The notes under the pieces were generated by a model. That model was given only the letters and a program-made list of their open reading frames with translations, had not been told where the DNA came from and did not search any database. From Pedobacter sp. (GTDB lineage Bacteria; Desulfobacterota; Desulfuromonadia; Desulfuromonadales; Syntrophotaleaceae), in assembly GCA_050253415.1 (NCBI GenBank), contig JBFWJC010000011.1:1-30381 (forward strand): a stretch of 30,381 bases of DNA, in the 5' to 3' direction. The position numbers and the translations under genes are program-made. Shown piece after piece: positions 1-30,381 of this stretch (position 1 is its first letter; the number at the start of each line of letters is the position of its first letter).

Positions 1-27
1 TACCGGAGGCGGAGCCGATGCGTCGGA
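1..27 (-). promoter_or_regulatory. Candidate element-sigma promoter TCCGAC-N16-CGGTA (leftward)
   Basis: Minus strand reads TCCGAC (27-22), 16 nt, CGGTA (5-1), immediately after the sigma stop codon. Same motif and spacing at 4251-4277. Confidence 0.55.
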
Positions 28-29
28 GA

Positions 30-614
30 TCACAGGTAGTCCTCGAGCCCGGCCTCGCGGAACGCGTCCCGGAGCTTGCTCAGCCGGTCGTAGAGGGTGG
101 TTCTGGGAATGCCCATCTCCCGGGCGATTTCGGCCATGGTGCTGTCGTGCAGGCGCACGCACAGATCCCGGAGCTCTTCCGGCAACAAGGCGATGGCCCG
201 GTCGAGATCCATGCGGATCTCATGGGCGAGACGCTCCCTTGTCTCGCGGGTGCCGCCTCCCAGGGAGCCCTCGCTGTCCAGGAAGTCGATCCGTTCGGTG
301 GTGTCGCCTTCGCCGTTGTCGAGGGGTTCGTTGAGTGAGGTTTGGCAGAGCCGCCAGTCCCGGCATTGGGCGAACCGGGCCTCCAGAATGGTGGAGATGT
401 GACGTTCGACGATCCGGGCCATGAAGGTGGTCTTCTTGGCCTTGGCGGGATTGAAATGCCGCATCCGCTGCAGCAGATCGATCATCAGTTCCTGTTCGAG
501 GTCGGGTCTGTCGTCCTCGGTGAATCCGGCCTTGCCTACGAGTTGACGTGCTTTGTGCCGAATGAGGTCGGCGGCATACTTGTCGATGCCGTCGTAAGAA
601 TTCTGTGAAACCAT
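30..614 (-). CDS. ECF-like sigma-70 family RNA polymerase sigma factor (element-encoded)
   Basis: 194 aa. Region-2-like segment DLEQELMIDLL...FNPAKAKKTTFMARIV and region-4 HTH STMAEIAREMGIPRTTLYDRLSKLR. RBS GAGGAGG 5 nt before ATG. Confidence 0.85.
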   Translation of the reverse strand: MVSQNSYDGIDKYAADLIRHKARQLVGKAGFTEDDRPDLEQELMIDLLQRMRHFNPAKAKKTTFMARIVERHISTILEARFAQCRDWRLCQTSLNEPLDNGEGDTTERIDFLDSEGSLGGGTRETRERLAHEIRMDLDRAIALLPEELRDLCVRLHDSTMAEIAREMGIPRTTLYDRLSKLRDAFREAGLEDYL

Positions 615-676
615 CGGGGCCTCCTCGGAGCGAGGAGGAGGTCCGCGTGGGTGTCGGCACGGGCCAGATCACAGGA

Positions 677-760
677 CAAAGCTGTCGCGTGGGCGAAGGG
701 GTCGCAGGTACGCCGCCAATTGCCGTATTCGGCTCGGCGACACCCACAACAGCCTCCGCC
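677..760 (-). ncRNA. Putative structured leader RNA upstream of the sigma gene (copy B of shared hairpin)
   Basis: GCUGUUG/CGACAGC and UGGGUG/CGCCCA stems with an inner GCCG-AAUA-CGGC hairpin. 15/16 nt shared with 4352-4367. Confidence 0.5.
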
Positions 761-809
761 ATGCGTCCAGCTTGTTGTCCAGTGTCTAAGGGTTCAGGTC
801 GTTACGTGT

Positions 810-1130
810 TCAGGCTGCCCGTTCCTCGATGCGCATCAGGAACGGGAGACCGTGCTTGATCTCGAGCAGGCAGACTTTTCCGCTGCCCATCTGCGCGAGG
901 TGCTCCAGCAGCGCCACGACCTCTTGCTTGAGAATGAAGTCATCCTGGTCGCGCTCGGGCCGGGGACCGCTTTGTCCGCCCAGCTTGATCTCGCGCTCGA
1001 TGACCGTGTCAGGGGTGAGTTCCGGCTCGCCGTCGCGGACCGGAATGTTGGAGATGCGGCCGAAGTTGATGTCCTGCATCAGCTCGATGAGTCGCCGCTT
1101 CGGTGGGGTGAGATTTTTTTTGTTCATCAT
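810..1130 (-). CDS. Small hypothetical protein (106 aa) co-oriented with the sigma gene
   Basis: Start reassigned to ATG at 1130 because of RBS AGGAGG (1135-1140). GC-rich coding-like codon usage. Confidence 0.75.
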   Translation of the reverse strand: MMNKKNLTPPKRRLIELMQDINFGRISNIPVRDGEPELTPDTVIEREIKLGGQSGPRPERDQDDFILKQEVVALLEHLAQMGSGKVCLLEIKHGLPFLMRIEERAA

Positions 1131-1199
1131 TCTGCCTCCTAAGCATGGTTTGATGTTTCTGGAGGGCAGAATAAATCCGGTTTTCATGAAGCCCTGTTT

Positions 1200-1329
1200 T
1201 CTGGACTTGTCTTTGGACTGTCCAAAATGAGCGACCCCAAAAAACAAAAGGCCGTCAGGTTTTTCACCTGCGGCCTCGGTTGCGCGGAAATATTTTTTAA
1301 GAAAAGTTTCTTTGGACTGTTATTTGGAC
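1200..1329. repeat. T(T/C)TGGAC boxes: two tandem pairs plus one inverted copy
   Basis: TCTGGAC 1200, TTTGGAC 1212, GTCCAAA 1220, TTTGGAC 1311, TTTGGAC 1323. 12-bp direct repeat TCTTTGGACTGT at 1210 and 1309. Confidence 0.7.
1240..1276 (-). terminator. Intrinsic terminator after the lexA-like operon
   Basis: Minus strand AGGCCGCAGGT-GAAAA-ACCTG(A)CGGCCT followed by TTTGTTTTTT. Confidence 0.65.
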
Positions 1330-2393
1330 TTGACTATGTTTTCGGGAAAACGCACGCCTTTCTCCTTGCGAAAGTCTATAGCAACACCTAGTTTTTTCCG
1401 GATATTATTCAGTTGTCGTTGCATACGGCCTGGGTCTCCCGAAGCGGGAAAATACTCATCTTTCTTCCACGCACACGCATTCATAAAAGTCTTATGCCGT
1501 ACCCATCCGTGGCCGATCTGATCGTAAAGAATTTCCATGATCTTGGCGATGATGGACTCATTGCGGACAAAAATGTGTCCTTTGTCCACCCCGTTCACGA
1601 ACCAGTGGACTCTTTCGCCGATTTCTTTTCGTTCGAGAACGATCTTATCCTCTTCGGTTATTGTATTTACAGAATCGTCTCTCGATTCGTCTTCCCGCAG
1701 TGCCTCTCCAGCGTGACCAATGAAATGTGCAACTTGCAAATCCGCTTTCTTGGCAATGGCATGCCAATCCAGCAAGAAAGCACAAGAAGAGTTTGTTGTG
1801 ATGGCGACCATAATAATTCCAAGTCGTTTCATCTGTTGGCGGATTTCTGGGGAAAGTGCGATGCCGCCTGGGGTTAAAATGACAATCCCCACGGTATCAA
1901 GCTCTCGGTCAAGTCTCCTGCATCGAGCAATAACATCATCTTCATCCAGGTTTGGAATCGAAAGAAAAATTTCCAACGTCCCGAGGCTATCAAGTGTCTT
2001 AAGCCCCATAGGAATCAGGCCGTGATGATTCGCAAACCCGCTGCCTTCAATGCCATTCGCTTGGCGGATCACTGTCGTGAGTTTTGGAAGGGAGAGTTCA
2101 TACTGCCGGACGTCGTCCTCGGTGAGCGGGATCGGATCGAAATAATTGTCCTCATCAGCAACCCCAAATATACCCTTCGAGGTCTGGCGGACAATCAGAT
2201 CGCCACCTAGGGGAAAACGTTTCGGTCGAGGAATCTCCGTTGCTCTTGATGTTTCCCTCAGGATTCCTTTCTCTCGAAGGACACGGAACTCATCTTCTGG
2301 GTAACACTCCAGTTCCCCGTGCAGAAAGACAGGACTCTCGACTTGGTCGAGACGCTGAAAGATGAAGTTGAGGAGCCCCTCAGTCAACGACAA
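1320..2393 (-). CDS. Hypothetical protein with probable C-terminal OmpR-like winged-helix DNA-binding domain
   Basis: 357 aa, overlaps the upstream gene end. C-terminus IMEILY...QRQLNNIRKKLG-VAIDFRKEKGVRF resembles the Trans_reg_C recognition helix and wing. Confidence 0.7.
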   Translation of the reverse strand: MSLTEGLLNFIFQRLDQVESPVFLHGELECYPEDEFRVLREKGILRETSRATEIPRPKRFPLGGDLIVRQTSKGIFGVADEDNYFDPIPLTEDDVRQYELSLPKLTTVIRQANGIEGSGFANHHGLIPMGLKTLDSLGTLEIFLSIPNLDEDDVIARCRRLDRELDTVGIVILTPGGIALSPEIRQQMKRLGIIMVAITTNSSCAFLLDWHAIAKKADLQVAHFIGHAGEALREDESRDDSVNTITEEDKIVLERKEIGERVHWFVNGVDKGHIFVRNESIIAKIMEILYDQIGHGWVRHKTFMNACAWKKDEYFPASGDPGRMQRQLNNIRKKLGVAIDFRKEKGVRFPENIVKSK

Positions 2394-3507
2394 TCCCCCA
2401 ATTCTTCAGATATCGGAATACGTCTTCGGCATGTGTGGCCCGTTTGAACTTGATTTTGTTGGTGCCGGACAATTCGATGCGTTTTCCCCGTAGGTCATCG
2501 GGGAACATGATTTTAAATACGGCCCGTCGGATCGTGCCACCCCCCAAACGCTTACGCAGGTAAGTCTTTTCAAGCGTCTCCATCACATTCCTGGACCGCA
2601 CTATAAATGATGGGAACGGCGCTTGCGGAAGGTTGAAATGGATCTCGGCGAGGATGACTGAATGATCTTCGTCAACCGGCATGTCAAAGTCCTCCTCCGC
2701 GATCCTGGCGAGGTTTAGTCTATCTGCTGATCCGGGCGAGTCGAAAAAGTCTTCGTCTTTGAGGCAGCACTCAGCAAAAGCCTTGCGGAGAGCCGTCTCT
2801 TCTTTTTCAACAGCAGCCTCAATTTCAATCTGGCCGGTCTCGTTGTTATAGCTGATGAAATCTTGCTGGGCCGGACGTAGGATGGTCGGGGAGACTTTCG
2901 GACTTGCAGTGGTTCCTTTGAATATCAGTTCCGCTTTGACCCGCTTCTCGTGGTAAATGATGAAATTAGTGTATGCTCCTTCTTGATAGTAGCGGACGAG
3001 AACACGGTCACTGTTTTTATGATTTTTGAAAATCTCGGCAAGTTTTGATTGAAAGACTCCGGAAGCTGTATCTACGTCTGCAATGGCTGCTGCAGTCTTC
3101 CCGCGAAATATGGTGAATCGTTCTGCACGCCAAAGGGTATACCGATCATATGCGAGATTAAAAGCCTCCTCATTTTCAGTTCTGACCTTAAGGCTCAGGC
3201 ACTCGACCGGCAACTCCCCGTTTCCTTCCGGCGAATAATTGCATTCCTGACAAGCTGCCACGATGTCTTCATGACCTCGCTCTGTACAGAGGTCATAAGC
3301 CATATAGAGACTCTCAAGCAGATCATCCTTGCTATAGCCATCGCCACTAACGAGGAATTCTTTGAAGAGGGGAACATCAAGCGATGCGGAATCAAGCTCC
3401 AGATGGCCATTCCAAAGTTCAACGAAACTACGGAGAATGGGCTCATAGCCTTGGAATTTATCCAAAAACCGCTCTGCGTTAAAGGTTCGATGTTTCGGCT
3501 TCCCCAT
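2380..3507 (-). CDS. Hypothetical protein (375 aa)
   Basis: Long ORF with RBS GGAGG overlapping the lexA end. No motif recognised. Confidence 0.75.
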   Translation of the reverse strand: MGKPKHRTFNAERFLDKFQGYEPILRSFVELWNGHLELDSASLDVPLFKEFLVSGDGYSKDDLLESLYMAYDLCTERGHEDIVAACQECNYSPEGNGELPVECLSLKVRTENEEAFNLAYDRYTLWRAERFTIFRGKTAAAIADVDTASGVFQSKLAEIFKNHKNSDRVLVRYYQEGAYTNFIIYHEKRVKAELIFKGTTASPKVSPTILRPAQQDFISYNNETGQIEIEAAVEKEETALRKAFAECCLKDEDFFDSPGSADRLNLARIAEEDFDMPVDEDHSVILAEIHFNLPQAPFPSFIVRSRNVMETLEKTYLRKRLGGGTIRRAVFKIMFPDDLRGKRIELSGTNKIKFKRATHAEDVFRYLKNWGIVVD

Positions 3508-3512
3508 TTTTC

Positions 3513-4145
3513 TTACCTCCCTTGTTTATGCCTAACGGCAACGACCTTACCCAACACGCGAAGATCATCCTCCGGCCTGATCCGGATCTTTCTTACCTCC
3601 GGGTTCTCGGGCACCAATTCGATGAGCTCGTCTTTGATTTTCAGGCGCTTGACAGTCGCCTCGTTGTTGAGCAGCGCGACAACGATGTCTCCGTCCTCGG
3701 CGATGGGCTGCTGCCGCACGATGATCAAATCACCATCGTTGATACCGGCACCGACCATGCTGTCACCCACCGCACGGAGTGCGAAGTGCTGACCGGAACG
3801 AACGACGTTCGATTCGACCAGTACTTGGCCGATGATGTTCTCCTCAGCCAGGATGGGGCAGCCAGCCGCCACCATACCCACTACAGGTACTGAAACCAGG
3901 GAGGCAGCCATCTCGCTGGGACGGCGGGCGACGGCAATGCCGCGAGACTTCCCGTCCTCTCGCTTCAGGTATCCCTTGCGCACCAGTTGGTTGATCCGGT
4001 CGTGGGCACTCGCCGGGCTGATTTCAAAGATCTCGCTCAGTTCCTTCACCGTTGGAGGGAAGCCCTTGGCATCGACAAAACGACATATCGCTTCAAGCGT
4101 TTTCCGCTGCAACGGCGTTATCTCATCCGTCTTCGCTTTGCCCAT
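3513..4145 (-). CDS. lexA: LexA/CI-type autocleaving repressor (element-encoded)
   Basis: N-terminal wHTH GFPPTVKELSE, Ala-Gly cleavage site VAAG, catalytic Ser (GDSM) and Lys (ATVKR). ATG at 4145 with GGAG RBS. Confidence 0.9.
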   Translation of the reverse strand: MGKAKTDEITPLQRKTLEAICRFVDAKGFPPTVKELSEIFEISPASAHDRINQLVRKGYLKREDGKSRGIAVARRPSEMAASLVSVPVVGMVAAGCPILAEENIIGQVLVESNVVRSGQHFALRAVGDSMVGAGINDGDLIIVRQQPIAEDGDIVVALLNNEATVKRLKIKDELIELVPENPEVRKIRIRPEDDLRVLGKVVAVRHKQGR

Positions 4146-4199
4146 GGCGTCTCCATTTCTGTTGAAAGACAAAAAGGCGCAATGCGCCAGCAAATCCTA

Positions 4200-4229
4200 A
4201 TAATATAAACCTGATGCATATCAGGTCAA
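4200..4229 (-). promoter_or_regulatory. Sigma70 promoter of the repressor overlapped by a palindromic operator
   Basis: Minus strand TTGACC-16-TATATT (or -18-TATTAT). Perfect palindrome ACCTGAT-GCAT-ATCAGGT at 4209-4226. Confidence 0.7.
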
Positions 4230-4250
4230 GAAATAATCTCACACCTGATT

Positions 4251-4277
4251 TCCGACACTTCCACGAGCCCCTCGGTA
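4251..4277 (+). promoter_or_regulatory. Candidate element-sigma promoter TCCGAC-N16-CGGTA (rightward, towards recombinase operon)
   Basis: TCCGAC 4251-4256, CGGTA 4273-4277. Identical spacing to the copy at 1-27. Operator half-site ACCTGAT at 4243-4249. Confidence 0.55.
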
Positions 4278-4340
4278 GGTAAGGCCTGAAGAATGCCGGT
4301 TTGAAACCGGACGAGCAGTTAGAAACCAGATAACCGACCA

Positions 4341-4400
4341 GAGGCGGAGCTGAGGCGGTTGTGGGTGCCATCGAACGCGCATCCCGACCGCCACCGTTTT
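4341..4400 (+). ncRNA. Putative structured leader RNA (copy A of shared hairpin)
   Basis: GGCGGUUG/CGACCGCC and GGGUGC/GCAUCC stems spanning 4354-4392. Confidence 0.5.
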
Positions 4401-4446
4401 CTGGCATCCACACCATCCAGTCCCCCGGTCCCACCGGAGGTGTTCG

Positions 4447-4689
4447 ATGTTGGATGTCCAGGAAATGAATGATGGGCCGGGGACGGATGACCTTGGCGAA
4501 AACGGCAAACCCGGCCGCTTGTCGGGTGAGGCGAGGCTCCAGTCAGCCGCCTCCATTCTGGCCACGGCGATCCTGCGCCGAAAGGCAAAAAATGCATGTG
4601 TGGGCAATGAGTTAGAGGTTTTCGAAGATTCTTCCCCTGTGCTCGGAGAAGGACTTGATTCATTGCCGGAACAGAGCATTCATTCATGA
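4447..4689 (+). CDS. Small hypothetical protein upstream of DUF2924 gene
   Basis: 80 aa with RBS GGAGG at 4436-4440. Contains an amphipathic helix RLQSAASILATAILRRK. Confidence 0.55.
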   Translation: MLDVQEMNDGPGTDDLGENGKPGRLSGEARLQSAASILATAILRRKAKNACVGNELEVFEDSSPVLGEGLDSLPEQSIHS

Positions 4690-4723
4690 CAACTCGTCCG
4701 GAAACCAAAATAAGGAGTTGAAA

Positions 4724-5248
4724 ATGAATGAGTTACAGAACGCCGCCACGGGCGGCAAGAATCAGGACCGAACCCGAAACTCGGTCCTTCGGCAGATGGC
4801 TCTGCTGCAATCCATGTCCCTGGAGCAGCTCCGGGAAAAATGGCTCGACCTCTACGGCGAAGAGCCGCCCCAGTACAAGAAGCAATTCCTCATCAAGCGG
4901 CTGGCCTATCGCATCCAGGAGCTTTTCTACGGCGGACTGTCCGAGCAGGCCAAGGTCCATCTCCAGCAGGCCGCCAAGGATGACCCGGTCGCCACTGTCA
5001 ATCGACGCATCCCAGAAGAGCGGAAATCTAACGAGGCGATCCTGCCCGGAACCAGACTGGTGCGGGTCTGGAACGACCGGCGCTATGAGGTGATCGTCCT
5101 TGCCGATGGCTACGAGTTCGAAGGCCGCACCTTCCGGTCGCTCAGCGCGGTGGCCAGGGAGATCACCGGGACGCGCTGGAACGGTAAGGTCTTTTTCGGG
5201 CTGAAGAAGGTTTACGGCAGAAAAGCCGAGGGAGGTTCGGATGCTTGA
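4724..5248 (+). CDS. DUF2924 domain protein
   Basis: LREKWLDLYG, RLAYRIQELFYGGL, PGTRLVRVW and SLSAVAREITGTRWNG motifs. RBS AAGGAG before ATG 4724. Overlaps the recombinase start. Confidence 0.85.
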   Translation: MNELQNAATGGKNQDRTRNSVLRQMALLQSMSLEQLREKWLDLYGEEPPQYKKQFLIKRLAYRIQELFYGGLSEQAKVHLQQAAKDDPVATVNRRIPEERKSNEAILPGTRLVRVWNDRRYEVIVLADGYEFEGRTFRSLSAVAREITGTRWNGKVFFGLKKVYGRKAEGGSDA

Positions 5249-6827
5249 TAACAGCAATGTCGCGCCGGGCAAAAACAAAACCCTGCGCTGTGCCATCTAC
5301 ACCCGCAAGAGCCACGAGGAAGGACTCGAACAGGAGTTCAACTCGCTGGATGCCCAACGGGAGTCGGCGGAACACTATATCGAGGCCCAGAGGATGCGTG
5401 GCTGGACGGCTCTGCCGGATCGCTACGACGATGGTGGTTTCTCCGGTGGGAATATGGAGCGCCCGGGGCTGCGCCGACTGCTGGCGGACATCGACGCCGG
5501 GAAGATTGATGTGATCGTGGTCTACAAGGTCGACCGCCTGTCCCGCTCGCTACTGGACTTCATGAAGATGATCGACCTCTTCAACGAAAAGGGCGTCAGC
5601 TTCGTCTCGGTCACCCAGCACTTCAGCACCACCGATCCCACCGGCCGGATGTTTCTCGGCATCCTGATTACCTTCGCCCAGTACGAGCGGGAGGTCATCG
5701 CCGAACGTATCCGGGACAAGGTGGCGGCAGCCAAGCGCCGGGGAAAATACTGCGGCGGCGTACCCATTCTCGGATACGATGTCGACCGGGATAACAAGAA
5801 GCTGCTGGTCAACCCCGATGAAGCCAGGACAGTGCAATACATTTTCCGCCGCTTCATCCAGATCGGATCGGCCAAAAAGCTGGGCCAGGAATTGAACGAA
5901 CAGGGATACCGCACCAAGGCCTGGACCACCAAGAAAGGTAAGGTTCGCGAGGGCTCCGAATGGAACACCGCCCATATCTACCGGCTGCTCAACAACCGGA
6001 TCTATATCGGCGAGATCGCCCACAAGGATCGCAGCTACCCCGGCGAGCACGAGGGGATCATCGACCGGGCGACCTGGGACAAGGTTCAGGCCATCCTGGA
6101 GGACAACAAACCGGTCAAGGTGTCCATGGCCAGAACCAAAATGGTCGCCCCGCTGAAAGGCGTTATCCGCTGCGGCCACTGCGGCTGCTCGATGGGACCG
6201 ACCTACGCCCGCAAGAACGGCCGCCACTACACCTATTACATCTGCCAGAAGGACAGCAAGCGGACCGTGAGCCGATGCCCCCTCAAACGAATTCCCGCCG
6301 GGGACATCGAGCAGGCGGTGATCGAGCAGTTGAGCGCGGTGTTCCGCACACCGACGCTGGTGGCCAAAACTTACTTCGCGGCCCGGGACATCGAGCAGGC
6401 GGAGCGGGAGCGGCTGTTCAAGCAGAAAGCCCAACTCGAGATGGAGCTGTCGCAGGTGAGGGAGCAGGCACTCGAACTGATGAAACCCGGCAGCGATCAG
6501 CCGGGCAAGGCCGAGATGCTCACGACCGTCAACCGCCAGGCGGTCGAGCTCTCGAAACAACTGACGCACGTGAGCGAGCGATGCAGAGCCTACCGGGGGA
6601 ACAACATCACGGAACAGGACGTTTCGGAGGCCTTCCAGAATGTCGAGGGCTTCTGGGAGGACCTTTTCCCGGTGGAGCGAAACCGGCTCATCCGCCTCCT
6701 GGTGGATAAGGTGGAGATCCGCGAGACCGGAATCGATATGGAGCTGCGCACCAACGGGCTGACAACGCTCATCGCCGAGCTGGCTGGTCTGGCCTGCGAA
6801 GTCACCGAACGGAGGGCAAGCCGATGA
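5241..6827 (+). CDS. Large serine recombinase/integrase (resolvase + recombinase + Zn-ribbon + coiled coil)
   Basis: YTRKS catalytic serine, VYKVDRLSR, CGHCG...YYIC...RCP zinc ribbon. 528 aa. Confidence 0.95.
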   Translation: MLDNSNVAPGKNKTLRCAIYTRKSHEEGLEQEFNSLDAQRESAEHYIEAQRMRGWTALPDRYDDGGFSGGNMERPGLRRLLADIDAGKIDVIVVYKVDRLSRSLLDFMKMIDLFNEKGVSFVSVTQHFSTTDPTGRMFLGILITFAQYEREVIAERIRDKVAAAKRRGKYCGGVPILGYDVDRDNKKLLVNPDEARTVQYIFRRFIQIGSAKKLGQELNEQGYRTKAWTTKKGKVREGSEWNTAHIYRLLNNRIYIGEIAHKDRSYPGEHEGIIDRATWDKVQAILEDNKPVKVSMARTKMVAPLKGVIRCGHCGCSMGPTYARKNGRHYTYYICQKDSKRTVSRCPLKRIPAGDIEQAVIEQLSAVFRTPTLVAKTYFAARDIEQAERERLFKQKAQLEMELSQVREQALELMKPGSDQPGKAEMLTTVNRQAVELSKQLTHVSERCRAYRGNNITEQDVSEAFQNVEGFWEDLFPVERNRLIRLLVDKVEIRETGIDMELRTNGLTTLIAELAGLACEVTERRASR

Positions 6828-7246
6828 AAATGAAGCCGACCATTACCGTGGCCGACAACGGCAACCTGCAGATCCACATCCCGATGCTGATCCGGCGCAT
6901 GCGCGGTCGCAAGACGGTCATCGCTCCCCAGGCCCTGGATGGAGATGCCCCCGGGGCACAGGAGCCAGTGCAGTCCGCCGTCCTCCAGGCGCTGGCAAGG
7001 GCCTTTTCCTGGGCCGACATCCTCGAATCCGGCCAGATCAAGTCCATCAGCGAGCTTGCCCGTACCCTCGACGTCGATGGCTCGTATGTGGCCCGCATTC
7101 TCAAGCTGACGACCCTGGCCCCCGACATCGTCGAAGCCCTGATCAACGGCGAGGAACCCAACGGGCTCTCGTTGGCGAAGCTGACCCAGAGCTTCCCGGA
7201 GGACTGGGCCGAGCAGCGCCGCCAGTTCGGCTTCGCCACCGACTGA
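6824..7246 (+). CDS. Recombinase-associated HTH protein
   Basis: ATGA overlap with the recombinase. HTH SISELARTLDVDGSYVARILKLTTLAPDIV. Confidence 0.75.
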   Translation: MKMKPTITVADNGNLQIHIPMLIRRMRGRKTVIAPQALDGDAPGAQEPVQSAVLQALARAFSWADILESGQIKSISELARTLDVDGSYVARILKLTTLAPDIVEALINGEEPNGLSLAKLTQSFPEDWAEQRRQFGFATD

Positions 7247-7270
7247 CGACCGGACCGGAGACCGCCCCAG

Positions 7271-7303
7271 AGAGCCGACCATCAGCGTCGGCTTTTCTTC
7301 TTT
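7271..7303 (+). terminator. Intrinsic terminator of the recombinase operon
   Basis: AGAGCCGAC-catcagc-GTCGGCTTT followed by TCTTCTTT. Confidence 0.65.
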
Positions 7304-7605
7304 AGGGGGCAGGAAGCCGGAGTTGACCGCGCTTCTTTTCATGGCCGAGGCGGGCAATTTCGAAAAAAACGTCCGGTTGCGGCATCGAACGATGACCTAA
7401 GACAACCGCCCAAAATGGCAACGAGCCGCAAACCCATATCAATCAAGGATGTAGCTTTCCGGACGCGCTTCGGACTTGGTCCGGAGAAAACAGAGAATCA
7501 GGGGCCAAACAGAGAAAGGAAGGCGGGAGGATGGGGAGAATCGATGGTGCAAAGAGGTGCTTTGGAAAGATGTGAAACGGGCGCAAACCCTTTAGAAACA
7601 AGGGG

Positions 7606-7653
7606 AAAAAGAAAACCCGTCACCCCGGAGAATGACCCCAGAGAGACGGGTTT
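7606..7653 (-). terminator. Terminator downstream of tmRNA
   Basis: Minus strand AAACCCGTC...GACGGGTTT long hairpin followed by TCTTTTT. Confidence 0.65.
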
Positions 7654-7665
7654 GTCTTTTTTAAA

Positions 7666-8023
7666 TGGTGGAGGTGGCGGGAATCGAACCCGCGTCCGAA
7701 AATCTTTCACATAAGGCTTCTACATGCGTAGTCGTTGTTTTAAATTTAACCGGATACAACTCCCATCGACAGGATGTGTATCAAGCGAGTTTACTTAAGT
7801 TTCGCTCTTGCGCCGTAAACACTCGCTCAAGCTAGCCCACTAAATTGACGTCTTAAAGCCCCGCGCAGGCGAAGAGACCCAAGACGAAGCAGCAATTAAG
7901 CTGCTAATGCGTACGAAACGTCAGTATCGGCGTTTGTATTGTTGCCAGTTTTTTAACGAGGCCAACTGGCGTCCCCGGCATGCCACCTTCGCTTCCAATC
8001 CCCGTCGAAACCGTGTCACCCCC
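7666..8023 (-). ncRNA. ssrA: tmRNA (transfer-messenger RNA), tag ADTDVSYALAA
   Basis: 5' GGGGGTGACACGGTTTCGAC and 3' GGTTCGATTCCCGCCACCTCCACCA. Tag ORF at 7931-7896 ends YALAA-stop. Lies directly downstream of smpB. Confidence 0.97.
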
Positions 8024-8086
8024 ATATAGTGTTTAATTCAGAGCTGCGTGTCAGCCACTGAGATTTTTGATTTTTTGAACATCTGC

Positions 8087-8115
8087 ATTATCGCACGACT
8101 GGCCGAAAAAGCCAA
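8087..8115 (-). promoter_or_regulatory. Probable ssrA sigma70 promoter
   Basis: TTGGCT-17-GATAAT with an extended -10 TG. Confidence 0.5.
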
Positions 8116-8128
8116 GTGATATAAAGGT

Positions 8129-8581
8129 TTAATGGCGATCGCGCAGGGCGCGGGCCATTTCACGATCGGCTTCCTTGCCCTTGAGGGTTTCGCGTTTGTC
8201 GTGCAGTTTTTTACCCTTGGCCACGCCTATCTCAAGCTTGACCTTTCCTTCTTTGAAATAGAGCTTGGTCGGCACCAGGGACAGTCCCTTTTCATCGACT
8301 TTGCGCGCGAGTTTCTCAATTTCTGCTCGATGCACCAGCAGCTTGCGCGCCCTGGTCGGATCGGGGTTTTCGCGATTTCCGAATTCGTAGGGGCTGATAT
8401 GCAGGTTGTTGACATACAACTCCCCCCCCATGATGCGACAGAAGGCATCCTTGAGGTTGGCCTTGCCCAGGCGCAGCGATTTGACTTCGGGACCGAGCAG
8501 AACTATACCGGCCTCCAGAACTTCATCGATAAAATAGTCATGGTAGGCTTTTTTATTGTTTGCAATAATTTTAATACCCAT
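8129..8581 (-). CDS. smpB: SsrA-binding protein
   Basis: [23 protein letters not shown] and GKKLHDKRE motifs. Confidence 0.97.
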
Positions 8582-9041
8582 GTTGTTCTTCGCTGCACTC
8601 CTCACCGGGTAATATTTCTATAATTTCGGGCATAAACGTACCATGCGGAATGGCGCGGCTTCCGATCCGTATGGTAAAAAATGATCCGACCATAAAGGTG
8701 ATACCAAAGATGGCCGCCAACAGGTTGGGATCGATACGCAGAGCATAAAAAGCACCGACCAGCTCTCCGAGAACCGCTCCCGCGATCAAGGCCAAAAGCG
8801 GCACAAGATACAGGAGAAACGAGGCAAGCAAAAACTGCCCCGCCCGGCTGGCCAATCGAACCTTGTCACCCACGGTGGCACCGAGCACATTGTGCGTCTC
8901 GACCAGCATGGAACGTCCATCGTCGCCGACATGACAGATCCCCATGGCGGCACATCCGGTGCAAAAGGTGCTTTTGCGGCACAAAACCATGGCCACATGG
9001 CGCCCTTGAAGCTCAACGACGGTTCCTGTTTCCTGCATCAT
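8571..9041 (-). CDS. RseC/MucC family membrane protein
   Basis: ETGTVV start, [10 protein letters not shown] cysteine cluster, [10 protein letters not shown] transmembrane helices. Confidence 0.8.
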
Positions 9042-9085
9042 GGCGAATTTCCCTTGGCTCGCCCCCTGACCATTGAACAGGGCGC

Positions 9086-9787
9086 CTACAGATCTTCTCC
9101 AGCTTCCGGAAATTGACTTGCGGCACTGCCTGCAACAGGAATGCCCTTGAGCCGGTCCGGCGGCGATACCATGCCACCCGAGACAATCAGCTTGAACGCT
9201 TCCTCAACCGACATGTTGAGCACCGTGGCATCCTCTTCGGGTACGAGTATGTAATAGCCCGAGGTCGGATTGGGTGTGGTCGGGATAAACACGTTGATGA
9301 CCCGCCGATCCGTTACGCGCTGCAGCTCCCCTTCGCTGACACCGGTGACAAAACCGATGGACCATATCCCCTTGCGGGGATACTGAATAAGCACGACCTT
9401 GCGAAACCCTTGCCGGTCACTGCTGAGTACCGTGTCGGCCAACTGCTTGAACAGGGTGTAAATTCCCTTAACCAGCGGGATGCGATAGACCAGATCCTCG
9501 GAAGCCTTGACCAGCTTGTTGCCGAAATAGTTGGTGGCCAGCATACCGGCAAAAAGGATCAACAAAAGCGTCAGCACAACGCCAATGCCGGGTACCGGAA
9601 AGCCGATTAGTTGCTCCGGTTGCCACTTCAGGGGCAGCATGCGTACCAGGAGCCCATCCATAAAACCAACAATCCAACGCACCACCACGATGGTCAACCA
9701 GACCGGCACCAGTACCAGCAAACCGGTGAAAAAATAACGCCGGACTTTTTTGCGCAAAAACCGTTTCAATACGGATGCACGAGACAT
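9086..9787 (-). CDS. DUF502 family membrane protein
   Basis: TGLLVLVP, RIPLVKGIY and VFIPTTPNPTSG motifs. Confidence 0.9.
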   Translation of the reverse strand: MSRASVLKRFLRKKVRRYFFTGLLVLVPVWLTIVVVRWIVGFMDGLLVRMLPLKWQPEQLIGFPVPGIGVVLTLLLILFAGMLATNYFGNKLVKASEDLVYRIPLVKGIYTLFKQLADTVLSSDRQGFRKVVLIQYPRKGIWSIGFVTGVSEGELQRVTDRRVINVFIPTTPNPTSGYYILVPEEDATVLNMSVEEAFKLIVSGGMVSPPDRLKGIPVAGSAASQFPEAGEDL

Positions 9788-9842
9788 GCAGATGCCCCTT
9801 ATTGGTAAAAATTACATGAATGTATGATTATAAAGAGGCGCT

Positions 9843-11114
9843 TTAAGGATTGCAAGGTTTCCCGTCGAGGTACAGAGCCTTGACATCATCGGTACGACCT
9901 GAAGAGCACAAAAAGTCCCCAAGCTGCTCTGCACGGGGTAGATGGGGCGGTTGCAACACCTGGAAATGGGCACCGTAACCGGGAGCAAGAGCACCCATTT
10001 CCCCTGCGAGACCGAGCGCTCGTGCACCTTGATAGGTTGCCATGCCGAGCAACGTATCGGGATCGAGATCGTCGCCGAAACATTGCCGGGCAAATGCCAC
10101 CTCGTCCCACAGAGACAGGCTGTCACAGCTGGCCATACTGTCGGTGCCGAGGGCCAGTGGTACTCCTGCGGCCCGGTAACTGGCAACCGGGGCTTTGCCT
10201 ATGCCGATACGATGATTGGAGCGTGGGCAGAGCACCACATACACGCCACGAGCGGCGATGGTATCGATATCGTGCGAGGATACCTGAACCCCGTGCACCA
10301 GAAGATCTCCGGGTCTTAAAATATCATGCTGAGCCAACAAACCAACCGGCGTCAATCCCCTTGCCGGAGGGATTCTGCCCCCCCAACCTACCTGAGGATA
10401 CAGTCGCTCGGCAAACGGCCCACTGCCATCACGCACCAGGGTAGTTTCTTCGGGTGATTCGGCAACATGGATCGACTGGCTAAGACCCAGTTGCAAAGCA
10501 AGCCTGGAAAGCTGCTGCAAAAACTCCAGCGTCAGCGAGTAGATGGAGTGCGGCGCCAATCCGTACGCCATGGCACCGGGGGCATTGTCGACCAGAATCT
10601 CGCGCAGGATATCAAGGGTTTGTCGATTGAGGTCGGCATCGGTGCCCAGGGCTTCGAGAAACAATCGCCCACGCAACGGACAGTTCTCATAGGATTGTCG
10701 AACGAAAATGCGCGATACAATGTCACCGACGGCACCGGTTCCGCAACGTATGAGTCGTCGGATCCCATCGCTAAGCGAATAGTTGAATTCTTCCTGCGGC
10801 ACGCCGCGCAAGACACCGATCAGACGAAATAGCCAGTCGGTAAAGCTGGCATATTCGCGCTCGCCGGCGAATGCATCCCAATACGGAACGTGGGTCAATT
10901 CCAGGTGGGTGTGCGCATTGGCCATGGGCGGCAGTAGCACGGCGTCGCCAAAATCGACAACGTTGTCGGCCTCACCCTGGCCGATAATGCTGCCGGCAGA
11001 ACCTACATCGACAATCCGGCCGTCACGCACACGCAAGGCCCCATTTTCGATGCATGGCCCTACGATAGGCAGCAGATATCGTGCCCGGAAAATCTTTGTC
11101 CCGGCAACCGCCAT
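9843..11114 (-). CDS. Metal-dependent amidohydrolase (MTA/SAH or aminodeoxyfutalosine deaminase-like)
   Basis: NAHTHLE, HVAES, VHG and LGTDS metal-ligand motifs. Confidence 0.85.
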   Translation of the reverse strand: MAVAGTKIFRARYLLPIVGPCIENGALRVRDGRIVDVGSAGSIIGQGEADNVVDFGDAVLLPPMANAHTHLELTHVPYWDAFAGEREYASFTDWLFRLIGVLRGVPQEEFNYSLSDGIRRLIRCGTGAVGDIVSRIFVRQSYENCPLRGRLFLEALGTDADLNRQTLDILREILVDNAPGAMAYGLAPHSIYSLTLEFLQQLSRLALQLGLSQSIHVAESPEETTLVRDGSGPFAERLYPQVGWGGRIPPARGLTPVGLLAQHDILRPGDLLVHGVQVSSHDIDTIAARGVYVVLCPRSNHRIGIGKAPVASYRAAGVPLALGTDSMASCDSLSLWDEVAFARQCFGDDLDPDTLLGMATYQGARALGLAGEMGALAPGYGAHFQVLQPPHLPRAEQLGDFLCSSGRTDDVKALYLDGKPCNP

Positions 11115-11125
11115 GGGAAGATTCC

Positions 11126-11521
11126 TCAGATTGCGGAGCGCAGGTTGCCTTGGCCGGGCGATTCGGTTTTCTGTGCCGTAGGTACGTTCTTTTCGTCGAC
11201 GAACACCAGTTTCGGTTCGTAGGCGGCAGCCTTATCGGCATCGATATCCAACCAACTTGCGATGATGACCTTATCGCCTCTGGAAACCATCCGCGCCGCA
11301 GCGCCGTTGATACAGATCACGCCGCTACCCGGTTGCCCTTCGATGGCATAAGTCTGAAAACGGGTACCGTAAGTAACATTCCAGATATCGACCGCTTCGT
11401 ACGGAAGGATATCGGCAAGCTTCAACAACTCGGAATCGATGGTAACGCTGCCTTCATAGTCAAGATCTGCCCCGGTAACCGTGGCGCGATGAATTTTGGA
11501 TTTGAGCATTTTCCGTTTCAT
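11126..11521 (-). CDS. panD: Aspartate 1-decarboxylase
   Basis: [16 protein letters not shown] pyruvoyl cleavage site, INGAAAR. Confidence 0.97.
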
Positions 11522-11528
11522 GGGAATG

Positions 11529-12380
11529 TCAAACCTCCTCATAGATGTAGTTATTGTCGATTAATCGGGTCTTGCCGATGCGCACTGCCAACAACAGAAC
11601 CGAATTTTCATCCACACGGTCGACATTTTCCAGCGTATCGCCGTCGCAGATTTTTACATAGTCGATCTGGGCGTCAGGTTCGCGTCCAATGCGTTCACGT
11701 ACCAGGCCGACCAGACGCCTGGAATGGCTTTCGCCATGACGGGCAGCACTGCGTGCCTGGCGTAAAGCGTCAACCAGAGCCAGAGCTTGTTTACGTTCTT
11801 CCGGAGAAAGATATACGTTGCGTGAGCTCATGGCCAGACCGTCACGTTCGCGCACCGTCGGCATGCCGACAACTTCGATGGGCAGATTAAGATCGCTGAC
11901 CATACGGCGCAAAACGGTCAATTGCTGAAAGTCTTTCCGCCCGAAAAGCGCCAGGTGCGGCTGAACGATATTGAACAGCTTGCAAACCACCGTCGTCACA
12001 CCACGAAAATGTCCAGGACGACTTTCCCCACAAAGAGTTTTGGTCAAGCCTTCGACATTGACATAGGTTTTATAACCGTTCGGATACATCGATTCCGGAC
12101 TGGGATGAAACAGGATATCGACACCGGCCCCAGCGGCCAGCTCGGCATCGCGCTCCAAATCCCGCGGATAAGATGCGAAATCCTCTTTGGGACCGAACTG
12201 GGTCGGATTGACAAAGATGGAAGCAACCAGCAGATCGCCGCGTTTACGTCCTTCGCGCATAAGGGACAGATGCCCTTCATGCAGACACCCCATAGTCGGC
12301 ACCAGCACGATGCGTTTGCCGCCCTGACGGGCTTCGAGGCTGCGAGTCTGAACAACTTCAATATCGTTAATAATTTCCAT
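11529..12380 (-). CDS. panC: Pantoate--beta-alanine ligase
   Basis: [26 protein letters not shown] and RLIDN motifs. Confidence 0.97.
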
Positions 12381-12402
12381 GGTATTGCAGGAAAACTCCG
12401 TA

Positions 12403-13206
12403 TCAGGAAAAGCTGTGTTCGGGTCCGGGGAAAGCCCCCGTCTTCACCTCACCGATATACTCCTTGACACCCTTGCGGATGACGGACGCCACATCGGCAT
12501 AACGCTTGACGAACTTGGGCGAATATTTTTCACACAGATTGAGAATATCGTGGACCACCAGCACCTGACCATCGCAGTCAACACCGGCACCGATGCCGAT
12601 AGTGGGTATATCCAGAGAGGCGGTGATTTGACCAGCGAGTCCCGCCGGTATGCCTTCGAGCACGATGGCGCAAGCGCCGGCGGCCTGCACAGCCCGTGCA
12701 TCGTTCAATAACTGCCGTGCCTGCTGATCGTGTTTGCCCTGTACCCGGTAACCGCCCATGCGATGGATGGACTGAGGGGTCAACCCGATATGTCCTACAA
12801 CGGGTATATCCATGTCCACTATGGCACGAATGATATCGGCGATATGTTCTCCGCCTTCGAGTTTGACCGCCTGCGCACAGCCCTCCTTGACAAGCCGACC
12901 GGCGTTGAGGCGTGCTTCCCGCAAGTCCACCTGGTAGGACAAAAAGGGCATATCCGCCACCAGAAAAGCTTGGCCAAGGCCCCTGGCCACAGCACGGCAA
13001 TGATAGATCATTTCGTCCATGGTCACCGGCAAGGTATGATCATAACCGGCCACTACCGGACCGACGGAATCACCGACCAGCACCATATCGATGCCTTCGA
13101 GGTCCATCAGCCGGGCAAAGGGATAATCGTAGGCCGTCAGCATGGCGATTTTTTCGCCTTGCGCCTTCATGCGCTGAATATCGAGTACCGTTTTACGACT
13201 TTGCAT
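12403..13206 (-). CDS. panB: 3-methyl-2-oxobutanoate hydroxymethyltransferase
   Basis: [24 protein letters not shown] and IGIGAG motifs. Confidence 0.97.
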
Positions 13207-13247
13207 GCGCGCTCTCCGTCACGCACCCGGATTATGGATTTAAGGCC

Positions 13248-13282
13248 AAAAAAAAAGGCCTTCGGACGCCGTCCGAAAGACC
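13248..13282 (-). terminator. Leader terminator (attenuator) upstream of panB
   Basis: GGTCTTTCGGAC-GGC-GTCCGAAGGCC followed by nine T, about 40 nt before the panB ATG. Confidence 0.8.
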
Positions 13283-13334
13283 TGTGCCTGTACAGTGGAA
13301 GCGGGCACTCCTCCACTCTTGGTACAACTGCCTT

Positions 13335-13361
13335 CCGTCCCGGTCCGATGGATCCAGGCGG
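13335..13361 (-). ncRNA. pan RNA motif hairpin in the panBCD leader
   Basis: CCGCCUGGAUCC-AUC-GGACCGGGACGG, a bulged-A hairpin in the expected gene context. Family assignment is from memory of the consensus. Confidence 0.7.
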
Positions 13362-13458
13362 TATGAAACTTTTATTGAAAGGGAAAGGACTTATCAGCTC
13401 CGGCACACGTTCCGGGCCTGTCTCTAATCTCTGTCAGGTTGAAAGCTATACCATAACA

Positions 13459-16400
13459 CTAGGGATACTGTCCAGATTTTTCCCGATCCCCACCGCCGAG
13501 CAACGATTCGAGCGTCGCCATGACAACAACAAAAGGATGATAATCGGCAGGTATGCTTCCTTGCAATCGCGCCTGCTGATCGCGCAATACGCGCATGCGT
13601 GATCCACGCATGGACAAATAACGCTGACAATCACCCTGGGATTCGCGCCATACCGCCAGTGCCACGTCGAATCCAAGTGAGCCGAACTTGCTATGCAGAC
13701 TCTGCCAGGCCAGTCGATCCCAGCGTTCCAGTGACTGCACCTGCGCAAGGCTTTCGATGATGGCCGGCAGTCCGAGTTGCTGTTTAACCTCTGACAACAA
13801 CCGAGCCATGGTTAAAAGATCCTCTCCGGTCAAAAGCGCCAGATTGGCGACCGGCAAAAAATCCTCCAGATAGTTCAAGGCTACGCATTTTTTGGCGGAA
13901 AACTCATCAAATCCGTCCTGTGCCAGAGCAAATGCCTGATTGGACAGCGACTGCCTGACATCATGCGGGAGGACTGTATCCAGAATGACCAGATAACTGC
14001 TTATATCGCGATGGAATGCCTCCACAACGGCAGGTTGCAGAGGAATGCCGAGATTGCGCACCAGAGCCCAGCGACACATTTCCTCCAGGGTTTTCTCAAG
14101 CCGCAGCAACCATTGCAATTCACGATCCGCTGACCACTGAAGGGATTTGCTGGTCACCAGGCGACGCATCCGAGGCCCGTCAAGGACTTCGTCGAAAAGC
14201 AGGTAAAGGGCCGCGACCTCGCTCAACTCGGCGCCGGTCTGGCGGCACAATCTGCCGCACATGGCGCTGCCCGCCTGATTAATAATGCGGTTGCTCATAA
14301 CCGTCGCAGCAATCTCCCGGGCCAGAGGGTGCGCCGAAAAGGTATGTCCGAATTTTTCAACCAGGCGCGCGGGGAAGTAGTCATGCAGACAACTGTGGCC
14401 GAAATAGGATTCGGGCAGATCGCTTTGCAACAGAGCATGGTACATCTGCATCTTGCTGTACGCCATAAGGACAGCCAGTTCCGGTCGGGCAAGGGCACGC
14501 TCGGGACGGGCCATGGTTTGTTTAAGGCCAGGCAAATCATGCGCTGCCGGATCAAGAAATCCGGCATTGGACAGACTTTCCATCTGGGCGAAAAACGACT
14601 CCAGCCTGTCGGCGCAACGAGCCCGATCCAGACTCAGGCAAAGCCCTTGTTTACCGCAATCGTCCAGTACCGCCTGACAGATTTCTTCGCCCAGCGACTC
14701 AAGCAGGCGGTCGCGCTCTTCGAGGGTGGCGAGCTGTCCAGCATCGATAAGCTGACGCATGAGTATCTTGAGATTAACCTCGTGATCGGAACAGGCAACA
14801 CCGCCGGCATTATCAACAGCGTCAACATTGATGCGACCACCACACAGGCTGTATTCAACACGGGCACGCTGAGTAAAACCCAGGTTACCTCCCTCTCCCA
14901 CCACCTTGACCTTTAATTGCCTGGCATCGATGCGCACATTGTCATTAGGCCTGTCGCCAACCTGCTGGTGTGTTTCTCCATCTGCCTTAATATACGTGCC
15001 GATACCACCATTCCACAAAAGATCGGCTGGCGCCGAGAGAATCAGTCGCACCAGGCCCGGACCGTCGGAGGAACGCTGGTGTGTACCCAACCAGCTACGA
15101 ACCTCCGGGGAAAGAGGAATATCCTTCGCATCCCTCGGAAAAACACCGCCACCGGCAGAGATCAGCCGGGGTGCGTAATCGGCCCAACTGGAACGAGGCA
15201 GTTCAAACAAGCGTCGCCGTTCGGCAAAAGAAACAACCGGGTCCGGATCGGGATCGAGGAAGATATGTCGATGATCGAAAGCCGCAAGCAGGCGAAGTTT
15301 GTCGGACTGCAGCAATCCGTTGCCGAAAACGTCGCCGCTCATGTCCCCGATACCGATAACGGTTAAACCTTTATCGGCATAAGAGGTATCAAGTTCACGA
15401 AAATGCCGTTGCACACTTACCCACGCACCACGAGCCGTAATCCCCAGCTTCTTGTGATCATAGCCTTGGGAGCCACCACTGGCAAAAGCATCCCCGAGCC
15501 AAAATCGGTATTCTGCGGAGACGGCGTTGGCCCGATCGGAAAACCGTGCGGTGCCCTTATCGGCAGCAACCACCAAATAGCTATCCTGATCGTCATAAGC
15601 AACCAGTTGCGGGACCCGGCGAGGCGCGCCATCAACCAGATTATCCGTCAAGTCGAGCATGCCGCGCATAAAATCTTCGTAAGCCTTCGCGACCTGAGCT
15701 TGTGCAGTTTCCAGCTTGACAGAGAGGTTTTTGACGACAAAACCACCTTTGGAACCGACAGGCACGATCAAGGTGTTTTTGATCATCTGGGTACTCATCA
15801 GATCCAATACCTCGTCACGCATCCCCTCGGGCCTATCACACCAGCGTATCCCCCCCCTGGCAACCTTGCCGCCACGCAAATGAATCCCCATCATGGAAGG
15901 GGAATGAACAAAAATCTCATACAAGGGACGCGGCGCCGGCAGATCGATGATGCCCATGGATGCAATTTTGAAAGATAGAGGATGCCCGGGCGTGTCTTCG
16001 CAGAGATAATAGTTGGTTCTCAACGTGGCATCGACGAGATTGAACAGAGTCCTTAAAATCGTATCCTGCCGCAAATCCGTTACACTATTGAGCGCCTCGA
16101 CCATGGCATGTCGCAAAGGAGGTAGAAGTTTTTCCTCCTTGTTTCTCAGGGCAGAAGCCTCGCCACTGCCCTGAAACCTGGCTTCAAAATAATCATATAA
16201 CAGCTTGGCCACGGCAATGTCGCTTACCAGAGCCCTGCCCACTTCCCCATGGCCGTACGGTTGCCCCAGTTGCAGAAGATAAGCCCGGTACGCCCGGAGA
16301 ACACTGATCTGACGCCAACTCATGGCAGCGGTGGTGACCAGCCTGTTAAGCGAATCGCTTTCTGTCCGTCCGGCGCGTATGGCGGATAAGGCGTCGAGTA

Positions 16401-18249
16401 ACAGGCCCTTTACCGAAGCGGAATCAGGGTGGCTGGTCGGCAGGCGTACGGCAATACTGTGAATAAAACAGCGCGCGGCTTCATCACCGATTTCAAAATC
16501 AACATTGGTTTGCACTTCCAGACCGAGGTCTTCCAGTACCGGCATAATCTGCCCGAGGGGCAAGGCCTGCATGCCGTAATACTGCAAAAGGTATTGCCCC
16601 CCCTGCCCGGGTAGCGGCCCCCAAAGAGCAAAGGTTTCAAGGCCTTTTTGCAGCAAGGTATCCAAGGCTTCGATATCACGAACCGCAAACCGGGGATGCA
16701 CAAGAGCGCGGTATTCGCGGGATAAAACAGGCAAATAACGGGTAGTCAAACGGGCCCCCTCCGCGGGGCCGTGCAGTTTTTCCAGAAGCAGCCCACATTT
16801 CTCCTCCCAGGAGCGGCCGATGCGCGTTAATACCCGCTCGAGCCGAACGGTATCGATCTGATCGTGACCGGGAGCAAACGGGCAGCGAACCTGCAAGGTC
16901 ACAGTGTCTCCGCCCCCTTGCCCGATATGCACGGATAATTGATCGGTCTGCAGATAGCGCCGCAGATGAAGTTCCATCCGGTGCAGGTTGTCGGGCGAAT
17001 AGAAACGTCGCGGCAGCATGACGACCAGCGTCAACCAACCGGCTGCCAGTCCTGGAACAGTGACAACCTTGACCGAGCCATCGCGGTAGAGCTGAGTCAG
17101 GGCGCGAACAATGCGTGTCAATTCCACGCGCTGGATCAAAAACAACTCGATGGTCGGGAACCCATCGAGCATCTCCATGGTTTTTCGCCAGTCGTGACTG
17201 TGGGCGCGAATACCGAGAGAATGCAATACCTGTTGAATACGGCGGCGCAAAGGTGGCAGGGAGATATTCCCCTGAACACGCCCCTGCGCAGTCAGCATAC
17301 CGGCAAAAACATGTTCCCGGCACAGTTCCGGATCGATATTTTCCCTCAGCGCCAGAAACAGTAACTGCTCTTCCGGACGCACCGGACACGGCTGGTCACC
17401 GGGCACTACAGTAACGGTTTCGTGGCGCAACATGCGCTGCCGAAAGGGGGCCGGCATTTCACACAAACACTGCCCCGTCTCAGGGAAAACCTCCCAGTTT
17501 CCCGGGATAAACCCGATGGCCGCATCATGTTTCTGGAACAACACCAATTCGCCATCTTCGCGCAATCGAATATCGATGCAACGATACGCAACCAATTCAA
17601 AATTGCCGGCTTGCAACCATCGCCAAAAAGCACCGTACCCGTCGGCGGTCGCAAGATCCTGCAACTGACCAATACATCGGCCCATGGCCGGCTGATCCTG
17701 CGCCAGTTGCTCCATCCCCTTGACCAGATGCCGCACATCATCCACCAGATCAGGATCCACCTCCGGCAAAAAACTCTGTAATTCAAAGATCATCATCGAC
17801 AGGCGAGTCACGTTGCGGCCTGTGCGAACCAGAGTGCGCCGGCCTTGTCGGTCTCGAGCACCAAGTATCGGATGCGCCACCACCCGAAAGCGCAAAACCC
17901 GCTGTTTGACCAACCCGATGACGGCATCGAACAAATAGGGAACATCCGCAGCGCATGCAATAAGCCAGAACCTCCCCGCTTTTGGCAAAGGGAACAAACC
18001 AACCGACACACCCTGCTTATCCCCCCTGCCTTCGACTGCGAACATCAAATATTCCAGAAGCTGCGCCAATTCTTCGGGCGTCATTAACGAAAACGCCGTT
18101 GGGGCTGCATGTTCCGTCAATTTCTCCGCCAGCAACACCATGGTTTCCAGACTCTCGGGATCATGTCGAGAAGCGAGAAGTTGCAGGGCCTTTCGCGACA
18201 GAAGCTGACTGGGGTCGGACTGCGTAGAAGCTGTCGTATCTGCGGTCAT
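13459..18249 (-). CDS. gdhB: Large NAD-specific glutamate dehydrogenase (180-kDa class)
   Basis: 1596 aa. ARGGIRW, IVPVGSKGGF, VVAADKGTA, GYDHK and GIGDMSGDVFGNG motifs. Confidence 0.95.
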   Translation of the reverse strand: MTADTTASTQSDPSQLLSRKALQLLASRHDPESLETMVLLAEKLTEHAAPTAFSLMTPEELAQLLEYLMFAVEGRGDKQGVSVGLFPLPKAGRFWLIACAADVPYLFDAVIGLVKQRVLRFRVVAHPILGARDRQGRRTLVRTGRNVTRLSMMIFELQSFLPEVDPDLVDDVRHLVKGMEQLAQDQPAMGRCIGQLQDLATADGYGAFWRWLQAGNFELVAYRCIDIRLREDGELVLFQKHDAAIGFIPGNWEVFPETGQCLCEMPAPFRQRMLRHETVTVVPGDQPCPVRPEEQLLFLALRENIDPELCREHVFAGMLTAQGRVQGNISLPPLRRRIQQVLHSLGIRAHSHDWRKTMEMLDGFPTIELFLIQRVELTRIVRALTQLYRDGSVKVVTVPGLAAGWLTLVVMLPRRFYSPDNLHRMELHLRRYLQTDQLSVHIGQGGGDTVTLQVRCPFAPGHDQIDTVRLERVLTRIGRSWEEKCGLLLEKLHGPAEGARLTTRYLPVLSREYRALVHPRFAVRDIEALDTLLQKGLETFALWGPLPGQGGQYLLQYYGMQALPLGQIMPVLEDLGLEVQTNVDFEIGDEAARCFIHSIAVRLPTSHPDSASVKGLLLDALSAIRAGRTESDSLNRLVTTAAMSWRQISVLRAYRAYLLQLGQPYGHGEVGRALVSDIAVAKLLYDYFEARFQGSGEASALRNKEEKLLPPLRHAMVEALNSVTDLRQDTILRTLFNLVDATLRTNYYLCEDTPGHPLSFKIASMGIIDLPAPRPLYEIFVHSPSMMGIHLRGGKVARGGIRWCDRPEGMRDEVLDLMSTQMIKNTLIVPVGSKGGFVVKNLSVKLETAQAQVAKAYEDFMRGMLDLTDNLVDGAPRRVPQLVAYDDQDSYLVVAADKGTARFSDRANAVSAEYRFWLGDAFASGGSQGYDHKKLGITARGAWVSVQRHFRELDTSYADKGLTVIGIGDMSGDVFGNGLLQSDKLRLLAAFDHRHIFLDPDPDPVVSFAERRRLFELPRSSWADYAPRLISAGGGVFPRDAKDIPLSPEVRSWLGTHQRSSDGPGLVRLILSAPADLLWNGGIGTYIKADGETHQQVGDRPNDNVRIDARQLKVKVVGEGGNLGFTQRARVEYSLCGGRINVDAVDNAGGVACSDHEVNLKILMRQLIDAGQLATLEERDRLLESLGEEICQAVLDDCGKQGLCLSLDRARCADRLESFFAQMESLSNAGFLDPAAHDLPGLKQTMARPERALARPELAVLMAYSKMQMYHALLQSDLPESYFGHSCLHDYFPARLVEKFGHTFSAHPLAREIAATVMSNRIINQAGSAMCGRLCRQTGAELSEVAALYLLFDEVLDGPRMRRLVTSKSLQWSADRELQWLLRLEKTLEEMCRWALVRNLGIPLQPAVVEAFHRDISSYLVILDTVLPHDVRQSLSNQAFALAQDGFDEFSAKKCVALNYLEDFLPVANLALLTGEDLLTMARLLSEVKQQLGLPAIIESLAQVQSLERWDRLAWQSLHSKFGSLGFDVALAVWRESQGDCQRYLSMRGSRMRVLRDQQARLQGSIPADYHPFVVVMATLESLLGGGDREKSGQYP

Positions 18250-18758
18250 TGAATATCTCCCTCAAGTCCTGAAGCATAAGCAGTGTCTTATCAATAGGTT
18301 ATACGATACGGGTAAGGATGCAAGGATAGATACAAGCTGTCCTATCTTCAGGCCGAAGAAACATACTGCAATGCATGCCTCCGCAAGTTTGACGCACCTT
18401 CACCCCGACCGTAAACAACATTTAATGTTGTATACTGTTCTACTCTGTTCCATTTAAGATATGTTTTACCTTATAATGCTTACCATATGTTCTAATTTGA
18501 ACTGTTTGCGGCACCAACGGAGGAGGGAAACCAGCCTTGCAGTACAGGCTGCCTGCAGCCAGCCTCTCCCGCCCTCCAATCTACGCGCCACCCATTAGTC
18601 TGCAAAAAATGTTTTTGCTTCCCCAGGGAGGGAAAGACGCTGAAAGACAGTTATCCGCTCGCATCAACCACATTGATATAAAACTTTTCAAAACAGGTTT
18701 CATTGCATAGCCATCACGTAAAACGTGCAGATTATATTTGGGTCGAGGAGAACTTTTT

Positions 18759-19007
18759 ATGAAAAAGCAAATCGTCATTTGCATGGGGAGTTCCTGTTTC
18801 AGTCGCGGCAACGACCGGAACCTTGAGATTATTGAAGAATTCATTGCCAAACACAAGATGGAAGAGCTGGTCGATTTACGCGGTAGCCGTTGCGAAGGAA
18901 AGTGTGACCACGGTCCCATCCTCAAAATCGACGATCAGGTATTCTCTCATACAAACAAGGCTGACATCCTTAAAATTCTGCAGGAAAACCTGTTTACAGG
19001 AGATTAG
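18759..19007 (+). CDS. Thioredoxin-like [2Fe-2S] ferredoxin (HfsA/NuoE-like)
   Basis: CMGSSC and CEGKCDHGP motifs. RBS GAGGAG. Confidence 0.85.
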   Translation: MKKQIVICMGSSCFSRGNDRNLEIIEEFIAKHKMEELVDLRGSRCEGKCDHGPILKIDDQVFSHTNKADILKILQENLFTGD

Positions 19008-19012
19008 CTATC

Positions 19013-20764
19013 ATGACTCAAAACCCGCCTCTACAACCACCTATCTATACCCGCGAAACAGAATGCCAGGACTGCTCCAAATGTGTTCGTTACTGTCCGG
19101 TCAAGGCGATCAAGGTCGCCGATGGCCAGGCCAGGATCGTACCGGAAAGATGCGTAGCCTGCGGTACCTGTGTTCGCGTGTGTCCGGCCAACGCCAAGCG
19201 CGTACGCGACGATCTTGATCAGACCAAACGCATACTGGATTCCGACGCCAGAGTGTTCGCGTCACTGGCCCCGTCCTTTGTCAGTGAATTTCCAGAGATC
19301 CCTACCAGTCATATCATTGCAGCACTGCATAAACTGGGCTTTTCCGGCGTGAGCGAAACCGCCCTGGGAGCTCAGGAAGTATCCGCTCTGGTTGCCGCCG
19401 AGTTGGATAAAGGGGAAAATCGCCTGTATCTGTCGTCGGCCTGCCCCGCTGCCGTTACCTATATCCAGAAGTATCTGCCTGATCTTTCCGACTCGATAAC
19501 CACCGTGTTATCCCCTCTGCTGTCCCACTGCACGATGCTCAGGGAACATTTCGGTGCGGATATCCGCATAGTATTTATCGGACCTTGCGGCGCGAAGAAA
19601 AATGAGGGCGACCGTCACCCGGAATTGCTCGACACCGTCATCACTTTTGCCGACCTGCGGCAATGGCTTGAAGATGAAAGGATTGACCTGGCAACACTGC
19701 GTCCCGGTAGCGAAGACAAGTTCGTGCCGGAAGCCTCGCAAGAAGGAGCTCTCTACCCGGTAGAAGGTGGCATGATCGAAACGGTGCGGATGCAGGGCGG
19801 CGGCGATAAAGCACGCTGCATCACCGTTGCCGGCATCAACGGTATCCGCCATGTACTGTCCGGATTTAAACCAAAATCGCTGCCCCAGCCGCTGTTCATG
19901 GAATTGCTGGCCTGCCGGGGCGGCTGCATTAACGGTCCCTGCGCTCAGCTTCGTGAAGGAAACCTGGATCAATGGCAAGAGGTTATCGCCCGCACCGAAG
20001 TGCCTGTGGCACCGATTCATCGCATCCCGCGAAACGATATCATCGAGACCATTATCGACCAGCCCTTACAGATCGTCCACTACAGTGAAAATGAGATCCG
20101 CGAGGCCCTGCGCCTGATCGACAAGGAAAAGCTCGAAGACGAACTTAACTGTGGCGGATGCGGCTACGAAACCTGCCGGGATTTTGCCGAAGCGATTCTC
20201 TCGGGTCACGCCGAAGCATCCATGTGCCTGTCCTATCTGCGCCGCCAGGCCCAGCGCAAAGCCAACGCACTGCTGCACTGCATTCCTTCAGCGATCGTGC
20301 TGGTCGACAAAGATCTGCGGGTACTCGACTGTAACCGCCAGTTTGCCGAACTTTTCAGCGAGGATCTGGTAGAAGCCTACGATCTGCGCCCAGGGCTTAA
20401 AGGGGCCGTGCTGGAACACATTTTACCGTTCCCCCAACTGTTTAAACATGTTTTGGACAGTGGAGCCACCTTGCAGCACGACGCTTTGCATGTCGAAGAT
20501 CGCATCTTCCAGGTCAATATTTTCCCTATCGAACCGGGCCAGGTTACAGGGGGCGTTATCTGCGACATCACTGCGCATGAGATGCCACGGGAAATGATCG
20601 CCAAACGGGCGAGAGAAGTTATCCATAAAAACCTTAAAACCGTTCAGGAAATTGCCTGCAAACTTGGCGAAAACATGGCTGACACGGAAATACTGCTGCG
20701 TTCCCTGGCGGAAGGCTTTTCGCCCGTTAAAGACGTGGACGATGACTTCGATAAGGACAGGTAA
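19013..20764 (+). CDS. Group C (sensory) [FeFe]-hydrogenase with FeS and PAS domains (HydS/HfsB-like)
   Basis: 2x[4Fe-4S] N-terminus. H-cluster motifs SSACP, GPCGAKKNE and ELLACRGGCING. CGGCGYETC...C FeS domain and C-terminal PAS. Confidence 0.9.
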   Translation: MTQNPPLQPPIYTRETECQDCSKCVRYCPVKAIKVADGQARIVPERCVACGTCVRVCPANAKRVRDDLDQTKRILDSDARVFASLAPSFVSEFPEIPTSHIIAALHKLGFSGVSETALGAQEVSALVAAELDKGENRLYLSSACPAAVTYIQKYLPDLSDSITTVLSPLLSHCTMLREHFGADIRIVFIGPCGAKKNEGDRHPELLDTVITFADLRQWLEDERIDLATLRPGSEDKFVPEASQEGALYPVEGGMIETVRMQGGGDKARCITVAGINGIRHVLSGFKPKSLPQPLFMELLACRGGCINGPCAQLREGNLDQWQEVIARTEVPVAPIHRIPRNDIIETIIDQPLQIVHYSENEIREALRLIDKEKLEDELNCGGCGYETCRDFAEAILSGHAEASMCLSYLRRQAQRKANALLHCIPSAIVLVDKDLRVLDCNRQFAELFSEDLVEAYDLRPGLKGAVLEHILPFPQLFKHVLDSGATLQHDALHVEDRIFQVNIFPIEPGQVTGGVICDITAHEMPREMIAKRAREVIHKNLKTVQEIACKLGENMADTEILLRSLAEGFSPVKDVDDDFDKDR

Positions 20765-20769
20765 CTTCC

Positions 20770-21945
20770 ATGAAAAATTCGTTGTTTGTTGAAATCGAGT
20801 CATTCCAATACAACTGCGAAGGTGAGGATATCTGCGGCGATTGCTTCGTTATGGAGAAAACGCCGGGCTTCAACCGCATTATAGCCGTCTTGTCCGATGG
20901 CCTCGGCCATGGTGTCAAGGCCGGCATCCTTTCGAACATGACAGCCTCCATGGCGTTAAAATTCATCGCCAGTAATCAGGCCCTCATACCGTCAGCCGAA
21001 ATCATGATGGATGCCCTGCCTGTGTGCCAGACGCGAAAAATCAGCTATGCCACCTTTTCCATTGTCGATTACATGCCCGGCGAAGGGGCCCGCATTATCG
21101 AAATGGACAACCCTCCCCTCATTCACATCCGAAACGGCGCACTGGTTGAACCGAGCTATAAAGAAGTCTGGTCGCCGCGACATGAAAACCGCAAACTGCG
21201 TATTTACGAAGTAGATGTACAATCGCAGGACCGGTTGATCATCATGTCGGATGGCATAAGTCAGGCCGGGCTGGGATCCGATCGGTACAAACTCGGATGG
21301 CGTCGTCAGGGGTGCGCCAATTTTGCCGTTGACCTGATTCGAAATGAGCCTTCGATTTCCGCCCGTAATCTGTCCAAGGAGATTGTCGAAAAAGCCCGGG
21401 ATCTGGAGAAAAATCGCAAGCCAGGCGATGACATGACGGCCGCTGTGTTTTATTTCCGGGTCCCTCGCCGCACAATATTGTTGACCGGACCACCTTTTTC
21501 CAAAGGATACGACCAGGAATACGCGTGGATTCTATCAGCTTTTCGCGGCAGCAAGGTAATCTGCGGAGGAACTTCCGCCGAGATTGTGGCACGCGAACTG
21601 GGTCGGGAAATTCACACCGATCTGTCAACCGTGGCGAAAGGCATTCCACCCATGGCGTGTATGGAAGGGGTCGATCTGATCACCGAAGGCATCCTTACTC
21701 TCACCCATACAGCGCAACTGCTTGAGGCTGGCGAATCCCCCCAGGATAACAACGGGGCAGCCCAACTCACCAACCTGTTGCGTGACAGCGACAGTATTCA
21801 ATTTGTCATCGGGACCAAAATCAACGAGGCCCATCAAGATCCAAGGCATCCGGAAGACCTTGAGATACGGCGCAATATTACCAAGCGCCTGGCGCAGGTC
21901 CTGGAAAAGAAATATCTGAAGGAAGTTAACATCCGGTATATTTAA
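20770..21945 (+). CDS. SpoIIE/PP2C-family serine phosphatase (HfsC-like)
   Basis: CGD, SDGLGHG, SDG and DDMT motifs. Confidence 0.9.
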   Translation: MKNSLFVEIESFQYNCEGEDICGDCFVMEKTPGFNRIIAVLSDGLGHGVKAGILSNMTASMALKFIASNQALIPSAEIMMDALPVCQTRKISYATFSIVDYMPGEGARIIEMDNPPLIHIRNGALVEPSYKEVWSPRHENRKLRIYEVDVQSQDRLIIMSDGISQAGLGSDRYKLGWRRQGCANFAVDLIRNEPSISARNLSKEIVEKARDLEKNRKPGDDMTAAVFYFRVPRRTILLTGPPFSKGYDQEYAWILSAFRGSKVICGGTSAEIVARELGREIHTDLSTVAKGIPPMACMEGVDLITEGILTLTHTAQLLEAGESPQDNNGAAQLTNLLRDSDSIQFVIGTKINEAHQDPRHPEDLEIRRNITKRLAQVLEKKYLKEVNIRYI

Positions 21946-21965
21946 CAGTTATAAAAGCCAGCCAA

Positions 21966-22042
21966 TTTCACCGCGATGACCACCGAGAACGCAGAGAAAA
22001 GCCTCTGAGATGAAAGCTGCTCTCTGCGTTCTCTGCGGTAAA
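21966..22042. repeat. REP-like inverted repeat between convergent genes
   Basis: GAGAACGCAGAGA (21985-21997) / TCTCTGCGTTCTC (22021-22033), a perfect 13-bp inverted repeat with outer ACCGC/GCGGT arms. Confidence 0.7.
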
Positions 22043-22188
22043 TAACCAGTCTTTTTAAACCTTCCAAAAGGGCTACTACAAAACTGAAACAATACCTGGG
22101 ACGCTGCTCCTGGCAGCATTATCCCCCGGACACCAAGACACGATGCGCATACAAATCGTTTCTCCCCCCTTGCACCCATTAAAGACTG

Positions 22189-23223
22189 TCATTTCTTTAA
22201 ATTATTCAACAGTGGCAGAAGGTTACCAACATCGACCCGATCCAGACAGGCGACACGCTTTAATATTCTGACAAAGTCGGCGTGCTCAGGATGCCCCTGA
22301 TGGTGCACGGACCGGCTGGCGAAATCCTGTTCGGAAAACGTACCCCAGTTAACCAATTGGCTGAAGTAAACCTCGAAGCCAAACCCATGCGCCAAAGCAA
22401 CAAAGTCAGGCATTTCCAGATAATTGTTTTGTTGAACAACAAAACTCAGCTTCACCGGTATATTTAAAGTCTGAATAAAGGCAAGATTGTTCAACAACCT
22501 GGAAAAATCTCCTCCTCGGCGGTTGATCGCATAGGTGGATGGGCTGGCGGCATCTACGGATATTTCCGCGGATCTTACCAACTCCCGGGCACGGTGCATG
22601 GTCTCCCACATACCATGGTCCCAAAGCAAGCCGTTGGTGTGCAGACGAATCGTATGCAAGCGGGGGAATTCCTCTGGATCCAAATCCTGCAACAACAACC
22701 GGTACGAAGCGCTAAAGAAAGGGTCACCAAAACCGCTGACTGTCATTTCCTCAACGTGGGGAGCAATGGCATGGCGTACTCGGGCTTCTATCTGGCGTAT
22801 GCGCCCCTGCGTTCGCTTGCCTGGTTGTAGAAAATCCCGCCGGCAACTGGCACACGCAAGGTTGCAGCGATGATCATAGCAAAGATTTATCCGTCGAGGC
22901 CCAAAAGGCAATCGCGTAATACCATGCAGCATCAAATCCCGCAGGGAATCAGGCTTGACCTGCTTTAGCGGCATCACCGGTTCAACCGGCCCGGCCAGGC
23001 GGGGGCAACGCCCATGGTTGCACTGTCCAAAGGTTCCATCCAGAACAGACTGACGCAGTCTTTGAGCAACCAGGCCGTTCCAGATGTCCTGAAAAGGGGT
23101 CTGCAAAAGATTGCCCAAAGGCTCACTTATCCAGGAAGGACAGCAGGCAAAAACCGATCCGTCGGCGTGAATTTCACACCAGGTGAAGGGTTGCATGCAA
23201 ATCAAACGATCATCACCCCTCAT
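22189..23223 (-). CDS. Radical SAM protein with N-terminal SPASM/twitch domain
   Basis: CMQPF...DGSVFACC...GNL...IWNG...CNHGRCP precedes CNLACASC. Start codon uncertain. Confidence 0.85.
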   Translation of the reverse strand: MRGDDRLICMQPFTWCEIHADGSVFACCPSWISEPLGNLLQTPFQDIWNGLVAQRLRQSVLDGTFGQCNHGRCPRLAGPVEPVMPLKQVKPDSLRDLMLHGITRLPFGPRRINLCYDHRCNLACASCRRDFLQPGKRTQGRIRQIEARVRHAIAPHVEEMTVSGFGDPFFSASYRLLLQDLDPEEFPRLHTIRLHTNGLLWDHGMWETMHRARELVRSAEISVDAASPSTYAINRRGGDFSRLLNNLAFIQTLNIPVKLSFVVQQNNYLEMPDFVALAHGFGFEVYFSQLVNWGTFSEQDFASRSVHHQGHPEHADFVRILKRVACLDRVDVGNLLPLLNNLKK

Positions 23224-23450
23224 AATATTCCCCCCCATATCCCACCAAAGACCGAACCATCCCCCCTGCTGCTGCGCCGGATACTGACTCCACAAGCAGA
23301 CGGAAAACATGATAAGGCTGCCGGTTGCATGGCACAGGCGCCGACAAGTGAGCGAGTCTCACCTATCTCATCGCAACACAAATTTTTTAAGGTTAAAGCA
23401 GCGGTTTAGAAAATCAGTATCGCAAAGCAATGTAGCACAGCTTTACCCGA

Positions 23451-23490
23451 AAAAAAAAAGCCCACAGGCAGTTTTGCCCGGGGCTTTTTT
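23451..23490. terminator. Intrinsic terminator downstream of the lipoprotein gene
   Basis: A9-GCCC...GGCA/TGCC...GGGC-T6 hairpin. Confidence 0.65.
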
Positions 23491-23557
23491 AATTTCATGA
23501 CGTCATCTCAGGATATGTCCATAGGAACACATCCGGAGCATGGTCTACCGACCGAAA

Positions 23558-23806
23558 TTATTCGGCGGCAGCAGCAGGAGCTTCTTCGGTCACGGCTTCA
23601 GCAGCAGGAGCTTCAGTAGCTACCTCTGCAGTTTCAGCAACTTCAGCAGGAGCTTCTTCCATAGCTTGGTCCATAGCTTGGTCCATCTCAGGTGCAACTT
23701 CCTGAGTCTGCTCTACAGCAACAGGAGCCTCTTCTTTTTTCTGACAAGCGACGGTCATACCAGCCATAAGAAGCACGCAAAGGAAAACAAGAACTTTCTT
23801 ACTCAT
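23558..23806 (-). CDS. Small Ala/Glu/Pro-rich lipoprotein
   Basis: MSKK plus hydrophobic core plus lipobox-like TVAC. Low-complexity EAPA repeats. RBS AGGAG. Confidence 0.8.
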   Translation of the reverse strand: MSKKVLVFLCVLLMAGMTVACQKKEEAPVAVEQTQEVAPEMDQAMDQAMEEAPAEVAETAEVATEAPAAEAVTEEAPAAAAE

Positions 23807-24042
23807 GACAAATCTCCTAAACCCCTTAAATTGTGTACTGAAAAATCGTCTGTCACCGTGACAGACGGCCACGAAAATACTCTTTTTTACAACAAAATCA
23901 ACATAAATTTTTATCGCAGTTTTTTTGGAACCTCACGCCATTTTTCGAAACATTTTTCCGTTTTGTTTCAATGGGTTACAAAATCGTCCAAATAACGAAA
24001 ACCTTCTTTCGTCAAGACGGACCGAGAGAATGGCAAAAACGA

Positions 24043-24321
24043 TTATTTCAAAAACATGGAAATTCCAAAATCCTGGGCGCGACGATACCCCTCAATTTCA
24101 TTTTCTGAACCCGCGTGTAAGCCGACCCCCGACAAAATTGCATCCTGTTCAATTTCATCCGGCGACCAACCTTGGCTTTTCAAATAATGCAGTGCGCGAC
24201 GGGTTGCACCTTCGGGTCCCCTATCCATCACCCAAAAATGCGCGTCTACACTCGGAACGACACGGTAGTTCGGGTTACCGAGAACAGGCTTGGCTCGAAC
24301 GACAAGAAAATAGGTCTTCAT
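24043..24321 (-). CDS. Hypothetical protein (92 aa)
   Basis: RBS GAGG upstream of ATG. Co-oriented with neighbours. Confidence 0.55.
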   Translation of the reverse strand: MKTYFLVVRAKPVLGNPNYRVVPSVDAHFWVMDRGPEGATRRALHYLKSQGWSPDEIEQDAILSGVGLHAGSENEIEGYRRAQDFGISMFLK

Positions 24322-24515
24322 CGCTAACCTCTATCAACCAGCATTTCAAGCTGTGCTTGCACATACGCCAAGCTTCAGTCGCTTTGACAATAACTGGTAA
24401 TTCCCGCAAGGTCGGAAATACTCTAACACCCACCAACTTCAAGTGCAAACACTAATTAAAACCTTACGAAAAGGTCTAATGCACTTCCCAACCCGTAACT
24501 GTTTATGATTTTATA

Positions 24516-25130
24516 TCAAAAATCAACCACACCTAGGTCGGGATGGCGACACTGCCATTGTTCAAATTCCTTGCGAGTATTCAGATTGGCAAACATAGCC
24601 CAATCCGGACTGAAATTTCGTGCATCGGCCTCGGAAACATACAACGCGTTCAACGATAGCAGAAATTGATAAAGGGAGGTTCTTCCGGCGCCGAGGTAAG
24701 TCTCAATGTCCTCAACGATATCCCTACGATAAAAAGCATTAAAGGGTTCAAGATGTGTGCCGAATCGGGTCACACAAGCGTCGCCACCTCCTTGTCGAAG
24801 GCGATTTTGCATATAATGAATGAAATCCAGATTAATAAACGGCATGTCGCAGGCCAGCAGGTACACATAAGAAGATGAAGCGGTTTTCAAACCGATATGC
24901 AGGCCGGCCAAGGGTCCTTTGCCACAAAACTCGTCACGGACCAACGTAAAGTGAGTGTCCTGATACATATCGGGGGTATTGGTCACCACGATAACCTGAT
25001 CAAATATCGCGGCCAGGGTTTGGCCATGATGCCGCAAAAGATGATGATTTTTGACCTGCAGTAACTGCTTGTCAAAACCCATCCGGCTGCTCTTGCCGCC
25101 CGCCAAAATGACTGCGCTACCAAAAAGCAT
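24516..25130 (-). CDS. mobA: Molybdenum cofactor guanylyltransferase
   Basis: ILAGGKSSRMGFDK, GPLAG, ACDMP and NLNT motifs. Confidence 0.93.
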   Translation of the reverse strand: MLFGSAVILAGGKSSRMGFDKQLLQVKNHHLLRHHGQTLAAIFDQVIVVTNTPDMYQDTHFTLVRDEFCGKGPLAGLHIGLKTASSSYVYLLACDMPFINLDFIHYMQNRLRQGGGDACVTRFGTHLEPFNAFYRRDIVEDIETYLGAGRTSLYQFLLSLNALYVSEADARNFSPDWAMFANLNTRKEFEQWQCRHPDLGVVDF

Positions 25131-25234
25131 GGGACACCTCAGGGGGGAAATGTTTTCGTACGCTCTATGTACTTATAAAGTGCAATTTCCGAGGCTATTT
25201 AAGCTTTTCTCCTGCATAAAAATAGCCTGGGAAC

Positions 25235-26026
25235 TCAAAGCACCTCATCAAAACATGAAAAATTGGCATAAACATTTAAAGATTGCCCGCGCGCAAATCC
25301 GATCAGAGTCATTCCAACGGAACGCGCCAGATCGATGGCACGGCTGGTGGGTGCAGACCTGGAAATAATGGCTCCAATACCGCGACGCGAAACTTTAGCG
25401 ACAATTTCGGAAGAAACCCGGCCACTTGTAAGAATGATTTTGTCGTCAATATCCATACTTTGAAGCAAGGTATGGCCGATGATCTTGTCCAGCGCATTAT
25501 GCCTTCCAATATCATCTTCGAATAGCAGAATATCACTGCCGTCACTCAACGCGCAACTATGGACCCCCCCGGTTCGGTGAAACAGGTCTGACCGCCTGCC
25601 AAACGTCTCCATCAGGCGACAGATAACCAGAGGGTCCAACGGAATAGCACCACAAGTCACGACACACTCAGGGCAAGGCACATCAGCTTCAAGGGTTTTA
25701 CCCCCGTGACCACCGGCGCTCGTTACCGTACGCGTGCGGTCATTCAAACAGGACGGCAATTCCAGTAAACGGATATCCGCCTGAAGGCCTTTGTCGTCAA
25801 TACACAGATGCAAAATATCCGACGCAGCGTGAGCAAGTCCCTCAGCGTGCAGAAAGCCTGTCACCAGTTCGGGTAATGAGCGGGGGGTGCATAACAAGGA
25901 GATAAACTTTTGCCCATTGAGGTGGATGGCTAATTCGTGTTCGACGACAACCGTGTCTTTCCGGTGTGTGAGAACGCCATCGGCATAGGTAACAATAGAA
26001 AATGAACGACAATCCCTGGATTCCAT
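25235..26026 (-). CDS. fdhD: Formate dehydrogenase accessory sulfurtransferase
   Basis: TGGVH, DIGRHNALDK, SGRVSSEIV and SAPT motifs. Confidence 0.93.
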   Translation of the reverse strand: MESRDCRSFSIVTYADGVLTHRKDTVVVEHELAIHLNGQKFISLLCTPRSLPELVTGFLHAEGLAHAASDILHLCIDDKGLQADIRLLELPSCLNDRTRTVTSAGGHGGKTLEADVPCPECVVTCGAIPLDPLVICRLMETFGRRSDLFHRTGGVHSCALSDGSDILLFEDDIGRHNALDKIIGHTLLQSMDIDDKIILTSGRVSSEIVAKVSRRGIGAIISRSAPTSRAIDLARSVGMTLIGFARGQSLNVYANFSCFDEVL

Positions 26027-26086
26027 CAATGTTCTCTTTCCGAGCAAGTCTCAACCGAATAAAACATAACGAAATCTTAAAAAAAT

Positions 26087-26119
26087 GCATCCCCTCGCAC
26101 AAGCGCACGAGGGGATGCT
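26087..26119 (-). terminator. Hairpin/terminator after the transporter gene
   Basis: GCATCCCCTCG/CGAGGGGATGC 11-bp inverted repeat with a T run on the minus strand. Confidence 0.6.
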
Positions 26120-26155
26120 GATTATTAAACGGCAATAAATCTTACAGACGAGCCG

Positions 26156-27466
26156 TTAATTCCTCATGCGCTTGGGAACGAATTTTTCATTATTTAAAGT
26201 AATGGTGAGTACGACACCAAGAGCCAGCAGAGCTGCTGCGGACATGAAAACGTAACGACCTGCCTGAGCAGCGAAGTTATCTTTGAAATATGCAACGATC
26301 TGCGGACCGACGATGCCTGCGAAACCCCAGGCGGTGAGGATAATTCCGTACACCACCGGCATAAGACGCGGACCGAAGGTATCTCCAACATAGGAGGGCA
26401 TGGTGCCAAAGCCACCGCCGTAGCAAAGCAGGACATAGCATACACCGGCGCTGAAAACAAAGGCATTGTTTACAAACAAGAGACCGACGAACACAAAGAT
26501 CTGGGAGGCCAGCATCAGGCGGAAGGCCTGGGTACGACCGACTTTGTCGGAAAGCCCGCCCCAGAAGAAACGACCAATGCCGTTAAACAGGGAACTGATA
26601 CCGATCAGAGTCGCACCGGCAGCAGCGAGTTTGGCAATCACTGCGGGGTCCGTAAGCTGGGTCGCGTCATAGGCTTTTTTAAGAATATCCTGAAGGATCG
26701 GCGACTGAAAGCTGATGAACATGATGCCGGCACAGATGTTCAGAAAGAACACCACCCACATCATGGCAAAACGGCCGGAAAACAGACACTCCCCGACAGT
26801 GATGGATTCGCAATACTCAGAAGTCCCCTTGCCGCCTGCACCGGCAGCGGCCATACCAGCGGGCACCCAACCGGCAGGAGGAATGACCATGAAATAACCG
26901 GGGATCAGGGTCAGAACCAGCATGACAGCACCGAGTACATAAAAAACATTAACCAGGTTGCCGTTGAAGGCGTCCAGAGCGATGGGTCCCAGAACCTTGG
27001 CCATCATCAGGGCGCCAAAACCGAAGCCCATGACGACCATGCCGGTAATCAGACCTTTTTTATCAGGGAACCACTTGGCGGCAACGGAAACGGGGGTGAC
27101 ATAACCCAGACCCAGACCGAGCCCACCGATGATGCCGTAGCCAATGTAGAGCAGCACCAGTGACTGGATGGACAAAGCGTAAGCCGAAATCAAATAACCC
27201 ACTCCGAACAGCGTACCACCGGACATGGCCAGTACCCGAGGAGGAATTTTCCCCTGCGCCATTTTGATGCCGCCGATGGACGCGCCAACCCCAAGGAAAA
27301 AAATAGCCAGACTGAAAACCCAGGCTGCCTGGACATTGGACCAGCCGGTGGAAGCCATCAGAGGCTTCTGCCAAAAACTCCACGCGTAGACGGTACCCAA
27401 GGATACCTGCATCAACGTTGCCATGGTGGCAACGATCCAACGATTGGGCAGTTTCTGTAACGACAT
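26156..27466 (-). CDS. OFA-family MFS transporter (OxlT-like, probable formate transport)
   Basis: GTVYAWS, KWFPDKKGL, GRFFWGGLSDKVGR and CYGGGFG motifs. Many hydrophobic helices. Confidence 0.9.
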   Translation of the reverse strand: MSLQKLPNRWIVATMATLMQVSLGTVYAWSFWQKPLMASTGWSNVQAAWVFSLAIFFLGVGASIGGIKMAQGKIPPRVLAMSGGTLFGVGYLISAYALSIQSLVLLYIGYGIIGGLGLGLGYVTPVSVAAKWFPDKKGLITGMVVMGFGFGALMMAKVLGPIALDAFNGNLVNVFYVLGAVMLVLTLIPGYFMVIPPAGWVPAGMAAAGAGGKGTSEYCESITVGECLFSGRFAMMWVVFFLNICAGIMFISFQSPILQDILKKAYDATQLTDPAVIAKLAAAGATLIGISSLFNGIGRFFWGGLSDKVGRTQAFRLMLASQIFVFVGLLFVNNAFVFSAGVCYVLLCYGGGFGTMPSYVGDTFGPRLMPVVYGIILTAWGFAGIVGPQIVAYFKDNFAAQAGRYVFMSAAALLALGVVLTITLNNEKFVPKRMRN

Positions 27467-27547
27467 TCGAATCTCTCCTTTTTAAAAATTACTGCTAATT
27501 GTCAGGGGGTGCGCGCAGCACCCCCTGCCTCCCCTACAAAATCACAA

Positions 27548-30238
27548 TCAAATTTTTTCCACAGACGCCGCACAAGACTTGAATTCAGGTATCTTGGCGA
27601 TGGGATCGAGTACCGGGTTGGTCAAGGCGTTCGCAGGGCCGTCTGCAAAGTGGAACGGCATGAAAATAACGTTTTCCTTGAGTTTGTCAGTCACTTTTGC
27701 CGTAGCCTGAACGGCACCGCGTCGTGTCGAAATCCTGACTTTGCCGCCCTCGGCGACACCGAGCTTTTTAGCGGCTGCCGGGTTGATCTCCACGAAGGAT
27801 TCGGGGAACAGGTTGTTCAAACCGTCCACTTTTCCAGTCATGGTTTTGGTGTGGTAGTGGTAAAGGATGCGACCGGTGGACAGAATAAACGGATAGTCGC
27901 TGTCAGGCAGTTCGGCGCTCGGTTTAAATTCCCAGGGCTTGAGCAATCCGAGACCACGAGCACACTTGTCCTTGTGCAGGAACTTGGTACCAGGGTGATC
28001 GGTCGTCGGGCAAGGCCATTGCAGGGATTCGTTTTCCAGACGGGCATAGTTGATCCCGCCGTAGGAAGGCGTCACCGAAGCAATCTCTTCCATGATTTCC
28101 GTAGCATTGGCGTAGGTCTTTTCATAACCGAGCTTGGCCATCATTTCCTGAAGGATAACCCAGTCCGCCTTGGCCTGGCCGGGTGCGGGAATAGCTTGAC
28201 GAACGCGCTGCACGCGACGTTCGGTGTTGGTGAAGGTACCATCTTTCTCGGCGAAAGAAGCAGCCGGCAGCACGACGTCAGCCAGTTCTGCAGTTTCGGT
28301 CAGGAAGATATCCTGCACCACGAGGAAATCCAGCGCCTCGAGGCCTGCCCGCACGTGCTTCTGATCAGGGTCGGAGAGCATGGGGTTTTCGCCCATGATA
28401 TAGAGGAACTTGATCTCCCCTTTGCCGGCCATGGGAATGATTTCGGTGACAGTATGACCGGGTTCGGTGGAAAGCTTGACGCCCCAGGCTTTTTCGAATT
28501 TGGCCACTGCTTCGGGATTGGCCACTTTCTGGTAGCCGGTAAAATCACCCGGCAGACAGCCCATGTCGCAGGCACCCTGCACGTTGTTCTGCCCGCGCAG
28601 CGGGTTGACACCGGAAGACTCCTTGCCGATATGACCGCACAACAGGGCCAGATTGGAGGTGCCCATGACGCCGCTGGTACCGGTGCTGTGTTGGGTTACG
28701 CCCATGGAGTAGAAAATGGACGCGGCCTTGGCATTGGCATAAAGACGCGCAGCAACCCGGACATCTTCGGCGTTGATGCCGCAGATTTCCGCAACTCTTT
28801 CGGGAGTGTATTCCTTGATAACCTTCGCCAGTTCTTCGTAGTTCTCGCAACGCTCCTTGATAAAGGCTTCGTCCTGCAGACCTTCCTCAAGGATGACATT
28901 CATCATGCCGTTGTACAGAGCCACGTTGGTACCCGGCGTAATCTGCATAAAGACGTCGGCCTGTTTGACCAGATCGATGCGGCGCGGTTCGGCCACGATC
29001 AGCTTGGCGCCTTTAGCGACGGCCTGACGGATTTTGGCACCGATGACCGGATGGGTTTCGGTGGTATTGGAACCGGTGACGAAGATCACATCCGAATTCA
29101 CTATTTCGCTGATGCTGTTGGTCATTGCGCCACTGCCGAGGGTTGTGGCCAGACCGGCAACGGTCGAGGCGTGGCAAAGCCGTGCACAGTGATCGATGTT
29201 ATTGGTACCGAAGACAGCTCGCACCATCTTCATGAACAGATAGTTTTCTTCGTTGGTGACGCGCGCGGAAGCCAGACCGGCCAGAGCGTCGGCGCCAAAT
29301 TTACTTTTAGTTTCGTTCAATTTACTGGCGATAAGTTCGTAGGCCTCATCCCAGCTGGCCGGTACGAGTTGGCCGTCTTTCTTGATCAGCGGAGTTTTCA
29401 ATCGGTCGGGGTGGTTGATGAAGTTGTAGCCGAACTTGCCCTTAACGCACAGCAGGCCTTCGTTGGCCGCACCGTAGGAAGGCTCAACACCGACAACCTT
29501 GTTGTTTTTAACCAACAGGTTCATCTCGCAACCGACACCGCAATAGGAACAAGTGGTTTTGACCCGATCCACTTCCCAGAAGCGGAATTTCTCCTTGCTC
29601 TTGGGCTGCAACGCACCGGTGGGGCAAGCCGAAACGCAGTTACCGCACGAAACGCAAATCGAATCGGTCATCTTCTTATCAAAGGGCGCCACCGGATGGG
29701 TGGTGAAACCGCGGTTGCCGAACCCGATAGCGTCGGTCTGCTGGAAGTTGGAGCAGATCTGCACACAACGCCGGCAAGCCACGCACTTGTTGAGATCCCG
29801 CACGTAAAACTCGTTGCTGTCATCCAGGGGAAAATCGTTGCGCATACCTGGGAATTCAGTCTGTTCAATATCGTAGCGGTAGCACAGATTCTGCAGGGAG
29901 CAGTTACCAGCCTGGCCGCAAGTCAGACAGTCAAGGGGATGGTCGGACAGCATCAGGTTAATGACGGTCTTGCGCGCTTCTACAACCCGCGGGCTTTCGG
30001 TAAGAATAACCATGCCGTCCATGACCGAAGTGGCGCACGCAGGTGCAAGGTTGCGCCGTTTCTCGATTTCGACCACGCATACACGGCAGGCAGCAGCCTG
30101 TTGATTGAACTGTTTTTCCATATCAAGATGGCACAGCGTGGGGATATCGATGCCGAGGGTTTTAGCCGCAGCAAGGATCGTGCTGCCAGCGGGCACTTCG
30201 ATAGCCTGCCCATCAATCGTCAAATTCACCATAGACAT
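27548..30238 (-). CDS. fdhF: Cytoplasmic formate dehydrogenase alpha subunit (Cys type) with NuoG-like N-terminal FeS domains
   Basis: CSYCGVGC, DHCARLCH, LRGQNNVQG. N-terminal [2Fe-2S], HxxxCxxC and 2x[4Fe-4S]. No Tat signal. Confidence 0.95.
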   Translation of the reverse strand: MSMVNLTIDGQAIEVPAGSTILAAAKTLGIDIPTLCHLDMEKQFNQQAAACRVCVVEIEKRRNLAPACATSVMDGMVILTESPRVVEARKTVINLMLSDHPLDCLTCGQAGNCSLQNLCYRYDIEQTEFPGMRNDFPLDDSNEFYVRDLNKCVACRRCVQICSNFQQTDAIGFGNRGFTTHPVAPFDKKMTDSICVSCGNCVSACPTGALQPKSKEKFRFWEVDRVKTTCSYCGVGCEMNLLVKNNKVVGVEPSYGAANEGLLCVKGKFGYNFINHPDRLKTPLIKKDGQLVPASWDEAYELIASKLNETKSKFGADALAGLASARVTNEENYLFMKMVRAVFGTNNIDHCARLCHASTVAGLATTLGSGAMTNSISEIVNSDVIFVTGSNTTETHPVIGAKIRQAVAKGAKLIVAEPRRIDLVKQADVFMQITPGTNVALYNGMMNVILEEGLQDEAFIKERCENYEELAKVIKEYTPERVAEICGINAEDVRVAARLYANAKAASIFYSMGVTQHSTGTSGVMGTSNLALLCGHIGKESSGVNPLRGQNNVQGACDMGCLPGDFTGYQKVANPEAVAKFEKAWGVKLSTEPGHTVTEIIPMAGKGEIKFLYIMGENPMLSDPDQKHVRAGLEALDFLVVQDIFLTETAELADVVLPAASFAEKDGTFTNTERRVQRVRQAIPAPGQAKADWVILQEMMAKLGYEKTYANATEIMEEIASVTPSYGGINYARLENESLQWPCPTTDHPGTKFLHKDKCARGLGLLKPWEFKPSAELPDSDYPFILSTGRILYHYHTKTMTGKVDGLNNLFPESFVEINPAAAKKLGVAEGGKVRISTRRGAVQATAKVTDKLKENVIFMPFHFADGPANALTNPVLDPIAKIPEFKSCAASVEKI

Positions 30239-30258
30239 AGGACAAATCTCCTTATTCG

Positions 30259-30381
30259 TTACTGTTTGATGATGGCGTCGAATTTACACTTGTCCAGACA
30301 TGCGCCGCACTTGATACATTCGGCCTGATCAATGACATGGACTTCCTTGGGCTTGCCGCTGATACAGTTAACCGGGCAAAC
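30259..30381 (-). CDS. C-terminal fragment of a NuoF/HydB-like subunit (partial)
   Basis: VCPVNCISGKPKEVHVIDQAECIKCGACLDKCKFDAIIKQ-stop, a 2x[4Fe-4S] C-terminus directly upstream of fdhF. Confidence 0.75.
   Translation of the reverse strand, partial: VCPVNCISGKPKEVHVIDQAECIKCGACLDKCKFDAIIKQ

Follow-up and report, generated by a model that had tools for sequence, protein, structure and literature searches.

RexA biases the lambda switch. Direct repeats are the usual sites of regulators with the OmpR/PhoB fold, and proteins of the OmpR family can also repress. In lambda, rexA and rexB lie directly after the repressor gene in the same operon, and an RdgC-like fold is described for RexA (PMC11077077). 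The slot of rexA, just after the repressor and in its operon, is held in the locus described here by a gene for a 375-aa protein, which is followed by genes for a 357-aa regulator, a small ORF and a sigma factor. We lean, with some reserve, towards a relay running from a LexA-like repressor to the 357-aa regulator, from this to the phage sigma factor, and from the sigma factor to the prophage operons.

The window, i.e. the whole 30,381-nt stretch analyzed, begins at the first base of its contig (C11). Positions 1-7684 read as one end of a temperate phage, the one with its lysogeny-control and integration functions, inserted at the 3' terminus of ssrA. A contig of Desulfofustis glycolicus DSM 9705 is 99.57% identical across these positions. 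That copy runs on into replication and structural genes (nuclease, AAA_24 ATPase, helicase-primase, tape-measure-sized and tail genes); the element is the end of a ~60-kb prophage that serves regulation and integration, not a small island. The tmRNA gene (7666-8023) aligns to the model over its full length (positions 1-374 of 374). None of the other contigs of this assembly matches the remainder of the phage, and since only the 7.7-kb end is present the copy in this genome may be a remnant. Prophage-wide site counts given below refer to a 70,305-bp D. glycolicus stretch, and genome-wide counts to a 4.1-Mb genome. The LexA-like, sigma, DUF2924, large serine recombinase and tmRNA genes named in the original prediction, which was made from the sequence alone, are all supported by profile matches. 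The prophage identity, the RdgC/CENP-N fold of the 375-aa protein, the 106-aa ORF, the conserved gene order, the replaceable LexA tier and the sigma-less loci had been missed.

Table. Features of the prophage end (positions in the window; operators, boxes and folds are predictions)
Feature	Position	Strand	Remarks
Sigma-type promoter TCCGAC-N16-CGGTA	1..27	-	2 nt past sigma stop codon; faces phage replication genes beyond contig start
ECF-like (group 4) sigma-70 family factor, 194 aa	30..614	-	TIGR02937 3.9e-15, 55.8 bits vs cut-off 42.9
106-aa ORF	810..1130	-	conserved; always directly upstream of sigma gene; RBS AGGAGG, start ATG 1130
Proximal box cluster	1202..1226		TGGACT-N6-TGGACT 1202-1219 and palindrome TTTGGAC-T-GTCCAAA 1212-1226; upstream of small-ORF/sigma operon
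Intrinsic terminator of lexA-375-357 operon	~1239..1277	-	hairpin, then UUUUGUUUUUU; dG -23.8 kcal/mol, z -3.24
Distal box pair TGGACT-N6-TGGACT	1313..1330		12-bp period; overlaps 357-aa stop codon 1320-1322
357-aa regulator	1320..2393	-	conserved N-terminal ~215 aa, disordered linker 220-246, C-terminal OmpR/PhoB-type winged helix 251-352
375-aa protein, RdgC/CENP-N-like fold	2380..3507	-	frame overlaps next gene (357-aa) by 14 nt
LexA-family repressor, phage-encoded, 210 aa	3513..4145	-	likely start ATG at 4145, RBS GGAG
Sigma-70-like promoter of lexA operon	4202..4229	-	TTGACC-N16-TATATT, 10/12 matches
Operator (predicted)	4209..4249		palindrome ACCTGAT-GCAT-ATCAGGT 4209-4226 and half-site ACCTGAT 4243-4249
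Sigma-type promoter of orf80-DUF2924-recombinase-140aa operon	4251..4277	+	TCCGAC-N16-CGGTA
Hairpin in 5' leader of recombinase operon	4330..4410	+	dG -34.9 kcal/mol, z -2.9; conserved, terminator-like in relatives
80-aa ORF, first gene of recombinase operon	4447..4689	+	61-100% identical in 26 viral loci, 35% in L040
DUF2924 protein	4724..5248	+	PF11149 1.6e-52; phrog_11806
Large serine recombinase (integrase), 528 aa	5241..6827	+	Resolvase, Recombinase, Zn_ribbon_recom domains; phrog_95 integrase 4.1e-129
140-aa protein, last gene of recombinase operon	6824..7246	+	phrog_14161 6.7e-56; weak ParB-like match
Terminator-like hairpin after 140-aa gene	7270..7296		
Element right end	7666..7684	-	phage supplies last 19 nt of tmRNA gene; D. 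glycolicus identity ends at 7684

The pairing of the phage sigma factor with TCCGAC-N16-CGGTA(A/G)GTAA promoters is strongly supported by the distribution of these putative sites. The protein also matches phrog_1740 'RNA polymerase sigma factor' (1.9e-25); its Pfam Sigma70_r2 and r4_2 matches score under the gathering thresholds. TCCGAC-N16-CGGTA occurs twice in the window (0.00 expected from 100 shuffles), these being two of only four matches in the genome. The two copies were originally described as pointing outward, one to the genes left of the window and the other to the DUF2924/recombinase operon. Both sites and their orientations hold, but the genes to the left are not in this assembly, as the contig starts at base 1; in D. 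glycolicus the equivalent of the leftward site (77039, minus strand) precedes nuclease/AAA_24/helicase/primase genes. The D. glycolicus stretch has seven exact sites (~0.03 expected by calculation) and two with one mismatch. All nine extend to CGGTA(A/G)GTAA and are co-oriented with the genes; for seven of them an ORF on the same strand starts 30-66 nt downstream, and sites of this type precede the recombinase operon and at least eight other operons of the full prophage. The promoter form is also written TCCGAC-N16-CGGTAAGTAA. Relatives with 70% sigma identity keep the positions but differ in spacer sequence, and the positions are also kept at 47-51% sigma identity. Nine of the ten viral loci scanned keep the site after the sigma stop codon, as do all nine metagenome loci with a sigma at least 47% identical; of the scanned viral loci, all eight that reach the recombinase operon's upstream region keep the site there, in either orientation of the operon (inverted in L005, with the promoter still present).

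These distributions bear on the reading that the motifs are chance matches picked after the fact. Each motif was defined from its own sites, chance alone is calculated to give ~25 cases in 7 kb of two positions sharing an 11-base gapped pattern, and TTTGGAC, the box sequence discussed below, is not enriched window-wide (seven copies vs 5.15 expected, four of the seven within 1212-1329). The reading is nevertheless extremely improbable: it is refuted by the nine-fold occurrence of the sigma motif with its longer consensus, kept in divergent relatives, and by the boxes and operator, whose positions are kept in relatives and whose sequences are unique in the prophage.

The LexA-like protein (TIGR00498 1.9e-51; PF01726 2.6e-14; PF00717 2.8e-33) shares 40% identity with the LexA of the host, a separate gene (C5:153671-154264) with different repeats in its promoter. 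The cleavage motifs VAAG, GDSM and VKRL align between the two, and RecA-dependent cleavage may be expected. A palindrome had been noted within the repressor's own promoter; it overlaps that promoter, which lies 57 nt upstream of the ATG, at the -35 and in the spacer, and the additional half-site adjoins the -35 of the sigma-type promoter of the recombinase operon. The promoter is the best of three sigma-70-like sites in 1-7700, but shuffles also yield 3.0, so the number of such sites alone is not significant. About three palindromes with 7-bp arms are expected by chance in 7 kb (calculated); the weight of this one therefore lies in its position, and in the conservation of that position with a changed yet still symmetric sequence (CTGAC-aagt-GTCAG in L005; GACCTTA-cgtcca-TAAGGTC in L036). 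The operator pattern occurs once in the 4.1-Mb genome and, at up to two mismatches, once in the 70-kb prophage, at the LexA-like gene's own promoter, where the protein would repress. The LexA tier is replaceable or dispensable, not universal. Of 40 related loci with room for a LexA-like gene upstream of the 375-aa gene, only 17 have one, and close relatives of the C type carry just the DNA-binding domain of LexA (77 aa, no peptidase) and therefore cannot be induced by self-cleavage.

The 357-aa protein, already called a winged-helix activator, has no match in Pfam, NCBIfam, PHROG or PADLOC. In its structure model (pLDDT 79.8) the N-terminal region combines a winged-helix-like part with a weak nuclease-like fold, and the C-terminal domain is predicted to be a winged helix of the OmpR/PhoB type: VIA aligns it to the PhoP DNA-binding domain (2pmu_A, Z 8.8, rmsd 2.9, 89 residues), all of the top ~20 VIA rows have the OmpR/PhoB effector fold, and Foldseek gives RstA (4nhj_B, prob 0.99) as well as ToxR, KdpE and CosR. 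The TTTGGAC tandem boxes that had been placed by the end of this gene, upstream of the sigma operon, are indeed present as two pairs, direct repeats of the kind usual for this fold. TGGACT-N6-TGGACT is found at only two places in the 70-kb prophage, both in the stretch that separates the 357-aa gene from the operon of the small ORF and sigma, and at three in the whole genome. In alignment A4 the distal pair is invariant in six of six sequences, and the proximal cluster is kept in all six type-1 intergenic regions, with varying bases between the boxes. The operon terminator, kept in the same alignment, sits between the pairs. There is a single conserved -10-like block (TTTATTCT), with the boxes upstream of it and no consensus -35, which is how an activator-dependent promoter is laid out; the weak -10 element of the small-ORF promoter was missed by the promoter scan of 1-7700.

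Across the 357-aa family a constant N-terminal region is joined to at least four alternative C-terminal domains. Repeats peculiar to the type are present between -25 and +60 relative to the stop codon in 4/4 loci of type 1, 7/10 of type 2_403, 7/8 of type 2_409 and 6/7 of type 3, counts in which the association was defined and scored on the same sequences and members of a type are related by descent. No cross-type combination of repeat and C-terminal domain occurs among the scanned loci of these four types. The type 4 domain goes with four 11-bp repeats, and variant boxes occur inside types (L077, GCTAC/GTAGC; L072; L105). In L055-L060 the intergenic region is ~93% identical along with the 357-type gene and the downstream small ORF only 47%; the sites therefore travel with the regulator. 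The 357-aa protein and the repeats are supported as a cis-trans pair, and from site geometry and circuit logic we infer that the protein activates.

The same protein could instead be a repressor, either a second immunity repressor or Cro-like, with the repeats blocking the small-ORF/sigma promoter in the lysogen. An inactivating signal would then be needed, perhaps sensed by the 357-aa N-terminal region or by the 375-aa protein, and LexA cleavage would merely reset the operon. By gene order the 357-aa gene is co-transcribed with lexA, so its product would be present in lysogens. One box pair is palindromic, like many operators, types 2_403 and 2_409 have dyad-symmetric units, the OmpR family has the established capacity to repress, and the C-type relatives, having no cleavable repressor, must have another input. 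Repression is unlikely in our judgment, because damage-driven derepression of the operon would raise the repressor level and defeat induction, the boxes lie upstream of and not over the -10-like block, and the solved proteins in the top rows are mostly transcription activators on direct repeats.

The 375-aa protein is the best-conserved member of the module. Its family has 1004 cluster representatives at E<=1e-10, and the protein has no sequence-family match in Pfam, NCBIfam, PHROG or PADLOC. Its model (pLDDT 86.2, pTM 0.82) is predicted to have the RdgC/CENP-N fold, with structural matches to 8ovw_N (Z 10.6), 2owl_A (Z 10.2), CENP-N 6eqt_A (Z 9.9) and RdgC 2owl_B (Z 9.8), and by Foldseek to 2owy_A (6.2e-4). 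Both the fold and the position directly after the repressor in its operon are those given for RexA and rexAB (PMC11077077), and the 375/357 pair might be lysogen-expressed exclusion or defence cargo outside the induction cascade, the small-ORF/sigma operon being controlled some other way. The slot holds differing gene pairs in close relatives: the 357-aa gene is present in 0 of 42 viral-contig loci, the replacements include a QatC-like protein (PADLOC QatC 3.3e-53), and the second replacement gene is weakly like the 357-aa gene (hhalign E 0.013). In addition, the 357-aa protein shows a weak likeness to Card1/Can1-type effector nuclease domains between residues 100 and 220 (Z 5.6-6.7). We hold this reading to be distinctly improbable, since neither protein has a PADLOC match, the alignment of the 357-aa family shows no conserved acidic/lysine catalytic triad among its invariant columns, the order 375, 357-family, small ORF, sigma/early genes is kept across very divergent phages, unlike cargo, and the regulator's DNA-binding domain and the downstream repeats change together. 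Cargo and regulatory roles are compatible, as the bias that RexA gives the lambda switch shows.

Even where sigma identity falls to 25-30%, metagenomic loci keep the order 375, 357-family gene, small ORF and sigma. The 106-aa ORF, which has no Pfam, NCBIfam, PHROG or PADLOC match and whose Atlas neighbours are unnamed, mostly viral clusters, adjoins the sigma gene in 38 of 42 viral loci (L031, L034 and L046 start at or just before the sigma gene); L035-L047 also keep it. Among 32 loci that extend 1500 nt or more downstream, the small ORF was found in 22 and sigma in 22, and neither was detected in nine. The 357-family gene is directly followed by replication genes in five of the eight sigma-less loci examined, a picture also expected for an origin-binding protein. 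The repeats might then be replication-origin iterons or a partition site, with the 357-aa protein binding the origin or centromere and the 375-aa protein as its partner. Immediately past the 357-aa gene, the tandem 11-12-bp repeats adjoin a conserved A+T-rich segment (CTTTTCTTAAAAAATATTTCC), and structure-entry titles indicate that the CENP-N/RdgC fold binds DNA. This is very unlikely, however, given that the fold in every top VIA row is that of a transcription factor, that an initiator encoded within the repressor operon would be expressed in the lysogen, and that the downstream replication enzymes vary (RecD-like helicase and primase, DEAD helicase, prim-pol) while the 357-family N-terminal region is constant.

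In the recombinase operon, the 5' leader hairpin belongs to no Rfam family; the homologous stretch of L036 is followed by TTTTGTTTTT. The 80-aa ORF, a homologue of which is readable in L036, has no NCBIfam or PHROG match and could possibly be a directionality factor.

The predicted circuit is partly supported. Its three regulator/site pairings survive comparative testing; the LexA tier is present in only 17/40 loci and the sigma tier missing in 9/32. The predicted wiring is the simplest consistent with the pairings. It is supported by the placing of the sites: the operator only at its own promoter, the boxes only in the region separating the 357-aa gene from the sigma operon with its small ORF, and the sigma promoters before operons. 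In the proposed relay, the self-cleaving repressor would bind its single operator over its own strong sigma-70-type promoter and keep lexA-375-357 expression low in the lysogen. RecA* would trigger cleavage and derepress the operon. The C-terminal winged helix of the 357-aa protein would bind the TGGACT repeats flanking the operon terminator and turn on the weak small-ORF/sigma promoter. The ECF-like sigma would then steer host RNA polymerase to its promoters, which head replication, structural and other operons as well as the orf80-DUF2924-serine-recombinase operon, and as these promoters are shared, excision and lytic growth would start together. The 375-aa protein, presumably co-translated with the 357-aa protein, probably modulates the 357-aa step through DNA binding, for which RexA at the lambda switch is the model. 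We judge the relay to belong among the known SOS-to-activator/sigma cascades.

Window positions 1-7684 are 99.57% identical to a contig of Desulfofustis glycolicus DSM 9705. In that genome the sequence runs on beyond window base 1 into genes for a Cas4-like nuclease, an AAA_24-type ATPase, a DUF669-like protein, a RecD-like helicase and a primase, and farther along into tape-measure-sized and tail-fibre-sized genes, on the sigma strand throughout, for about 60 kb. On the strength of this sequence comparison the element is a prophage, and its recombinase (PF00239, 1.4e-39; PF07508, 7.1e-19; PF13408, 1.2e-14; phrog_95, 4.1e-129) is a large serine recombinase, i.e., a phage integrase. The genes that had been expected to the left of the window are missing from this genome's assembly, as window base 1 is the start of the contig (C11), and neither blastn nor tblastn with the D. 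glycolicus ORFs found the remainder of the phage in the same assembly. The copy here is possibly a remnant; alternatively, the assembly may be incomplete. Several contigs of this genome (the end of C7, the start and end of C10, and the start of C8) end in long 7-nt tandem repeats with CTTGTCA or ACCAGTC units, which probably caused assembly breaks.

Genes of the prophage end and the adjoining tmRNA gene (window positions)
Feature	Position	Strand	Remarks
ECF-like sigma factor	30-614	minus	
106-aa ORF (small ORF)	810-1130	minus	
357-aa gene	1320-2393	minus	
375-aa gene	2380-3507	minus	
LexA-family gene	3513-4145	minus	
80-aa ORF	4447-4689	plus	
DUF2924	4724-5248	plus	
Large serine recombinase	5241-6827	plus	Resolvase, Recombinase and zinc-ribbon domains
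140-aa gene	6824-7246	plus	
Complete tmRNA gene	7666-8023	minus	followed by smpB

Identity with D. glycolicus stops at position 7684. This boundary falls within the terminal 19 nt of the tmRNA gene (7666-7684), so the 3' end of the tmRNA comes from the phage. In D. glycolicus the same phage end adjoins DNA that is not tmRNA (2690-2730 of its locus, L001) and ARAGORN finds no tmRNA near it; the phage therefore occupies a different site there. When this genome was searched with the tmRNA 3' end, no duplicate of the attachment site and no other end of the element were identified. The search returned nothing but short matches close to the end of contig C6, which were taken for tRNA-like similarity. 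The region of the lexA, 375-aa and 357-aa genes is 99.9% identical at the DNA level in an assembly labelled Levilinea (L002) and 93.5% identical in one labelled Ignavibacteriaceae (L004), and two contigs labelled human gut metagenome (L052, L053) give protein matches of 97-98% to it. These copies reflect either very recent spread or mis-binned contigs.

The original prediction was a relay from the LexA-like repressor through the 357-aa protein and the sigma factor to the recombinase, each regulator having its own cis-signal nearby. All three signals, a palindrome in the repressor's promoter, tandem boxes near the end of the 357-aa gene and two outward-pointing TCCGAC-N16-CGGTA motifs, were found in place. 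Since the motifs had been defined from these very sites, independent support was sought in relatives of the element.

The evidence is strong for the last tier. TCCGAC-N16-CGGTA occurs twice in the window (27-1, minus strand; 4251-4277, plus strand), compared to 0.00 in shuffled sequences, and these two sites are half of the four matches in the whole genome. A scan of 70,305 bp of D. glycolicus, allowing at most one mismatch and spacers of 15-17, gave 14 matches: seven exact N16 sites (32134-, 39110-, 47551-, 52958-, 60036-, 77039- and 81263+), two sites with one mismatch (64977- and 66071-), and five that lack the longer consensus and are probably chance occurrences. The nine sites share the consensus ccTCCGACac...(c/t)tcCGGTA(A/G)GTAAc, the pattern being also written TCCGAC-N16-CGGTAAGTAA. 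All nine are oriented like the neighbouring genes, and for seven of them a same-strand ORF begins 30-66 nt downstream.

Ten of the 42 viral loci with a related sigma were scanned for the motif. It follows the sigma stop codon in nine of them (the exception, L051, has a sigma that is 43% identical), precedes the orf80/DUF2924/recombinase operon in all eight that cover that region, and appears as a third copy ~9 kb downstream in four. Metagenomic loci with 47-51% sigma identity have it directly after the stop codon in nine cases of nine. In a clade with 70% sigma identity both hexamer blocks are retained with a different spacer, and in the related locus L005, where the recombinase operon is inverted relative to the lexA operon, CCCGAC-N16-CGGTAGGTA still lies upstream. 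No such motif was seen in the 15 loci with 25-30% sigma identity, in which the next gene abuts sigma. The sigma motif recurs in the full prophage and in viral and metagenomic relatives, the boxes and the operator keep their positions in relatives, and the notion that the motifs are chance matches is refuted. The comparisons give strong evidence for a class of promoters specific to the phage, that of the integrase operon among them, and the co-occurrence makes it very probable that the neighbouring sigma reads these promoters.

The sigma itself matches TIGR02937 over residues 16-187 of 194 (55.8 bits; cut-off, 42.9), while its Pfam r2 and r4_2 matches both fall under the gathering scores. It consists of sigma-2 and sigma-4 regions only, in ~200 aa, as do the ECF (group 4) sigma-70 factors, and the nine promoter sites supply the conserved -35 and -10 elements expected at the head of an ECF regulon. 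Its relatives among 50,697 deposited phage records are confined to Wolbachia phage WO (5 records, ~25% identity). Autoregulation and a co-transcribed anti-sigma factor are typical of ECF sigmas, without being universal. The 106-aa ORF co-transcribed with sigma has no family match, and no sigma-type promoter was found upstream of the sigma operon in the window.

Two features of the recombinase operon were also recorded. Its 5' leader (4285-4446) contains a conserved, strong hairpin at 4330-4410 (dG -34.9, z -2.9), which matches no Rfam family and is possibly a short RNA or an attenuator. In the clade with 70% identity (L036, 1100-1210) a T-run follows the hairpin and gives it the look of an intrinsic terminator, placed after the sigma-type promoter and ahead of the first gene. 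The 80-aa ORF ahead of DUF2924, for which no family match was obtained, is kept in relatives at 61-100% identity (35% in L040) and is a candidate recombination directionality factor.

The middle tier consists of two proteins, of 357 and 375 aa, that matched no Pfam, NCBIfam, PHROG or PADLOC model (PADLOC, 0 families at E<=0.01). In the structural model of the 357-aa protein (pLDDT 79.8) residues 251-352 form a C-terminal domain that can be superposed on OmpR/PhoB effector domains, best of all on the DNA-binding domain of PhoP (2pmu_A; Z 8.8, rmsd 2.9, 89 of 98 residues) and next on PmrA, CssR, GlnR, CpxR, KdpE, TcpP, ToxR and CadC; Foldseek agrees, and the ~20 top fold matches share the OmpR/PhoB fold of a beta-sheet, three helices and a C-terminal hairpin. 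The protein has no Pfam or NCBIfam match to the Trans_reg_C family at E<=0.01, and it has no receiver domain as judged by the lack of a Response_reg match. On the model, it would be at most a non-receiver member of the OmpR/PhoB fold class, like ToxR, CadC and the SARP proteins. The N-terminal 215 aa form a separate conserved region. Residues 100-220 bear a weak resemblance to nuclease domains (Z 5.6-6.7), and there is no catalytic triad among the conserved columns of the family.

The heptamer TTTGGAC is not enriched in the window (7 copies, 5.15 expected), four of the seven copies falling within 118 bp. Within the prophage the repeat core, TGGACT-N6-TGGACT, is confined to 1202-1219 and 1313-1330, of which the second spans the stop codon of the 357-aa gene; the two pairs are separated by an intrinsic terminator (dG -23.8 kcal/mol, z -3.2). 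Tandem TTTGGAC pairs are otherwise limited, in this genome (G000), to two copies of TTTGGACGGTCGTATTTGGAC 300 bp apart on another contig (C6:164303 and C6:164603), and the genome encodes no further homologue of the 375-aa or 357-aa protein.

In the 357 family (64 homologues) the first ~215 residues are constant and the C-terminal domains are alternative. A survey of 56 metagenomic loci, fetched with a profile of the N-terminal region, showed that each C-terminal type has its own repeats right after the stop codon: i) AGTCCAAA in two copies for type 1; ii) GCCAC-N6-GTGGC in two copies for type 2_403 (GCTAC/GTAGC in locus L077); iii) GCGAC-N6-GTCGC in two copies for type 2_409; iv) TTCCGGATTTC in two or three copies for type 3 (variant TTCGGAAA in locus L105); and v) CT(T/C)CGCTC in four copies with an 11-bp period for type 4. 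At least two copies of a box occur only with its own domain type, in 4/4, 7/10, 7/8 and 6/7 loci for types 1, 2_403, 2_409 and 3 and never across types, these being counts of distinct sequences on which the boxes were themselves defined and whose type members share descent. A more independent sign comes from six loci (L055-L060) in which the intergenic region is ~93% identical to that of the window, the 357-type gene 73-79% and the small ORF immediately downstream 47%; the box sites are thus inherited with the regulator and not with the regulated genes. It is likely that the 357-aa protein binds the TGGACT boxes. That the repeats are an origin or partition site is judged very unlikely. The type-3 C-terminal domain resembles a Cro/C1-type helix-turn-helix by eye, has no Pfam match at E<=0.01, and is not claimed as such. 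In type-3 loci (L075, L084-L090, L104 and L105) the 357-family gene and the usual small ORF are separated by an additional small ORF, which by eye looks like an AlpA/excisionase-type helix-turn-helix protein.

The TGGACT boxes lie upstream of the sole conserved -10-like block (TTTATTCT), which has no consensus -35, and this geometry would suit activation of the promoter of the small ORF and sigma. The opposite sign of control, repression by the 357-aa protein, is considered unlikely.

The first tier is a LexA-family protein with a winged-helix DNA-binding domain (PF01726, 2.6e-14; TIGR00498, 1.9e-51, above the 110.95-bit cut-off) and a C-terminal S24 peptidase domain (PF00717, 2.8e-33). It is 40% identical to the host LexA, with VAAG, GDSM and VKRL aligned, which we take, from E. 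coli LexA, to be the Ala-Gly cleavage site and the Ser/Lys dyad. It thus has the sequence characters of the LexA/S24 self-cleaving repressors, and RecA*-stimulated cleavage and operator binding are predicted. The palindrome ACCTGAT-GCAT-ATCAGGT (4209-4226) has no second copy in the 4.1-Mb genome. It overlaps TTGACC-N16-TATATT at the -35 and spacer; with 10/12 matches this is the top sigma-70-like candidate in 1-7700, and it lies just upstream of the lexA start. An additional half-site is at 4243-4249. When up to two mismatches are allowed, the 70-kb prophage contains a single operator, the one on the promoter of the repressor itself, with the -35 of the divergent sigma-type promoter ~25 nt away, and none is present at the sigma operon. 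Since the operator is found only there, the sole predicted route from the repressor to the lytic genes is through its own operon, in agreement with the routing first proposed. At the host lexA (C5:154265-154330 in this genome; 2095-2160, minus strand, in locus L108), three direct CTTACG repeats stand beside a TTGACT -35-like hexamer and are a candidate host SOS box, unlike the phage operator. The lexA tier is optional. One locus has an XRE-plus-M78 peptidase protein in its place, and in close viral relatives a LexA DNA-binding domain of 77 aa stands alone, with no peptidase attached.

The 375-aa protein is modelled (pLDDT 86.2) with a CENP-N/RdgC-like fold. The matches to CENP-N and RdgC are equally good (6eqt_A, Z 9.9; 2owl_A, Z 10.2; 2owl_B, Z 9.8 with 217 aligned residues and rmsd 8.5; Foldseek 2owy_A, 6.2e-4), and the high rmsd to RdgC implies a different domain arrangement. 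It has no Pfam RdgC match, and a profile search of all PDB sequences gave 0 matches at E<=10. At E<=1e-3 the family comprises 1507 cluster representatives, at 1e-10 it comprises 1004 and at 1e-30, 336. It is patchy: scattered across phyla, it is present in 10 of 401 genomes sampled from the phylum, the window's own counted, and the 375-aa protein has no match in any deposited phage record.

The gene order 375, 357-family, small ORF, sigma is conserved in relatives, with a 375-type gene in 54 of the 56 metagenomic loci. Among the 32 loci that extend 1500 nt or more downstream, the small ORF is present in 22, sigma is present in 22, and both are missing from nine; replication genes follow directly in five of the eight such loci that were looked at. 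The LexA-like gene is present in only 17 of 40 loci with room for it, and the sigma tier is missing in those 9/32. The 357-aa gene was found in 0/42 viral loci, as might be expected if the 375/357 pair were variable cargo of the lysogen, RexAB-like and compatible with a regulatory role. This idea was largely dropped on account of the conserved synteny in the metagenomic loci and of the clade with 70% sigma identity, in which a lexA-388-378 operon is intact but inverted, and cargo is now an improbable account of the pair.

The slot of the 375/357 pair is filled differently in close viral relatives, by a 388-aa protein (23% identical to the 375-aa protein) and a 378-aa partner, or by a 262-aa protein and a 700-aa QatC-like protein, and each replacement pair brings its own upstream region for the small ORF. 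The second gene of one such pair (B-type) compares to the 357 family with an hhalign E of 0.013 and a probability of 3%. In locus L010 (3096-6243; also L014, L018, L021, L023-L027, L032, L033, L049 and L050) lexA-375-357 is replaced by three genes, encoding the 77-aa LexA domain without peptidase, the 262-aa protein and the 700-aa protein. The N-terminal part of the 700-aa protein matches PADLOC QatC (3.3e-53), part of it has ~30%-identical matches inside several type-2_403 regulator genes or immediately behind them, and its C-terminal tail resembles, by eye, the type-2 tail of the 357 family. Two 375-family members, P0296 (727 aa) and P0298 (734 aa), are about twice the usual length; their C-terminal halves match the 357 N-region weakly (hhalign E 0.026 and 0.005, probability 2-7%), and they may be 375 + 357 fusions. 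Complex prediction for the 375-aa protein and the first 225 residues of the 357-aa protein (score 0.00, mark 0.32) weighs neither way.

Taken as a whole, the relay first proposed, set in a prophage, is the best-supported reading, to which we give slightly better than even credence. In this relay, i) damage-triggered loss of the LexA-like repressor would raise the lexA-375-357 transcript; ii) the 357-aa protein, acting at its own repeats, would start the small-ORF/sigma operon; and iii) sigma would turn on all other operons, including that of the integrase. A broader proposal, offered tentatively and judged rather doubtful, is that 375/357 is a widespread, hitherto unrecognised lysis-lysogeny decision module in temperate phages, in which an RdgC/RexA-like DNA-binding protein and a regulator add a second input, e.g. 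free DNA ends, RecA filament state or superinfection, to the SOS signal, and the DNA-binding domain and repeats define immunity-like groups. The regulator may then combine a constant sensor/interaction region, with an inactive nuclease-like fold, and an exchangeable DNA-binding domain that has its own repeat array. If this were true, sigma expression and induction would need two conditions together, and the specificity groups would be independent of the repressor.

The comparisons yield concrete, testable predictions, a phage sigma promoter consensus with nine mapped sites and four or five regulator subtypes with predicted operators, and the cultured lysogen D. glycolicus DSM 9705 bears the entire phage. 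Were the relay confirmed, a function could be assigned to many prophage genes that now lack annotation, orthogonal sigma/promoter and regulator/operator pairs would become available, and the rexA position beside phage repressors would be seen to hold RdgC-fold proteins far beyond lambda.

A close parallel is the plasmid pBS32 of Bacillus subtilis, where LexA represses sigN, and DNA damage frees SigN, which has its own promoter consensus and positive feedback (PMC6751061). Both systems have an element-borne sigma with its own regulon on the element and its own promoter consensus, LexA-type control of the sigma being, in the present case, a proposed one. In pBS32, however, host LexA acts directly on the sigN promoter, whereas here an element-borne LexA paralogue has no operator at the sigma operon, and two further proteins and a repeat array stand between it and sigma. 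SigN feeds back on itself, whereas the sigma operon in the window has no sigma-type promoter before it, and the regulon here, unlike that of pBS32, includes the integrase operon.

Lambda RexA is reported to be structurally related to RdgC. Its gene shares an operon with cI and comes straight after it, and the protein binds DNA without sequence specificity and tilts the switch towards lysis (PMC11077077). The prophage resembles lambda in having a repressor of the self-cleaving type followed, in the same operon, by an RdgC-fold protein. By its RdgC-like fold and its slot after the repressor, the 375-aa protein is a positional and fold-level analogue of RexA; it is not assigned to the RexA family, because RexA is absent from the fold matches and there is no sequence likeness. 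The second gene differs: lambda RexB is a membrane protein, whereas no RexB-like membrane partner lies next to the 375-aa gene, its neighbour being the soluble 357-aa regulator with predicted DNA binding. Unlike lambda, the prophage has no divergent cro-type gene here.

In SXT/R391, SetR controls SetCD, which controls int/xis/tra, and in Pseudomonas aeruginosa PrtR controls PrtN and, through it, the pyocin genes. The likeness is a CI/LexA-type self-cleaving repressor over a dedicated activator of excision or lytic-type genes, the activator role being a proposed one here. Those circuits have two tiers and unrelated activators (the FlhDC-like SetCD; PrtN), and to our knowledge neither passes through an intermediate regulator to a private sigma factor. 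In the defective prophage PBSX, Xre controls Xpf. UviA/TcdR-family sigma factors occur in clostridial plasmids and phages (PMC4885068). In the Xre/Xpf and UviA/TcdR systems, as is proposed here, the element's repressor governs a sigma-like factor needed for late or effector genes; they differ in the repressor family (XRE) or sigma group (TcdR) and are not known to have a 375/357-type module. Wolbachia phage WO is reported also to carry a DUF2924/large serine recombinase module.

A literature search, with most subscription journals outside it, found no description of the module reported here. Cascades from a damage-sensitive repressor to an activator or a private sigma are already known. New here are the element-borne LexA paralogue, a middle tier of two unannotated families, one of which appears to pair exchangeable DNA-binding domains with matching repeat arrays, and a sigma regulon that takes in the integrase operon.

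Follow-up and report, generated by a model that had tools for sequence, protein, structure and literature searches.

The window analysed here, a stretch of 30,381 nt, carries a prophage-like island that is integrated beside tmRNA. The features of the island that concern a sigma factor gene and a serine recombinase operon, together with the leader of each, are as follows:

30–614, minus strand: sigma-70/ECF-type sigma factor gene (phrog_1740; TIGR02937 at 55.8 bits, cut-off 42.9)
615–809, minus strand: leader B, intercistronic, from p106 to the sigma gene
810–1130, minus strand: p106, a conserved protein encoded ahead of leader B in all element types
4252–4281, plus strand: two-box motif resembling a promoter, CCGACA-N15-CGGTAGGTA, ahead of leader A
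4282–4446, plus strand: leader A, spanning all of the untranslated region ahead of the p80/DUF2924/recombinase operon
4296–4310, plus strand: 5′-proximal hairpin CCGGUUUGAAACCGG, inside leader A
4447–4689, plus strand: p80, a small ORF found behind leader A in every element type

A LexA/CI-type repressor adjoins leader A, in which homology among element variants begins at about 4324. The AF2 model of p106 has a pLDDT of 91.5, and a fold search with it returned no match. In p80, a helix with a basic patch (..ILAxAxLR..) is conserved and the C-terminus carries an acidic motif; searches of Pfam, PHROG and NCBIfam found no match for this protein. The two-box motif at 4252–4281 is the sole strict match in the 4.1-Mb genome. 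Of the 141 CGGTARGTA sites in the related loci, of which there are 80, 111 have CCGACR 15–17 nt upstream, and the motif recurs behind the sigma gene, near +9.7 kb and ahead of leader A. This island-specific motif is a candidate promoter of the island sigma factor, and since it stands separately upstream of leader A, the repeat described below need not itself be a promoter.

An earlier note on this DNA had reported a 16-mer, GAGGC(G/T)GTTGTGGGTG, at 4352–4367 on the plus strand and at 741–756 on the minus strand, with GGCGGAG at or just before each copy. Both sites and their 15/16 identity were reproduced, and GGCGGAG was located at 4343–4349 (plus) and 760–754 (minus). Allowing one mismatch, the 16-mer occurs in the whole 4.1-Mb genome at these two sites only, and at least two matches with up to three mismatches were obtained in 3 of 100 shuffles of the window. 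The repeat is thus real, but it extends over about 56 nt rather than 16. The 16-mer is the core of a module consisting of (C)ACC-AG-ACAAC, a mini-hairpin, CGGAG and the 10-mer GUUGUGGGUG, in which AG/G and CGGAG are conserved unpaired positions. We consider it probable that each site forms the core of a structured cis-regulatory leader RNA of a new kind, present in two homologous copies and read as one multi-state switch.

The distribution of the module was followed with two models. R1, a joint covariance model, was searched in the window and 80 related loci and gave 123 matches of 54–75 bits, the next match being at 16 bits. Two matches were found in 46 sources, one in 31, none in four and three in none; the window's own genome has two copies and no others, and true matches were present in 23 of 80 IMG/VR viral-contig loci. 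R2 rests on 22 sigma leaders, all taken from other elements, with no copy A and no window sequence included, and it finds copy A of the window at 38.3 bits (E 4e-9). The 10-mer, with up to two mismatches, lies 96–256 nt upstream of the sigma gene in 76 of the 80 loci found via the sigma protein and is kept there even at 40–50% sigma identity; the remaining four are L050, which is cut, and L061–63, which have another leader. By sequence comparison, the leader RNA is conserved across many bacterial phyla. With Rfam 15 (4227 models) at the gathering threshold, the window together with L054 and L069 yielded tmRNA, tRNA and a pan motif elsewhere only, while a scan of positions 1–5000 at E ≤ 5 gave two unrelated weak matches, both outside the leaders. 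No catalogued RNA family matched either leader in these scans.

The pairing elements of the two copies are listed below, copy A (plus strand) being given first and copy B (minus strand) second:

4320–4375, plus: copy A of the 56-nt 5′ module (R1 67.5 bits)
4325–4327 (ACC) and 4330–4336 (AUAACCG) with 4356–4362 (CGGUUGU) and 4364–4366 (GGU), plus: 5′ hairpin
4339–4341 (CAG) with 4350–4352 (CUG), plus: apical mini-hairpin
4358–4367, plus: invariant 10-mer GUUGUGGGUG, the strand common to the alternative partners
4379–4392, plus: local partner GCAUCCCGACCGCC, which forms the hairpin of the earlier note and is followed by GUUUUCU at 4396–4402
4402–4414, plus: distal partner UGGCAUCCACACC, pairing with 4358–4370
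4425–4440, plus: hairpin CCGG-UCCCA-CCGG, overlapping the p80 Shine-Dalgarno (SD) sequence GGAGG (4436–4440)
733–788, minus: copy B of the 56-nt 5′ module (R1 65.0 bits, R2 65.3 bits)
785–782 (CACU) and 778–773 (ACAACA) with 751–746 (UGUUGU) and 744–741 (GGUG), minus: 5′ hairpin
765–763 (CGC) with 759–757 (GCG), minus: mini-hairpin
741–750, minus: invariant 10-mer GUUGUGGGUG
692–709, minus: local partner, ACCUGCGAC (709–701) with GUUGUGGGU and CCUUCGCC (699–692) with GGCGGAGG (760–753)
646–656, minus: distal partner CGACACCCACG, pairing with UGUGGGUGUCG (748–738)
619–640, minus: SD-sequestering hairpin, anti-SD CCUCCUC (638–632) with the sigma-gene SD GAGGAGG (626–620)

The 5′ hairpin comprises 14 pairs and is 91.0% paired, compared with 25–54% when the strands are slid, a figure which, like the other percentages of pairing given here, comes largely from near-invariant columns. 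Eight of its pairs are changed on both sides, such double changes being contributed by few lineages (L058-type, L095/96 and L099), and its pairing level was reached by 0 of 500 shuffles, a statistic inflated by related sequences. It is in this upstream hairpin that the single differing base of the 16-mer is compensated, with C4335–G4357 in copy A corresponding to A773–U751 in copy B; across 47 modules the pair reads GC 15, CG 5, UG 4, AU 3, UA 3 and other 17. The pair in which the earlier note had placed the compensation (G-C in copy A, U-A in copy B) reads UA 10, CG 3, other 14 and gap 10 across the homologues of copy B.

The hairpin first described for copy A stands as drawn: it is the minimum free energy (MFE) structure of 4340–4400 (−28.8 kcal/mol, z −2.4) and is paired in 245 of 247 cells among 19 short-type relatives. 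The copy B counterpart had to be revised. The partner originally named, CGCCCAcgCGACAGC, is 80.5% paired and is the weakest-supported of those considered, while the helix with the local partner at 709–692 reaches 95.6% in 37 sequences (38–55% when slid), has six pairs changed on both sides, and is both the MFE and the unbiased RNAalifold consensus structure. What had been taken for a loop of about 45 nt in copy B contains this best-supported local partner. The fold of leader B over 660–800 has an energy of −70.9 kcal/mol (z −6.4), and 0 of 200 shuffles were equally stable.

The distal helix of copy A has 13 pairs and is 94.7% paired, against 30–58% when slid; RNAalifold predicts this helix as well, and 10 of the 13 pairs are present in the MFE of the window's full leader A. 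In copy B the distal helix is 98.6% paired (22–57% when slid), with pair 60/178 reading UA 28, CG 7 and UG 2 and pair 52/186 reading UG 21, UA 13 and CG 2. The distal arm lies 5–10 nt upstream of the SD-sequestering hairpin in each copy.

As seen from the aligned sequences, the invariant GUUGUGGGUG strand is complementary to an upstream box, a local arm and a distal arm, and each of these complementarities has been evolutionarily maintained. The helices that use the strand are mutually exclusive, so the single hairpin with variable loops proposed before is replaced by a 5′ hairpin module whose 3′ strand has further, competing partners. Compensatory changes are found in all four helices across homologues. 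Two lineages show covariation with several partners at once: in L095, GUUGU has become GUCGU and is compensated in seg0, seg2 and seg3, and in L099, GGGUG has become GAGCG, with the partners reading CGCU, GCUC and CGUUC. G-U and A-C cells number 137/6, 34/1, 81/1 and 38/13 in the four helices, an excess of G-U pairs which indicates that the module acts as a sense-strand RNA. The earlier proposal of a selected RNA structure common to both leaders is upheld by these observations.

Predicted folding was considered both for nascent and for complete leaders. In 36 of 37 sequences of copy B and 34 of 35 of copy A, those of the window included, the nascent prefix has the 5′ hairpin as its MFE structure; this hairpin is absent from the full-length MFE and yet is conserved. 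At full length, the local helix is present in the MFE of 35 of the 37 copy-B leaders, and at least 10 of the 13 distal pairs are present in that of 18 of the 35 copy-A leaders. For most sigma leaders, the state combining the 5′ hairpin with the distal helix is 3–20 kcal/mol less stable than the local state. Pairing of 75% or more of the SD is predicted for 33 of the 37 copy-B leaders (sigma gene) and 30 of the 35 copy-A leaders (p80); the SD is paired in every predicted conformation, none of which frees it fully. A U-run 3′ of the local hairpin (at least six U in eight, in sigma leaders) was found in 6 of 37 sigma leaders and in 6 of 19 short-type copy-A leaders, the latter six being of the L051-60 type (CGCCUUUUGUUUU). 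In copy A of the window the U-run begins 3 nt past the stem; after the local hairpin of copy B a U-run was not found, and a consensus terminator scan of the window flagged neither leader. The long-type copy-A leaders form a single domain closed by the distal helix, without a local competitor, and so a three-way switch is not universal.

Taking these results together, the leader is probably a multi-state cis-regulatory switch that gates both operons. The 5′ hairpin would be the first to form during transcription. Without a stabilising factor, the thermodynamically favoured local hairpin would then capture the GUUGUGGGUG strand, and in some elements this hairpin may be an intrinsic terminator. 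The distal pairing would represent a third state, adjoining the ribosome-binding site. Possible triggers are a protein (for which p80 is a candidate by position), a ligand or the kinetics of folding. As the same module is present on both operons, a common gate would govern how the integration/excision operon is expressed and how the sigma factor is translated.

The same data could also be produced, though with a rather low probability, by a leader that is structured but static, for instance one that stabilises the mRNA, is processed by RNase III/E or constitutively damps translation. What look like alternative helices would then be intermediates of folding, or variants of a single fold that differ between lineages. 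In favour of this are the local hairpin as the clear ground state of 35 of the 37 sigma leaders, the SD hairpin in all predicted states and the one-domain long-type copy A with no local competitor. Against this, three or four partners remain complementary to the same 10 nt and are compensated in a coordinated way (L095, L099), which a single fold has little reason to keep, and the 5′ hairpin is conserved though missing from the full-length MFE.

Less likely again is a trans-acting small RNA, processed from one leader and comparable to P4 CI or P1 C4, whose GUUGUGGGUG strand or its complement would pair with the other leader and so couple the operons or confer immunity. Both leaders of one element do carry the same strand and complementary arms, trans pairing still amounts to 9–11 of 11 pairs, and the element is prophage-like with a LexA/CI-type repressor adjoining leader A. 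But pairing in cis equals or exceeds that in trans in 17 of 17 elements, and at the position behind GGGUG, at which one leader has U and the other C, each distal arm fits its own strand. The repressor region is swapped among elements while the strand is invariant across them, unlike immunity determinants, and no Rfam match to either leader was obtained at E ≤ 5 in positions 1–5000. Finally, an invariant sequence in two copies per element within regulatory regions upstream of genes might suggest a double-stranded DNA site (an operator, an island-sigma promoter element or a recombinase site) with incidental RNA folds, but this is highly improbable given the strand asymmetry (G-U 137, 34 and 81 versus A-C 6, 1 and 1), compensatory changes in arms 30–130 nt apart, a GGCGGAG spacing that is not fixed (3 versus 8 nt), the distinct two-box promoter-like motif elsewhere and an attachment end that lies at the tmRNA, about 3 kb away.

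Returning to the multi-state switch, it may tentatively be suggested, by analogy, that the module is the RNA half of an undescribed nut/put-like phage system. A factor would recognise the invariant 5′ hairpin and hold it on both transcripts, keeping the competing hairpins out, so that read-through of the integrase operon and translation of the sigma factor would be switched on jointly. The factor might be p80, a small basic protein encoded directly behind leader A and again a positional candidate, or a host metabolite. If this reading is true, it would describe a post-transcriptional commitment switch common to prophage-like elements in many bacterial phyla.

The module is a candidate for a new, information-rich RNA family whose matches are cleanly separated by score from the rest (at least 54 bits versus 16). 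It stands at both decision points of a widespread temperate element, one being the recombinase operon and the other the sigma factor that the element itself encodes. A switching architecture in which evolution has maintained three to four partners for a single 10-nt strand is unusually rich, and the strand is invariant while the proteins diverge to 40% identity because it serves these partners. This raises the question of how such islands couple excision with late transcription. R1 together with the CCGAC-N16-CGGTARGTA motif also provides a marker for these islands in genomes and viromes.

Several known systems offer comparisons. Processive antitermination RNAs are known from lambda (nutL/nutR, with N) and HK022 (putL/putR). 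A lambda nut site has a boxA (CGCUCUUA-like) followed by a boxB hairpin and is bound by N, whereas the HK022 put RNA consists of two adjacent stem-loops acting on RNA polymerase with no protein factor. As in these phages, two copies of one RNA element head two temperate-element operons; the copies of the window are divergent, like lambda pL and pR, and p80, a small protein with a basic patch, is the first gene behind leader A, as N is behind nutL. Unlike nut, each leader is predicted to form a 5′ hairpin, the partners of which compete, and a further hairpin over the SD, apparently without a boxB-type hairpin, and boxA (CGCUCUUA, up to one mismatch) has seven matches in the window, none in 615–809 or 4282–4446. 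Unlike N, p80 has no family assignment in Pfam, PHROG or NCBIfam.

ON-type attenuators and riboswitch platforms include the pbuE adenine riboswitch and protein-dependent RAT/terminator systems. An attenuator or intrinsic terminator has a G+C-rich hairpin with a U-run directly behind it, a riboswitch joins an aptamer for a ligand, in which unpaired nucleotides are conserved, to an expression platform, and a translational riboregulator keeps the SD in a conserved hairpin from which another pairing could release it. The leader resembles the pbuE and RAT systems in that the 3′ strand of the conserved helix formed first is shared with a more stable downstream hairpin, which is followed by a U-run, as in attenuators, in a subset of leaders only. 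It differs from them in its third, distal partner adjoining the SD hairpin, in that most members lack the U-run and in having no Rfam match in the scans above. P1 C4 and P4 CI are stable processed small RNAs that pair in trans or in cis with repeated targets, and Rfam presumably holds a C4 model. The loose resemblance to them that the earlier note had pointed out appears to be one of analogy: there is likewise a central sequence complementary to both sides in a prophage-operon leader near an immunity region, but pairing of the leader is best in cis and the recognition strand has not diverged between variants. With regard to gene content, the island is related to the lysogeny modules of Acidithiobacillus phage AcaML1 and Wolbachia phage WO. 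In AcaML1 a large serine recombinase gene lies between small partner genes, the "recombinase small subunit" Gp2 being analogous to p140, and the leader module was not found in 11.5 kb of AcaML1 (model search with filters off; best 9.1 bits). The sigma factor of WO is about 25% identical.

Two homologous copies of a sense-strand leader RNA are present in the window, one heading an operon that encodes p80, DUF2924 and a serine recombinase (leader A) and the other lying between p106 and a sigma gene (leader B). Comparison of related sequences shows that both copies encode mutually exclusive helices which have been maintained in evolution, with the Shine-Dalgarno (SD) sequence predicted to be sequestered. 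The leaders belong to a prophage-like island beside the tmRNA gene.

Features of the island in the window
30-614, minus strand: sigma-70/ECF-type factor
615-809, minus strand: leader B
810-1130, minus strand: p106, no family match
1320-3507, minus strand: two ORFs of 357 and 375 aa, no family match, in a region swapped between element variants
3513-4145, minus strand: LexA-family repressor gene
4252-4281, plus strand: two-box motif CCGAC(A/G)-N15-17-CGGTA(A/G)GTA, 32-50 nt upstream of leader A
4282-4446, plus strand: leader A
4447-4689, plus strand: p80, no family match
4724-5248, plus strand: DUF2924
5241-6827, plus strand: large serine recombinase
6824-7246, plus strand: p140
7666-8023, minus strand: tmRNA

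The repeat reported in the earlier note was recovered as described, with GAGGCGGTTGTGGGTG at 4352-4367 (+) and GAGGCTGTTGTGGGTG at 756-741 (-). Within the window, at least two matches at three or fewer mismatches arose in 3 of 100 shuffles, and the whole 4.1-Mb assembly contains only two sites at up to one mismatch and seven at up to two. Within the order, 11 of 233 genomes carry the sigma gene, and this patchy distribution at 92-99% identity indicates that it is carried by a mobile element. Scanning one genome per species for the sigma protein returned 80 of 128 confirmed loci, which span many phyla and include isolates of Desulfobacterota and Gammaproteobacteria; among the records are those titled Desulfosarcina alkanivorans PL12, Syntrophus buswellii DM-2, Desulfofustis glycolicus DSM 9705 and Ectothiorhodospira shaposhnikovii DSM 243. 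The 10-mer GTTGTGGGTG was located (two or fewer mismatches) 96-256 nt before the sigma gene in 76 of the 80 loci, being exact in 73 and a variant in L095, L096 and L099; the four loci without it are L050, which is cut, and L061-63, which have a different leader. Wherever the recombinase operon was within reach, a second copy preceded its first small ORF.

In a subset of these loci (L021-L050, L098) the sigma proteins are 95-99% identical and yet carry the labels of many phyla (Desulfobacterota, Gamma- and Alphaproteobacteria, Omnitrophota, Planctomycetota, Chloroflexota, Verrucomicrobiota and others). This reflects either a very wide host range or the mixing of the element into bins during MAG binning, and the latter may make the near-identical copies seem spread over more phyla than they are. 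The sigma leaders without the 10-mer (L061:9850-10003, L062:17-169, L063:3020-3172) accompany a Kiritimatiellales/Verrucomicrobiota-type sigma variant of 61-63% identity. These again have an SD-sequestering hairpin, formed by CCUGUCAUU with AAUGACAGG, with which an upstream GGUGACAGG could compete.

The repeat is part of a 56-nt module consisting of (C)ACC-AG-ACAAC, a mini-hairpin, CGGAG and GUUGUGGGUG. Dereplication of 37 copy-B and 35 copy-A sequences left 47 distinct modules, which were aligned (alignment A4). A covariance model (R1) gave 123 matches of 54-75 bits in the window and the 80 loci (1.16 Mb), where no other match exceeded 16 bits; two matches were found in 46 of the sources, one in 31, none in 4 and three in 0, and the window's own genome has two module copies only. 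A second model (R2) was trained on 22 sigma leaders of other elements, including neither a copy A nor any window sequence. Both window copies were detected by it, copy B with 65.3 bits and copy A with 38.3 bits (E 4e-9, covariance-model E-values being rough), as was copy A of all other loci tested (17.8-52 bits). More than 120 stretches of IMG/VR were matched by a loose pattern scan, and 23 of the 80 fetched loci were true matches; the ORF behind the module in 11 inspected matches was sigma (5), p80-like (4) or unassignable (2).

Helices were assessed in 37 distinct sigma leaders (alignment A2; L051, with its 90-nt insertion, omitted, and the window representing the identical L021 group) and in 35 distinct copy-A leaders (alignment A3; L039 dropped as no SD/ATG was found, and L022, L024, L045 and L056 omitted as near-identical to the window type). 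The strand of the 10-mer has three partners, namely an upstream box (seg0), a local arm (seg2) and a distal arm (seg3). The 5' hairpin, made up of ACC/GGU, ACAAC(N)/(N)GUUGU and the mini-hairpin (14 pairs), has 91.0% of its cells paired compared with 25-54% when the partner is slid; eight pairs are changed on both sides, such double changes coming from few lineages, and its score was reached by 0 of 500 shuffles, a type of control that is inflated by related rows. The local hairpin of the sigma leader was predicted by RNAalifold without guidance and has 21 pairs, 95.6% paired compared with 38-55% slid, six of them with double changes, while in 19 short-type copy-A leaders 245 of 247 cells of the corresponding hairpin are paired and variation is one-sided only. 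For the distal helix, 10 pairs were identified in copy B (98.6% paired versus 22-57%), where pair 60/178 is UA in 28 sequences, CG in 7 and UG in 2, and a one-pair extension (52/186) is UG in 21, UA in 13 and CG in 2; in copy A it has 13 pairs (94.7% versus 30-58%) and is also predicted by RNAalifold. A further hairpin covers the SD; 33 of 37 copy-B and 30 of 35 copy-A leaders have at least 75% of it paired.

Where the 10-mer strand does change, which is rare, several of its partners change with it. L095/96 have GUCGU together with ACGAC in seg0, CACGAC in seg2 and a G at the distal arm, and L099 has GAGCG with CGCU in seg0, GCUC in seg2 and CGUUC in the distal arm. These several partners would by themselves be sufficient to explain the invariance of the 10-mer.

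These data also bear on the duplicated hairpin with a compensated base that had been proposed from the window alone. The copy-A hairpin so proposed is the MFE structure of 4340-4400 (-28.8 kcal/mol, z -2.4). For copy B, the MFE structure of the region (660-800 (-): -70.9 kcal/mol, z -6.4, 0 of 200 shuffles) pairs with an arm other than the one suggested; the suggested pairing is weaker than the local hairpin (80.5% paired versus 43-53% slid), and the pair taken to be compensated is kept in just 13 of the 27 sequences with letters there. The base that differs between the two window copies, G or U, has its compensating change in the 5' hairpin, where C4335-G4357 corresponds to A773-U751; this is the least conserved pair of that helix.

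The substitution patterns point to sense-strand RNA, and the pairing favours cis. The ratio of G-U to A-C cells is 137/6 for the local helix, 34/1 and 81/1 for the distal helices and 38/13 for the 5' hairpin, and pairing would fall to 77-90% on the opposite strand or in duplex DNA. Although the two leaders could also form 9-11 of 11 pairs in trans, each leader's own strand fits its distal arm at least as well as the strand of the other leader in 17 of 17 two-leader elements. The possibility that the two copies are inverted repeats bounding an invertible segment or cassette was rejected, since L054- and L069-type elements carry the two on one strand.

For prefixes ending past the 10-mer, the predicted fold is the 5' hairpin in 36 of 37 copy-B and 34 of 35 copy-A sequences. 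In full-length sigma leaders the local helix is present in the MFE structure of 35 of 37 and the distal helix in that of L091 and L097, with the state combining the 5' hairpin and the distal helix mostly 3-20 kcal/mol higher. At least 10 of the 13 distal pairs are present in 18 of 35 copy-A MFE structures, and long-type copy A has no local competitor. Of the 37 sigma leaders, 6 have a U-run after the local hairpin, as do the 6 L051-60-type copy-A leaders; in the 11 window-type copy-A rows it begins 3 nt later. The SD is paired in all predicted states.

We infer from this that the leader is a multi-state switch. The 5' hairpin would form first and, if no factor kept it in place, would then lose the strand to the more stable local hairpin; the distal helix would represent a further state next to the ribosome-binding site. 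With this module on each of the two transcripts, expression of the recombinase operon would be coupled to translation of sigma. For the trigger, p80 is a positional candidate because this family of 67-87-aa ORFs is encoded immediately behind leader A in all element types and has a conserved ..EIASILAxGYLRHR..RR helix and basic patch; a C-terminal EES..FTE..LD motif is also conserved. All element types have p106 (35-68% identity) ahead of the sigma leader. Its AF2 model is a confident alpha-beta-beta duplicated fold (pLDDT 91.5), for which no structural match below E 0.4 was found by Foldseek against the PDB and the best VIA-align wide match had a Z of 3.0.

The two-box motif is specific to the island and occurs at operon starts, recurring right after sigma (~+600) and at ~+9700 from the sigma start (L021-L100). 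The loci contain 141 CGGTARGTA sites compared with ~17 expected by chance (our own calculation), 111 of them with the first box, and the strict motif has one match in the 4.1-Mb genome. It is probably a promoter read by the island sigma. The reverse complement of window positions 1-29 is a cut copy of the post-sigma motif, which accounts for a 'third site', ACCRGAGGCGGAGC at 2-15; this was rejected as a leader, being the spacer of that promoter-like motif on the other strand, and relatives, with GCUCCGGCUCCGGU there, do not share the likeness. From the post-sigma motif on, a ~100-nt intergenic region past the sigma stop (~+585 to +700; L023, L054, L069 and others) is predicted to form a long, conserved hairpin ahead of the next gene, with energies of -40 to -67 kcal/mol when the sequences are folded singly.

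In relatives, the genes following sigma encode a PD-(D/E)XK nuclease, AAA_24, DUF669, ERCC4, a RecD2-like helicase and a 1100-aa primase, which marks the element as prophage-like. Phages AcaML1 and WO are distant relatives by gene set. The window begins contig C11, and in its own assembly (G000) the island is cut at the contig start, immediately past sigma; a blastn search of G000 with 10 kb of L023 did not find the part downstream of sigma, the replication module in relatives. In the host part of the window, a pan motif (RF01749) was identified at 13331-13418 (-) with 42.4 bits, the gathering score being 36.2.

Segment 1131-4323 (p106 to leader A) is mosaic with respect to relatives, which have other sequence in place of both ORFs at 1320-3507 and most of the repressor gene, and G+C at ~1200-3600 is 0.46-0.53 compared with 0.57-0.66 in the flanks. 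None of the sequencing runs listed as containing the region is recorded as RNA. Metagenome contigs from four runs (probably DNA) have mosaic breakpoints at ~1091/1112, 3539 and 4324 and show no transcript ends, and homology shared between element variants starts at ~4324, the start of the module. Upstream of p106 (~1190-1330, -), four AGTCCAAAG-like direct repeats surround a terminator-like hairpin (~1235-1275) and may form an operator array within the variant-swapped region. A palindrome, AACCTGATGCATATCAGGT (4208-4227), overlaps a sigma-70-like promoter, TTGACC-16-TATATT, that belongs to the LexA-family gene, and an extra CACCTGAT half-site (4240-4247) abuts the CCGACA box; both are likely operators of the island LexA/CI-type repressor.

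The leader RNA matched no Rfam 15 family at gathering thresholds or at E<=5. No published description of it was found among titles and abstract openings, and in the parts of the literature that were accessible the 10-mer and its complement occur in primers only. In logic it resembles nutL/nutR and putL/putR, with two copies on two operons, and also the ON-type attenuator platforms, with a shared strand, but the features compared do not assign it to any of these systems; neither leader has a nut-type boxA at up to one mismatch. We rate it, from sequence comparison, as a new RNA family, a putative cis-regulatory leader with an unusual multi-partner design.
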